In this document: piece by piece, positions 1 through 64,000 of the stretch
Position numbering within the stretch: position 1 is the stretch's first letter
How the letters are laid out: every line of letters starts with the position of its first letter
IMG/VR virus record: IMGVR_UViG_2706795940_000001
Span: 1-64,000 of that record
DNA length: 64,000 nt
From: a virus
Lineage: Duplodnaviria; Caudoviricetes
Strand: one strand, 5' to 3'
Notes under the pieces: generated by a model
The model's database searches: none
The model's input: only the letters and a program-made list of their open reading frames with translations
What the model was told of the DNA's origin: nothing
Made by a program: the position numbers and the translations under genes

Positions 1-15615: not shown

Positions 15616-16644
15616 ATGACCAACATTCTCAATGCGCCGGTGCACCCGGATGCGGCCACCGCGTTCGTTCGCCGGGTTCCGGATCCCGCCGGCAACATCC
15701 TGTCCCAGTTCCTGCCGGACAAGACCATCGAAGACACCCGGGTCGAGGTCACTGACGTCGAACTGACCAGCGCGACCGCGCCTTACCGGTCGTACGACGG
15801 CAACATCCCGCGGATCAAGCGGGACGGCTTCTCGGTTCGTCAGATCGAGATGCTGCCGATGAGCCTTCAGGGCGGCAAGGGCGAGTACGAGCGCCTGCAG
15901 CTCGAGAAGGTCCGCCAGAACGGCGGCTCGGACACCGCGATCGTCGAGGCCATCTACAACGACCTCGAGAAGATCGTCATCAACATCCGCAACGCCCTCG
16001 AGGTGTACCGCGGCAAGCTCCTGAGCACCGGTCGCGTGACCGTGGCCGAGAACGGCGTCTTCACCGAAGCCGACTTCGGTGTCCCCGCTTCGCACTTCGT
16101 CACCGCCGACACCCCGTGGGCCGACGCCGAGAATGCACGGCCGATCGAGGACGAGCTGGCGTGGACCGAGCTCTACGCCAACAGCTACGGCCAGGCCCCC
16201 GGAGGCCAGATCGTCTCGCGCAAGACCATGGGCGCACTTCGCGCGAGCAAGGAGATCCGCGCTGCGGCCGGTCTCGAAAGCTCGAACGGCCCGCGGTTCG
16301 TGTCGAACGAGGTCGTGAACGCAGCCCTCGCGGCATTCGACCTGCCCCCGATCGTCGCGGTCTACGACCAGATGATCAACGGCCAGCGAGTGATCCCCGA
16401 GGGCAAGGTCATCTACGTCCCGCAGAACGCCTCGGACCTGGGCAACACCTACTGGGGTGTCTCGGCCACCGCCATGGAGCTGCTCAACGCCGCGCAGACC
16501 GACTCGTCGTTCTCGGACGCTCCCGGTCTCGTCGGCGTGGTCATCAAGACGGGCCCCCCGTTCCAGGAAGCCGCGCTGGTCGACTCGATCAACCTGCCGA
16601 TCCTCAACAACCCCAAGGCGCTGATGGTCGCCGACGTCAACTGA
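15616..16644 (+). CDS. major capsid protein (lambda E-like)
   Basis: ADFGVPASH...W motif, size and synteny. Confidence 0.92.
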   Translation: MTNILNAPVHPDAATAFVRRVPDPAGNILSQFLPDKTIEDTRVEVTDVELTSATAPYRSYDGNIPRIKRDGFSVRQIEMLPMSLQGGKGEYERLQLEKVRQNGGSDTAIVEAIYNDLEKIVINIRNALEVYRGKLLSTGRVTVAENGVFTEADFGVPASHFVTADTPWADAENARPIEDELAWTELYANSYGQAPGGQIVSRKTMGALRASKEIRAAAGLESSNGPRFVSNEVVNAALAAFDLPPIVAVYDQMINGQRVIPEGKVIYVPQNASDLGNTYWGVSATAMELLNAAQTDSSFSDAPGLVGVVIKTGPPFQEAALVDSINLPILNNPKALMVADVN

Positions 16645-16655
16645 CCATCGCCCTC

Positions 16656-16689
16656 GTCACCCGGGGCTGCTTAGCCGGCCCCGGGTGAC
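16656..16689 (+). terminator. stem-loop after capsid gene
   Basis: 14-bp stem gtcacccggggctg/cggccccgggtgac; no U tract. Confidence 0.55.
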
Positions 16690-16716
16690 CTCAATCGACC
16701 GGGGAGAACACCGAAT

Positions 16717-17055
16717 ATGTCGAAGCTGATCAAGAACGTCTACGTCAAGGGCCCAAAGGGGCAGCGCGAATGGGTACGCCCGGGCGATGAGATTCCGGAG
16801 TGGGCAGAAGAGGTCCTCGCCAAGAACCCGTCAGTGTGGGACACACCGCCCGCAGTGGTGGAAGTCGCCCCCGAGCCCGAACCGACGCCCGAGCCCGCAC
16901 CCGAACCCGTGAGTGAGCCGGCGCCCGAGCCCGTGACCGAACCTGTGGCCGAACCTGTGGCCGAAGCGGAGACGGAATCCGAGCCCGAGCCGGCGAAGCC
17001 TGCGGCAACCCGCAAGCGCACCACGCGAGCAAAGGCACCGACCAAGGAGTCCTGA
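16717..17055 (+). CDS. virion-region protein with Pro/Glu repeats
   Basis: PEPxxEP low-complexity linker; position after capsid. Confidence 0.8.
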   Translation: MSKLIKNVYVKGPKGQREWVRPGDEIPEWAEEVLAKNPSVWDTPPAVVEVAPEPEPTPEPAPEPVSEPAPEPVTEPVAEPVAEAETESEPEPAKPAATRKRTTRAKAPTKES

Positions 17056-17435
17056 TGGCCGTCTACGTCGAGCCCGAGGACGTGCAGAAGCGCTACCTCA
17101 ATGGGGAACTGCCCGTGGAGTGGCTCGAGACGAAGATCGACGACGCCGAGGACGACCTCTTCTACTACTTCCCGCGGCTGGCAACCTCAGCTACGGATGA
17201 GGAGCAGAGGCGCATCAAGAGGGTTGTAGCGGACGCCGTAATCCGGCTGTTCAACAACCCCCGAGGCATCATCAGGGAGCAGATCGAGGAGCAGTCAGTC
17301 ACCCTCGGCGGTGACGGAAGCCTCGCCGGCTCACTGTATTTCACAGACCGTGAGCTGGCCAAGTTCCGCGCAGGACGCAGGCGCGTCGGCATGGCCGGCG
17401 TCGCACCAGCCCCATTCGCTGGGCGTGACGCCTGA
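17055..17435 (+). CDS. head-to-tail adaptor
   Basis: VIRLFNNPRG...GSLYFTDREL motif; synteny. Confidence 0.85.
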   Translation: MAVYVEPEDVQKRYLNGELPVEWLETKIDDAEDDLFYYFPRLATSATDEEQRRIKRVVADAVIRLFNNPRGIIREQIEEQSVTLGGDGSLAGSLYFTDRELAKFRAGRRRVGMAGVAPAPFAGRDA

Positions 17436-17788
17436 TGAGCGACTACCTCGAGGTTTGGCGCGACGTCACCACCGGCCGGACCAAACATGGTGGGCACGCG
17501 AAGGGCGAACGAGAACGCGACCTCTCCCACGTCATTCACAACGTCGTCATCTCGTACGACACCACGGACACCGACGAACCAGACCCCTCCGACAAGCGCC
17601 TGCGAAATATGCGCACACTGCGCGTGAAGGCGTGGATCCCCCGAGGCTCAGATATTCGAGCCCAGGACCGAGTCAAGTTGCCCGACGGCCTGTTTTATCG
17701 AATCGACGGAAAGCCACTGGAGCGAAAGTCCGGACTTACCGGCAATGTCGCCCGCACCAAAGTCTTCCTCGTCCGACAGGAGGGCTGA
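17435..17788 (+). CDS. head-to-tail stopper
   Basis: DRVKLPDG..YRIDGKP; synteny. Confidence 0.8.
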   Translation: MSDYLEVWRDVTTGRTKHGGHAKGERERDLSHVIHNVVISYDTTDTDEPDPSDKRLRNMRTLRVKAWIPRGSDIRAQDRVKLPDGLFYRIDGKPLERKSGLTGNVARTKVFLVRQEG

Positions 17789-17791
17789 GCT

Positions 17792-18235
17792 GTGGCGATT
17801 CGTCGCAACCATGTCGAATTCGACCCCGAGCGCGAGTATGTGGGAAATGCCTTGAAGAGCATCCCAATCAAGCGCATGCTAGATGAGAAGGTCGAATTAG
17901 GTAAGCAGCTGTATTCCAAGAGGGTCGTCAAGGGCCGTCGAAGTCGACCGGGCCAACCCAAGAACTTCAAGAGCATTCGAGGCAAAGTCGGTCTCGGTGG
18001 CGACAAGAAGGATCGATGGGCCGGCGAGATCTGGACCACCGCCCGACACGGCCTGCCCCGAGAATTCGGCGCCGCCAGCGAGATCAAGCGCGGCGGGGGA
18101 TACAGCAAGGCAGTAGCCAAAAGGTACGAACGAAGCACCAGGGGTCGCGCGCGCAAACGAGGAGATGCTGAGCACGTTCTCGGTGGTGACAGCCGCCGCA
18201 GGACCAGCATCGTGAAGACCCTGGAGGCGCAGTGA
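17792..18235 (+). CDS. neck / tail completion protein
   Basis: Basic protein with EFG motif; synteny. Confidence 0.65.
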   Translation: MAIRRNHVEFDPEREYVGNALKSIPIKRMLDEKVELGKQLYSKRVVKGRRSRPGQPKNFKSIRGKVGLGGDKKDRWAGEIWTTARHGLPREFGAASEIKRGGGYSKAVAKRYERSTRGRARKRGDAEHVLGGDSRRRTSIVKTLEAQ

Positions 18236-18696
18236 CCGAGGACGACATCGATGCAGAGCTCCTGCTGATGGAGCATCTCGATGACCTCGGATACACCGAC
18301 ACCGCGATCCCGGAGTGGCAAGACTTCGCCGAAGCGGAAGCCAACGGTGACTACTTCGCCGGGTGGGACGACATCCTTCCGATCATTGTCGCCAACCGAC
18401 TTCCAGCCGGCGGAATCGACGCCGATGGCATGACCGACATGGCCCTCATGGCCGTGGTCTGCATCGGACGAAACCGCCAGGAGGCCTGGCAGACCCACCG
18501 CAAGGTGAGCGCGCGGATCCTCAACAAGGGACTACCTTTCGAGGTCGCGCAGAAGAACGAAGACGGCGAAGTCTTGGGCACAGTGCTCATCGAGCCCACC
18601 TCAGTAGTTGAGGCCGGCGCGCTGGAGCCGGACTTCGATCCCGACAACAGGTTCGTCGAAGCAACGTTCTGGGTGCCCATCTCACTACGTTTCTAA
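18232..18696 (+). CDS. tail terminator
   Basis: Acidic, NRLPAGGID motif; synteny. Confidence 0.75.
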   Translation: MTEDDIDAELLLMEHLDDLGYTDTAIPEWQDFAEAEANGDYFAGWDDILPIIVANRLPAGGIDADGMTDMALMAVVCIGRNRQEAWQTHRKVSARILNKGLPFEVAQKNEDGEVLGTVLIEPTSVVEAGALEPDFDPDNRFVEATFWVPISLRF

Positions 18697-19154
18697 TGTC
18701 CAGAGCAAAAGAGCGCACATGCGCCCTCTGCGACCAGGCCTACCGCCGGACATCTCGGGAGCAAAGCCTGCGACTGTGCCAGGACTGCGACGGCGCCTAC
18801 GCCCGGTGCATCTCCTGCGACACCTGGAAGTCGACTGACCACTTCAACTCGCACAAAGCGCGCAGAAATGGCCTTGACAACAAATGCAAGGAATGCGACG
18901 CAGACCGAAAGCTCCGAGCCCGATACGGAATCAGTTTCGCTGAATATGCGGAACAACTCCTAGAACAGGGCGGCAAGTGCGCTATCTGCGGAACTGCACC
19001 CGACGACGGTTCGAAGCTCCATGTTGACCACTGTCACACGACTGGGAAAAAGCGAGGACTCCTCTGCTCCCAGTGCAATACAGCAATCGGACTTCTCAAA
19101 GAGGATCTGAACCTCCTTTCCCGAGCTGCTGATTACCTCGAGCTCTTTTCCTGA
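18696..19154 (+). CDS. endonuclease VII-family protein (likely freestanding homing endonuclease)
   Basis: QGGKCAIC..LHVDHCH..RGLLCSQCN. Confidence 0.9.
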   Translation: MSRAKERTCALCDQAYRRTSREQSLRLCQDCDGAYARCISCDTWKSTDHFNSHKARRNGLDNKCKECDADRKLRARYGISFAEYAEQLLEQGGKCAICGTAPDDGSKLHVDHCHTTGKKRGLLCSQCNTAIGLLKEDLNLLSRAADYLELFS

Positions 19155-19202
19155 GTTCGACGGTATTCCAACAATCTTCCATCAATTGCTAGGAGAGCAA
19201 TA

Positions 19203-19868
19203 ATGGCAACTCTCGCTGACATTCAGGGAATCCGGAAGAGCCTGATCCGCAAGCCTCTCGCCGGCGGCATCCTCTTCGCGCCCAAGTCGGCCGTGATCCC
19301 GACGTCGTGGACGACCTACGCTGCGGGCCCGCCGGCGACCATCACCTTCAACAAGCCCGCCGGCCACGAGCCGCTCGGCGCCATCTCGAAGGAGAACCCG
19401 CCCACCTTCACGCCCGAGACCGAGGTTTCGGACGTCGAGACCTGGGGTCTGCTCGAGGCTTCGCGTACCGACATCATCTCGCGCAACACGACCGTCAACT
19501 TCGTTGCGCAGGAGACCAACCGCAAGGTCCTCGAGCTGTACCACAACGCCGACTACAGCGCCGTCACGCCGCACGCGGACACCGGTGAGACCGAGTTCGC
19601 CGATCCCACCGCTCCCGACGTCATCTACCACCGTGCCGCCTTCGTCACGGTGGACGGTCAGGGCGATCGGGCGATCTGGATCATCAAGTACTGCCCCAAC
19701 TTCATCATCACCGAGGTCGGAGAGCAGTCGTGGTCGCAGGAAGGCGCCATCGACTACAACATCACCGGCCGAGCCAAGGTCGATGAGGACGCCGGCTATG
19801 CCGTGAAGACCATCATCTGCGGCCCGGGCTGGAAGGCCCTCGAAGACGAGCACGGCTTCGGCTCCTGA
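19203..19868 (+). CDS. major tail protein
   Basis: SDVETWG..RTDI and C-terminal GPGW motifs. Confidence 0.9.
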   Translation: MATLADIQGIRKSLIRKPLAGGILFAPKSAVIPTSWTTYAAGPPATITFNKPAGHEPLGAISKENPPTFTPETEVSDVETWGLLEASRTDIISRNTTVNFVAQETNRKVLELYHNADYSAVTPHADTGETEFADPTAPDVIYHRAAFVTVDGQGDRAIWIIKYCPNFIITEVGEQSWSQEGAIDYNITGRAKVDEDAGYAVKTIICGPGWKALEDEHGFGS

Positions 19869-19892
19869 TCGTCGGGCCCTCGGGCCCATTCT

Positions 19893-19936
19893 CGTTGCCC
19901 CGCTGCCGAAGTCTCCCCGGCGGCAGCGGGGCAACG
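19893..19936 (+). terminator. stem-loop after major tail gene
   Basis: 16-bp perfect inverted repeat. Confidence 0.55.
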
Positions 19937-19980
19937 CACCAATCACATGCCAATCCGGGGCATTCAGGAGACATCACGAG

Positions 19981-20185
19981 CATGGCGACATTCGAGAAGA
20001 CACTCATGGTCAAGGGCGATTCGGCGGTCTACGCCGAGAGTGCCATCGACTACCACAACTACCTCGCCCGGGGATATGCCCCGCGCAAGGACGAGCAGGC
20101 CGTGCCGCGAAACGTCGTCGCAGCTCCCGCCGTCACCGCACCGAAGCCCGTCGCTGAGAAGCCGGCCGCTGCGGACAAGAAGTAA
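19981..20185 (+). CDS. small hypothetical tail-region protein
   Basis: AGGAG RBS; MATFEK...YHNYLARGY. Confidence 0.7.
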
Positions 20186-20218
20186 CCACCACAACACATC
20201 TCAGGGGAGATCAACACC

Positions 20219-20668
20219 ATGGCCGACGAAGCCGCCAACGAGCCGACCGCAGTCGATGACGTCGAGACCGACGCCCAGAAGCCTGCCGAAGAACAGAAGA
20301 CCTCGCGCTTCTGGACCCTCTTCAGTGAGGTGATGGGGGAGTACACCCCACAGGATCCGTACCCGTTCGACGGCTTCGGGCCCGACAACATCATCGAGAT
20401 CTCGGCGCCGGACACCGCGGACCGTGCCCTCGCGATCGTCAACCTCTGTGACATCCACGGCGACGTCGATGTCAAGGATGTGCAGCCGTACATGAAGGCG
20501 CTGCTCGGCGACGAGGCGTTCGAGTTGATCTGGCCGAAGTTCCTCGGCCCCTTCCCGGTCCAGGTGTCACTGCGGTTCGCCCAGGAGCTCACTGAGCACT
20601 TCTTCGGCGGACAGATGGACGCCATCAAGGCATCGGCTGCCGGACTGCCGGGGGGATCGTCGGCCTAG
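20219..20668 (+). CDS. tail assembly chaperone (G)
   Basis: Position before tape measure gene; slippery G GGG GGA at 20650-20656. Confidence 0.85.
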   Translation: MADEAANEPTAVDDVETDAQKPAEEQKTSRFWTLFSEVMGEYTPQDPYPFDGFGPDNIIEISAPDTADRALAIVNLCDIHGDVDVKDVQPYMKALLGDEAFELIWPKFLGPFPVQVSLRFAQELTEHFFGGQMDAIKASAAGLPGGSSA

Positions 20669-21180
20669 TCGAGATCATCGAGGCCTACGGCTGGGCCATC
20701 GAGGGCGATCTCATGGATCGCGGATTCACCCTGCATGAGTTCATGCGTGGAGATCGCCCTTGGCCTCTGCTCTACCGGTTCATCACCGGCCTTCCGAGCC
20801 ACACGCGCTACAAGTCGGCGATCTTCACGAACGAGGAACTCGCCGAAGATCTTGTCAAGGCGCAGAAGCTGGTAGAGCAACTCGAGCGTGATCGCATGCT
20901 CGAGAGCGGAATTGCACCCCCAGATGAAGAGGAGGGGGCAGACGATCCGCGCACATCCCCAACCTCGTTCGTTGGCTGGACCCGCGAAGCCGATCTGCTC
21001 GCGCAACTCAACGACAGCGTCAAAGTTCTCAATTCCACCCTCATCGGCGTGAACCTGCCCAAGGGCAAGCGTCCGCCGACGGTTCGCCCCACCCCACGAC
21101 CAGTCTCGGCCGTCGAAGCCGTGCGACGTCGAGTCGATCGCGATGAAGCCAAGCAAGCGCTCAAAGACCTTGGCTTCTAG
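20650..21180 (+). CDS. tail assembly chaperone (GT) -1 frameshift extension
   Basis: -1 frame is open from the slippery site through ORF 20713-21180. Confidence 0.82.
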   Translation, partial: GGIVGLVEIIEAYGWAIEGDLMDRGFTLHEFMRGDRPWPLLYRFITGLPSHTRYKSAIFTNEELAEDLVKAQKLVEQLERDRMLESGIAPPDEEEGADDPRTSPTSFVGWTREADLLAQLNDSVKVLNSTLIGVNLPKGKRPPTVRPTPRPVSAVEAVRRRVDRDEAKQALKDLGF

Positions 21181-21202
21181 TCCTACATAAGGAGTCTCAC
21201 TG

Positions 21203-24200
21203 ATGGCATTGAACAAGCGCTATCAGGCAGGCACCGCGTGGATCAAGGTCGCCCCGGACTTCCGCGGGTGGACCAAGGATCTTCGTGATCAGGTCGAGGG
21301 CTCCGCAAAGAACCTGTCAGCCCGTGTTTCACTGGACACCAGTGATGCACGGGCTACTTTGCGTGAGTTCGAACGCGCAGAAGCCAACGTCGAAGCCAAC
21401 GTCAAGCTCAGCCAGTCCGACCTCGCCAAGGTGCGCGAGCAGCTGCAAGGCCTGCACAAGCACAAGCGCGACGTCGTCATCCGCACTGAACTCGACAATA
21501 CCGACGTCCGCAAGAAGCTGCGCGAGTTCGGGCGCGGCTACGAGAAGTTCGCCATCCCGGCAGACATCAAGCTCAACAAGAAGTCCGTCACCCGGACATT
21601 CGACCGGATCCAGAAGGACTTCGCTCAGCGCGCATCCGAGGGCATCAAGTTTGACGCCGAATCGCTCTCGAAGTCGTTCGCGTCGGCACTTAAGGTCGAC
21701 AAGTTCCAAGCCGACATCAACCGCGCACGTAAGGAACTCGACGCCTTCGCCAAGGCCGAGAAGAAGTTTCAGGATCAGCGCGAGGCGTACGCAAACAACC
21801 AGATCAGCTGGGAAGAGATCACCGACCTCGGCGCCGCCTACGCGGTGCACGAGAAGGAAGCTGCGAAGGCCACCAAGCGGCTCGAGAAGTACACCAAGCA
21901 GCAGAACGCCGCCCGCCGGCAGCTGAACAAGGACCTCAAGCTAGCCCAGGAGCTGAGTCAGTCCCTCGCCGCCAGCAAGGCCGGCTCCAACCCCCGCATC
22001 AATCACACCGCTCGCGAGATGTCCGAGCGTCGAGTCGAGATCGCGGCTACCGAGAAGCAGCTGAGCCGGCTCGAAAAGGCCCAGGATCGCTACAACGAGA
22101 AGCTCGCCCAGTACCAGCGGAACGAGATCGGTTGGGATGAGATCTCCGACGTAGCTGACGTGTGGGCGAAGCAGGAGAAGGCGGCCAGCAAGGCCCGCAA
22201 GCGGCTCACGGAATTCACCGAGGCCCAAAACAAGGCCCAGGCGAAGCTCAACAAGGACCTGGAGAAGGCCCGAGCGCTCGCCGAAGAGGCAGCCGCAACC
22301 CGCCGCCGGCCAAACCTGATCGCCCGACGTGACGACAAGGACGTCTCCTACTTCGACCGCGTTCGAGACGCCGCCAACTCCAGCCCCATCGCAAAGAGCC
22401 GCCTCGAGGGCGACACCGTGGCTTGGCGCAATGCCGCCCAGGAGGCTCGCCGACTCGACGCGGCAACGCACTCGCTGGCGAGCTCCACACACACCCTCGA
22501 GAAGGCCAAGCGAGACCTCGCCGCCGCGCAGCTCGAGGTCAACAACCTCCGCGCACGGGGCAACATCTCGAGCAAGAATGCCCAGGCCGCGCTTGAGCGC
22601 GAGAGTCGCGCCTTCCACGTACTGACCACCTCGGCACGCCAGGTCGTTCACGCCCAGCGCGCCGTGGATGGCCTACGGGACAGCTACAACGGCACAGCTG
22701 CCGCACTCCAGCGCCGCATCGACCTCAACCCGATCAAGCGCTTCGGCGACGTCATGCAGAACAACGTCGCCCGCGGCATCAGCTTCTTCACCGATCGACT
22801 CATCCTCGCCGGTCGACTGATCTCCTCGGTTACCGCCGTCGGCATGGCCGCAGGTGCCGCCTTGGCCGGCCTTGGGCTGGTCAACCTCGTTCCACTCGTC
22901 GGCTCGCTCACTCAGGTCGTCGGTGTCCTCGGACTCATCCCGGGCCTCGCTGCGACCGCCGGCGCGGCCATCGCCGCCATCGGCGTCGGATTCTCCGGCA
23001 TCAGCGGCGCCTTCAAGGCCGCAAACAAGCTCAACGAGGCAGTCGGCACCGGCGGCAGCACCGGCGACACCGCCCGGGCAACTCGCGCTGCCCAGAAGCA
23101 ACTGAACCAGGCAAACAAGGCCGCGGCGCGCACCGCCACCTCGGGCGCTCGCTCCATCGCGGACGCCGAGAAGGGTGTCTCGCGCTCACAGAAGGGCGCG
23201 GCCGACGCCCAGAAGAATCTCACCAAGGCCCGCAAGGACGCCCAGCGCCAGAACGAGGACCTCGCCGAGTCTGTCCGCGACATGGCGCACGAGGAAGAGG
23301 ACGCGGCCCTCTCTGTCGAGGAGGCACGCCAGCGCCTCGGTGAGGTCCTGCGCGATCCGGACTCGACCAACACCGAGCGCAAGCGCGCCGACTTCACCTA
23401 CCGCCAAGCGCTCGAGCAACAGCGCGACCTCCGGCGCGAACACTCGCGCACCAAGGACGAATTCGCCGACGCTCAGCGCAAGGGCATCGAAGGCTCCGAC
23501 GTCGTCGTGGAGGCGCAGGAGCGCGTGCGCGAAGCAGCCGAAAGCGTCTCCGAGGCGCAGCAGTCGCTGGCCCAGGCCCAGCAGGACGCAGCCGACGCCA
23601 ACGCCGACGCCATGGAGCGCGTCGTCGAGGCACAGGAGAACCTCGCCTCGGCCATGCGCGGCGGTTCCGGTGTCGATGCCGAAGCCAAGGCGCTCGAAGA
23701 GTACAACCGTGAGCTCGCGAAGCTGGCCCCCAACGCCCAGGGTTTCGTCGTCGGAATCATGAGCATGCGCGACAGCTGGATGAACCTTCGTAAGGCCGTG
23801 CAGCAGCGGATGTTCCGCGGCATGGCAGAGGATGTCCACGAACTCGCCACCGGCCAGCTGCCTCTGCTCGAGCGCGGCCTCGGAGACACCGCGGAGTCGA
23901 TCAACGTCGGCATCCGTCATGCCTTCGACTACCTGAAGTCCCAGCGCGCCACCATGGACTTCACCAGCATCTTCAAGAACTCTGCAGAAGCCACCGAGGG
24001 CTTCGCCCGGTCGACGTCAAACCTCTTCCAGGCTCTGGTCCCGGTCGCCGAGGTCGGCACCCGGTTCATGCCGTGGTTTGGCCGGTCCCTCGAGGACACC
24101 ACGCGCAAGTGGCGGGTGATGGCCGAGTCGGGGCAGGCCTCGGGCAGCATGGAGTCCTTCTTCACGCGCTCGATTGTCCGCGCGCAGCAACTGGGCCGAA

Positions 24201-27200
24201 TCCTTTGGGACGTCGGTGGTCTCGTCAAGCAGGCATTCAATTTGACCAGCGGCCTTGGCCTGGAGTCGCTGACCGCGATTGAGACCCGACTCGAGGCGTT
24301 CCGGACCAAGCTCGCCGGCGACGACGGCGGTCAGCTCGCGACGATGTTCGCAGACGTTCGTCAGCTCTTCCACTCACTGCTCGGCTTGGCCAGCAGCTTC
24401 GTCCAGATCATCGTCAACGACATCGTGCCGGCATTCCAGCTGATCTCCGATGTGACGGGCCCGATCCTGCAGTCCATGGCCGACCTGGGTGTGTTCATCA
24501 GTGAACACATCCCACTGGTTCGTACCCTCCTTTCGGTCTGGCTCGCCTTCAAGATCGTCAACGGCACCATGACCGCGTTCGGCGGCTTGATGAACCGCCT
24601 GAACCCGCGGATCGAGGGGCAGGCCACCCGGACCCAGCGGCTCAAGGATGGCTGGACCGCGGCCACCCGAAGCGCACAGAACTACCAGAATACAACCCGT
24701 CTCGGCGCGGGGCTCACGGCATTCGGCGTACAGAATGGCAAGATCGCCGCACTCGGTCGGCAGTGGGATACCGCCACCACCAGCGCATCTCGCTACGCCA
24801 CCGTCATGGGTGGTGTCCGATCGGCCGCTTCGTCACTGTACGGCTTCCTCGGCGGCGGGTGGGGCATCGCCCTCGCCGGTGCCGCTATCGGATTCACCCT
24901 CTGGGACTCGCATCGACGCAAGCTCCAGGAAGCTGCCGAGGCCGCGGCGCGGTACAACGACACCCTCAAGAGCCTTCGCCGCGAGATGTCCGAGGCGCTC
25001 CGGGAGACCCAGGGCGCCAAGGGGCCACAGGTGCTCAGCGTCGCCGAACAAGAGGCCGAAGCCCGCCTAGCCGAGATCCGCCGCGTCGCCAGGGATGGCG
25101 GCACCAGCATGCTGCAGACAATCAACGGTGGTCTGCAGGTCTTCGGCACCCTCGGTGAGGGCAACGACTACACCGAACACCTGTCCCAGCTCGACGCCAT
25201 CAAGGATCGAGCCAAGGCGCAGCAGAAGGTTCTCGACGACCTCGAGATCTCGGCTTCCGATGTCGCCCGGGCTATCTCGGGAACCGACCACGAGTGGAGC
25301 ATCTTCAACGCCACCCTTCGTCAGGGCGGTGAAGCTGGCGAGCAACTCGCCGCGGACTTCGCCCAGCGGCGTGAGGACATCCAGACCGAGGCCGGAATGC
25401 TCTCGCGTCTCACACCCGGGTACCTCGACCTTGTCGACGCCATCGGCACTCTCGGCGACAAGTCGTCATCGACGGCTGACAAGTTCGACGCACTGCGTCG
25501 TGCATTTGACGCCCTCGTGCCAGGCAACGAAGCGCGAGAAGCGCTGTCCCGCTACGGCGAGACCATCGACGAGATCCGGAGCAAGATCGAGCAGGTTGAT
25601 CCTCAGGGTGGGTTCGGCTCCGACCTTCTCGACGCGTCGGGCAACCTCAACGTCCACAACCAGGACAACGCCCGCGTGCTCGAGCAGGCGATCCTCGACG
25701 GCCAGCAAGCCATCGGCGAAGCGCAGCTGCAGAACGTGGAACCCCAGAAGCTGCAGGAGCTCTGGGAGGGCTACAACTCTGCGATCCGCACCCTCGGCGG
25801 CAGCATGGGTCTGGCCAGCACGGAGATGGATGGCCTGCTCGAGCGCATGTTCGCCACCCCGGACTCGGTCACCTCGGTGGTTCGCCTCGAGAACACCGAC
25901 CCGGTAACCCGCGAGCTCGGAACCATTGCCCTGCAACTGCAGAGCCTGAAGAACCAGGGCAAGCCGATCGAGGCCAAGGTCATGGTTCAGAGTGCCGAAG
26001 CACGCGCGGCACTCGAATCGATCGGCGCCAACATCGAGTGGCTCGATGCCAGTGAGACCTACGCCAAGGTTGGATTCGACACAGCCGAAGGGCTCGAGAA
26101 GTTCACCGAGATGCAGACCATGCTCTCGGTCTGGAACACCATCCGCGCCGAGGCCACGGTTGACCTCGACACCCAGACGTTCACGGTCAAGCAGAACACC
26201 GCCCAGGACCTCCTCACCCGCCTCGACGCCTACCAGGCAAAGCCGTGGGCAACCCTGCTGTACCAGGCCCTCGCGGACAACCAGGGCGGCGCAATCGAGC
26301 TGCTGAATGGCATCTCGAGGCACCCGGCAACCGCGACCGCCCGTCTGAACACCGACCAGCTGCTCACTGACGTGCAGCGCGCGCAGTCGATGATCGACCC
26401 GCGCAACTGGGTCAAGTTCCAGCTCGGCCTGGAGAACGGTACCCCGGCTGCTCCTCAGGTCACCGACCCATTCAACAACGACACCGGCATCGAGATCCCC
26501 GATTACCTCCTCGCTCCCGAGGATCGTAAGAAGAAGCCCGGAAACTACCGCGGCGGTCGTCTCCCCGGATTCAACGTGGGCGGGCGCATGCCGAGCTCGG
26601 GCCCGGGATCGCAGGAGCGCGACGGCTTCCTGGCGGTCGGACCCGACGGGCGCCCGGTTGCTCGAGTCGACGGCGGCGAATGGATCATCAACAGCGCTGC
26701 ATCGGCCGAGTTCAACGAGCTGCTGTGGATGATCAACTCGGGCAGGCTCCGCGGGTTCGCAGCCGGCGGAAGCCTGGCTGGCCAGCAGGGCGGCAAGAAG
26801 CGCTTCGGCCTCGACGTCATCGGTAATCCGTTCTCGGCTATGGCATCTGGCGTCATGGGTCTGGGTGGCGCATTTGGCCAGGCGCTTGGTGGCGCACTGC
26901 CCGCGTGGCAGCAATTCGGGTCCACCCTTGCCAGCACTGCGTCGACCCTCATTCAGCCGGCCCTGGGCGCGATCAACTCGCAGGTCAACCTTCTTGGTAG
27001 CCAGTTCCCGTTCGTCACCCAGATGCGAATCACCCCGCCCTGGGTCAACATGGCGAACCTGCTGTCGACAGCCAAGCAGACGATCCTCGACCCGATGTTC
27101 TCCGGGGTCAACGCGCACCTCGACGTCCTCGCGGCGCACTTCCCGGCCATTGCGTCGGTCATCGAGCCGACCTGGCTGAACCTGACCTCTCGGATCATGG

Positions 27201-29998
27201 CTGCCAAGACCGGAGTCGTCGACCCCGCCTTCTCCGGCATCCAAGAGGGCCTGCGCAACGTCCAGAGCGCCTTCGGTATCGCCGTCCCTGCCATCGCCCT
27301 GCAGTGGGACGGAATCCGAAGCGCAACAGCAGATCCCGTCCGGTTCACGATCAACACCGTCTTCAATGACGGCCTGGTCGGAATGTGGAACTCGGTGTCG
27401 GACCTCATCGGATCCAAGCCGATGCCTCGCTACACCGCCAAGTTCGCCCGCGGTGGCGTCCTCCCCGGAAACACCCCGGGTGTGGATATCCACACCTTCT
27501 ACTCGCCGGAGCTCGGCGAGCTCCACCTCGGTGGCGGCGAAGGCATCATCCGCCCCGAGGCCGTTCGGGCAATGGGTGGTGCCGGCGCAATCGACAAGCT
27601 CAACAAGGACGCCCGCGAGGGACGGCTGCGCCCAGTCAAGGGCAACCCGGCCTACTACTCGCGCGGTGGTGTCTTCGGGCGATTCGCACGCGGTGGAACC
27701 ATCAGCGGTGGACACATCCAGGGCGGCGCAGAGATCACCTCGCCGATCCAGCGAGTCATGTGGGACGCCGTCCGTACCGCGTTCCCGAACGTGATCCTGA
27801 CCTCGGGCACGCGCTATGCCGACGTCGGCAGCGGATTCGACAATCACATGGGTCAGCGCGCGCTCGACCTCGCGGGCCCCATGCCGCAGATCGCACGGTG
27901 GATCTACCAGCTGAACAAGACCCAGCCGGTCGAGGAGCTCATCCATGCCCCGCTTGCCGGCTGGCAGAACCTCAAGTCCGGTCGGCCCCTGAACTACGGC
28001 GCCGGCACAGATGCTGACCACTATGACCACGTCCACTGGGCGATGGCAGCAATGCGATCGTTCGCCGGTCGACTGATCTCCATGGCCGGCGGTAGCGCTG
28101 GCGGTGCTCCGATGCAGTCGCCGGAAGACATGGTCAAGGAACTGCTCGCGCCGATGAAAGCCGACGTGCAGAACAAGATCACTGCACGGTCGTTCCCTGG
28201 CGCCATGGGTCAGCTTCCGAACCTCATCTTCAGTTCGATGAGCAAGCAGATCGAGGGCCAGGCCGTCAATCTCGCTCGGATGTCGGGCATGTACAACGGT
28301 CCGGCCGTTGCCCCGGGTGGCGGTGTCGAACGCTGGCGCCCGATGGTCATTGCTGCCCTGCGTCGCAACGGATTCGAACCCTCGCGGCGCAACCAGGACC
28401 TGATGCTCGCGCAGATCCAGTCGGAGTCCGGCGGCAACCCAGAGGCTGTGCAGCAGGTGGTTGACGTCAACACTGGCGGCAACGAGGCCGAGGGTCTCCT
28501 GCAGATTGCCAAGGGCACCTGGCCTGGCGTGCGCGATCCGTCCCTGCCGGACAACCGGCGAGACCCCTGGGCGAACATGAACGGCGCGCTGCGCTACTAC
28601 CGGCGTGAGTACGGTGACGACCTCGGCACCATGTGGGGCAAGGGCCACGGCTACGACCGCGGTGGCATCTGGAACAACAACACCCTGGGCTGGAACACCA
28701 GCGGAAAGCCCGAGGCGGTGTTCACCAACAAGGAATGGCACCTCATTGACGCCCTCGTGGGTGCCCTGACCAAGCCCGAGGCATTCCGGGCAATGACCAT
28801 GCAGCCGGTGTCGATGGGCGCCGTCCCCGCGCCACAGAAGCTCAAGTACACGCCTCCCCAGGAGGAGAAGGAAGAGGCCGAGCAGAAGCCGGCGAATGCC
28901 TCGCCGACCGAGTACACCCCGGCTAAGATTGACCCTGAGACCAATCAGCCCTACGCGGTTGATCCGGAGACGGGCGTCCCGATCGACCCGAAGACCGGGC
29001 AGAAGTTCACTGTCGACCCGGTCACGCAGCAGGCGATCACGATCGACGACCGCGGGCTCTACATCGACCCCGAAACGGGCAAGCCCTTCTACGGTGAGAT
29101 CGCCAAGAAGGGTGACACCTCGGGCTCCGCGGCGCCGGCCATTGAGTACACGCCAGCCAAGGTCAATCCCGAGACCCAGCAGCCTTACGAGACGGACGAG
29201 AACACTGGCGTCCCGATCGACCCGAAGACCGGCAAGCCCTTCGCGGTCGATCCCGTCACGCAGAAGCCCATCACCAAGGATGAGCGCGGACTGTACGTCG
29301 ACCCTGAGACCGGAAAGCCGTTCTACGGCATCGACGCTGAGAAGTTCGAGCAGAACCAGTCGTCGCAGACGGATACGTTCACCTTCGACAATAACGCCGA
29401 CGAACTCGGCGTGAAGAAGGACTGGGTCGACGAGTACACCGGGCCGATGAGTGACGTCTTCAAGAAGGGCAAGCTCCTCGGTCAGCTCGGTAACGCTCTG
29501 GCACAACCTGGCGCCATCCAGCGAATCGGAAACGACAAGCTGATGAATGCCCAGATCCAAGAGGCGAAGAAGCGTCAGGACGAGCTCAGTCTCTACAAGA
29601 GTGATCAGGCTCAGAAGATCAATGAGCTTCGCGCACAGGGCAAGCACGAAGAGGCTGCTGCGATCGAGCGCGAAGCTCGCCAGAAGATCGCTGGCATGTC
29701 CGAGATGCCGGGGACCTCCAAGGGCACGCAGGCGATGCTCGCCACGATGGAGGAAAACCCGGGTGACCTGTGGCGTCGTCAGTCCGAAAAGGAATGGCAG
29801 CAGTGGGCCGGCGAGAACTGGGCCGGCATCGCTGAGACCGTCGCAGTCGGCGCAGCGGGTGCTGCTGGTAACTCGGGCAGCGGTCAGCTGGCCGAGAGCA
29901 TCTCCATCCATACCACCGACATCAGTGGAGCGTTCAGGGAAGTGGACCGCCGTAGCAAGCGCCAGTCGCGCGCCAACTCTCGCGTTGGGAGGCGCTGA
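21203..29998 (+). CDS. tape measure protein with peptidase-like and lytic transglycosylase domains
   Basis: 2931 aa, helical; H..RALDL..HYDHVH and ESGGNP..GLLQ motifs. Confidence 0.95.
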   Translation: MALNKRYQAGTAWIKVAPDFRGWTKDLRDQVEGSAKNLSARVSLDTSDARATLREFERAEANVEANVKLSQSDLAKVREQLQGLHKHKRDVVIRTELDNTDVRKKLREFGRGYEKFAIPADIKLNKKSVTRTFDRIQKDFAQRASEGIKFDAESLSKSFASALKVDKFQADINRARKELDAFAKAEKKFQDQREAYANNQISWEEITDLGAAYAVHEKEAAKATKRLEKYTKQQNAARRQLNKDLKLAQELSQSLAASKAGSNPRINHTAREMSERRVEIAATEKQLSRLEKAQDRYNEKLAQYQRNEIGWDEISDVADVWAKQEKAASKARKRLTEFTEAQNKAQAKLNKDLEKARALAEEAAATRRRPNLIARRDDKDVSYFDRVRDAANSSPIAKSRLEGDTVAWRNAAQEARRLDAATHSLASSTHTLEKAKRDLAAAQLEVNNLRARGNISSKNAQAALERESRAFHVLTTSARQVVHAQRAVDGLRDSYNGTAAALQRRIDLNPIKRFGDVMQNNVARGISFFTDRLILAGRLISSVTAVGMAAGAALAGLGLVNLVPLVGSLTQVVGVLGLIPGLAATAGAAIAAIGVGFSGISGAFKAANKLNEAVGTGGSTGDTARATRAAQKQLNQANKAAARTATSGARSIADAEKGVSRSQKGAADAQKNLTKARKDAQRQNEDLAESVRDMAHEEEDAALSVEEARQRLGEVLRDPDSTNTERKRADFTYRQALEQQRDLRREHSRTKDEFADAQRKGIEGSDVVVEAQERVREAAESVSEAQQSLAQAQQDAADANADAMERVVEAQENLASAMRGGSGVDAEAKALEEYNRELAKLAPNAQGFVVGIMSMRDSWMNLRKAVQQRMFRGMAEDVHELATGQLPLLERGLGDTAESINVGIRHAFDYLKSQRATMDFTSIFKNSAEATEGFARSTSNLFQALVPVAEVGTRFMPWFGRSLEDTTRKWRVMAESGQASGSMESFFTRSIVRAQQLGRILWDVGGLVKQAFNLTSGLGLESLTAIETRLEAFRTKLAGDDGGQLATMFADVRQLFHSLLGLASSFVQIIVNDIVPAFQLISDVTGPILQSMADLGVFISEHIPLVRTLLSVWLAFKIVNGTMTAFGGLMNRLNPRIEGQATRTQRLKDGWTAATRSAQNYQNTTRLGAGLTAFGVQNGKIAALGRQWDTATTSASRYATVMGGVRSAASSLYGFLGGGWGIALAGAAIGFTLWDSHRRKLQEAAEAAARYNDTLKSLRREMSEALRETQGAKGPQVLSVAEQEAEARLAEIRRVARDGGTSMLQTINGGLQVFGTLGEGNDYTEHLSQLDAIKDRAKAQQKVLDDLEISASDVARAISGTDHEWSIFNATLRQGGEAGEQLAADFAQRREDIQTEAGMLSRLTPGYLDLVDAIGTLGDKSSSTADKFDALRRAFDALVPGNEAREALSRYGETIDEIRSKIEQVDPQGGFGSDLLDASGNLNVHNQDNARVLEQAILDGQQAIGEAQLQNVEPQKLQELWEGYNSAIRTLGGSMGLASTEMDGLLERMFATPDSVTSVVRLENTDPVTRELGTIALQLQSLKNQGKPIEAKVMVQSAEARAALESIGANIEWLDASETYAKVGFDTAEGLEKFTEMQTMLSVWNTIRAEATVDLDTQTFTVKQNTAQDLLTRLDAYQAKPWATLLYQALADNQGGAIELLNGISRHPATATARLNTDQLLTDVQRAQSMIDPRNWVKFQLGLENGTPAAPQVTDPFNNDTGIEIPDYLLAPEDRKKKPGNYRGGRLPGFNVGGRMPSSGPGSQERDGFLAVGPDGRPVARVDGGEWIINSAASAEFNELLWMINSGRLRGFAAGGSLAGQQGGKKRFGLDVIGNPFSAMASGVMGLGGAFGQALGGALPAWQQFGSTLASTASTLIQPALGAINSQVNLLGSQFPFVTQMRITPPWVNMANLLSTAKQTILDPMFSGVNAHLDVLAAHFPAIASVIEPTWLNLTSRIMAAKTGVVDPAFSGIQEGLRNVQSAFGIAVPAIALQWDGIRSATADPVRFTINTVFNDGLVGMWNSVSDLIGSKPMPRYTAKFARGGVLPGNTPGVDIHTFYSPELGELHLGGGEGIIRPEAVRAMGGAGAIDKLNKDAREGRLRPVKGNPAYYSRGGVFGRFARGGTISGGHIQGGAEITSPIQRVMWDAVRTAFPNVILTSGTRYADVGSGFDNHMGQRALDLAGPMPQIARWIYQLNKTQPVEELIHAPLAGWQNLKSGRPLNYGAGTDADHYDHVHWAMAAMRSFAGRLISMAGGSAGGAPMQSPEDMVKELLAPMKADVQNKITARSFPGAMGQLPNLIFSSMSKQIEGQAVNLARMSGMYNGPAVAPGGGVERWRPMVIAALRRNGFEPSRRNQDLMLAQIQSESGGNPEAVQQVVDVNTGGNEAEGLLQIAKGTWPGVRDPSLPDNRRDPWANMNGALRYYRREYGDDLGTMWGKGHGYDRGGIWNNNTLGWNTSGKPEAVFTNKEWHLIDALVGALTKPEAFRAMTMQPVSMGAVPAPQKLKYTPPQEEKEEAEQKPANASPTEYTPAKIDPETNQPYAVDPETGVPIDPKTGQKFTVDPVTQQAITIDDRGLYIDPETGKPFYGEIAKKGDTSGSAAPAIEYTPAKVNPETQQPYETDENTGVPIDPKTGKPFAVDPVTQKPITKDERGLYVDPETGKPFYGIDAEKFEQNQSSQTDTFTFDNNADELGVKKDWVDEYTGPMSDVFKKGKLLGQLGNALAQPGAIQRIGNDKLMNAQIQEAKKRQDELSLYKSDQAQKINELRAQGKHEEAAAIEREARQKIAGMSEMPGTSKGTQAMLATMEENPGDLWRRQSEKEWQQWAGENWAGIAETVAVGAAGAAGNSGSGQLAESISIHTTDISGAFREVDRRSKRQSRANSRVGRR
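28910..29329 (+). repeat. two 62-aa DPxTG-rich repeats in tape measure C-terminus
   Basis: EYTPAK...PFYG twice with a 234-nt period. Confidence 0.9.
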
Positions 29999-30000
29999 TC

Positions 30001-30882
30001 ATGCAGAACTTCAATGAAGAGCTGTTCCTTCGCGATCGGCGCACGAAGGTGATCTACTTCGACATCAACGGGCACGTGTGGCACCTCTCGGGATTCGGCC
30101 AGGGTCGCGAGGGGGCCACCCTCGGTGTTGAGCCGGACAACCTGTACATGATCGACACCGAGCTGCTCTGGACCGAAGGTGCACGCCAGGACGGGAGCAG
30201 CTACGAGGGAACGGTGATCTCGCGTCGAGAGATCGACTTCGAGGTGCAGATCAAGTCCAGTACCGTCCGCGGATTCCACGCCATCAACGACAAGTGGTGG
30301 CGTGGATGGTCGGCGCGCACCCCCGGCACGCTCGCGTTCTACACGCGCGAGATGGGCTGGCGGTGGACCCGAGTTCGTCTGGCCGGCAATGTCGAACCAA
30401 AGTGGGGCAAGGACCCGGCTCTGATCCGGGCTTGCGACTACGACATGACCATCGCCGCCGACGATGCCATGTTCCGGTCGGCCATGGAGTTTGGGTACTG
30501 GCGAAACGTCGGCGGCACCGGACAGGGATCGATCCTGCTCAAGAACACCGCCGACCACATCGCCTTCCCTGAGTACGTAATGCCCGGTCCTGGAACGTAT
30601 TCCATTCAGGATGGTCCAGACGGCGACATGATCCCCCTGACTCCGATCCGCGCCGGCCAAACCCTCAAGCTGAAGACGCACCGCGAGAAGCTCTCGCTGC
30701 GCCTGTATGACTCGACAACCGGGATCGACGGCCGGACCGCCTGGAGGGGCTGGGGAACCAAGCGATTCGAGAACCATCTCGAACCGCATTCCATCAATCG
30801 AATCAAGGTGTCAGTAACCGGTGGCACACCGAATTCACAGGTAATGGCCCAGGTATTCCCGCGCCATTACCGTCCTTTCTAA
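30001..30882 (+). CDS. minor tail protein (distal tail-like)
   Basis: First gene after tape measure; ARQDGSSY motif. Confidence 0.85.
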   Translation: MQNFNEELFLRDRRTKVIYFDINGHVWHLSGFGQGREGATLGVEPDNLYMIDTELLWTEGARQDGSSYEGTVISRREIDFEVQIKSSTVRGFHAINDKWWRGWSARTPGTLAFYTREMGWRWTRVRLAGNVEPKWGKDPALIRACDYDMTIAADDAMFRSAMEFGYWRNVGGTGQGSILLKNTADHIAFPEYVMPGPGTYSIQDGPDGDMIPLTPIRAGQTLKLKTHREKLSLRLYDSTTGIDGRTAWRGWGTKRFENHLEPHSINRIKVSVTGGTPNSQVMAQVFPRHYRPF

Positions 30883-30900
30883 TAGACAGCTGGACACACT

Positions 30901-32592
30901 ATGGTAGAAGCACCCAGCGCCGTCGCATCCGGATGGAACCCGTTCAAGTCCGCGGCCTACATGGAATCGGCCGTCGAGGCCGAGCACAGGCGGATGCAGG
31001 ACGGTCGAAACGTCACTGTCCGCGTCATGGACAAGCTGTACCAGCTCGCCGGTTTCGCCAACGACTACATCGACATCGAGTTCTCATTCGAGAGGAATGG
31101 CGCGGGCGGACTCGAGCTGTCCCTACCAGGTGACTCCGAGATCCGTGATCATTTGTTCAGTGATCCGGATGGCCCGGATGCCGTTGTGCCCATTGTGGTC
31201 GACACGCTCGGAGCGCAGTGGACGGGTCAAGTCACCGAAGCGTCGATCGTCGTTGACGAAAACGGCGTCGAAACAATCGAGATCAGCGCTATTCACGATT
31301 GGGATTGGTGCTCGTCAGTAGCAATGTGGCCGTCGCCATTCGCGCCGCTGATTGCACAATTCCCCAAGAGAATGTTCGGCCTGGGTCCTGCCCGCAGCAT
31401 CATCAAGACCTTCTACAAGGCGAATCTACTTCGCCTGCAACTTCCGCTCTGGCGTATTCCCTCACTGACCGACCTGTTCAATCCCAGCGCCTGGTTCAAT
31501 CTGAAGAACGCCAATTTTCCGGTCGCTGTCGCGCCGATCGATGTTCTCCGCGATACGTCGAAGTGGTGCGCGGTATCCGCACGCATGCAGATGGGCAATG
31601 AGCTCTTCGAGCAGGTGCTCAAGGATTCGGGCCTGTCGCTGACGGCCAAGCTCTTCATCCCCGGCGAACACCCGCAACCATTCAAGAGTTTCATCGAACT
31701 CGACCGGCCAACCATCGTCCTGGACGTCGAGGACTGGACCGGCGTGACCGGGCCCACCGGCACCGTGGCTGACGGCGTCCTCTGGTGGATTACCGAGTTG
31801 CTCGACGACGGCATCTCTCAGATCCTGCACCAGAACCCGGAGAAGTACGATGGCCTCGAGGGGAATCTCGTTCGAGACGACGCCCTCGGCACCATCACCA
31901 ACCTGCTCGGGTTCCGACAGGCTCGCCCCAAGGCCATCTGGCTCGATGGTCAGTACACCGGCATCATCGATGGCCGCGTCGACATCCACAAGCCGATGTG
32001 CCGCGACATCATCATTGGCGGTCGGTCGCCTGGCTGGGTCAATTCGGCCATCGAGATCGGCATTCAGCAGCTCCTGAACTTCGCCGGCACATACCTTGGC
32101 GTCGGTGGACTGTCAGCCCTTTATCAAGGTCAGCTTGCAGATGTATTCATGGCCTGGCAACGGTTTACCGACCAGGGCCGCAGCAAACGGGCTGGACCAT
32201 ATCTGAAGCATGAACGGGTCGTCGCCAACGGTTCGAGCGCATACACCGTGTCCGGATTCATGGAGGGCATGGAAGGTGTATTCGACACCCGTGGATATAC
32301 GTCCAAGGTCATTCGAGTCCGGGATGCAGCTCCGTTTGTTTTCGGTGTCGATGTGCAAATCGGGGAGATCGTCGGGTTCGAACTCGACAAGACGATCTGG
32401 ACCGATTACCTCACAAAGGCCACATTTCGCGACTCACGAGATGAGCGCTCCCACTGGGAGCTGCAGATCGGTGACGGATCGGCAGAAGAAGCTGACGGAG
32501 TGAAGGCGCACCGAAAGCTTGCGTCCGTTTTCGGAATGATCAAAGATTTGGCGACCGATACCGGTGCAGATCTGGGCCTGGAGATCTTCTAG
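30901..32592 (+). CDS. minor tail protein (baseplate hub-like)
   Basis: PFAPLIAQFPK and GGRSPGWVN motifs. Confidence 0.88.
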   Translation: MVEAPSAVASGWNPFKSAAYMESAVEAEHRRMQDGRNVTVRVMDKLYQLAGFANDYIDIEFSFERNGAGGLELSLPGDSEIRDHLFSDPDGPDAVVPIVVDTLGAQWTGQVTEASIVVDENGVETIEISAIHDWDWCSSVAMWPSPFAPLIAQFPKRMFGLGPARSIIKTFYKANLLRLQLPLWRIPSLTDLFNPSAWFNLKNANFPVAVAPIDVLRDTSKWCAVSARMQMGNELFEQVLKDSGLSLTAKLFIPGEHPQPFKSFIELDRPTIVLDVEDWTGVTGPTGTVADGVLWWITELLDDGISQILHQNPEKYDGLEGNLVRDDALGTITNLLGFRQARPKAIWLDGQYTGIIDGRVDIHKPMCRDIIIGGRSPGWVNSAIEIGIQQLLNFAGTYLGVGGLSALYQGQLADVFMAWQRFTDQGRSKRAGPYLKHERVVANGSSAYTVSGFMEGMEGVFDTRGYTSKVIRVRDAAPFVFGVDVQIGEIVGFELDKTIWTDYLTKATFRDSRDERSHWELQIGDGSAEEADGVKAHRKLASVFGMIKDLATDTGADLGLEIF

Positions 32593-32599
32593 GCATGTT

Positions 32600-32615
32600 T
32601 CTAGTGTACAATTAG
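32600..32615 (+). promoter_or_regulatory. lysis-cassette promoter/operator
   Basis: TCTAGTGTACAATTAG identical to 5848-5863. Confidence 0.65.
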
Positions 32616-32628
32616 GGAGAAGATAGCT

Positions 32629-33270
32629 ATGGGTGTTGTGCTTGTTCCGCACACCTACCACGCGCAGCAGAAGAACTACACCTGCGGCCCGTCAACCGCC
32701 CTCGTCACGCTCTCCACGTTCGGGATCAAGGTCACCGAAGCTCAGATGGAGCGCGAGTGTGGAACTGACATCAACGGCACAGCCGACGTCAGGCAGATCA
32801 ACTCGGTCCTGACCAGGCGCACCGGTCGTGCATACGGCGCCCACTACATGCAGGGCAATACGCCAACCAAGGCGCAGAAGGATCTGTTCTGGCAGCACGC
32901 TGTCGGGACCATCGCTCACAGCCGCAAGGCCATGCCCATCAACATCTGGGCGCAGGGCAACACCCGGCCACCCGGGTACCCGTGGGGCCTGACCATGCAC
33001 TACGTCACCGCGGTCGGGATCGACATCGAGCAGCGCCGACTCTACTTCTCTGACAGCGCGCGCTTCGGCGGGATCCAGCACTGGTGGATGAGCGCCGACC
33101 TCGTCTGCGTGAACATCACGCCGAAGGGCTACGGCGCACTGACCAGGCCGGACACCCCAACCCCGCCGCCGGCGAAGAACGCATTCGCAAACTTCACCGA
33201 CGACCAGCTGCGCCTCGTCATCGCCGCGGCCCATCAGGTCGGCGATCCACACACCGGGGGCCTCGCATGA
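32629..33270 (+). CDS. lysin A, C39-like cysteine peptidase domain
   Basis: Q..YTCGPS, MHYVT, DSA, PKGY motifs. Confidence 0.85.
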   Translation: MGVVLVPHTYHAQQKNYTCGPSTALVTLSTFGIKVTEAQMERECGTDINGTADVRQINSVLTRRTGRAYGAHYMQGNTPTKAQKDLFWQHAVGTIAHSRKAMPINIWAQGNTRPPGYPWGLTMHYVTAVGIDIEQRRLYFSDSARFGGIQHWWMSADLVCVNITPKGYGALTRPDTPTPPPAKNAFANFTDDQLRLVIAAAHQVGDPHTGGLA

Positions 33271-34193
33271 GTTTTCGCAGGATCTACGGCCTGGACTGGT
33301 CGGAGAACGGCTGGCGCATGTGCAACTCGGACGAGACCGTGGTTGTCGATGTAGCCGGCATGCGAGTGCGGATCCGATCCGGATACGCCGCCGAGGCCCT
33401 GGGCGCCTGGATGCGCTGGTATCACGAGAATGTCGAGCGCATCGATCTCTACAAGCCGCTCGATGACTGGGGATGGTCGGCCACCAACGACGTCGCGAGC
33501 TCAAACCACCTGTCTGGCACTGCGGTTGACATCAACGCCACTCAGTACCCCTGGGGCTTGCGCACGATGTCGGCGGCTCGCAAGGCCAAGATCCGCGAGG
33601 GCCTAAAGCTTTTCGAGGGCGTGATCTTCTGGGGCGCCGACTGGAGCAGGGCTGACGAGATGCACTACCAGCTCAATCACGGAACTTCCAGCGGCACTGG
33701 GGCGTCCCAGAAACTCATCGACTTCTGCAACCGGCGGATCCGCAACGGCCGCCTGGTCACCGAACAACCCCCCAAGAAGGAGGACGGTCTCATGGCCGAA
33801 ATCTCAGACAAGGACGCCGTCAAGGTCGTCGGCGCCGCTATCCAGATGGGCGAAGCCCACACCGGCAACGGCGCCCGAAACGCAGACGACAAGACCGTCG
33901 GGCCGCGCGAACTGCGCCATCCCGATTTCTACAACGTCGCCGGCAATGAACGACTTCGCAAGGCCGGCAAGAAGCTCGCCTACATGCGCGCGATGGTCAT
34001 GGACGTGTGGAACGAACTCGTCTTCGATGGATACGTCGCTGAGGTGCCGGACCCGAGGCTCGACGAAAACAAGTACGGCTCACCGATCGGCTTCCTCATC
34101 GCCGCCCACGCCAACGCGCGCGAGGCCAACCTCATCTCCCAGCGCGTCGCCGACAAGCTCGGCGTCGACATCTCCGACATCGTCAAGGACTGA
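33267..34193 (+). CDS. lysin A, M15 L-Ala-D-Glu peptidase domain
   Basis: SENGW, SNHLSGTAVD, DEMHYQ motifs. Confidence 0.9.
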   Translation: MSFRRIYGLDWSENGWRMCNSDETVVVDVAGMRVRIRSGYAAEALGAWMRWYHENVERIDLYKPLDDWGWSATNDVASSNHLSGTAVDINATQYPWGLRTMSAARKAKIREGLKLFEGVIFWGADWSRADEMHYQLNHGTSSGTGASQKLIDFCNRRIRNGRLVTEQPPKKEDGLMAEISDKDAVKVVGAAIQMGEAHTGNGARNADDKTVGPRELRHPDFYNVAGNERLRKAGKKLAYMRAMVMDVWNELVFDGYVAEVPDPRLDENKYGSPIGFLIAAHANAREANLISQRVADKLGVDISDIVKD

Positions 34194-34199
34194 CATCGC

Positions 34200-34607
34200 A
34201 TGAATCTCTTCACCATTCGCTCGTGGTCCGACTTCCGGGCCTTCCTCTACGTCATCCTGCCCGTGTTGAGCGCATTCCTCGTCACCAACGGCACGCTCAC
34301 CGCGAACCAGGCGTCACTGTGGACCGGCCTGGTCACCGCAGTCCTGGGGCCGGTACTTGCGTTCGTCATGGCCCGCGGGGTCAGTACCTTCCGGACGGCG
34401 TTCTACGGCCTACTCGGCGCCGGCCAGGCACTACTCGTCGGCTATGGCATCTGGACGGGTAACGAGCTCGATGCATGGATGCCCCTGATCTCCACCCTGA
34501 TCGGCGCAGGCGCCGGCGGTGTGGCGGTCGCAAACACCCCCGTCACCACGCCATTCACTCACGGCCAGCTTGCGGCTGAGGCCGAGAAGGCACCCGTGGT
34601 CGAGTGA
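34200..34607 (+). CDS. holin
   Basis: About four hydrophobic segments, directly after lysins. Confidence 0.8.
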   Translation: MNLFTIRSWSDFRAFLYVILPVLSAFLVTNGTLTANQASLWTGLVTAVLGPVLAFVMARGVSTFRTAFYGLLGAGQALLVGYGIWTGNELDAWMPLISTLIGAGAGGVAVANTPVTTPFTHGQLAAEAEKAPVVE

Positions 34608-34906
34608 GCGCATGGACGCCCGACGCCTGGAACGATGTTGGCATCGTGGCCTTCCTCATTCTGGGCGTCGGGCTCCTTGCCCTCTGCTTCATTCGCGGAT
34701 GGCTGGTCCTGGGTCCAAGCCACAAAGAGATTGTGGCAGAGAAGGACCGCGCCCTGACGCACGCCAACGAGCTCGTCGGGAAGCTAACCGAGGTCAGCGC
34801 AATTCAAGCGCAGACCATTGCCGAGAACAGCGCACGCGCACAGGTCACGGACCATGTCCTGCAATCGATCCGCGATGTCTACGAGGATCGGATGCGTGAG
34901 ACATGA
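34604..34906 (+). CDS. membrane protein (lysis cassette)
   Basis: Single TM followed by RGWLV and coiled coil. Confidence 0.75.
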   Translation: MSAWTPDAWNDVGIVAFLILGVGLLALCFIRGWLVLGPSHKEIVAEKDRALTHANELVGKLTEVSAIQAQTIAENSARAQVTDHVLQSIRDVYEDRMRET

Positions 34907-35121
34907 GGTCACCATTCCGTCGAGACCGGCGCGAGCTGCAAGCCGCTAAGAGTCTCGCAGACCACTACGACAAGGCCGTAGAAGCCGCAGATCAGGAGCT
35001 GGACAAGGCTCGCAAGACCGCGGCCGACGCCCGCCGCACCAATGAGCGGATCCGGCGGGCCCACCTGGAACGAAACGGATTCACCGAGATGCTACAAGCT
35101 GCATGGAGTCCTGGAACATGA
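34903..35121 (+). CDS. small coiled-coil protein (lysis cassette)
   Basis: ERNGFTE motif; coupled overlaps. Confidence 0.7.
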   Translation: MRSPFRRDRRELQAAKSLADHYDKAVEAADQELDKARKTAADARRTNERIRRAHLERNGFTEMLQAAWSPGT

Positions 35122-35573
35122 CACTGAACTCCATTCTGAACGCTGTGAAGTCGGCACGGGAATACATCGCCGTGGCGGCATATCTCGGTGCCGTCATCAC
35201 CGTGTTTTCGCTGCTCATGCCGACCGACACGCTGCGAGCCTGGGGGAACGTCTGGCTCGCCTCCATGGCCGTGATCGTGACTACGTTCACGATCTCCTAT
35301 GCAACTCGCTCAGCATTCTGGAAGAACCCAATTGGCTGGATCTTCATGTGCAAGAGCGTATTTCTATCGGCCGTGCTGATTCAAGTGTCCCTATCGACCG
35401 TTACCTCATCGGTCGTTGGCAGTGGGGCCGCGTACTACCCGGGGCGTGACTACATCCGCCTCGTGATCTACGCCGGCGGGGCCATCGGCTACGCAGTGAT
35501 GCTCGCAGCCCTGCTCAACATGCAGCGCAAGGACCGAACTGACCGGCTCGCGCAACTCCTCAAGGACGGGTAA
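35118..35573 (+). CDS. multi-pass membrane protein (holin-like)
   Basis: Several TMs, YPGRDYIR motif. Confidence 0.7.
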   Translation: MTLNSILNAVKSAREYIAVAAYLGAVITVFSLLMPTDTLRAWGNVWLASMAVIVTTFTISYATRSAFWKNPIGWIFMCKSVFLSAVLIQVSLSTVTSSVVGSGAAYYPGRDYIRLVIYAGGAIGYAVMLAALLNMQRKDRTDRLAQLLKDG

Positions 35574-36655
35574 TGGCCACCTACAACGACCTTTTCGGCG
35601 AGCCGGTAGATGTGCTCCACCCCGCCGTCCGCGTGTACGCGGTTGACGACAACGAGGGTGGAGTCCCGCTCAGGCATCTGTCGATCAGCATCACCCCGGG
35701 TGAGGGGATCCTCGAGCTCCCTCGCGGGCTTCCCGGACCGCCTGGCGACAAGGGTGAGGCAGCAGTCCCGTTCCTGCACATGGGGGACAGGTCCGCGGCT
35801 CACATTGCCGCACTGCAGCTTGGGCCTTCCGATGCTGGCAAGACCTACCGCAACCTCGACACCAACGACATGCACTACTGGTCCGGAACCTACTGGGTCG
35901 TGTTTGCCGACGCCTTCGGCGCCCAAGGTCCCGAAGGTCCATCGGGACGAATCTCCGCGGTGTCCATCGAGACCCTCGACAAGGATGACGACCCTGTAGC
36001 GAGCCTGACCGGCGCGCCGGGGTCGCAGGTGCTTCACATCGGAATCCCCGCGGTTCCGGGCCCCAAGGGTGACACCGGGCCGGCGGCGGCGATCCAATCT
36101 GCGAGCGACTACGACAACAGCGTTGCCCCCGAGGATGGCTCGGTCGTCACCTACGACGCGGTCTCCGGGAAGTGGAAGCCTTACTCGGCACCCAAGATCC
36201 GTCACTACTCCCTGCCCTCGGCGTCGTTCACGAACACCGGCCTGCGGCTGACCGAGAACCACCAGGTGCTCGCCGAACTCCCATTGGAGCCGCTGACATT
36301 CCCGACTGCGCTCTACGTGACCGGACACTTCCTCGTCAACCAATTCAACACCTCCCAGATGGCGATCGAGGCCCGCGTTGGCGGCACCGGCGCCTCGGGA
36401 GACGGCGTCACCGTCGCGAAGGGGATTGCACTCCCTGGCGTCGGTGAGCAAATGGTCACCGTAACACCACACTTCAGCACTGCAGCCAGCCCGAGCATGT
36501 CAACCGCCCCCGGAAGCTACGTCGGCATCATTCCGGCCAATCACAGCGGCAACGCCGGCAAGGTCTGGGTCGTGATGTCGCGCGTCGGCGGCATCGGTGG
36601 CTGGGAGGTCAAGGGTGCCCATGCGCAGCTCTCTGTGATGCGCCACCCCATCTGA
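35573..36655 (+). CDS. minor tail protein with short collagen-like stretches
   Basis: GxPGPPGDKG motifs. Confidence 0.8.
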   Translation: MATYNDLFGEPVDVLHPAVRVYAVDDNEGGVPLRHLSISITPGEGILELPRGLPGPPGDKGEAAVPFLHMGDRSAAHIAALQLGPSDAGKTYRNLDTNDMHYWSGTYWVVFADAFGAQGPEGPSGRISAVSIETLDKDDDPVASLTGAPGSQVLHIGIPAVPGPKGDTGPAAAIQSASDYDNSVAPEDGSVVTYDAVSGKWKPYSAPKIRHYSLPSASFTNTGLRLTENHQVLAELPLEPLTFPTALYVTGHFLVNQFNTSQMAIEARVGGTGASGDGVTVAKGIALPGVGEQMVTVTPHFSTAASPSMSTAPGSYVGIIPANHSGNAGKVWVVMSRVGGIGGWEVKGAHAQLSVMRHPI

Positions 36656-36687
36656 CCACCTGTCTAATCAACACCGAGAGGTAAGAG

Positions 36688-38520
36688 TTGAACGAGGGCA
36701 ACAAGCATCTCGCCGCGCAGCTCTTCGAGTGGCTAAATGTCACCGGAGACATCGTCGATCTGCTTGGCATCGTCGGAACCATCCAGGAGTGGGTGGACGC
36801 GGTGCTTCAAGCACTCGGCGGGAACTTCTCTGCCCTAAGCGGTCTCGTTGGTGAGTTGACTAGTAATGCACCGCCGGGATGGGAGTGGATCTCCGACCTC
36901 TCGAGTTGGAATCCGATCGGTGACCTGATCACCGGCCTGCAGACGATGCTCAACCAGATCGGCGACATCGTCCGAGGGGTCATCGTGACCCCGATCAACA
37001 ACATGGTCTCCAACTTCAAGGACTGGTTCCTCGGCCTCGTCGGATGGCAGGGCAATAGCACGAACAAGCATCAGGAACTGACCAACATGGTCTGGACTGG
37101 TGCTACCACCCAGACTCCCGAAGAGGATCGAACCGAGGCACAGGTCCGCGACGCCGTGGCCGCACTCAAGGCCCGCTCGGAGGCCCTGCGCTCGGAGAAC
37201 GAGCTGCGATACCGATCGGCCGTTCCTCTCTGGCAGGGGCTCGTTCCTGGCGGCGACGTCACCTGCGACCTTAACACCGTCTCGGTCCGCGATAACTGGA
37301 ACATCCCGATCACGGGAACATCAGGGCCGCAGGGGTTCCCGGGGCACGACCACGGACCCGGGTCTTACGTCGCCAACCTCCGACTCGCGACGAACGCATC
37401 GACCACTTCGGGCGTCGGTGCGTCCATGGGGCCCTTCGCTCCATTTCGCGCGCGTTCCGACGTTCCGCGTAACGTTGTTACCTTCCTGGCGCGAGCCACG
37501 GGGTCGGTCACCAGTGGATACGTCAGTCTCTGGAGCTACGACTACGACACCGACAAGTGGCTGTGCGTCGCCCGCAGTGCCGACTTCATGTCGCAGGTCC
37601 CTGGAACTGACTCGTACGGATGGGTCGATGCGCAGCTGCTCGAGGAGTACACACCCTCGGTAGGCGAGCTCATGGCTGTGCGGTGGTCAACGGCCGGCTC
37701 CGGAACACTCCTTCTCGCCTCGTCGCTGTCCGCCGGCACTCAGGACCACCAGTTCCTCATCCCGGCCTACCACAGCGTCCCTTACGGCACCGCTGCAATG
37801 ATCGCAGCGCCGACGAGCCCCGGGGTTGGCCAGGAGCTGTCGCTCACCGACCCCAACCAGTGGTGGTCCGGAAAGACCCCGTTCGCTCAGATCGCACCCG
37901 ACCTCGGACAGACGGTCCTCCCGCGGCCCCAGTACTGGTTCGACGACTTCAATGCCAGCGACCCCAACGCATACACATTCTCCAACAATGGTGCGCGAAT
38001 CTCCGACGGCCACTTCGAGTTCTGGGGCACGTCTAGTGTTCCAACTGTCCAGTACCTCATCTACCGCGGGCAGATGGCCACGCCGAACCTCCGGATCGAA
38101 GCCACCGCGAAGGGGCATCACGGTCGCGAGATGTTCATGCGCCTGGGGTGCACATCAAACGGCACATCCGGTCTGAATCTCACCATCAATGCAGACGGCG
38201 GATCGACCACACAGGTTCTCCTGCAGACCGTTTCGCCCACAGACCCCGGTGCCGTGACGACACGGCACACCATTACCGGCGTGCCGTTCACCAGCACCGA
38301 CCGCTGGGCCCTCGAGTTCGAGGACCCCTCGAAGACCTACATCGTCTACCGAAATGGGTCATTCGTGACCTCGTGGGCAGACCCGGGCAATCTAGCCGTC
38401 CGTGGCAAGGGCAAGCGATCCGGTGGTCTTGGCGTGACCAGATCATTCTTCCTCGATTCCGGCGCGTGGGACGACTTCCTGCTCTACGACGTCACTTCCA
38501 ACGAAACCGAGACCGAATAA
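36688..38520 (+). CDS. minor tail protein
   Basis: 610 aa, beta-rich C-terminal domain; synteny. Confidence 0.8.
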   Translation: MNEGNKHLAAQLFEWLNVTGDIVDLLGIVGTIQEWVDAVLQALGGNFSALSGLVGELTSNAPPGWEWISDLSSWNPIGDLITGLQTMLNQIGDIVRGVIVTPINNMVSNFKDWFLGLVGWQGNSTNKHQELTNMVWTGATTQTPEEDRTEAQVRDAVAALKARSEALRSENELRYRSAVPLWQGLVPGGDVTCDLNTVSVRDNWNIPITGTSGPQGFPGHDHGPGSYVANLRLATNASTTSGVGASMGPFAPFRARSDVPRNVVTFLARATGSVTSGYVSLWSYDYDTDKWLCVARSADFMSQVPGTDSYGWVDAQLLEEYTPSVGELMAVRWSTAGSGTLLLASSLSAGTQDHQFLIPAYHSVPYGTAAMIAAPTSPGVGQELSLTDPNQWWSGKTPFAQIAPDLGQTVLPRPQYWFDDFNASDPNAYTFSNNGARISDGHFEFWGTSSVPTVQYLIYRGQMATPNLRIEATAKGHHGREMFMRLGCTSNGTSGLNLTINADGGSTTQVLLQTVSPTDPGAVTTRHTITGVPFTSTDRWALEFEDPSKTYIVYRNGSFVTSWADPGNLAVRGKGKRSGGLGVTRSFFLDSGAWDDFLLYDVTSNETETE

Positions 38521-38529
38521 GGAAAACCC

Positions 38530-39249
38530 ATGGCAGACATCACATATCAGCATGTGACCGGCAAGTGGACCCACCTTGTCGAGGACGGCATGGTCGATCT
38601 CGACTCTGTGCCTGACGAGGTGGGCGTCACCGGCCACATCCGGTTCATCCCCGTGGTTGACCCCAAGGTGCCGGCCTTCCCGACCGGTGACCCGACGCGC
38701 TCGGTGTCGGTCTCAGAAATCGGTGCGGTTGTGGTGAACGGTGAAATCGAAGACCACCAGGGCCGACCGGGCGTCTGGCTCGTGGCCACGATCGGGGGAC
38801 GTCCGGTTCGATGGACGGCGCGACCGAACCTGACCTTCAACGGCGTGGTCATCCCGACACGTGACATCGTGTTCCTGCCGCCCGAAACTGGCGATGAGCT
38901 GCACCTCAACGATGTCATCGAGGACCCTGAGGTCAACTGGGGAGGCCACCGCGCGACTCCGACAGTAGACCTGAACCTGCCGACGGTGGGGGATTACGCC
39001 TACAGCTATCGGATCGCAGCGGGGGAGTTCGACCCAGACGCCGAGCTGTACTACCTGTTTGGCGACCCCCCGACACCTGATTTGCGCTGGGACTTCGACA
39101 TCGACACCGACGTCGCTTCGATCCTCAAGACGGGCGTCGCGGTCTCCGAGGTCCTCCCCGGCACTCGCTACTGGCTGATCTTCAAGGCCGGCCCCACCTC
39201 GCCGGCTCGCGAACTCCTGACCGGCGTCGTACGGAAGGTGAATGCCTGA
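38530..39249 (+). CDS. minor tail protein
   Basis: GRPGVWLVA motif; synteny. Confidence 0.7.
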   Translation: MADITYQHVTGKWTHLVEDGMVDLDSVPDEVGVTGHIRFIPVVDPKVPAFPTGDPTRSVSVSEIGAVVVNGEIEDHQGRPGVWLVATIGGRPVRWTARPNLTFNGVVIPTRDIVFLPPETGDELHLNDVIEDPEVNWGGHRATPTVDLNLPTVGDYAYSYRIAAGEFDPDAELYYLFGDPPTPDLRWDFDIDTDVASILKTGVAVSEVLPGTRYWLIFKAGPTSPARELLTGVVRKVNA

Positions 39250-41279
39250 TGCATCTCATCGGATCAGACGGTTCGTCTGTCTCCGTCCTCCCGTCGCGCA
39301 CCGAGGAGCTCTCCTTCGATGAGGACCGCACCGCGTTGTTCGTACCAGTCCCTGGCATGCCTGGCCCCAGGGGCAGCGACGGCGACCAGGGGCCGAAGGG
39401 CGACAAGGGCGACCCCGGCGAACGAGGCCTGCAGGGACTGAAGGGCGACCAAGGAACCAAGGGAGACAAGGGGGACCAGGGTAACCAGGGCCCCCCGGGT
39501 GAAGTGTCGCTCGCACAGCTCAACTCCGGGCTCGATACGAAGGTTGCGAAGCGGCCGACTGGACAGAACGCCCAGGTCTACATCCGAAACGGCTCGGGAG
39601 TCGATACCGGAACCGGATACTCGAACGCGCCGGACCCCAGCACGTTCCCGATCCGTGACGCCGACGGACGAATCGGCGTGGGCGACCCAGCAACCCCAAC
39701 CCAAGCAGCGTCTAAGAACTACGTCGACACGACGACACCCAAGATCGCTGACGGCGCGGTCATCTCCGGGCCGAACAACCTGGCCGCAGCCATCGGAACC
39801 TGGGCCCCAGAATCCGCCGGATTCGTGCACATCCCGCACGTCTTCAACGACCTCGCCTACAACCGCCAACGCGGCGGTGTGTTCACCCTGACGAAGAATG
39901 GCGTGGACACTGCACTGGCGCCGGCAACCATGGATCGAGCATTCGAGCCGAACACGAACGCCATCTCGGTGGCGCTCACCAACAAGGCTACTGACGTGTT
40001 CGTAGCCGAAGTCACAACGTGCGTCTCCTTCAGGTACGGAACCGTGGTCGGTATCGCAATGCCATCCGGCTTTCGTGGCAAGAATGTTGTGGTGGAGGGG
40101 TTTTGGAACAATGTCTGGAACGCCTTGGACACAAGGACCGACTGCGAGAGCGGCGTTGTAGTCACCCGGGTTAGCGTCCCGACGGATGCCTCGCCTCCGC
40201 TCACCAAGCTGCGCTTCACGGTCTCGAACTTCCACTCGTCGGCCAGCTTCAGAATCTCAAGCATCTTCGCGCTCGCCTACAACTCACCCCTTGCAGAGCA
40301 GGCGTTCGTATCACGGGCTGGCGGGGACATCTACGGCCCGCTGTCTTACAACGCGGACCCCGCGGGCGCAAACGAACTGGTGCGAAAGTCCTACGTCGAC
40401 ACCAAGGTTCCGAAGCTCACGGCAGGGGTAACCACCCGCGTCTATACGCGTACCCCAGCCGGAACCGACGAGGGCATCGCCTATTCGGGGTCCGCGGTCG
40501 CCGACACTTTCGCCATTCGCGACGGCAATGGGCGACTCACCGCGGCTGACCCCAGCGCCGCGGGCCACCTGACCACCAAGTCGTGGGTTGACGCTCAGAT
40601 CGCCACTCGTGAAGCCACTGCGAACAAGGGGGTCGCGAATGGATACGCTGGCCTCGACGCCGGTGGCAAGGTCCCGATCAGCCAGCTCCCGTCGTCGATC
40701 ATGGAGTACAAGGGCGTGTGGAACGCCGCGACGAACACTCCAGCATTGTCTAACGGAACTGGCGACACCGGCGACGTCTACCGGGTGACCGCGGCTGGTA
40801 CGCGCAACCTCGGATCGGGGAACATTGAGTTCGCCGTTGGCGACTATGTGGTGTACAACGCAGCTGGTCAGTGGGAGAAGTCGGACACCACCGACTCGGT
40901 CGCGAGTGTCGCCGGCAAGGTCGGCGTCGTGACGCTGGTCAAGGGCGACGTCGGACTCGGCAACGTCGACAACACGAGCGACCTCAACAAGCCGGTGAGT
41001 ACCGCAACGCAGACGGCACTGAACGGCAAGGTCAACGCGATCACCGAGCCGTGGAAAATCTACTCCACGAGCGACACGGGCTTGCATGGACTCGACTTCG
41101 CCGGCAACGCCCCGACGCCGTGGACGATCGTTCAGCGCGGCGAGGGTGGTCGAACCAAGGTCGGCACGCCAGTCGATTCCGATGATGCGACCACCAAGGC
41201 CTACGTGGATGCCAAGGCCCCTGTCATCGGCCCACTGCCCGCGACCGGCCAACCCGGCGTTCTCTACGTGGTGCCCTGA
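39249..41279 (+). CDS. tail fibre / minor tail protein with collagen repeat and three repeated modules
   Basis: Gly-X-Y run; repeated R..GR....P...A..K.YVD module; KGVANGYAGLD. Confidence 0.85.
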   Translation: MHLIGSDGSSVSVLPSRTEELSFDEDRTALFVPVPGMPGPRGSDGDQGPKGDKGDPGERGLQGLKGDQGTKGDKGDQGNQGPPGEVSLAQLNSGLDTKVAKRPTGQNAQVYIRNGSGVDTGTGYSNAPDPSTFPIRDADGRIGVGDPATPTQAASKNYVDTTTPKIADGAVISGPNNLAAAIGTWAPESAGFVHIPHVFNDLAYNRQRGGVFTLTKNGVDTALAPATMDRAFEPNTNAISVALTNKATDVFVAEVTTCVSFRYGTVVGIAMPSGFRGKNVVVEGFWNNVWNALDTRTDCESGVVVTRVSVPTDASPPLTKLRFTVSNFHSSASFRISSIFALAYNSPLAEQAFVSRAGGDIYGPLSYNADPAGANELVRKSYVDTKVPKLTAGVTTRVYTRTPAGTDEGIAYSGSAVADTFAIRDGNGRLTAADPSAAGHLTTKSWVDAQIATREATANKGVANGYAGLDAGGKVPISQLPSSIMEYKGVWNAATNTPALSNGTGDTGDVYRVTAAGTRNLGSGNIEFAVGDYVVYNAAGQWEKSDTTDSVASVAGKVGVVTLVKGDVGLGNVDNTSDLNKPVSTATQTALNGKVNAITEPWKIYSTSDTGLHGLDFAGNAPTPWTIVQRGEGGRTKVGTPVDSDDATTKAYVDAKAPVIGPLPATGQPGVLYVVP

Positions 41280-42208
41280 TGCCCGGGTTGTTCACGACGG
41301 GCGATGGCACCACATTCTCCGAGTATCAGCCGCGGATCTGGAACGGAGCCGAGTTCGTCGCACCCACTGGGCAGTGCTACATCTGGGACGGGGCACAGTT
41401 CGTCAAGGTGTGGCCGGCAGCCGGACGTCAGCGCATGAACAAGGCTGGCGACTTCGCAATCAACGGGGTCGCCACCCCGGTCACCGACTGGGGCTCAGAC
41501 CCCACCTTCCCCGCAACGCTGCAGTCCTACGGGATGGCTGCTCAGGGCGGCGGCACCGTCACGATTCACGCGCTAGTTTGGATCACTCGAAACTCCACCT
41601 CTGGCAGCATCGTGGTGCAGCTCAAGGTGAATGCCGCGGTCGTAGACCAGATAAGCGCCCCCGCGGGCACTATCACCGGGAGTGGCCGGCCACACCATCT
41701 GATGTGGACCGGAACCATCAACCATGGCGACCTCGTGCACCTCAATGGTCAGCGCACCATTTCGACATCGGGCGCACTGTTGGCCGGCAGCTACGTGTAC
41801 GTGGAGCCAGGCAACACGACGTACACGATGCGCCGAGCATGGAAGACGTCTTCGCAGAGCCTCACGGCGACGCGATCCACGATCACCAACATGGCCATCG
41901 ACCCCCGGTACGGGAGCAGTGTCAACAGTAGTCAACTGGTGGTTGACACTGCCGGCGCGGGAATCGCGCGCGCGGCTGTGCAGATAACGGATACAACCTC
42001 GTCGTCTTGCACCCTGTTCCTCATGAAGAACGGTGTCGAGATCGGGTCAGTGTCGTTCGCTGCCGGCGAGAGTGGCACGAAGTGGATCGAGGTTCCGACC
42101 ACGTTCGTCTCGAATGACATGTTGCGGCTCGAAGGCGTACGCGCCACTGCCGGCCGAGCCGTCGGACTCGGTACCACCATCGAGGCATTGATCCCGACCG
42201 TGGTGTAA
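41279..42208 (+). CDS. minor tail / receptor-binding protein
   Basis: WDG..FVKVWP N-terminus, two beta-sandwich-like halves. Confidence 0.7.
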   Translation: MPGLFTTGDGTTFSEYQPRIWNGAEFVAPTGQCYIWDGAQFVKVWPAAGRQRMNKAGDFAINGVATPVTDWGSDPTFPATLQSYGMAAQGGGTVTIHALVWITRNSTSGSIVVQLKVNAAVVDQISAPAGTITGSGRPHHLMWTGTINHGDLVHLNGQRTISTSGALLAGSYVYVEPGNTTYTMRRAWKTSSQSLTATRSTITNMAIDPRYGSSVNSSQLVVDTAGAGIARAAVQITDTTSSSCTLFLMKNGVEIGSVSFAAGESGTKWIEVPTTFVSNDMLRLEGVRATAGRAVGLGTTIEALIPTVV

Positions 42209-42209
42209 C

Positions 42210-42545
42210 TCAGACCGCCTCGCTGAACGCCCTCATAACGTGTTGCGGCACACGGCCTTTGGCTGACACCTCGTAGCCATTGTCCCGCGCCCACTGGCGT
42301 ACCGCGCGGAGGTCTGTGGCGTCTTCGGACGGCGCCGCTCGCACCATGCGCTTGCGCCCTCCAACTCGTGTCGCCGCGGTGACGAACTTGTCGAGGGCCT
42401 TCTCGAACTTCATGATGTTGGTTGTGCGCAGATCGATCTCGTAATCCACGCCCTGGAAAGAGAACGAGACGGTGCCGCCCTCGCCCTCCTCGATCGGCTT
42501 GTTGTCCAGATCGTCCACCATCAGAACCTGGGGAATTCTAGCCAT
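42210..42545 (-). CDS. lsr2: Lsr2-like DNA-bridging protein
   Basis: VDDLD, YEIDL, VRQWARDNGYEVSAKGRVP. Confidence 0.93.
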   Translation of the reverse strand: MARIPQVLMVDDLDNKPIEEGEGGTVSFSFQGVDYEIDLRTTNIMKFEKALDKFVTAATRVGGRKRMVRAAPSEDATDLRAVRQWARDNGYEVSAKGRVPQHVMRAFSEAV

Positions 42546-43041
42546 GTCCGGAGCCCTCCTTTAGTTGCATTCCCTCTAGATTTAGTTCAGTAAGTCGAAT
42601 TGCAGTATCGGCGATCCAGCGGCAATCGCCGGTTCCGGAAATCTTCGGAATTGAGTGCGATCCCGACTCCCATTCGGCCCCCTCTCGGCCGCACGCGACT
42701 CTGAACTTAGTCCATGCGTCGGTGGGCCTGTCGCCCAGGATGCCGTAGGGGGTGCGGATGCTCCGAGTCCTGCTCTCCATCCACGTGGCATCGTCAACGC
42801 AGTCGGTGATCGCACCGGTGCACGCGTCCTGGAGTCGCACGTAGATCTCGGAGCAATTCTGCCCGCAGTCGGCCACATACGCCGGCGGTTCAACCTTCGG
42901 CTCGTCGTCTCCGACAACGTTGAATACCAGCCCGACCAGGCCCGCGACAGCCGCCACAACAACGACACCAGTGAGGCAGTACACGACCCATCTGGGTATC
43001 CGTATTTCTAGTTGTCTCGTCTGTCTATCCACACGCTGCAT
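42538..43041 (-). CDS. membrane-anchored Cys-rich protein
   Basis: N-terminal TM helix; overlaps lsr2 start. Confidence 0.65.
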   Translation of the reverse strand: MQRVDRQTRQLEIRIPRWVVYCLTGVVVVAAVAGLVGLVFNVVGDDEPKVEPPAYVADCGQNCSEIYVRLQDACTGAITDCVDDATWMESRTRSIRTPYGILGDRPTDAWTKFRVACGREGAEWESGSHSIPKISGTGDCRWIADTAIRLTELNLEGMQLKEGSGHG

Positions 43042-43069
43042 ACTAGCGTTGTTCAGGTCACACCACAAT

Positions 43070-43115
43070 ACCGGCAGGGCCCCACTCGAAATTGAGTGGG
43101 GCCCTGCCGGTTTCT
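43070..43115. terminator. intrinsic terminator-like hairpin
   Basis: Long GC-rich stem accggcagggcccc.../...ggggccctgccggt followed by T-rich tail. Confidence 0.7.
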
Positions 43116-43361
43116 GTTGCGTCGTCGCCTAAAGCGTGCAACTCCTTTCTGTTTGGCATTTCGAATTGATGTCAAGTCTTGATGGTGGCTCCCGTGCCTT
43201 CATTCTGTCTCCCCCCTTCTGTCTAACTGGTGATTCTGAGTTTAGACACGTGGCGTTGACCACGTCAACCCCCGGTTATGTGTGTGCTGTACCACTGATT
43301 TGGGCAATGGTCTGATACCGTCTGTCTAGCCGTTGCGGCAGCCAGTAGACAGGAGAGCAAT

Positions 43362-43556
43362 TTGGCCCACGAAGAGCCAACCCCGGCGCAACTGAGAGCC
43401 ACCTACGACGCAGTCCAGAACTGGCTCGACAGTCTCGAAACCGTTCTGGACGTCTTCGAGTCCCTGGGGCTTCTGCCGCAGGTTGAGGTCGTCGCGAACC
43501 TCCACGGATCGCTCGAGCGGTCCATCGAGGATGCGATGGCAGGAGCCAGCGAGTGA
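43362..43556 (+). CDS. hypothetical protein
   Basis: AGGAGAG RBS, TTG start. Confidence 0.65.
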   Translation: MAHEEPTPAQLRATYDAVQNWLDSLETVLDVFESLGLLPQVEVVANLHGSLERSIEDAMAGASE

Positions 43557-44719
43557 AGGCATCAGAGGATGCCCCGTGGTCCGTCGCCCGGTACAACCAG
43601 GAGGTCGGGAAGTACGTCGACCGGCTCGGTGACATCTGGGTTGAGGGTCAACTCGTCCGCGTGCACCGACCGAAGGGGCACGTCGTCTTCATCGAGATGC
43701 GCGACGTGGAGAAGAAGCAGTCGATCTCTGTCACAGCCTCGGCCGGCGTCGTTCCGCGCGACATCTCCGACGGCGATCACGTCAAGGTTTTCGGCCACCC
43801 CCAGTATTGGAACTCCCGGGGAAGCCTGTCGCTGCGGATCAGCCAGATCATGGCAGTCGGGGTCGGGGCGCTCCAGAACGAGCTCGAGACCCGCGAGGCG
43901 AAGCTGGAGGCCGAGGGCCTCTTCCATCCACGCCACAAGCAGGCGCTCCCGCGTGTTCCGAAGTGCATCGGCCTGATCACCGCACCGAATAGCGACGCGG
44001 AGAAGGACGTGCTCAGCGTCGCGCGAGGACGGTGGTCGAGCGTCAGCTTCAAGCTGTCCCACATCAACGTCCAGGGGCAGCGCTGCGCCGGCGCGGCGAA
44101 GCGAGCCATCGAGGAGTTCGACGCGGACCCGGGCGTGGACGTCATCATCCTGGCCCGCGGCGGCGGCTCGAAGGAAGACCTCCTCCCGTGGTCCGACGAG
44201 GCTCTGGTTCGCGCCGCGTTCGCGTCTGCAACCCCGGTTGTGTCTGCGATTGGCCACGAGAATGATCGGCCGCTCCTCGACCGCGTTGTGGACCTTCGAG
44301 CGGCAACTCCGACGGATGCAGCGAAACGTGTCGTACCCGACGTGCACACTGAGGTCCGACAGATCGAACAGATGTTCGAACGAATTGGAGACTCAGTTGC
44401 TGGACGCATTCAGAACAGCGAACTCCGCATCGACTCGATGCTCGACCGTGTCGCCGGCGCTGTGGTCAGCGAGCTTTCATCGGCCGACCGTCGGACCGAC
44501 ACCGCCCTGAATGCGGTTCTCAGCAATTCAGCAGCCCAGCTGGCCAGCCACAATCGCCGCATCGACGCCCTCGGCGAGACCCTGGCCGCACTCGACCACC
44601 AGAAGGTCCTCAACCGCGGATACGCGGTCATCTCTGGCGTCAGCGGGCCGAACCCGCCGGCTGGAATCCAATTCACCGTGACAACCAAGGACGGCACCTT
44701 CACCGCCGTCACCGCATAG
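43553..44719 (+). CDS. xseA: exodeoxyribonuclease VII large subunit
   Basis: IWVEGQ OB fold, LEAEGLF, VIILARGGGSKEDL, VSAIGHEND, RAATPTDAA. Confidence 0.95.
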   Translation: MKASEDAPWSVARYNQEVGKYVDRLGDIWVEGQLVRVHRPKGHVVFIEMRDVEKKQSISVTASAGVVPRDISDGDHVKVFGHPQYWNSRGSLSLRISQIMAVGVGALQNELETREAKLEAEGLFHPRHKQALPRVPKCIGLITAPNSDAEKDVLSVARGRWSSVSFKLSHINVQGQRCAGAAKRAIEEFDADPGVDVIILARGGGSKEDLLPWSDEALVRAAFASATPVVSAIGHENDRPLLDRVVDLRAATPTDAAKRVVPDVHTEVRQIEQMFERIGDSVAGRIQNSELRIDSMLDRVAGAVVSELSSADRRTDTALNAVLSNSAAQLASHNRRIDALGETLAALDHQKVLNRGYAVISGVSGPNPPAGIQFTVTTKDGTFTAVTA

Positions 44720-44722
44720 AAG

Positions 44723-44932
44723 ATGGAGAACAATAGCGTGAGCACACCCTCATACGAGCAGTCGTTGGCCGAGCTGGAAGGCATCGTGAGCACGATCGCC
44801 AGCGGAAAGCTGACGATGGACGAGCTCTTCCCAGCCTGGGAGCGCGCCCTGGAGCTCAAGAAGGTCTGCAAGCAGCACCTCCGAGTCGCTCACGAGAAGC
44901 TCGAGCGCGTGTCCGCGGAGGTCCAGGGCTGA
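44723..44932 (+). CDS. xseB: exodeoxyribonuclease VII small subunit
   Basis: SYEQSLAELEGIV...G.L.....WER...L...C...L; follows xseA. Confidence 0.9.
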   Translation: MENNSVSTPSYEQSLAELEGIVSTIASGKLTMDELFPAWERALELKKVCKQHLRVAHEKLERVSAEVQG

Positions 44933-45084
44933 TGCTCCCCACGTCGAAAGCGGCGGTGCTGCACAAGAAGGCTTCGGCGCCGTATCAGTACTTCGGTCCA
45001 TTCGACGACCCGGGCGAGGCCGAGGAGTACATCGCCAACCGCGAACTCACGATGGCCTACGTCATCGAACTGAGGCAGCCGTGA
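44932..45084 (+). CDS. small hypothetical protein
   Basis: 50-aa ORF read manually, FGPFDD motif, coupled overlaps. Confidence 0.6.
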   Translation: MLPTSKAAVLHKKASAPYQYFGPFDDPGEAEEYIANRELTMAYVIELRQP

Positions 45085-45317
45085 TCGAGGCCCCGGAAGG
45101 AATGACGTTGACTTACAACATCTGTGAGATCTGGGTTCGCGATGGCGACCTCGGTGACGGGAACAATCCCTACGCCACCCTGGCCTACGACGTCGCCGGT
45201 CAGTTCTTCATCTCGTCCATCGAATCCCGAATCGCCAAAGTCTGGAAGCCGGGAGAAGTCGACGTCATCACTCGCTACGACGCCCACCCCCGATACGCAG
45301 GAGCGCACACACAATGA
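45081..45317 (+). CDS. hypothetical protein
   Basis: Coupled overlaps. Confidence 0.65.
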   Translation: MIEAPEGMTLTYNICEIWVRDGDLGDGNNPYATLAYDVAGQFFISSIESRIAKVWKPGEVDVITRYDAHPRYAGAHTQ

Positions 45318-46027
45318 CCAGCCCAGCCGATGTGTACTACGACCGAATGAACGACATGTTCGTCGAGTTCATCGAGTCGAGGATCAACGCCGACCTGGCA
45401 CGACTGAAGTACCAGGACGTGACCACCCACGTGTTCTCAACGATCATCCCGAATGGCAGCATCCGCCGGCGCAATGTGGATGAGGTCGCAGTGGCCCAGC
45501 TCAACACGATCAAGCGGCTCATCACTGCGACTCGACCACTCTCTGCCCAGGCTCGCTGGGCCATCCTGGATGAGACGGCACGGTCACAGAAGACCTGGCG
45601 CGATGCCGAAGACTTTCCGCTCAAGGACTTCCAGCGACGCTACTTCCGGAAGATCACTCACGTCCCCAACTGGACCAAGGTGTTTTGCGAAGAGATCAAC
45701 GCCACCTTCATGTGGGTCGACGACAAGCTGTACTACTTCGATCCGGAGAGGGATGACTTCGCGGACGAGATCTCCGACTACTGGACGCTCGACGAGATCC
45801 TCCAGAAGACCACATGGGTGACCGCGATCGAGGTCGAAGAGTGGGCCATCCACACACCAACGTGGTGGGAGTCGCTCCGAGACGACTTTGTTGGCATCCA
45901 GGACTGTGGTGCCAACCCTGACGGGAACTGCTGCGGAGAGCCACCGAGGTTCTCGTACGAACCCAAGCCCCCCAAGGGAACTCGCAGCATCCGCAAGGGC
46001 AACTTGCAGAATCACTACGCCAGCTGA
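45314..46027 (+). CDS. hypothetical protein
   Basis: 237-aa ORF, AGGAG RBS. Confidence 0.75.
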   Translation: MTSPADVYYDRMNDMFVEFIESRINADLARLKYQDVTTHVFSTIIPNGSIRRRNVDEVAVAQLNTIKRLITATRPLSAQARWAILDETARSQKTWRDAEDFPLKDFQRRYFRKITHVPNWTKVFCEEINATFMWVDDKLYYFDPERDDFADEISDYWTLDEILQKTTWVTAIEVEEWAIHTPTWWESLRDDFVGIQDCGANPDGNCCGEPPRFSYEPKPPKGTRSIRKGNLQNHYAS

Positions 46028-46118
46028 CCACGCCGAAAGGGTGCCAGCGGCCATTGTGCAACACAGTGGCCACTGGTACCCTTTCTAATATCCAACGCAA
46101 CAGTAGACAGGAGAGAAG

Positions 46119-46328
46119 ATGGCTTACGTGTTCGACAAGGAAGAATTGGCCGGCATCGCGAAGGCGCTCGGGGTGATCCAGGACATCGCCGAAGGGTTCG
46201 TCGGCGGTGAGCTGCGGATCGACATGGATCCGCTGCCCGTGATCAACAACAGCGACAAGATCGTCGGCCACTTCCAGTGGGACAACGGATTCGTCGGTTT
46301 CGCACCAGCCGAGGGGAAGTTCGATTGA
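46119..46328 (+). CDS. hypothetical protein
   Basis: AGGAGAG RBS. Confidence 0.7.
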   Translation: MAYVFDKEELAGIAKALGVIQDIAEGFVGGELRIDMDPLPVINNSDKIVGHFQWDNGFVGFAPAEGKFD

Positions 46329-47092
46329 CCATCTACTTCACGGCCGACCTGCATCTCGGTCACAAGAAGCCGCAGTTGGGCCGTATCCACCTGGTTCGCC
46401 AGGAGTGGCAAAACCGGCCGGTTGATGGAATGCGGCCCGAGTACGTCATGATGCAGAACTTCCGGTCGACCCTCACCAAGCGCGACCAGCTGTGGATCCT
46501 TGGCGATCTATCCGCGGGTGGATCCCAGGCCCAGCGCGACGCCCTTGCAACTCTGGCTCAGTTGCGAACCGACACAGGTGCGGAGTTCCACCTCATCCCG
46601 GGCAACCATGACGGCTGCCACCCCCAGTTCCGCACCGCGAAGAAGTGGTGGCCGGAATACCTCGAGGTGTTCGACACCATCATGCCGTTCGCGGCCCGCA
46701 AGATCGCCGGCCACAACGTGTGCCTGAGTCATTACCCGTACTACGGAGACCACACCGAAGAGGACCGCCATCCACAGTGGCGACTGCGCGACACGGGCCG
46801 GTGGCTTCTGCATGGCCATACGCACCAGAGCTCGCCCCTGACCGTGCTTCAGTGGGACGACCAGGGACTCTACTCGAAGCTCGTCCCCATGCATACGCGG
46901 CATCCCGATATCCCAACCCGGTTCGAGAACGTCAACTTCAGAGAACTGGACGGCACGCCGACGCGCGTGGTTCAGCCTGGCGATTCCGAACTTCGTCGCA
47001 CCATCAATGTCGGTGTTGACGCCTGGGGTCTATGGCCCGTGTCACTCGAGACCATCGCCGACCTCATCACCAAGCTGGAGGGGGAGCAGTGA
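46325..47092 (+). CDS. calcineurin-like metallophosphoesterase
   Basis: DLHLGH, LGD, GNHD, SHYP, HGHTH, NVGVD motifs. Confidence 0.92.
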   Translation: MTIYFTADLHLGHKKPQLGRIHLVRQEWQNRPVDGMRPEYVMMQNFRSTLTKRDQLWILGDLSAGGSQAQRDALATLAQLRTDTGAEFHLIPGNHDGCHPQFRTAKKWWPEYLEVFDTIMPFAARKIAGHNVCLSHYPYYGDHTEEDRHPQWRLRDTGRWLLHGHTHQSSPLTVLQWDDQGLYSKLVPMHTRHPDIPTRFENVNFRELDGTPTRVVQPGDSELRRTINVGVDAWGLWPVSLETIADLITKLEGEQ

Positions 47093-47601
47093 CCTGGATC
47101 GGCACGCCTGTCATGATCGGGCTGTTCGTTGTCGTGTTCTTCGTCGTGATGGCTGCCTGGGCTGTATTCGCGCGGCAGGCGGATGGCTTGCTCGGCATCC
47201 CGCTGATGTTGTCCATATTTGCAGTCATCATCTGGCCGCTGTCCATTCCAGGCGAGGCCAAGTGGGTAAAGCGGGACCTCGTGTCCATCTCTGATGGCAC
47301 TGGAGTTCATGGATACTTCGTATTCGGAACCGGCTCAATCGATTCGGATGCCAGGTACCGATTCTACTGGAAGCAAGGAAACCAGCTGATGCTGGAGAAC
47401 GTCCAGTCCGGATCCGCGGCCCTTTTTGAGATTGACGGACTGGAGCAGCCGTACTTCGAGACCCGAGATGGATGCAGGCCAACCCCTGACTGGCTCGGAT
47501 GGTGCTGGGACACGCCAGGCCGGGGTAGTGACACCAAGTATCGAATCTACGTGCCCACCGGATCGGTGACCACGAAGATCGACCTCAACCTGAATCCGTA
47601 G
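47089..47601 (+). CDS. membrane protein
   Basis: Two N-terminal TMs; GYFVFGTG motif. Confidence 0.75.
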   Translation: MTWIGTPVMIGLFVVVFFVVMAAWAVFARQADGLLGIPLMLSIFAVIIWPLSIPGEAKWVKRDLVSISDGTGVHGYFVFGTGSIDSDARYRFYWKQGNQLMLENVQSGSAALFEIDGLEQPYFETRDGCRPTPDWLGWCWDTPGRGSDTKYRIYVPTGSVTTKIDLNLNP

Positions 47602-47608
47602 GTGCAAC

Positions 47609-48061
47609 ATGCTATTTGACGAAGAAGTAATCCCAGGCACCTACGTCAGCGAGAACCTGAGAGATACGGCGATCCACGGCCGGTGCCAGTCTCGATTCCT
47701 GGTCGAGAAAGGCGCTCTGCGTCAGTGCGACCTGATCTACCGGCACGCCGGCCGGCATGCGTACCTGCTGCCGTCCGGGTACCCGACAATCACCTGGTGG
47801 GACGATGAGGCACAGATTCTCGGAGCCCTGGAGCAAGAGGTATTCAATCGATTGGTTATGGCGCGCGACGACGTTGCCCGGGCCATCGAGGACGCAGAGG
47901 ATGCCGTTCGATGGGCGTTCCGAAAGGCCAATGAGGCCAACAACGAACGCTTGATAGGTCTGGTCAACGAGTGCAGTGTCCACGACTACTACCTCGACGA
48001 CATCTGCGAATTCCCCTTCGACGACAGCGAATCCGACTTCGCTGCACAACTCGCACTTTAA
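47609..48061 (+). CDS. hypothetical protein
   Basis: C..HAGRH motif. Confidence 0.65.
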   Translation: MLFDEEVIPGTYVSENLRDTAIHGRCQSRFLVEKGALRQCDLIYRHAGRHAYLLPSGYPTITWWDDEAQILGALEQEVFNRLVMARDDVARAIEDAEDAVRWAFRKANEANNERLIGLVNECSVHDYYLDDICEFPFDDSESDFAAQLAL

Positions 48062-48082
48062 CCAGAGAAAGAAGGTTATGAC

Positions 48083-49300
48083 ATGCCCGAAATGATCGCA
48101 CCCAAGGTGCTCAACTACGCATCGATCCTCGACGACATGACCACGCAGCAGGCCGGCGAGATCTCGTCGCTGCCGTTCATCCATCCTCACGTCGCCCTCA
48201 TGCCGGATGCACACGGCGGCAAAGGATCTGCCGTCGGCACGGTGATTCCCACGGTGGACGCCGTGATCCCGGCCGCGGTCGGCGTGGACATCGGCTGCGG
48301 CATGATCGGCGTGGAGACCTGGGTCCAGAAGAACGACATCGCAGATCTCAGTCTCGCGGACCTGCGCGAACGGGTCGAGATCGCCATCCCGCTCTCGCCG
48401 GGGAACTACAACGTCGATGGGCGTTGGGCCGCGCACACCGAGGAGCGCATTGCGCGGCTCGAGGCCATGGCCGAAGAGAAGGGCGTCGACCTCAAGCATT
48501 CGCCGAAGTGGCGGGAACAGCTGGGCTCGCTCGGCGGCGGCAACCACTTCATCGAGCTGTGCGAGTCCGTGCACGAGCGTGGACCGGGCGCGATCTGGCT
48601 CTTCCTGCATTCCGGCAGCCGCGGTGTCGGCAACAAGATCGCGCAGAAGCACATCAAGATCGCCCAGAAGCTGTGCAAGAAGTGGCACATTCAACTCGCC
48701 AACCCCGACCTCGCCTACCTGCCTTCCGGGACCGACGAATTCGGCGACTACATTCGCGAGCTCCGGTGGGCACAGGCTTTCGCGCTCGAGAACCGGGCCG
48801 AAATGATGGACCGTTTCGTCCATGTGTTCACCCGGTGGCTCGAGTACTCCGATGCCGTCGAATTCGACGAGCTCGGTCGCGACGTCGAACTCCGGCGTAT
48901 CAATTGTCACCACAACTACACCGAGCGGGTCGAGATCGCCGGCAAGAAAGTGTGGCTCACGCGCAAGGGTGCAATCGACGCAAGCGAGGGTCGATATGGA
49001 CTGATCCCCGGATCCATGGGCACCAAGTCCTATGTCGTCCGCGGCAAAGGGAATGAGTCCGGCCTCTTCTCTGCGCCCCATGGTGCCGGCCGTCAGTATT
49101 CGCGCACCCAGGCCAAGAAGCTGTTCACCCTGGATGACCTCGCCGACCGAATGAAGGGCATCGAATACCGCCACGGCGAAGAGTGGATCGACGAGATCCC
49201 GGACGCCTACAAGGACATCGACCAGGTGATGGAAGATGCCAAAGACCTGGTCGAAGTCGAGGCAGTGCTGTCCCAGCTCATGAACGTGAAAGGTGTCTGA
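48083..49300 (+). CDS. rtcB: RtcB RNA ligase
   Basis: MPDAH, VGVDIGCG, LGGGNHFIE, HSGSRG, HHNY, PGSMG, HGAGR, AYKDI. Confidence 0.97.
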   Translation: MPEMIAPKVLNYASILDDMTTQQAGEISSLPFIHPHVALMPDAHGGKGSAVGTVIPTVDAVIPAAVGVDIGCGMIGVETWVQKNDIADLSLADLRERVEIAIPLSPGNYNVDGRWAAHTEERIARLEAMAEEKGVDLKHSPKWREQLGSLGGGNHFIELCESVHERGPGAIWLFLHSGSRGVGNKIAQKHIKIAQKLCKKWHIQLANPDLAYLPSGTDEFGDYIRELRWAQAFALENRAEMMDRFVHVFTRWLEYSDAVEFDELGRDVELRRINCHHNYTERVEIAGKKVWLTRKGAIDASEGRYGLIPGSMGTKSYVVRGKGNESGLFSAPHGAGRQYSRTQAKKLFTLDDLADRMKGIEYRHGEEWIDEIPDAYKDIDQVMEDAKDLVEVEAVLSQLMNVKGV

Positions 49301-49302
49301 CA

Positions 49303-49749
49303 ATGATTCTTCTGTACATCGTTGCGGTTGCGGTCGTCCTGGGTCTGTTCGCGGTGCTTGCCTTGGCGCTTCGTGCTCCGGATGGCATCCCCCTGTCTTT
49401 CATGACCCTTTCCGCATTCTTCGCGGTTCTCGTACTGCCCGTCGCCGGAATCTTCTGGTCGTTCGATCTCGATTACGCGGATCCGCGCGAGGAAACCTGC
49501 ACGGTCCACGGCAAGCAGGAGGTCTCAGTCATGCGTGCCGAGCCAACGCCGTCACTTCGCCTGAACACCAGCTGCGGCACCCTCGAGATCGAGGAAATGA
49601 TGCTCAGCGACGTCGACAATGTGTGGCCGATCTACTACTCCATCGACGCCGGCAAGACCTACAAATTCGAACTGTCCGGCCGTGAGCATTCCGCGCTCGG
49701 CGATTACACCAACATCGTGTCCGTCGTCAGCGAGGTGTCTAATGGCTAA
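49303..49749 (+). CDS. membrane protein, paralogue of 2375-2713
   Basis: Two TMs then CTV..K...TSCG...GKTY. Confidence 0.75.
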   Translation: MILLYIVAVAVVLGLFAVLALALRAPDGIPLSFMTLSAFFAVLVLPVAGIFWSFDLDYADPREETCTVHGKQEVSVMRAEPTPSLRLNTSCGTLEIEEMMLSDVDNVWPIYYSIDAGKTYKFELSGREHSALGDYTNIVSVVSEVSNG

Positions 49750-50422
49750 GTACAGGTTCAACAGCGACGCATACAGGGAGACCGATGCTCGGGATGTCTA
49801 CATCTCGGATGACCAAATAGAGGGCACGCCCAATCTGAGGCGTGCCAGCCTCTCGGATGCGATCCTCTTCGGCGGGCCCGCGGTGCGGGACCTGCTCGAG
49901 CGCGCACCGATTGTCGGCGATCGAGAGTACGTGTTCGTTGATACCAAGGTCTCAATGCTCATGCCGGGTTGGTACCCAGCCATCCCGGGCTGGCATACCG
50001 ACGGTGTGCCCCGCGGAGACAATGGTCATCCGTCTGATTATGGGCATCCCTCGCTGCCGAAACAGCTCACTCAGAGGTCTCCGAGATTCCACACGATCAT
50101 CGCCGGCAATCCGTGCCTGACCGAGTTCCTCAAAGGTGACTACGAGCTGGAGATCGAACACGATCAGGACAACGTTCTGTACTCCGAGATGACCAATAAG
50201 GTTGAGGAGCTCGCAGGTCGGCGCACTCGAACACTGATGGCCCCGAAGCCTCAGGTGTGGGCCTCTTGGGACTGGTGGCAGATTCATCGCGCCGGGGAGG
50301 CCAATCGCCGCGGCTGGCGTTTGCTGATCCGGATCACCGAATCGGACCTCGTTCGGCCGGCGACCAGGGATTTCATTCGGACCCAGAACCAGGTCTACGT
50401 CCCGCTCGACTCAAGCTGGTGA
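49742..50422 (+). CDS. putative 2OG-Fe(II) dioxygenase-fold protein
   Basis: PAIPGWHTDG (HxD), distal H in IHRA, R in GWRLLIR. Confidence 0.55.
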   Translation: MAKYRFNSDAYRETDARDVYISDDQIEGTPNLRRASLSDAILFGGPAVRDLLERAPIVGDREYVFVDTKVSMLMPGWYPAIPGWHTDGVPRGDNGHPSDYGHPSLPKQLTQRSPRFHTIIAGNPCLTEFLKGDYELEIEHDQDNVLYSEMTNKVEELAGRRTRTLMAPKPQVWASWDWWQIHRAGEANRRGWRLLIRITESDLVRPATRDFIRTQNQVYVPLDSSW

Positions 50423-50428
50423 TGTCTA

Positions 50429-50623
50429 ATGACTAACCCTGTGTTGAAGACATCGGAGCAGTGGTCGAAGGAGTTCGACTTCACCATCACCGACCCGGAT
50501 GGCTGGGACCGCAAGGACTTCCTTCACTCCTGGCATCGCGAACAGATCACGAAAGAAGAGTTCATCGACCGGGCCGTCGCGTCCACGGTGAAGAACCTCA
50601 ACGCACTCAAGGAGGCAATGTGA
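50429..50623 (+). CDS. hypothetical protein
   Basis: DPDGWDR...ITKEEF..R phage motif. Confidence 0.75.
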   Translation: MTNPVLKTSEQWSKEFDFTITDPDGWDRKDFLHSWHREQITKEEFIDRAVASTVKNLNALKEAM

Positions 50624-50844
50624 CCAGAGCAACGAAAGAGACCGAGAAGATCACCCGACACCGATTCATCGCGCCGTGTGACTACGGCGTCGGTGGCGAC
50701 ATCGGCACTTTCATGGACGCCATGCACTGGGCCCAACAGAAAGCAATGGAACTCGGTCGCAACACCGGCTCCGATGACTGGGCCCGGGTCTTCCCCGAGG
50801 ATGACCAGATCGTGATCGTCGTCGAGGAGACGCAGAAGGCATGA
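50620..50844 (+). CDS. hypothetical protein
   Basis: AAGGAGG RBS, overlaps. Confidence 0.7.
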   Translation: MTRATKETEKITRHRFIAPCDYGVGGDIGTFMDAMHWAQQKAMELGRNTGSDDWARVFPEDDQIVIVVEETQKA

Positions 50845-51065
50845 GCACTCAAACACTCGACCGGCCCGACACCCGACCCACCGACACCGACGAACCCCCG
50901 AAGGTTGTCCACTACGTGAAGAAGGGGGAGATCCTCGAGAGCGCGGTCGACGGCAAGTTCGTACGAGCACTGTGCGGGATCCGGTTCCAGGTCACCCGGA
51001 CATCGCGCGAAAACTCGCCGGTGTGCGAGAAGTGCAAAGAGGTCCACCGGGGGCTGCCCAAGTGA
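50841..51065 (+). CDS. DUF3039-like zinc-binding protein
   Basis: HYVKK..I.ESAV.G..V.ALCG...PVCEKCKE. Confidence 0.85.
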   Translation: MSTQTLDRPDTRPTDTDEPPKVVHYVKKGEILESAVDGKFVRALCGIRFQVTRTSRENSPVCEKCKEVHRGLPK

Positions 51066-52136
51066 GCAAAGTCGATACCCCCTCGAGCCTGAGGGCACAG
51101 GGAGTTGCCGACGCACTTAAGTCGGCGGACGAGATGACGGACAGCGTGATCATGCACTTAACCCGCGCACTGCGTTACGCAGAAGAGGATTATGACCACA
51201 ACGCCGACAAGACCCGGGACCTCCTGGCGGTCGCCAGGCTGCTTCGCGGTCAGACGTGCCAAGAGTCCCTCCTTTGGGATGGCTACGCAAGAGCCAGGAG
51301 GGTCGATGCCTGAACTCCGGGGCGTGGAGCAGCTCGCCTTCCTGAAGCTGCTCGAGATCCACAACCCGTTCGAAGAGTTCAACCTCGACATGGACTCGTG
51401 TGGCAAGTGCGGCTGTGGCAAGGAGCTCCACTGGACGAGGTGGCCGGAACACATCCTCGAGGAGTGGTTGAACCTATGACGTACGAGATCGGCAAGCACT
51501 ACATCTGCCGGCCCGTCGATGGCAGTCCGGACCGATGCCTGGGCACCTACCAAGGGGTCAGGGACGGCCAGCATCACTTCATGGGATCTGGGTACTGCGA
51601 CTGCCCCGCGGCCCTCGCGTTCCGGGCCTTGGGCGCACACGTCCTCGAGAATGGATGGGCGCCATGAGACTCGACGGAACAACGGTCGTCCGGGAGTTCT
51701 CGCTGACGACCGAGTGCCCCTACTGCGGCACGGTCGACATGCATGACTTGCGCGCGCCGGCGCGGCTTCCCCGGCGGGAGGACTTCGACACCGTCGAGGA
51801 GTACCTCCGTCGCCGGCGGTGGGCCACATTCGACGACGGATTCATGTCCTGGCTAGGAACCCACGTCAGGGTGACGGCTCGCGAGGAGGACACCGCCGAG
51901 GTCGTCAGGAAGTGCGTCAACAAGAAGTGCGTCAGCGAGTGGTGCGAAGGGAAGGTCGAACGATGAACGATCGCGATCTCCTTGTGGCGTACTCGACTGG
52001 CTATGCCGACGCGGACCTCAGCATCCTGGGCGACGTGCACCAGCACGACTTCGCACTGAGGGCCATGGAGGTTCGGCACCTTGCCGGACTTCGCGAAGTG
52101 GGCCGGCAGGCTTGGGTCTGGGGCGTTCAGTCCTGA
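51062..52136 (+). CDS. five small coupled hypothetical genes (51062-51313, 51306-51479, 51476-51667, 51664-51966, 51963-52136)
   Basis: Chain of overlapping start/stop codons; several CxxC motifs. Confidence 0.6.
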
Positions 52137-52146
52137 CCGGCCGACA

Positions 52147-52181
52147 AAGACCCCCTACCAACTCGGTAGGGGGTCTTCTTG
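52147..52181. terminator. intrinsic terminator
   Basis: aagaccccctacc/ggtagggggtctt stem with T-rich tail. Confidence 0.75.
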
Positions 52182-52189
52182 TGTCTGCA

Positions 52190-52510
52190 GATCCTACCGA
52201 GACCTACTGCCGGTCACCCCTGCGGGGACTTCTGCGGCTACGCGTGCGTCTGTAGGGTGTGAGATGGCCTCTGATCAGCACCCCGAGGCTATAGTAGGAA
52301 AACGGTAGGAGATAGACGGTTAGATGGCCTCTCTGCTGGGAGAACAAAAAACTATGATCGCTTACCCTGTTCTCCTGTATACTCTCCAATTAGATGGATG
52401 TTCACATGTTTTTGCAGGTCAATGACCATGACTGTCTACCCTTGCTAACCCATGTGTCGTCCTGCTTTGTAGGGGAAATAGTAGGGCGGACCAGAGCTCA
52501 GTAGGGCGCC
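52190..52510. other. candidate attP region with integrase arm-type repeats
   Basis: Non-coding, AT-richer; paired GTAGG/CCTAC repeats in both orientations; AGATGGCCTCT direct repeat; next to integrase. Core not identified. Confidence 0.6.
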
Positions 52511-52629
52511 CGACACGCAGCAATCTGCGAGCGTGACGAGCATCCCGAGTTCGCATGTCATGACCGAACAAAAACACCCCCCGAGACTACGGCGCATCAC
52601 CGGCGGGGGCTCACAACAGGAGGCAGAAA

Positions 52630-53928
52630 TTGACAGAACGTAGGTCCAAGGCGTCGGGCGGCATCCGCGAGCGCGCCGGCAAGTTCATCGCGTCGGTGGA
52701 AGGTAATCCGGACCCGCTCACCGGAAAGCGACGTCGCCTGGAGCGCACCTGCAAGACCGAGGCCGAGGCCAACCGTCAGCTCCAGAAGCTGTTCACGTTG
52801 GTCCGCACCAAGCAAGACATCTCGGTGTCCGAGCGCATGTCGGTCGGGGACTGGCTGACGCGTTGGATGAAGGACAAGGAGCGCGAGTGGCGACCCAAGA
52901 CCCGGGTGAAGTACCGCATCGAGTTGCAGGTCCTGCTCGAGCATGGCGGGATCGCTGACATCCGACTAGACAAGCTCACCAAGACTCACGTGAAGACGAT
53001 GGTCGAGCGGATCCGCGACAAGAAGAGCGTCGCCGCGGCAAGACGGTGTCACGACCTCCTCGGCCGCGGTCTCCAGGCCGCGGTGCGAGTCGACCTCATC
53101 TCCGAGAACGTCGCCGGACCTGACGGGCCCGCCAAGCTGCAGCCGAAGTATGCCAAGAGCGACCGCCTCAACGTGACCGAGACGGCAAGGTTCCTCGACG
53201 TCCACAGCGAGGATCCGTTCATCAGCCGCTGGATCGCTGCGTTCCTGACCGGGCTACGCCAAGGTGAGATCCTCGGGCTGCAGTGGGATCGCGTCGACTT
53301 CGAGCACGGCGAGCTGACGATCACTCACCAGTTGCAGATGGTGCCGAGCGAGCATGGGTGTGGAGACCAGAACGACTTCGGCGCATGGCCGTGCGGATGG
53401 GCTCAACCGCGGTCGTGCACCAAACGCAAATTCCTGATCCCCGACGACGACACCGACTACGAACAGTTGATCGGAGCGTTCTGGCTGACCCCGACCAAGA
53501 GCGACACCTCCCAGCGCGTCATCCCGATCCCGACGATGCTCCTGGAGATCCTGCGCGAGCATCGCGACGCGACTGCGGATCAGCCGAATCCGTTCAACCT
53601 TGTCTGGCATGAGGTGACCGGGCGCCCGGTCGCGGCCGAGGTCGACTGGAAGCGGTGGACCGACATGCTGACCGCCGCCGGCCTGCGTCACGTGAAGCTC
53701 CACAGCGCGCGCAAGACCGCGGCATCGGTGTTGGTGTCGATGGGCGCCGACATGCACATGGTGATGCGGATCCTCGGACACTCGTCGCTGTCGATGACCG
53801 AGATCTACGCCGATGTCGACCGCGAGGCGATCAGGTCGTCGATGGCCAAGATGGGGTCGAAGATCCTCGAGGCTCGTGTTGTGGATGAAGACCGCGCGCT
53901 CGAGGCCGGCAACATTACTCTAGAGTAA
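52630..53928 (+). CDS. int: tyrosine integrase
   Basis: TGLRQGEILGLQW, LHSARKT, ILGHS....TEIY. Confidence 0.96.
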   Translation: MTERRSKASGGIRERAGKFIASVEGNPDPLTGKRRRLERTCKTEAEANRQLQKLFTLVRTKQDISVSERMSVGDWLTRWMKDKEREWRPKTRVKYRIELQVLLEHGGIADIRLDKLTKTHVKTMVERIRDKKSVAAARRCHDLLGRGLQAAVRVDLISENVAGPDGPAKLQPKYAKSDRLNVTETARFLDVHSEDPFISRWIAAFLTGLRQGEILGLQWDRVDFEHGELTITHQLQMVPSEHGCGDQNDFGAWPCGWAQPRSCTKRKFLIPDDDTDYEQLIGAFWLTPTKSDTSQRVIPIPTMLLEILREHRDATADQPNPFNLVWHEVTGRPVAAEVDWKRWTDMLTAAGLRHVKLHSARKTAASVLVSMGADMHMVMRILGHSSLSMTEIYADVDREAIRSSMAKMGSKILEARVVDEDRALEAGNITLE

Positions 53929-54169
53929 GAAAACCGCCGGTCAACGAGCCACGCAGGGACTAAAGTCCCTATTTCTTAAGCAATGTTTACCAGTTGATTA
54001 ACAGGCTGTAACGTCACATCTGCCTACGACGAAACGCAGATTGTGTCACCGCACAGCCCGTGAGTCTGGCACTCCCCCCCACCCTAGGTCGAGACCTCAG
54101 CCCCCGGCGCGGCGACACGCCGACGAACTGCTGTTTGGACCCATGCTCAGTTAGAAGGTTAGTCAGCAC

Positions 54170-54371
54170 CATGATCGATCCGCGCCTCTCTAATATCTCA
54201 ACCACAGCTGGACAGTTGGTTGCCGCGGACGTCGAGATGATCGACGGAGAGCCAGTATTCTCGCTTCAATACGGACCCGGAGCGGACCAGCTCCTGGACT
54301 TCGGGCCCGAGGCCTGCGAGCAGTTGTTCGACATGCTCGCCAGCGTGCTGGGGATCAGGCGCGTGGCGTAG
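54170..54371 (+). CDS. hypothetical protein
   Basis: ATG 54170 in ORF 54060-54371. Confidence 0.5.
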
Positions 54372-54391
54372 CGCAGGGCCCCAAGAAGGGG

Positions 54392-54425
54392 CCAACCCCC
54401 GCCTGTTATGTCAGGCGGGGGTTGG
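54392..54425. terminator. hairpin between convergent genes
   Basis: 14-bp stem ccaacccccgcctg/caggcgggggttgg. Confidence 0.65.
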
Positions 54426-54831
54426 ACTCTTCGTTTCCGGGACCGTACTTGACGTCCGATATGAACGTTCTGATCAAGTCGTCCAGAACTTTTCGCTGTC
54501 TCGACGTTAGGACTTCAGATCCCGTGGGCGGGGTGTACGGGGGAGCGGTTGCGTCCCAGGATTCCCCGAGCCATTCGGTCACCTTCTTCAGGGGGACAGA
54601 CAAGGCCTCTGCGACCCTCTCTAAGGTCTGCCGCTCAACGAGTCGTGGATCCGCACGGCCTGTGATCAGCCGGACTACCGTTGTGGTGTGTAGCCCAGCC
54701 TCTTTAGCCAAGGCGTTATAGCTAGGCTCACCAGTCCTGGGATTGGTTAACCCTTGCTTCAACATGGCCTTGTGCCACGGCTGCGGTACCTCGTTGTTTC
54801 TCTGCATGACACTGATCAGTGTCTCATGCAC
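54406..54831 (-). CDS. immunity repressor (HTH); alternative start 54807
   Basis: SYNALAKEAGLHTTTVVRLITG HTH; LTSRQR C-terminal motif; divergent from early operon near integrase. Confidence 0.8.
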   Translation of the reverse strand: MHETLISVMQRNNEVPQPWHKAMLKQGLTNPRTGEPSYNALAKEAGLHTTTVVRLITGRADPRLVERQTLERVAEALSVPLKKVTEWLGESWDATAPPYTPPTGSEVLTSRQRKVLDDLIRTFISDVKYGPGNEESNPRLT

Positions 54832-54918
54832 ACCTGGACGCGGTCAACAGATGTGTCACACGTTCGCACTATACTAATGGACGACGCAACACTAGACATC
54901 ACTTAGGAGTGCATTAGC

Positions 54919-55152
54919 GTGTCTTCGCCACAATTGGCCATAGGAGCAGAAGCTACGATCGGTAGCTGGGGTTATCGCTGGACGGTTATGGGATTCAAGA
55001 TCCCCGGGCCGGCCTCCAGAGAGACAAAGGCGATCATCGCCCGCGAGGATTCGCGGCGATTTCCCACCGACGGCTTTGTCGGAAATGGTCGTGCTCGACC
55101 ACTAATCCGGACCCGGGTTCGTTCTTCCCTTCTTCAGTCGGCCGGCAAGTGA
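54919..55152 (+). CDS. hypothetical protein (Cro position, no clear HTH)
   Basis: AGGAG RBS, overlaps recE start. Confidence 0.45.
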   Translation: MSSPQLAIGAEATIGSWGYRWTVMGFKIPGPASRETKAIIAREDSRRFPTDGFVGNGRARPLIRTRVRSSLLQSAGK

Positions 55153-56192
55153 TGACGGCAGAAACGCCCAACGACATTCTCACCCAGGGCGCCGTAATCA
55201 ATGGTCGGGCGCAGGTTGTCGGCAAATTCGCCAACGGCTCCCCAGAGTGGCACGCTGCCCGTCGTGGTCATCTGGGCGGCTCGGAAATCTCGGCCGTCGT
55301 GCGCCTGTCGCCCTTCGAGTCGCGGTTCTCGTTGTGGCACCGCAAGAAGGGTGAACTCGAAGACATCGAAGAGACGCCGGCCATGGAGTGGGGAACACGC
55401 CTTGAGCCGGTTGTCTATGACAAATATGCCGAATCGATCGACCCGGATGAGTACATCACGACGGGTCACACCTTCCGATGCTTGATCCCTGGCCGCGGCT
55501 GGATGAACGCAAATCCCGACGGGATTGTGTGGGGTCGCAACAAAGAGACCGGCGAGTGGTTCATCAAGCGAATCCTTGAGATCAAGACCAGCGCGCGTGG
55601 CGAAGGCTACGGGCCTAATGGGTCCGACGGCATCCCGATCTACTACCGGTGCCAGGTGCTGTTCTACATGTACGTTCTTGGCGTCAAGCAGGCCGAGTTG
55701 GCGGCGCTGATCTCTGGCGTCGACTATCGCACCTACCCGGTCAAGTACAACACCGAGGACGTCAATTTCCTCACCGAGGCCGGCGACCAGTTCATGGCCG
55801 AGTTGCGCGACGACATCACCCCCAGCATCAGTGACGACATCGCCTCCTACGAGGCGGTGCGCGAGCTCAACCCTGAGCTGGACCCAGACCTCGAGGTGAC
55901 GGTTCCGATCGCCCTGGGGGAGCGGTACCGGTCCATCGAAGAGGCCTATCGCGAGATCAAGGACATGCGCCACGGCGTACACGCCGAGATCCTCGAGCAC
56001 GCCGGCGCTGCGCGACTCATCAAGATGGACGACGACGAGGTCATCGCTCGGCGCCAGATGCCGGGACGCGGCAGCGTGCCGTACCTCCGCTACATCCCTC
56101 CGGAGAAGGAGCCCAAGGTCAGCGTCGTTGAGGCGCACCAGGATGCGCTCGACACGGCGGATCGGCGCGCGGCGATGTACCCATCTGTCTAA
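55149..56192 (+). CDS. RecE/YqaJ-like exonuclease
   Basis: EWHAARRGHLGGSE, WGTRLEP, NPDG, LEIKT, YRCQV. Confidence 0.92.
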   Translation: MMTAETPNDILTQGAVINGRAQVVGKFANGSPEWHAARRGHLGGSEISAVVRLSPFESRFSLWHRKKGELEDIEETPAMEWGTRLEPVVYDKYAESIDPDEYITTGHTFRCLIPGRGWMNANPDGIVWGRNKETGEWFIKRILEIKTSARGEGYGPNGSDGIPIYYRCQVLFYMYVLGVKQAELAALISGVDYRTYPVKYNTEDVNFLTEAGDQFMAELRDDITPSISDDIASYEAVRELNPELDPDLEVTVPIALGERYRSIEEAYREIKDMRHGVHAEILEHAGAARLIKMDDDEVIARRQMPGRGSVPYLRYIPPEKEPKVSVVEAHQDALDTADRRAAMYPSV

Positions 56193-56199
56193 TGTCTAG

Positions 56200-56228
56200 T
56201 TGACTCCTGCATAGACATGACGTACTGT
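56200..56228 (+). promoter_or_regulatory. SigA-type promoter TTGACT-N17-TACTGT overlapped by TGTCTA/TAGACA sites
   Basis: Near-consensus -35/-10 with 17-bp spacer. Confidence 0.8.
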
Positions 56229-56234
56229 GAAGGA

Positions 56235-56520
56235 GTCGGCAAGAGGGAAGTGAGAAACTCTCTAATCCCTACTGAGACACAGGACTTGCGACGCCGGCGT
56301 CAAGCTCGCCCCTGCTGAAGTTTGAGATGGGTCCTCAGTAGGGGAGGTAAGGAGCCCCAGCAGGGAACAACCCTGGCGCCAAGACGGGGCCCTGCTTGCG
56401 GTGCCGTTCCTTTCGGGCACTGCTCGAAGGCTCCTGCGCCGGCGTCGCCCCACACCTCCAGATGAGCACCGAGTGCCGCGGAGCGGATTCAACAATCAAC
56501 TCAAAGTTGATAGTTCACAA
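56235..56520 (+). ncRNA. candidate structured leader / ncRNA
   Basis: No + strand ORF; 11-, 12-, 8- and 7-bp helices including crossing pairs. Confidence 0.6.
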
Positions 56521-56548
56521 CAAATGAGAGACAAGGGGATTCAATACA

Positions 56549-56830
56549 ATGTCACGTAAATCCATGCAGGCAGACATCGACACCCTCTACGCATGGCTGG
56601 ACCAGCAGAGCGCCTCGGTCGGCGCCGCGATCGAGGCTGTGGGGGAGATCAACAAGGTGCTCAGCAATCCGCCGGCAATCGGCGTCCACGAGTTCGTCGC
56701 GCCATGGCAGATCAAGATGGAGCTGCTCAACATCTACAAGGGCGACGTCGATGCAGCGCGGAGCGCCTTCGACTGGCTGGAGGAGGGTGCCGAGAAGGTG
56801 ACGGTCGCCACCGAGGAGGTGCCGGCGTGA
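56549..56830 (+). CDS. hypothetical protein
   Basis: AAGGGG RBS, 93 aa. Confidence 0.75.
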   Translation: MSRKSMQADIDTLYAWLDQQSASVGAAIEAVGEINKVLSNPPAIGVHEFVAPWQIKMELLNIYKGDVDAARSAFDWLEEGAEKVTVATEEVPA

Positions 56831-57351
56831 TCATCAAGCCGCCAGCCATGGCCCACCCGTTCCAGCTCGCCGCCCTCCCGAACACCGGCCCCGAGGACCC
56901 CTACGGCTGCGTCATGAACGTCGTCAGCTGGATGAAGGGCGACACCGACATCACGGGGGAGCCGGACTGCGTCAACCACCACCTGATCAACCTGTGCCAG
57001 ACCTTCAACGACGAGGTTCTCGATCGCTTCGGCAGCCACGAGCGTGAGTATCCAGAGATGCTGCGCCTGGTTGGTGTTGCCTCGGCACAGCAGTCCATGC
57101 GCCTCCTCGAGATCGCCGAACTCGTCACCGACACCGCGGTCGTCACCCAGGGGGAGAGCCGGGAGTGGGCTTTCCGGAAGCTGCGATCGCCGCTCGGAAT
57201 CTACGGAGCGCACAGCGTATCCCGACAGATCGCCACCAGTGCATCGAGCTTCGACGACGCGGTCGATCAGATCCTCGACATCATCCACGACTTCCGATCC
57301 ACCTTCGCCGAGGAACTCGGCCTCAACCAGCTCGAGGAGACCCGTGTCTGA
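56827..57351 (+). CDS. hypothetical protein
   Basis: GGAGG RBS; GCVMNVVSW..G...I...PDC motif. Confidence 0.75.
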   Translation: MIIKPPAMAHPFQLAALPNTGPEDPYGCVMNVVSWMKGDTDITGEPDCVNHHLINLCQTFNDEVLDRFGSHEREYPEMLRLVGVASAQQSMRLLEIAELVTDTAVVTQGESREWAFRKLRSPLGIYGAHSVSRQIATSASSFDDAVDQILDIIHDFRSTFAEELGLNQLEETRV

Positions 57352-58069
57352 ACTGCAGCAAGCCGCTCAGGGACAGCAGTCCAACAACCCAGTCAGCTTC
57401 ATCTACAGCCACGCCAAGGACATTCAGAACGTCCTCACCAAGGGCACGGACATGGACCGGTGGCTGCAGATGGCACGGCTGGCCGTGATGCGCGACCAGA
57501 ATCTCGTCGCGTCGGCCAAGCGCGACCCAGGATCGCTGATGCAGGCCCTGCTCGACTGCGCAGAGAAGGGCCACGTCCCAGGCACCGAGGACTACTACCT
57601 CGTGCCACGCAAGGGCGGCATCCAGGGCATGGAGTCCTGGAAGGGTATCGCCAAACGAATCATGCGATCCGGTCGATACCAGTCGATCGTCAACGAGGTT
57701 GTGTACGAGGGCGAGACCTTCGAGTTCAACCCGAACACGATGGATCGCCCGGTACACAACATCAACTACATGACCCGGACCTCTGGCAAGCCGGTCATGT
57801 CCTACGCCTACGCCCTCGACCACGACGGGAAGCCATCTTCGGTGGCCATCGCGGACCCCCGGTACATCGCCAAGGTCAAGAAGAACTCGCGCGGATCCGT
57901 CTGGGAAGACTGGGACGAGCAGATGTACCGCAAGACCGCGGTCAAGATGCTCCAGGACTACGTCGACACCTCGTCGGTCGACCGTCGCGATGTGTCTACC
58001 GTACAGGTAGACGATGCAAACGTGATCGATGTCGACGACACCTTCACGGCGCGGGAGGCCGGCGAATGA
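57344..58069 (+). CDS. recT: RecT-like ssDNA annealing protein
   Basis: SLMQALLDCA, YYLVP, W..WDEQMYRKTAVK. Confidence 0.9.
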   Translation: MSELQQAAQGQQSNNPVSFIYSHAKDIQNVLTKGTDMDRWLQMARLAVMRDQNLVASAKRDPGSLMQALLDCAEKGHVPGTEDYYLVPRKGGIQGMESWKGIAKRIMRSGRYQSIVNEVVYEGETFEFNPNTMDRPVHNINYMTRTSGKPVMSYAYALDHDGKPSSVAIADPRYIAKVKKNSRGSVWEDWDEQMYRKTAVKMLQDYVDTSSVDRRDVSTVQVDDANVIDVDDTFTAREAGE

Positions 58070-58770
58070 GCGGCGACATCAAGTTCCGATCCGACATGCG
58101 CGTCGAGCTCGTCGACTGGATGGGTGAGGATCAGCGCGTCGTCGAGGCGGCGAAGGTCTCAACGCTGGGCGATCGATCCCGCGGGGTCGAGGCGACTGAG
58201 GGCTTCATCGACTTCCTTGACCGGAACCGACACGGATCGCCGTTCGAGCACTCCGTCTTCACCTTCCTGGTCGAGTGCCCCATATTCGTTTCGCGTGAGT
58301 TCATGCGCCACCGAATCGCCTCGTACAACGAGGAATCCGGTCGATACAAGGTCATGAAGGGCGTGTTCTACGTCCCGGCCGACGACCGGCCGCTGGTCCA
58401 GGTGGGCAAGCCGGGTGAGTATCGATTCGAGGCCGGGACGCTCGAGCAGCACGAGCTGGTGACAGACCTGTTCCAGCTCGCCGCCGATACCGGCTACAAC
58501 CTCTACCAGACCATGCTCGACGCCGGCATTGCCCGGGAAGTTGCGCGCGACGTCCTGCCGTTCCAGCTGTACACCTCGTTCTACGTCACCATGAACGCGC
58601 GCGGCCTGATGAACTTCCTCAGCCTTCGCGTCGGCGATGAGACAGCGGCCTACCCGAGCACGCCGCTGTACGAGATCGACCTGGTGGCACGGCAAATGGA
58701 GAAGCACTTCGCAGAGAAGATGCCGATGACGCACAAGTCATTCGTGCAGAACGGCCGGGTGGCGCCGTGA
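58066..58770 (+). CDS. thyX: flavin-dependent thymidylate synthase
   Basis: HGSPFEH, REFMRHRIASYNEESGRY, NARGLMNFLSLR. Confidence 0.97.
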   Translation: MSGDIKFRSDMRVELVDWMGEDQRVVEAAKVSTLGDRSRGVEATEGFIDFLDRNRHGSPFEHSVFTFLVECPIFVSREFMRHRIASYNEESGRYKVMKGVFYVPADDRPLVQVGKPGEYRFEAGTLEQHELVTDLFQLAADTGYNLYQTMLDAGIAREVARDVLPFQLYTSFYVTMNARGLMNFLSLRVGDETAAYPSTPLYEIDLVARQMEKHFAEKMPMTHKSFVQNGRVAP

Positions 58771-59000
58771 CCGCGTATGCGCAGCTGAACCATCCCGAGG
58801 TCCGTGTCGACGGCAACTATGTCGTCCCGTTCAACGACCTCATCGGTCTGATCCCCGCGGAGGTGTCCGCCGGCATGGATCTTCAGGTCCGAGTGCCGCG
58901 GAGCGGACTGCGTGGACTCGGACGGGTCTTCGAAATCGACTATTACGCACGACAACTGACCATTGACGTGGAATGGATAAACGTGGAGGTAAAAGCATGA
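58767..59000 (+). CDS. hypothetical protein
   Basis: Coupled overlaps. Confidence 0.65.
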   Translation: MTAYAQLNHPEVRVDGNYVVPFNDLIGLIPAEVSAGMDLQVRVPRSGLRGLGRVFEIDYYARQLTIDVEWINVEVKA

Positions 59001-59614
59001 GGACGGAAGCGGACAAGGTCGCGGTGGAGGAGTTTGACGTACGTCGCCGGCGGACCATGTCGGACCTCCAAGAGGCGCTTGACCTCCTGGGAAGCTCAGC
59101 CATTCGGCACGCGGAAGGTCACTACCGAGACACCGTACGCCTCGAAGCTCTGGTGGATCAGGCGCTCGAGATCCTGGGCGAGAAGAACGACGGCCGGCTG
59201 CTCGACGGCATCCGCCGACTCATCGCCGAGCGAGACGAGGCGCGTCAGGCGAAGCTCGAATCCGAGCAGCGAGCCGGGTTCGCGGAGGCGTGCTGCGGGT
59301 GCGACAACGGCGGCGAGCATGTGCTGCCGACCCCTTCCCCGATCAAGCCAGAGCACTGGCGATTCGCTGCCGAGCTGATCCGCAAGTCCGGCCAGATCGG
59401 TTCGTGGACTGCAGACAACCTCGAGTGGCAGGCACAGGGCATGGAGGCCGAGCTAGCCGAGGCAGAGCGGATCCAGGACGAAGCCATCGAATCAGCTATC
59501 ACCGCGTACTTCAAGGCGGCGCACGGTTGCCAACCGAAGACCGTGTACCCGCACGTTCGCACCGGCATGGAGGCCGCACTGCGCGCGGCGTCGAAGGTGG
59601 GCGAGAATGCCTGA
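58997..59614 (+). CDS. hypothetical coiled-coil protein
   Basis: GGAGGT RBS. Confidence 0.7.
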   Translation: MRTEADKVAVEEFDVRRRRTMSDLQEALDLLGSSAIRHAEGHYRDTVRLEALVDQALEILGEKNDGRLLDGIRRLIAERDEARQAKLESEQRAGFAEACCGCDNGGEHVLPTPSPIKPEHWRFAAELIRKSGQIGSWTADNLEWQAQGMEAELAEAERIQDEAIESAITAYFKAAHGCQPKTVYPHVRTGMEAALRAASKVGENA

Positions 59615-59924
59615 GATCACCATCTACGGGGCATCCGACGACCTGGTTGAGGTCGAAGGTGCTGTGCGCGACGAGTTCAATCTTGGGCGCGATGGCACCC
59701 GCCTGCGACTGAGAGCACCGGACGGACTGCAGTTGGACGTTGCAGCAGACTTTTGCAACCCGGTCGTCGGCGGGCGACTCGACTGGGTGATCGGTGTGTA
59801 TGCGGTCAACGCGTACCCGTCGTGGGGGATCCGATTCCACGAGCGCCCGGGCTGCGAAGGCGATCCGGCGGTCACCATCGAAGTGCCCGAGGGGACGACC
59901 GTCGAGGAGGTGAAGTATGACTGA
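59607..59924 (+). CDS. hypothetical phage protein
   Basis: IYGASDDLVEVEG motif. Confidence 0.8.
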   Translation: MPEITIYGASDDLVEVEGAVRDEFNLGRDGTRLRLRAPDGLQLDVAADFCNPVVGGRLDWVIGVYAVNAYPSWGIRFHERPGCEGDPAVTIEVPEGTTVEEVKYD

Positions 59925-60450
59925 GCCTGAGATCTCCGAGGGGGAACGAGAGGGCGCCCGCGATCTTCTCGAGGCGCTACGCGCGTCGTTGAAGGTCAAC
60001 GTCACGGGTGCGCAGACCGAAGCTCCCCGAGGTCACATCCTGACCGTCACGAAGTGCGAAGACTTCGACCCCGAATACCCGAGCTTCGACTGGTCGATCG
60101 AATGCCAGAACGTGGACAAGTGCGGCGGCTGGCAGGAGTGCCACGAACTGCACGAGATCAGTGGCGCGTCTGCGGCGGACGGACCGTGGGACTGCGACGA
60201 GAACGCGCCGTGGGAAGGAATGGACGAGTTCGAGTTCCACGGCGTGCTGCACACGTGGCACTGGGGGCACGGGTGGACCGTGCCCTACCGCGGGTGTGTG
60301 GTAGCGGGCAACGACTGGATCTGCGATTACGCGCACGACATCGCCCTCGATCACGGGTGTGGCCGGCACGAAGTCGAGGACGACTGGGATGACATGGACT
60401 GCTATCTGATTCACGTTCGGGCCCTCGCAAGCAGTGAACCGGAATCGTGA
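59917..60450 (+). CDS. hypothetical acidic Cys/His-rich protein
   Basis: GGAGG RBS, 177 aa. Confidence 0.7.
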   Translation: MTEPEISEGEREGARDLLEALRASLKVNVTGAQTEAPRGHILTVTKCEDFDPEYPSFDWSIECQNVDKCGGWQECHELHEISGASAADGPWDCDENAPWEGMDEFEFHGVLHTWHWGHGWTVPYRGCVVAGNDWICDYAHDIALDHGCGRHEVEDDWDDMDCYLIHVRALASSEPES

Positions 60451-60710
60451 CCAACCACGCCGCGATCGAGCTGGACGCGGCGAGACTGTACCGCCAGATC
60501 CAGCACAAGGTGTTCGATGACCCCTGGCCCGACCTGCCCGATTTCATCCGGTGCAGGATGCGTGAGATCGCACAGGAGTGCCGTGACGCACTCCTCGGTG
60601 GACACCACCGAATCTACAGCGACTACAGCGAATTCATGGATTACCGATCCGGTGTCTGCGCTGAGTGCTGCACCCCCTACCCCTGTGACATGAGGAGATT
60701 CTTTCAATGA
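60447..60710 (+). CDS. hypothetical protein
   Basis: CAEC...YPC motif. Confidence 0.7.
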   Translation: MTNHAAIELDAARLYRQIQHKVFDDPWPDLPDFIRCRMREIAQECRDALLGGHHRIYSDYSEFMDYRSGVCAECCTPYPCDMRRFFQ

Positions 60711-60907
60711 CTGGACCATCCCTGCCAAAGCTGTCCTACGGCAAGCGCGAACTCGCCGACGCCGTGGGAGTGAGCGAGGCAACCATCGACCGTGAGATCA
60801 AGGCCGGCCGCATCGAGGTCCGCTACATCCGCAACAAGGTCGTCATCATGCACGAGGAAGCGGTGCGCTACCTCAACGACGCCCCCACTGAGCGGGAGGA
60901 CGTCTGA
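60707..60907 (+). CDS. excisionase-like HTH DNA-binding protein
   Basis: ELADAVGVSEATIDREIKAGRI. Confidence 0.8.
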   Translation: MTGPSLPKLSYGKRELADAVGVSEATIDREIKAGRIEVRYIRNKVVIMHEEAVRYLNDAPTEREDV

Positions 60908-61158
60908 TGACCCCCGCGGAGCACTACAAAGAGGCGATTCGACTACTGGGCGAGTCGGAGAGGGTGACGAAGGACGCTCATCGGCAGCGCGCGGAGATCG
61001 ACGTCCTGAATCCGGTGGACAATGCTCGCCTTCGGGGGACCATCAACCGCGCCGAGCAGCTGCAGAGGAAGGCGCAGACTCACGCCCTACTTTCAATCGC
61101 TGCAGCCGGCCTGCCGCTCACCGTGCTCATCGACAACGATGACACTGCGGAGGACTGA
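60907..61158 (+). CDS. hypothetical protein
   Basis: MTPAEHYKEA..LL...AQTHALL motif. Confidence 0.75.
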   Translation: MTPAEHYKEAIRLLGESERVTKDAHRQRAEIDVLNPVDNARLRGTINRAEQLQRKAQTHALLSIAAAGLPLTVLIDNDDTAED

Positions 61159-61161
61159 TCA

Positions 61162-61353
61162 ATGTCCACGATCATCACCGACCGTGTTGTCACCACCAGC
61201 GTCCAGTTGGAATGCGACAGTGGAACCCTCAAGCTGTCAGATCTTCAACGATTCGTCGACGAGTGCGAGGACGAGGCAATCCCTGGGTTCTCCGAGGTCA
61301 CCGTCGGCCGAGAGTGTACGTGGATCCGGGCCCAGTTCACGTCCGGGGACTGA
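61162..61353 (+). CDS. hypothetical protein
   Basis: GGAGG RBS. Confidence 0.65.
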   Translation: MSTIITDRVVTTSVQLECDSGTLKLSDLQRFVDECEDEAIPGFSEVTVGRECTWIRAQFTSGD

Positions 61354-61354
61354 C

Positions 61355-61386
61355 TTGCCAAGCCGCGGGTAACTGTCTAATGTCTA
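61355..61386 (+). promoter_or_regulatory. putative promoter TTGCCA-N17-TAATGT with tandem TGTCTA sites
   Basis: CTGTCTAATGTCTA identical to 56185-56198. Confidence 0.55.
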
Positions 61387-61577
61387 ACCCAACATGTGAG
61401 TTCGCCCACCTCTTCGGCGCCTGTAACGCCCCAGCGAGCCACTTAGTCACCTACCGCTGGTGGGGCCAAATGCTCCTCTGTGACCAGCACTTCCAGGAAA
61501 TGAACGTCAGCACCGACAAGCACGTACTCGAGACTCTCGCGGTCGACGCGAGCACCGAGTACCGCGCAGCGGACTGA
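61380..61577 (+). CDS. small hypothetical protein
   Basis: C..C...LCDQH motif; no RBS. Confidence 0.45.
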   Translation: MSNPTCEFAHLFGACNAPASHLVTYRWWGQMLLCDQHFQEMNVSTDKHVLETLAVDASTEYRAAD

Positions 61578-61608
61578 CAAACACACCATACAAGAGGGGA
61601 GCACTGAA

Positions 61609-62745
61609 TTGACTACGCAAACCCAGGAAACCAAATACGGGGTCAGATTGAGCGGACTTCGGGAAGCACACAACATGACGGCCGAGGAAGCCTCGGCACG
61701 CATGGGGTGGGAGCCATCGAAGTGGGGCCAGATCGAAAGCAGCCAAGGCGATTTCATCGAACACACCCAAGACATGGTTGCCGTCGCCCGGGACTTCGGT
61801 GTCGACGAGGCCTACCTCCGACCGAAGCTGCCGAAGCGTTGGATGGTCAACACCAAGCATGGCAAGCCCATCACCATCGTGAAGCGACTGAACGCGTTGC
61901 GTGACGCCGGCTGGACCGAGTCGGACATCGCCGAGGCGACTTACATGCCCCTCGACCAGCTGCGAGACGTGCGCCACCGCGTAGAGACCCTGGCACTGAA
62001 CCACAACATGAACCGGTCCGCCAGCACGAAGAACATCGAGGCCGAACTGGTCATCCGATTCCTCGAGAACACCCCAGACATCTCGACCCACGACGCCGAC
62101 GAGCTGGTCCCCGCAACGTCAGTCCGGGCCCACATGCTCGCGCTCGAGGACGTCGGGTACAGCCGGTTGACCTACACCCACCGCGGGCCCGACCGTGACG
62201 GGATCTTCCTGCAGATGGTCTCGTTCAATCATCACGTGGCGCAGGCATTGTCGAAGCCCAACGCCGACCACATCCTCGTGCGCAACGACATCGCGCAGGA
62301 GGTGCTGTCGCTGCCCACGGACGTGAACGCGCACATCCCGAGCTCCCTCGGCGCCACCCGTCGGGCCCAGGCCCTTGTCGCATGGGGGTACGACCCATCC
62401 CAGATCCGACGCGAGGCTGGACTCACCGCGGACCAGCTGCACCGCATCCTGTGGACCGACTGCAGCGCGCCCCTGGATCGCAATGATGGCGTGAATCTTG
62501 TCCGCACATTCAGCAAACTCGAACACATTCCCGGCCGTAGCAAGAATTCGATCGACCTCGCCAAAAAGAATGGCTGGCCGCTTCCGTTCCAGTGGGATGA
62601 ATACACAATCGACCGTGCGCAGACAAAGCCGTGCAAGGGTCGAGAAATCGTCAACACGATTGACTTGGACAATATGGAGCGTCGGACCGAAGTTCTGAAC
62701 AAAGAGTTCGAAGAACTCCTCCAGACCCTAGACAAGGTGGCGTAA
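61609..62745 (+). CDS. multi-HTH DNA-binding protein
   Basis: XRE-like HTH at N-terminus; repeated R..AL...G[WY] modules. Confidence 0.75.
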   Translation: MTTQTQETKYGVRLSGLREAHNMTAEEASARMGWEPSKWGQIESSQGDFIEHTQDMVAVARDFGVDEAYLRPKLPKRWMVNTKHGKPITIVKRLNALRDAGWTESDIAEATYMPLDQLRDVRHRVETLALNHNMNRSASTKNIEAELVIRFLENTPDISTHDADELVPATSVRAHMLALEDVGYSRLTYTHRGPDRDGIFLQMVSFNHHVAQALSKPNADHILVRNDIAQEVLSLPTDVNAHIPSSLGATRRAQALVAWGYDPSQIRREAGLTADQLHRILWTDCSAPLDRNDGVNLVRTFSKLEHIPGRSKNSIDLAKKNGWPLPFQWDEYTIDRAQTKPCKGREIVNTIDLDNMERRTEVLNKEFEELLQTLDKVA

Positions 62746-63735
62746 GTGCCACGCATTCGGGCCATTAAGCCAGAATTCTGGGCATCACCGAACCACCCTG
62801 CAGATCCGTGGGCGCGGCTGCTGTTCGTGGCCATGTGGAACTGGGCCGACGACGCCGGAACCGGTACCGCCAACGCTCGGGAGCTACTCGGATTCGCCTT
62901 CCCGAACGACGAGAACATCGACACGACGGACATCAAGCGGATGTTCACCGCGGTTGCTGACTCCTACGGTGTCGTCTTCTACAAGGTGGCTGGGCGGGAC
63001 TACTTTCACGTCCCCACGTTCAACGATCACCAGAAGTTTGACCGCCGGCGCGGCGGTCGGCACCCGCTCCCTGCGGACGCCGAGGAGCTCTTGTACGGCA
63101 GTTTGTTGCAAGTTACAACCAAATCGGAAAGTTTGTTGCAAGTTACAACCAATTTTCCGGCTCGTGACCCAGAAACCGACCCTGACCTGCATCAGAGCAT
63201 CGATACGGCGCGCTGCGCCGACGAGTCGGCGCAAAAACAGCGCCGGAACAGGGGAACAGGGGAACAGGGGAACAGGGGAACAGGGGAACAGGGGAACGAA
63301 AAAGCGGAAGATCCTGACGGATCTTCATCCTCGGCAGTCGCTGTCGCGACGACCGAGCCCGCTCGCGACGAACCGGGGTTCCGGGATGACGTGGATCGGC
63401 TCTGCGAGCGCTTGGCCGAGCGCGTCCGGCAGAATGCCGTCACGTCCAAGCCGGTCGTGATCCGGAAGGACTGGAGACGAGCGGCAAGGTGTCTAATCGA
63501 CAACGATGGGGTAGACTACGACCGGGTTGTCCGAGTCCTCGACTGGTCACAAGCTGATCCGTTCTGGACCGCGAATATCCGATCGATGCCGAAACTGCGT
63601 GAGAAGTTCGAAACTCTCGAAATGCAAATGAACCGGAATTCTCGTAGATCGAATGCCTCAATGGATTCGACACATCGAGGACTCGCGGATATGCAACGGA
63701 TATTCGGAAATGCCGACCAGAAAGCAATTCAGTGA
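62746..63735 (+). CDS. RepA-like replication initiator
   Basis: MPRIRAIKPEFW, WNWADDAG, DPFWTANIRSMPKLREKF. Confidence 0.88.
   Translation: MPRIRAIKPEFWASPNHPADPWARLLFVAMWNWADDAGTGTANARELLGFAFPNDENIDTTDIKRMFTAVADSYGVVFYKVAGRDYFHVPTFNDHQKFDRRRGGRHPLPADAEELLYGSLLQVTTKSESLLQVTTNFPARDPETDPDLHQSIDTARCADESAQKQRRNRGTGEQGNRGTGEQGNEKAEDPDGSSSSAVAVATTEPARDEPGFRDDVDRLCERLAERVRQNAVTSKPVVIRKDWRRAARCLIDNDGVDYDRVVRVLDWSQADPFWTANIRSMPKLREKFETLEMQMNRNSRRSNASMDSTHRGLADMQRIFGNADQKAIQ
63100..63152 (+). repeat. 23-bp direct repeat x2 (iteron-like)
   Basis: AGTTTGTTGCAAGTTACAACCAA at 63100 and 63130. Confidence 0.85.
63245..63297 (+). repeat. (GGAACAGG)6.6 tandem repeat
   Basis: Direct count. Confidence 0.95.
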
Positions 63736-64000
63736 AGAATACGAATGACACATACGCAATTGCGGTGTCTGTTCTGACGAAAGCTTCGATGCTCGATTCC
63801 AGGATCACCCTCCCCGCGGGAAAAGAAGAACGTGAATTCAAATACCAGGCGTGGGCGTCGGTGTTCACCCACGCCGGCGGCATGTGGCTCACCGAGTCGC
63901 TCGCGGCCGTCGACAACCACTACCGAGATGGCAAGTTCGCGATGATGCCGGCCGACGTCGTTGGCTACGTCCACGCGTTGCCGATGGACTCCTCGCCCGA
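63732..64000 (+). CDS. putative helicase loader/inhibitor-like protein (3' truncated by window)
   Basis: GTGA overlap with repA; AW....AV..HY.....MPADV pattern. Confidence 0.55.
   Translation, partial: MKNTNDTYAIAVSVLTKASMLDSRITLPAGKEEREFKYQAWASVFTHAGGMWLTESLAAVDNHYRDGKFAMMPADVVGYVHALPMDSSP

What the first reader, a model, noticed from the sequence alone, without database searches (positions are those of the whole stretch)
56186..56548. ~310-nt structured leader RNA behind a strong early promoter, splitting recE from recT
After TTGACT-N17-TACTGT there is no ORF for ~310 nt. Helices: 56266-76/56334-44 (11 bp); a perfect 12-bp crossing helix gcgacgccggcg/cgccggcgtcgc (56288-99/56437-48); aggagcc/ggctcct (56350-56/56429-35); hairpin 56398-423. 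The strand cagcaggg (56358-65) has three alternative partners (56310-17, 56371-75, 56390-96), suggesting a switch. GACGCCGGCGTC (56290-301) is self-complementary, allowing dimerisation. Candidates: a put-like antiterminator, a riboswitch-like leader for the recT-thyX operon, or an independent ncRNA.
Basis: partly seen in the sequence, partly recalled or inferred. Interest (0 to 1): 0.75.

Follow-up and report, generated by a model that had tools for sequence, protein, structure and literature searches.

The report
Phage folded RNA with ribosome-tail loop
The gap after recE in this Gordonia phage holds a truly folded, uncatalogued RNA, shared with related phages and prophages, and one exposed loop copies the end of the host's 16S ribosomal RNA; what it does is still unknown.

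Summary
Confirmed: window 56284-56448 (+) is a real structured RNA. It is a three-way junction (P1, P2, P3, with two hairpins inside P3). Compensatory changes preserve it in 19 copies: 10 in Gordonia cluster-CQ phages (single in CQ1, tandem in CQ2 and an IMG/VR relative) and 9 in prophage-like regions of 8 actinobacterial genomes. Across these, 94% of cells are paired, 24 of 36 pairs show double changes, and 0 of 500 shuffles do as well. No Rfam 15 family matches.

The promoter (-35 at 56200-05, -10 at 56223-28) keeps TANNNT in all phage relatives, but only the phage copies have it. Chromosomal copies lie 2-10 nt after capsid- or portal-type genes, mostly just before a strong terminator hairpin. 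The module is therefore autonomous, not a recT-thyX leader.

A family trait is a CCUU(U/C)C loop motif identical to the 16S 3' tail, found in 18 of 19 copies against 2.8 expected.

Best guess (about 35-40%): a lytic-phase phage ncRNA whose fixed scaffold presents an anti-Shine-Dalgarno-like loop that pairs with SD-like sites. Antitermination, decoy, ribozyme and riboswitch readings stay open. The scan had already met this family on two other genomes.

The parts
55149..56192 (+). recE-like exonuclease (YqaJ domain); upstream neighbour whose stop lies 8 nt before the -35
   Evidence: Pfam YqaJ 6.5e-26, PHROG 434
56200..56228 (+). SigA-type promoter candidate: -35 at 56200-05, 17-nt spacer, -10 at 56223-28 (TANNNT). 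The predicted start is about 56234-36.
   Evidence: Both hexamers are conserved in 7 phage relatives while the inner -10 positions vary. The generic consensus scan does not call it. No transcript data.
56244..56270 (+). 5' leader hairpin, variable in sequence among relatives
   Evidence: MFE fold; each relative has a hairpin here with different letters
56284..56448 (+). Core RNA module: invariant ACUU, then a three-way junction
   Evidence: CM scores 135-180 bits; covariation; z = -4.5
56288..56300 (+). P1 5' strand, pairs with 56436-56448 (13 pairs, the last a U-G kept in all 19 copies)
   Evidence: 7 of 13 pairs have compensatory changes; 99.5% of cells paired
56301..56308 (+). J1/2, near-invariant junction strand
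   Evidence: Invariant or nearly so in all copies
56309..56344 (+). P2 hairpin (56309-18 pairs with 56335-44); base conserved, distal part variable
   Evidence: 3 of the 4 modelled base pairs covary; the distal stem is replaced in CQ2 and chromosomal copies
56345..56349 (+). J2/3 junction strand (conserved G and A)
   Evidence: Alignments
56350..56435 (+). P3 domain: stem 56350-56/56429-35 abuts the P1 3' strand with no spacer. Inside are P3a (56359-65/56390-96), P3b (56398-405/56416-23) and a conserved 5-nt strand at 56424-28.
   Evidence: P3 has 5 of 7 pairs covarying, P3a 4 of 4, P3b 5 of 8
56406..56415 (+). P3b apical loop holding CCUUUC (56409-14), identical to the 16S rRNA 3' tail
   Evidence: 16S end read from genome G061; motif in 18 of 19 copies against 2.8 expected, mostly unpaired
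56453..56459 (+). 3' flank with CACCUCC, the upstream half of the anti-SD sequence (kept in CQ1 and the IMG/VR relative only)
   Evidence: Alignment; 16S end
56463..56489 (+). Highly conserved unexplained segment with a small hairpin at 56476-86. The AUG-led frame is not conserved.
   Evidence: Alignment A4: stops after 9 codons in three relatives and is frame-shifted in BrutonGaster
56495..56511 (+). Small A/U-rich hairpin, variable in sequence; no U tail, so not terminator-like
   Evidence: terminator scans
56533..56830 (+). SD (56533-39) and first ORF of the downstream operon (56549-56830, PHROG 16364, unknown function)
56827..58767 (+). Downstream genes: unknown 174 aa (56827-57351), recT (57344-58069), thyX (about 58105-58767)
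   Evidence: Pfam RecT 4.2e-26; Thy1 3.5e-49

Best explanation
56284-56448 encodes one copy of an uncatalogued, phage-borne structured RNA family.

Shown: a Y-shaped three-way junction in which P1 closes the module, P2 and P3 branch off, and P3 stacks directly on the P1 3' strand. The junction strands and junction-proximal pairs are nearly invariant, and the outer arms are freely replaced. The module is portable. In CQ phages it sits in a lytic-phase leader behind its own promoter, once or twice in tandem. In prophage-like elements it sits at the 3' end of structural-gene transcripts, in front of a terminator. An outer loop almost always shows CCUU(U/C)C, the last letters of 16S rRNA.

Inferred: the fixed core is a folding or protein-binding scaffold. 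The exposed anti-Shine-Dalgarno-like loop is the working end, pairing with purine-rich SD-like sites on mRNAs (host or phage, in trans or on the same transcript) to modulate translation during lytic growth. This would resemble the chaperone-independent C-rich-loop sRNAs of actinobacteria. The existence and fold of the RNA are near certain (about 0.9); the mechanism is a best guess.
For: Structure: compensatory changes in P1, P2, P3, P3a and P3b on a MAFFT alignment (87.5% paired, 12 pairs) and on CM alignments (93.5%, 17 of 36; 94.0%, 24 of 36, 0 of 500 shuffles, slid controls about 40%). Strand: invariant U-G pair, and z = -4.5 against -2.9.

Autonomy: 9 chromosomal copies in 8 genomes lie behind capsid, portal or other late genes (Pfam). 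Module and downstream terminator hairpin (-25 to -40 kcal/mol) fold side by side in G171, G043, G322 and G249; the other long folds were ambiguous.

Loop motif: CCUU[UC]C occurs in 18 of 19 copies against 2.8 expected from dinucleotide shuffles, and 0.08 per 150 nt in the window. It is mostly in predicted loops, and sits on the P3 arm in some copies and the P2 arm in others. Matches of 8-9 nt to the 16S tail occur in G061, G171, G181 and G043 (16S end). A motif that moves between arms argues for a displayed site rather than a fixed tertiary contact.

Precedent: the 6C sRNA binds mRNAs through C-rich loops without a chaperone (PMC6486639).
Against: No target was identified. Every SD is complementary to an anti-SD mimic, so complementarity to the downstream ribosome-binding site proves nothing. 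The strictly conserved junction is more than a simple seed-presenting sRNA would need, and hints at a bound factor, a catalytic core or a ligand pocket. In the window there is no terminator after the module, so a discrete sRNA would require processing. Per-copy matches to the 16S tail are only marginal in CQ1 (shuffle frequency 0.09-0.3). One copy (the first tandem copy of the IMG/VR relative) lacks the motif. There are no expression data.
Confidence: 0.38

Rival explanations
1. Cis-acting processive antitermination or factor-loading site (put-, nut- or EAR-like). The nascent module binds RNA polymerase or a phage factor, so that transcription reads through downstream terminators.
For: In the phage it lies directly behind a promoter at the head of a long operon. 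In 7 of 9 chromosomal copies a strong hairpin follows within a few nt, with a co-oriented gene beyond it. The near-invariant junction suits a protein or polymerase contact. Tandem copies exist.
Against: No terminator-like site was found on the + strand of 56400-64000, although that scan requires a U tail. There is no sequence or structural likeness to a catalogued antiterminator RNA. This reading does not explain the 16S-tail loop motif. A constitutive antiterminator placed right before a terminator would make that terminator pointless.
Confidence: 0.15
2. Decoy or sponge. The scaffold shows a mimic of the 16S 3' tail to a factor that normally acts on that tail, for instance a host toxin RNase that cuts the anti-SD region during abortive infection. 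This would protect ribosomes.
For: The loop at 56406-15 contains the motifs reported for MazF-mt3 and MazF-mt6, and the flank at 56453-59 contains that of MazF-mt11, which removes the anti-SD sequence (PMC12274833). RelE1 also cuts this region (PMC12620021, title and abstract only). PemK/MazF homologues occur in 47 of 47 genomes of the genus holding five chromosomal copies. The RNA is phage-specific, sits in accessory-gene-like variable positions and is expressed in lytic contexts.
Against: The reading is purely by motif likeness. MazF toxins are everywhere, so one search does not discriminate. A cleavable decoy is a weak inhibitor. The CACCUCC flank is confined to CQ1 and one relative.
Confidence: 0.12
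3. Self-cleaving ribozyme or nuclease-resistant processing element that cuts or protects polycistronic phage transcripts at gene borders.
For: The core is invariant, including the ACUU just 5' of P1 in all phage copies. The module lies at intergenic positions close to stop codons. Tandem copies occur. It is phage- and prophage-restricted, as many small ribozymes are.
Against: No match to any ribozyme family in Rfam 15. In chromosomal copies the UU of ACUU is simply part of P1. There is no biochemical evidence.
Confidence: 0.1
4. Metabolite- or ion-sensing riboswitch leader that controls the recT-thyX operon (one of the first reader's candidates).
For: A conserved junction could be a ligand pocket. 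The module is in a 5' leader in the phages, tandem aptamers are known for riboswitches, and terminator hairpins follow chromosomal copies.
Against: Gene association is not kept: neighbours include capsid, portal, HNH-like and Fic genes, and thyA replaces thyX in one relative. The module and the terminator fold together with no competing helix. The window has no terminator and no conserved SD-sequestering helix. The family was found only in phage-derived DNA.
Confidence: 0.07
5. Not an RNA: a protein-coding stretch or a DNA-level site (origin, recombination site, operator array).
For: Small ORFs exist. BrutonGaster annotates a minus-strand ORF across its copies. An A/T-rich segment follows the module.
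Against: There are frame-breaking indels among close relatives. G-U pairs are tolerated on the + strand only, including one invariant U-G. The fold is stronger on the + strand. GC skew is uninformative.
Confidence: 0.03

Closest known systems
6C sRNA of Mycobacterium/Streptomyces (Rfam 6C; PMC6486639)
   Same: Actinobacterial ncRNA whose pyrimidine-rich hairpin loops pair with G-rich mRNA sites without a chaperone. The size range is similar.
   Different: No hit to the Rfam model. 6C is a chromosomal, two-hairpin RNA with CCCC loops. This RNA is a three-way junction with an invariant junction and a CCUUUC loop equal to the 16S tail, it is phage-borne, and it is often transcript-embedded or tandem.
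put RNAs of phage HK022, lambda nut sites, and the EAR element (cis-acting antitermination RNAs; from my own knowledge)
   Same: Phage or operon-internal structured RNA placed behind an early promoter or ahead of terminators, acting on the transcript that carries it.
   Different: put is a pair of stem-loops, and nut is a small hairpin plus a linear box. Neither is a three-way junction, and no sequence likeness exists. Function here is untested.
phi29 pRNA (packaging RNA; from my own knowledge, Rfam pRNA)
   Same: Phage-encoded RNA of about 120-170 nt built on a three-way junction with outer loops that make intermolecular pairs. It is transcribed early.
   Different: No Rfam match. The host phages here use terminase-type packaging. 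The P1 palindrome that suggested dimers is not conserved. The loops resemble the 16S tail rather than each other.
Riboswitch aptamers with three-way junctions (purine, TPP, SAM-I/IV types)
   Same: A closing P1, conserved junction strands, variable outer stems, and occasional tandem arrangement.
   Different: No model matches, the gene context is not conserved, and no expression platform was found.

Membership tests
Any Rfam 15 family (4227 models, including 6C, pRNA, riboswitches, small ribozymes, raiA, tmRNA) | Covariance-model score at or above the gathering threshold | tested here: not met
   Window 55900-56900: best E = 3.8-5.8, all far below gathering. OneUp, IMG/VR and WilliamBoone loci: nothing over the module. 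Chromosomal loci L044 and L045: no match.
Riboswitch | Conserved structured aptamer core | tested here: met
   Junction strands are invariant and the helices covary. This is necessary but not specific.
Riboswitch | Expression platform with pairing mutually exclusive to the aptamer (terminator/antiterminator or SD sequestration) | tested here: not met
   Module and terminator coexist in the MFE folds of G171, G043, G322 and G249. The window has no terminator. The alternative pairings are not conserved.
Riboswitch | Consistent association with genes of one pathway | tested here: not met
   Neighbours include recE, recT and thyX, thyA, capsid, portal, an HNH-like gene and Fic.
Riboswitch | Ligand binding | not testable with these tools
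   Needs in-line probing or calorimetry.
put-like / processive antitermination RNA | Lies between a promoter and the terminators that it overrides, on the same transcript | tested here: inconclusive
   The promoter is upstream in the phage and terminators lie downstream in 7 of 9 chromosomal copies, but none was detected downstream in the window.
put-like / processive antitermination RNA | Confers terminator read-through in cis by contact with RNA polymerase | not testable with these tools
   Needs in vitro transcription or reporter assays.
Trans-acting base-pairing sRNA (6C-like) | Accessible seed loop complementary to target sites | tested here: met
   The CCUU[UC]C motif is in predicted loops in most copies, 18 of 19 against 2.8 expected.
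Trans-acting base-pairing sRNA (6C-like) | Discrete transcript with its own promoter and terminator | tested here: inconclusive
   The window has a promoter but no terminator. Chromosomal copies have a terminator but no room for a promoter. There are no transcript data.
Small self-cleaving ribozymes | Site-specific self-scission | not testable with these tools
   Only the lack of any Rfam ribozyme match could be shown.

The most novel reading that the evidence does not exclude
The family is an RNA counter-defence. A rigid three-way-junction scaffold displays a copy of the 16S rRNA 3' tail. In this window that means the loop at 56406-15 plus the flank at 56453-59, which together cover the motifs cut by the anti-SD-targeting MazF and RelE toxins of Mycobacteriales. 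The RNA would soak up or block such toxins, or another factor that reads the ribosome's tail, and so keep ribosomes working during lytic growth. That would be a new class of phage-encoded rRNA-mimic decoy, carried by phages and by prophage-like (possibly satellite) elements alike.
Probability: 0.12. Interest if true: 0.85.

Novelty: new variant of a known kind. Interest (0 to 1): 0.62.

Why it matters
Actinobacteriophages are among the best-sampled phages, yet almost nothing is known about their non-coding RNAs. This is a well-supported, uncatalogued RNA family with a fixed core and exchangeable arms. It appears in at least three different genomic settings, among phages and prophage-like elements of several actinobacterial genera. 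It displays the very sequence ribosomes use to recognise mRNAs. Whatever its role, translation control, decoy or transcription control, it is expressed from lytic-phase units and is directly testable in Gordonia terrae with existing phage-engineering methods. It also shows that the annotated 'empty' gap between recE and recT, and at least one annotated ORF in BrutonGaster, are really RNA genes.

Tried and rejected
- Rfam scans at permissive E-values found nothing.
- blastn of the phage collection found only 7 CQ records for the leader, and nothing beyond noise for the tandem first copies or the chromosomal types.
- Exact-pattern scans of IMG/VR found only OneUp, BrutonGaster and one relative.
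- A strict pattern scan of genome and metagenome collections gave three chance hits without P1 pairing.
- More distant RecE-bearing contigs (52-60% identity) have no module. A 372-nt 'gap' in one of them is probably an uncalled Cys-rich ORF.
- One CM hit (24.5 bits) was inside ftsZ and is a false positive.
- Public sequencing runs: no RNA holder listed.
- Pairing of J2/3 with the CACCUCC flank was rejected because J2/3 changes without compensation.
- The 21-codon frame from 56463 was rejected as coding.
- The ACUU-to-junction pairing cannot be tested because both sides are invariant.
- GC skew gives no origin signal.
- The recurring 14-mer at the recE stop looks like stop/start overlap context rather than an operator.
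- The tRNA scan finds nothing in the gap.
- The generic promoter scan does not call the promoter.

Full report
**What the window is.** The window is the first 64 kb of a 93,686-bp virus record. Its closest public relatives are Gordonia terrae phages of the genera Smoothievirus and Oneupvirus, that is subclusters CQ1 and CQ2. The length equals that listed for the CQ1 phage Cucurbita in PMC5559632. The local gene order is: integrase, a leftward repressor (54406-54831), a small ORF, recE (55149-56192, YqaJ domain), the gap in question, two ORFs of unknown function (56549-56830 and 56827-57351), recT (57344-58069) and thyX.

**Checking the observation.**
- *The gap.* It is real and is kept in every relative. 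It is about 355 nt in CQ1, and about 550-590 nt in OneUp, BrutonGaster and an IMG/VR contig.
- *Coding potential.* Close relatives differ by 1-, 2- and 4-nt indels throughout the gap, so none of its small ORFs can be conserved.
- *Promoter.* The hexamers lie at 56200-05 and 56223-28. The generic scan rejects them because the -10 matches TATAAT at only three positions. However, TTGAC and the T-A-N-N-N-T pattern are invariant in all seven phage sequences while the three inner letters change. That is what the actinobacterial SigA -10 consensus (my own knowledge) predicts. The promoter is plausible but unproven.
- *Fold.* The + strand of the whole leader folds with z = -3.2 against -1.1 for the - strand. 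For the core module alone the values are -4.5 against -2.9.

**The structure.** Aligning the relatives showed that CQ2 phages and the IMG/VR relative carry the central part twice in tandem, which defines a module of 160-220 nt. In the window it spans 56284-56448:
- an invariant ACUU;
- P1 (56288-300 with 56436-48);
- an 8-nt junction strand;
- P2 (56309-18 with 56335-44);
- a 5-nt junction strand;
- P3 (56350-56 with 56429-35), which abuts the P1 3' strand with no spacer;
- inside P3, hairpins P3a (56359-65/56390-96) and P3b (56398-405/56416-23) and a conserved 5-nt strand.

P1 has five different sequences among the phage copies, all of them paired. P3 shows A-U to G-C, U-A and G-U exchanges. 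On a plain MAFFT alignment of 8 copies, 87.5% of cells pair and 12 pairs have double changes, against about 40-54% paired when partners are slid. RNAalifold alone mis-pairs the junction. The pairing I used is the one supported by the WilliamBoone and IMG/VR exchanges.

**The family is wider than the phage cluster.**
- *Searches that added nothing.* Sequence and pattern searches found nothing beyond cluster CQ. Strict pattern hits in the genome and metagenome collections were chance, with no P1 pairing. Contigs with more distant recE genes lack the module. It therefore looks like an insertion specific to the CQ lineage at this position.
- *Covariance-model searches.* I reached bacterial genomes through a Nocardia prophage recE. 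Covariance-model searches then found nine further copies in eight genomes. Five are in one unnamed genus of 47 species, two in other genera of the same family sample, and two in an order-level sample.
- *A shorter version.* These copies are 115-136 nt: a 5-13 bp P1, the same two junction strands, P2, a 7-bp P3 with one hairpin, and again no spacer between P3 and P1. One 24.5-bit hit lay inside ftsZ and was discarded.
- *Covariation across all copies.* With all 19 copies aligned to the last model, 94.0% of cells pair and 24 of 36 pairs show changes on both sides. No shuffle out of 500 reaches any of the five measures, and slid controls give 39-47% paired. That alignment is fitted to the model, so it leans towards the structure. 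The independent MAFFT result and wholly new P1, P2 and P3 sequences (for example in G322 and G249) point the same way.

**Context of the chromosomal copies.** All are co-oriented with their neighbours and begin 2-10 nt after a stop codon. One follows a capsid gene (L044, followed by a Fic gene). One follows a portal gene (L047). Three follow a 156-aa gene downstream of a capsid gene and precede an HNH-like gene (L050, L051, L052). One lies between two roughly 495-aa late-type genes (L049). In seven of nine, a hairpin of -25 to -40 kcal/mol follows within a few nucleotides. In G171, G043, G322 and G249 the module and this hairpin form together in the minimum-energy fold. None of these copies has room for a promoter of its own. 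The promoter in the window is therefore a feature of the CQ insertion, not of the RNA family, and the RNA is not tied to recT or thyX. One close relative even carries thyA in place of thyX.

P1, P3 and the 56398-423 hairpin are correct.
- *The 11-bp helix.* The helix 56266-76/56334-44 is as stable here as P2 (-19.4 against -19.6 kcal/mol). It falls to -7.7, -11.1 and -10.6 kcal/mol in the three CQ1 relatives, where P2 stays at -12.5 to -20.9. It competes with P2 and is best read as fortuitous.
- *The three-partner strand.* The strand 56358-65 can indeed pair with the P2 5' strand about as well as with its P3a partner in three of four CQ1 phages. CQ2 and chromosomal copies have no counterpart. 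A switch is possible in CQ1 but is not a family property.
- *The palindrome.* The palindrome inside P1 disappears in copies that keep P1 through compensatory changes, so dimerisation by that route is unsupported.

**A displayed 16S-tail motif.** Two earlier notes of this scan, on other genomes, describe the same family. They propose that its loops mimic the ribosome's tail, and I tested that here.
- *Reference sequence.* The 16S rRNA of genome G061 ends in CACCUCCUUUCU.
- *Frequency.* The hexamer CCUU(U/C)C is present in 18 of 19 copies, against 2.8 expected from dinucleotide shuffles and a background of 0.08 per 150 nt in the window.
- *Placement.* In most copies it falls in a predicted loop. 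It sits in the P3 hairpin loop in CQ1, G181a, G043, G322 and G249. It sits in the P2 arm in the second tandem copies of CQ2 and in G061, G171 and G168.
- *Longer matches.* Matches to the tail reach 8-9 nt in four chromosomal copies (shuffle frequency 0.02 or less). In CQ1 they are only marginal copy by copy.
- *In the window.* The loop at 56406-15 carries the motif. The flank at 56453-59 carries the upstream half of the anti-SD sequence, but that flank is limited to CQ1 and one relative.

Because the motif moves between arms, it looks like a displayed working site rather than a fixed tertiary contact.

**Mechanism.** *Shown:* the family is a conserved, portable, + strand three-way-junction RNA. 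It is embedded in lytic-phase transcripts and carries an exposed anti-SD-like loop.

*Inferred (about 0.38):* the core is a scaffold and the loop pairs with SD-like purine tracts to tune translation. This is the way 6C sRNA uses C-rich loops without a chaperone (PMC6486639).

*Weaknesses:* no target is known, any SD would match, and the invariant junction suggests something more specific.

*Rivals:*
- cis-acting antitermination or factor loading (0.15), favoured by the promoter-proximal and terminator-proximal positions;
- a decoy for factors that act on the 16S tail (0.12), such as the anti-SD-cutting MazF and RelE toxins described in Mycobacterium (PMC12274833, PMC12620021); PemK-family genes are in 47 of 47 genomes of the carrier genus, which is compatible but not discriminating;
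- a ribozyme or nuclease-resistant processing element (0.10);
- a metabolite riboswitch (0.07), disfavoured by the varied gene contexts and the lack of an expression platform;
- a non-RNA explanation (0.03).

**Novelty and verdict.** No Rfam 15 model matches, and I found no paper describing this RNA; the literature search was limited. It is a new RNA family of a familiar general kind (phage-encoded structured ncRNA with a pyrimidine-rich loop). It was noted independently in this scan on two other genomes. The recT-thyX leader, switch and dimer interpretations are not supported, and the function remains open but is readily testable.

Noticed in passing
window 5877-5964: ARAGORN calls a tRNA of undetermined identity with a four-letter anticodon reading (gacg) at the head of a 7-gene tRNA cluster (5877-9373).
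   Followed up: no
L004:2777-3046 (BrutonGaster gp72, minus strand): The annotated 'hypothetical protein' on the minus strand lies across the two tandem RNA modules and has no counterpart in relatives. It is probably a spurious ORF call.
   Followed up: partly
L040:7623-8429: The IMG/VR/ENA relative with 78% identical RecE has a ThyA-type thymidylate synthase where the window and the CQ phages have ThyX, at the same operon position.
   Followed up: no
window 56186-56199 and 61374-61387 (also 49736, 50423): A 14-mer (TGTCTAATGTCTAG/A) recurs. It overlaps the recE stop codon, and at two other sites it sits at a TAATG stop/start overlap. It may be gene-junction context or a regulator site.
   Followed up: partly
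window 56463-56489: A 27-nt stretch of the leader is almost invariant from CQ1 to CQ2. It is not explained by pairing or coding: the AUG-led frame stops after 9 codons in three relatives and is frame-shifted in BrutonGaster.
   Followed up: partly
L001 (Abscondus genes 89 and 91): The homologue of window 56827-57351 is annotated 'tyrosine integrase' (174 aa), and a 57-aa ORF is annotated 'immunity repressor'. Pfam gives only a sub-threshold Dodecin hit for the window protein, so these names look doubtful.
   Followed up: partly
L034:6704-7076: A 372-nt 'gap' in a more distant recE-bearing contig reads as an uncalled Cys-rich (zinc-ribbon-like) ORF rather than an RNA.
   Followed up: no
L044:90-1313 (minus strand): A Fic/DOC-family gene lies immediately after the RNA module and terminator that follow a capsid gene in genome G061. 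The arrangement resembles an accessory (moron-type) gene or a phage satellite.
   Followed up: no
L050, L051, L052: Three chromosomal copies share the same setting: a 156-aa gene ending in WFR, then the module, a terminator, and a small gene starting with an HNH-like RGYGYDH motif. This suggests a recurrent operon boundary in one prophage type.
   Followed up: partly
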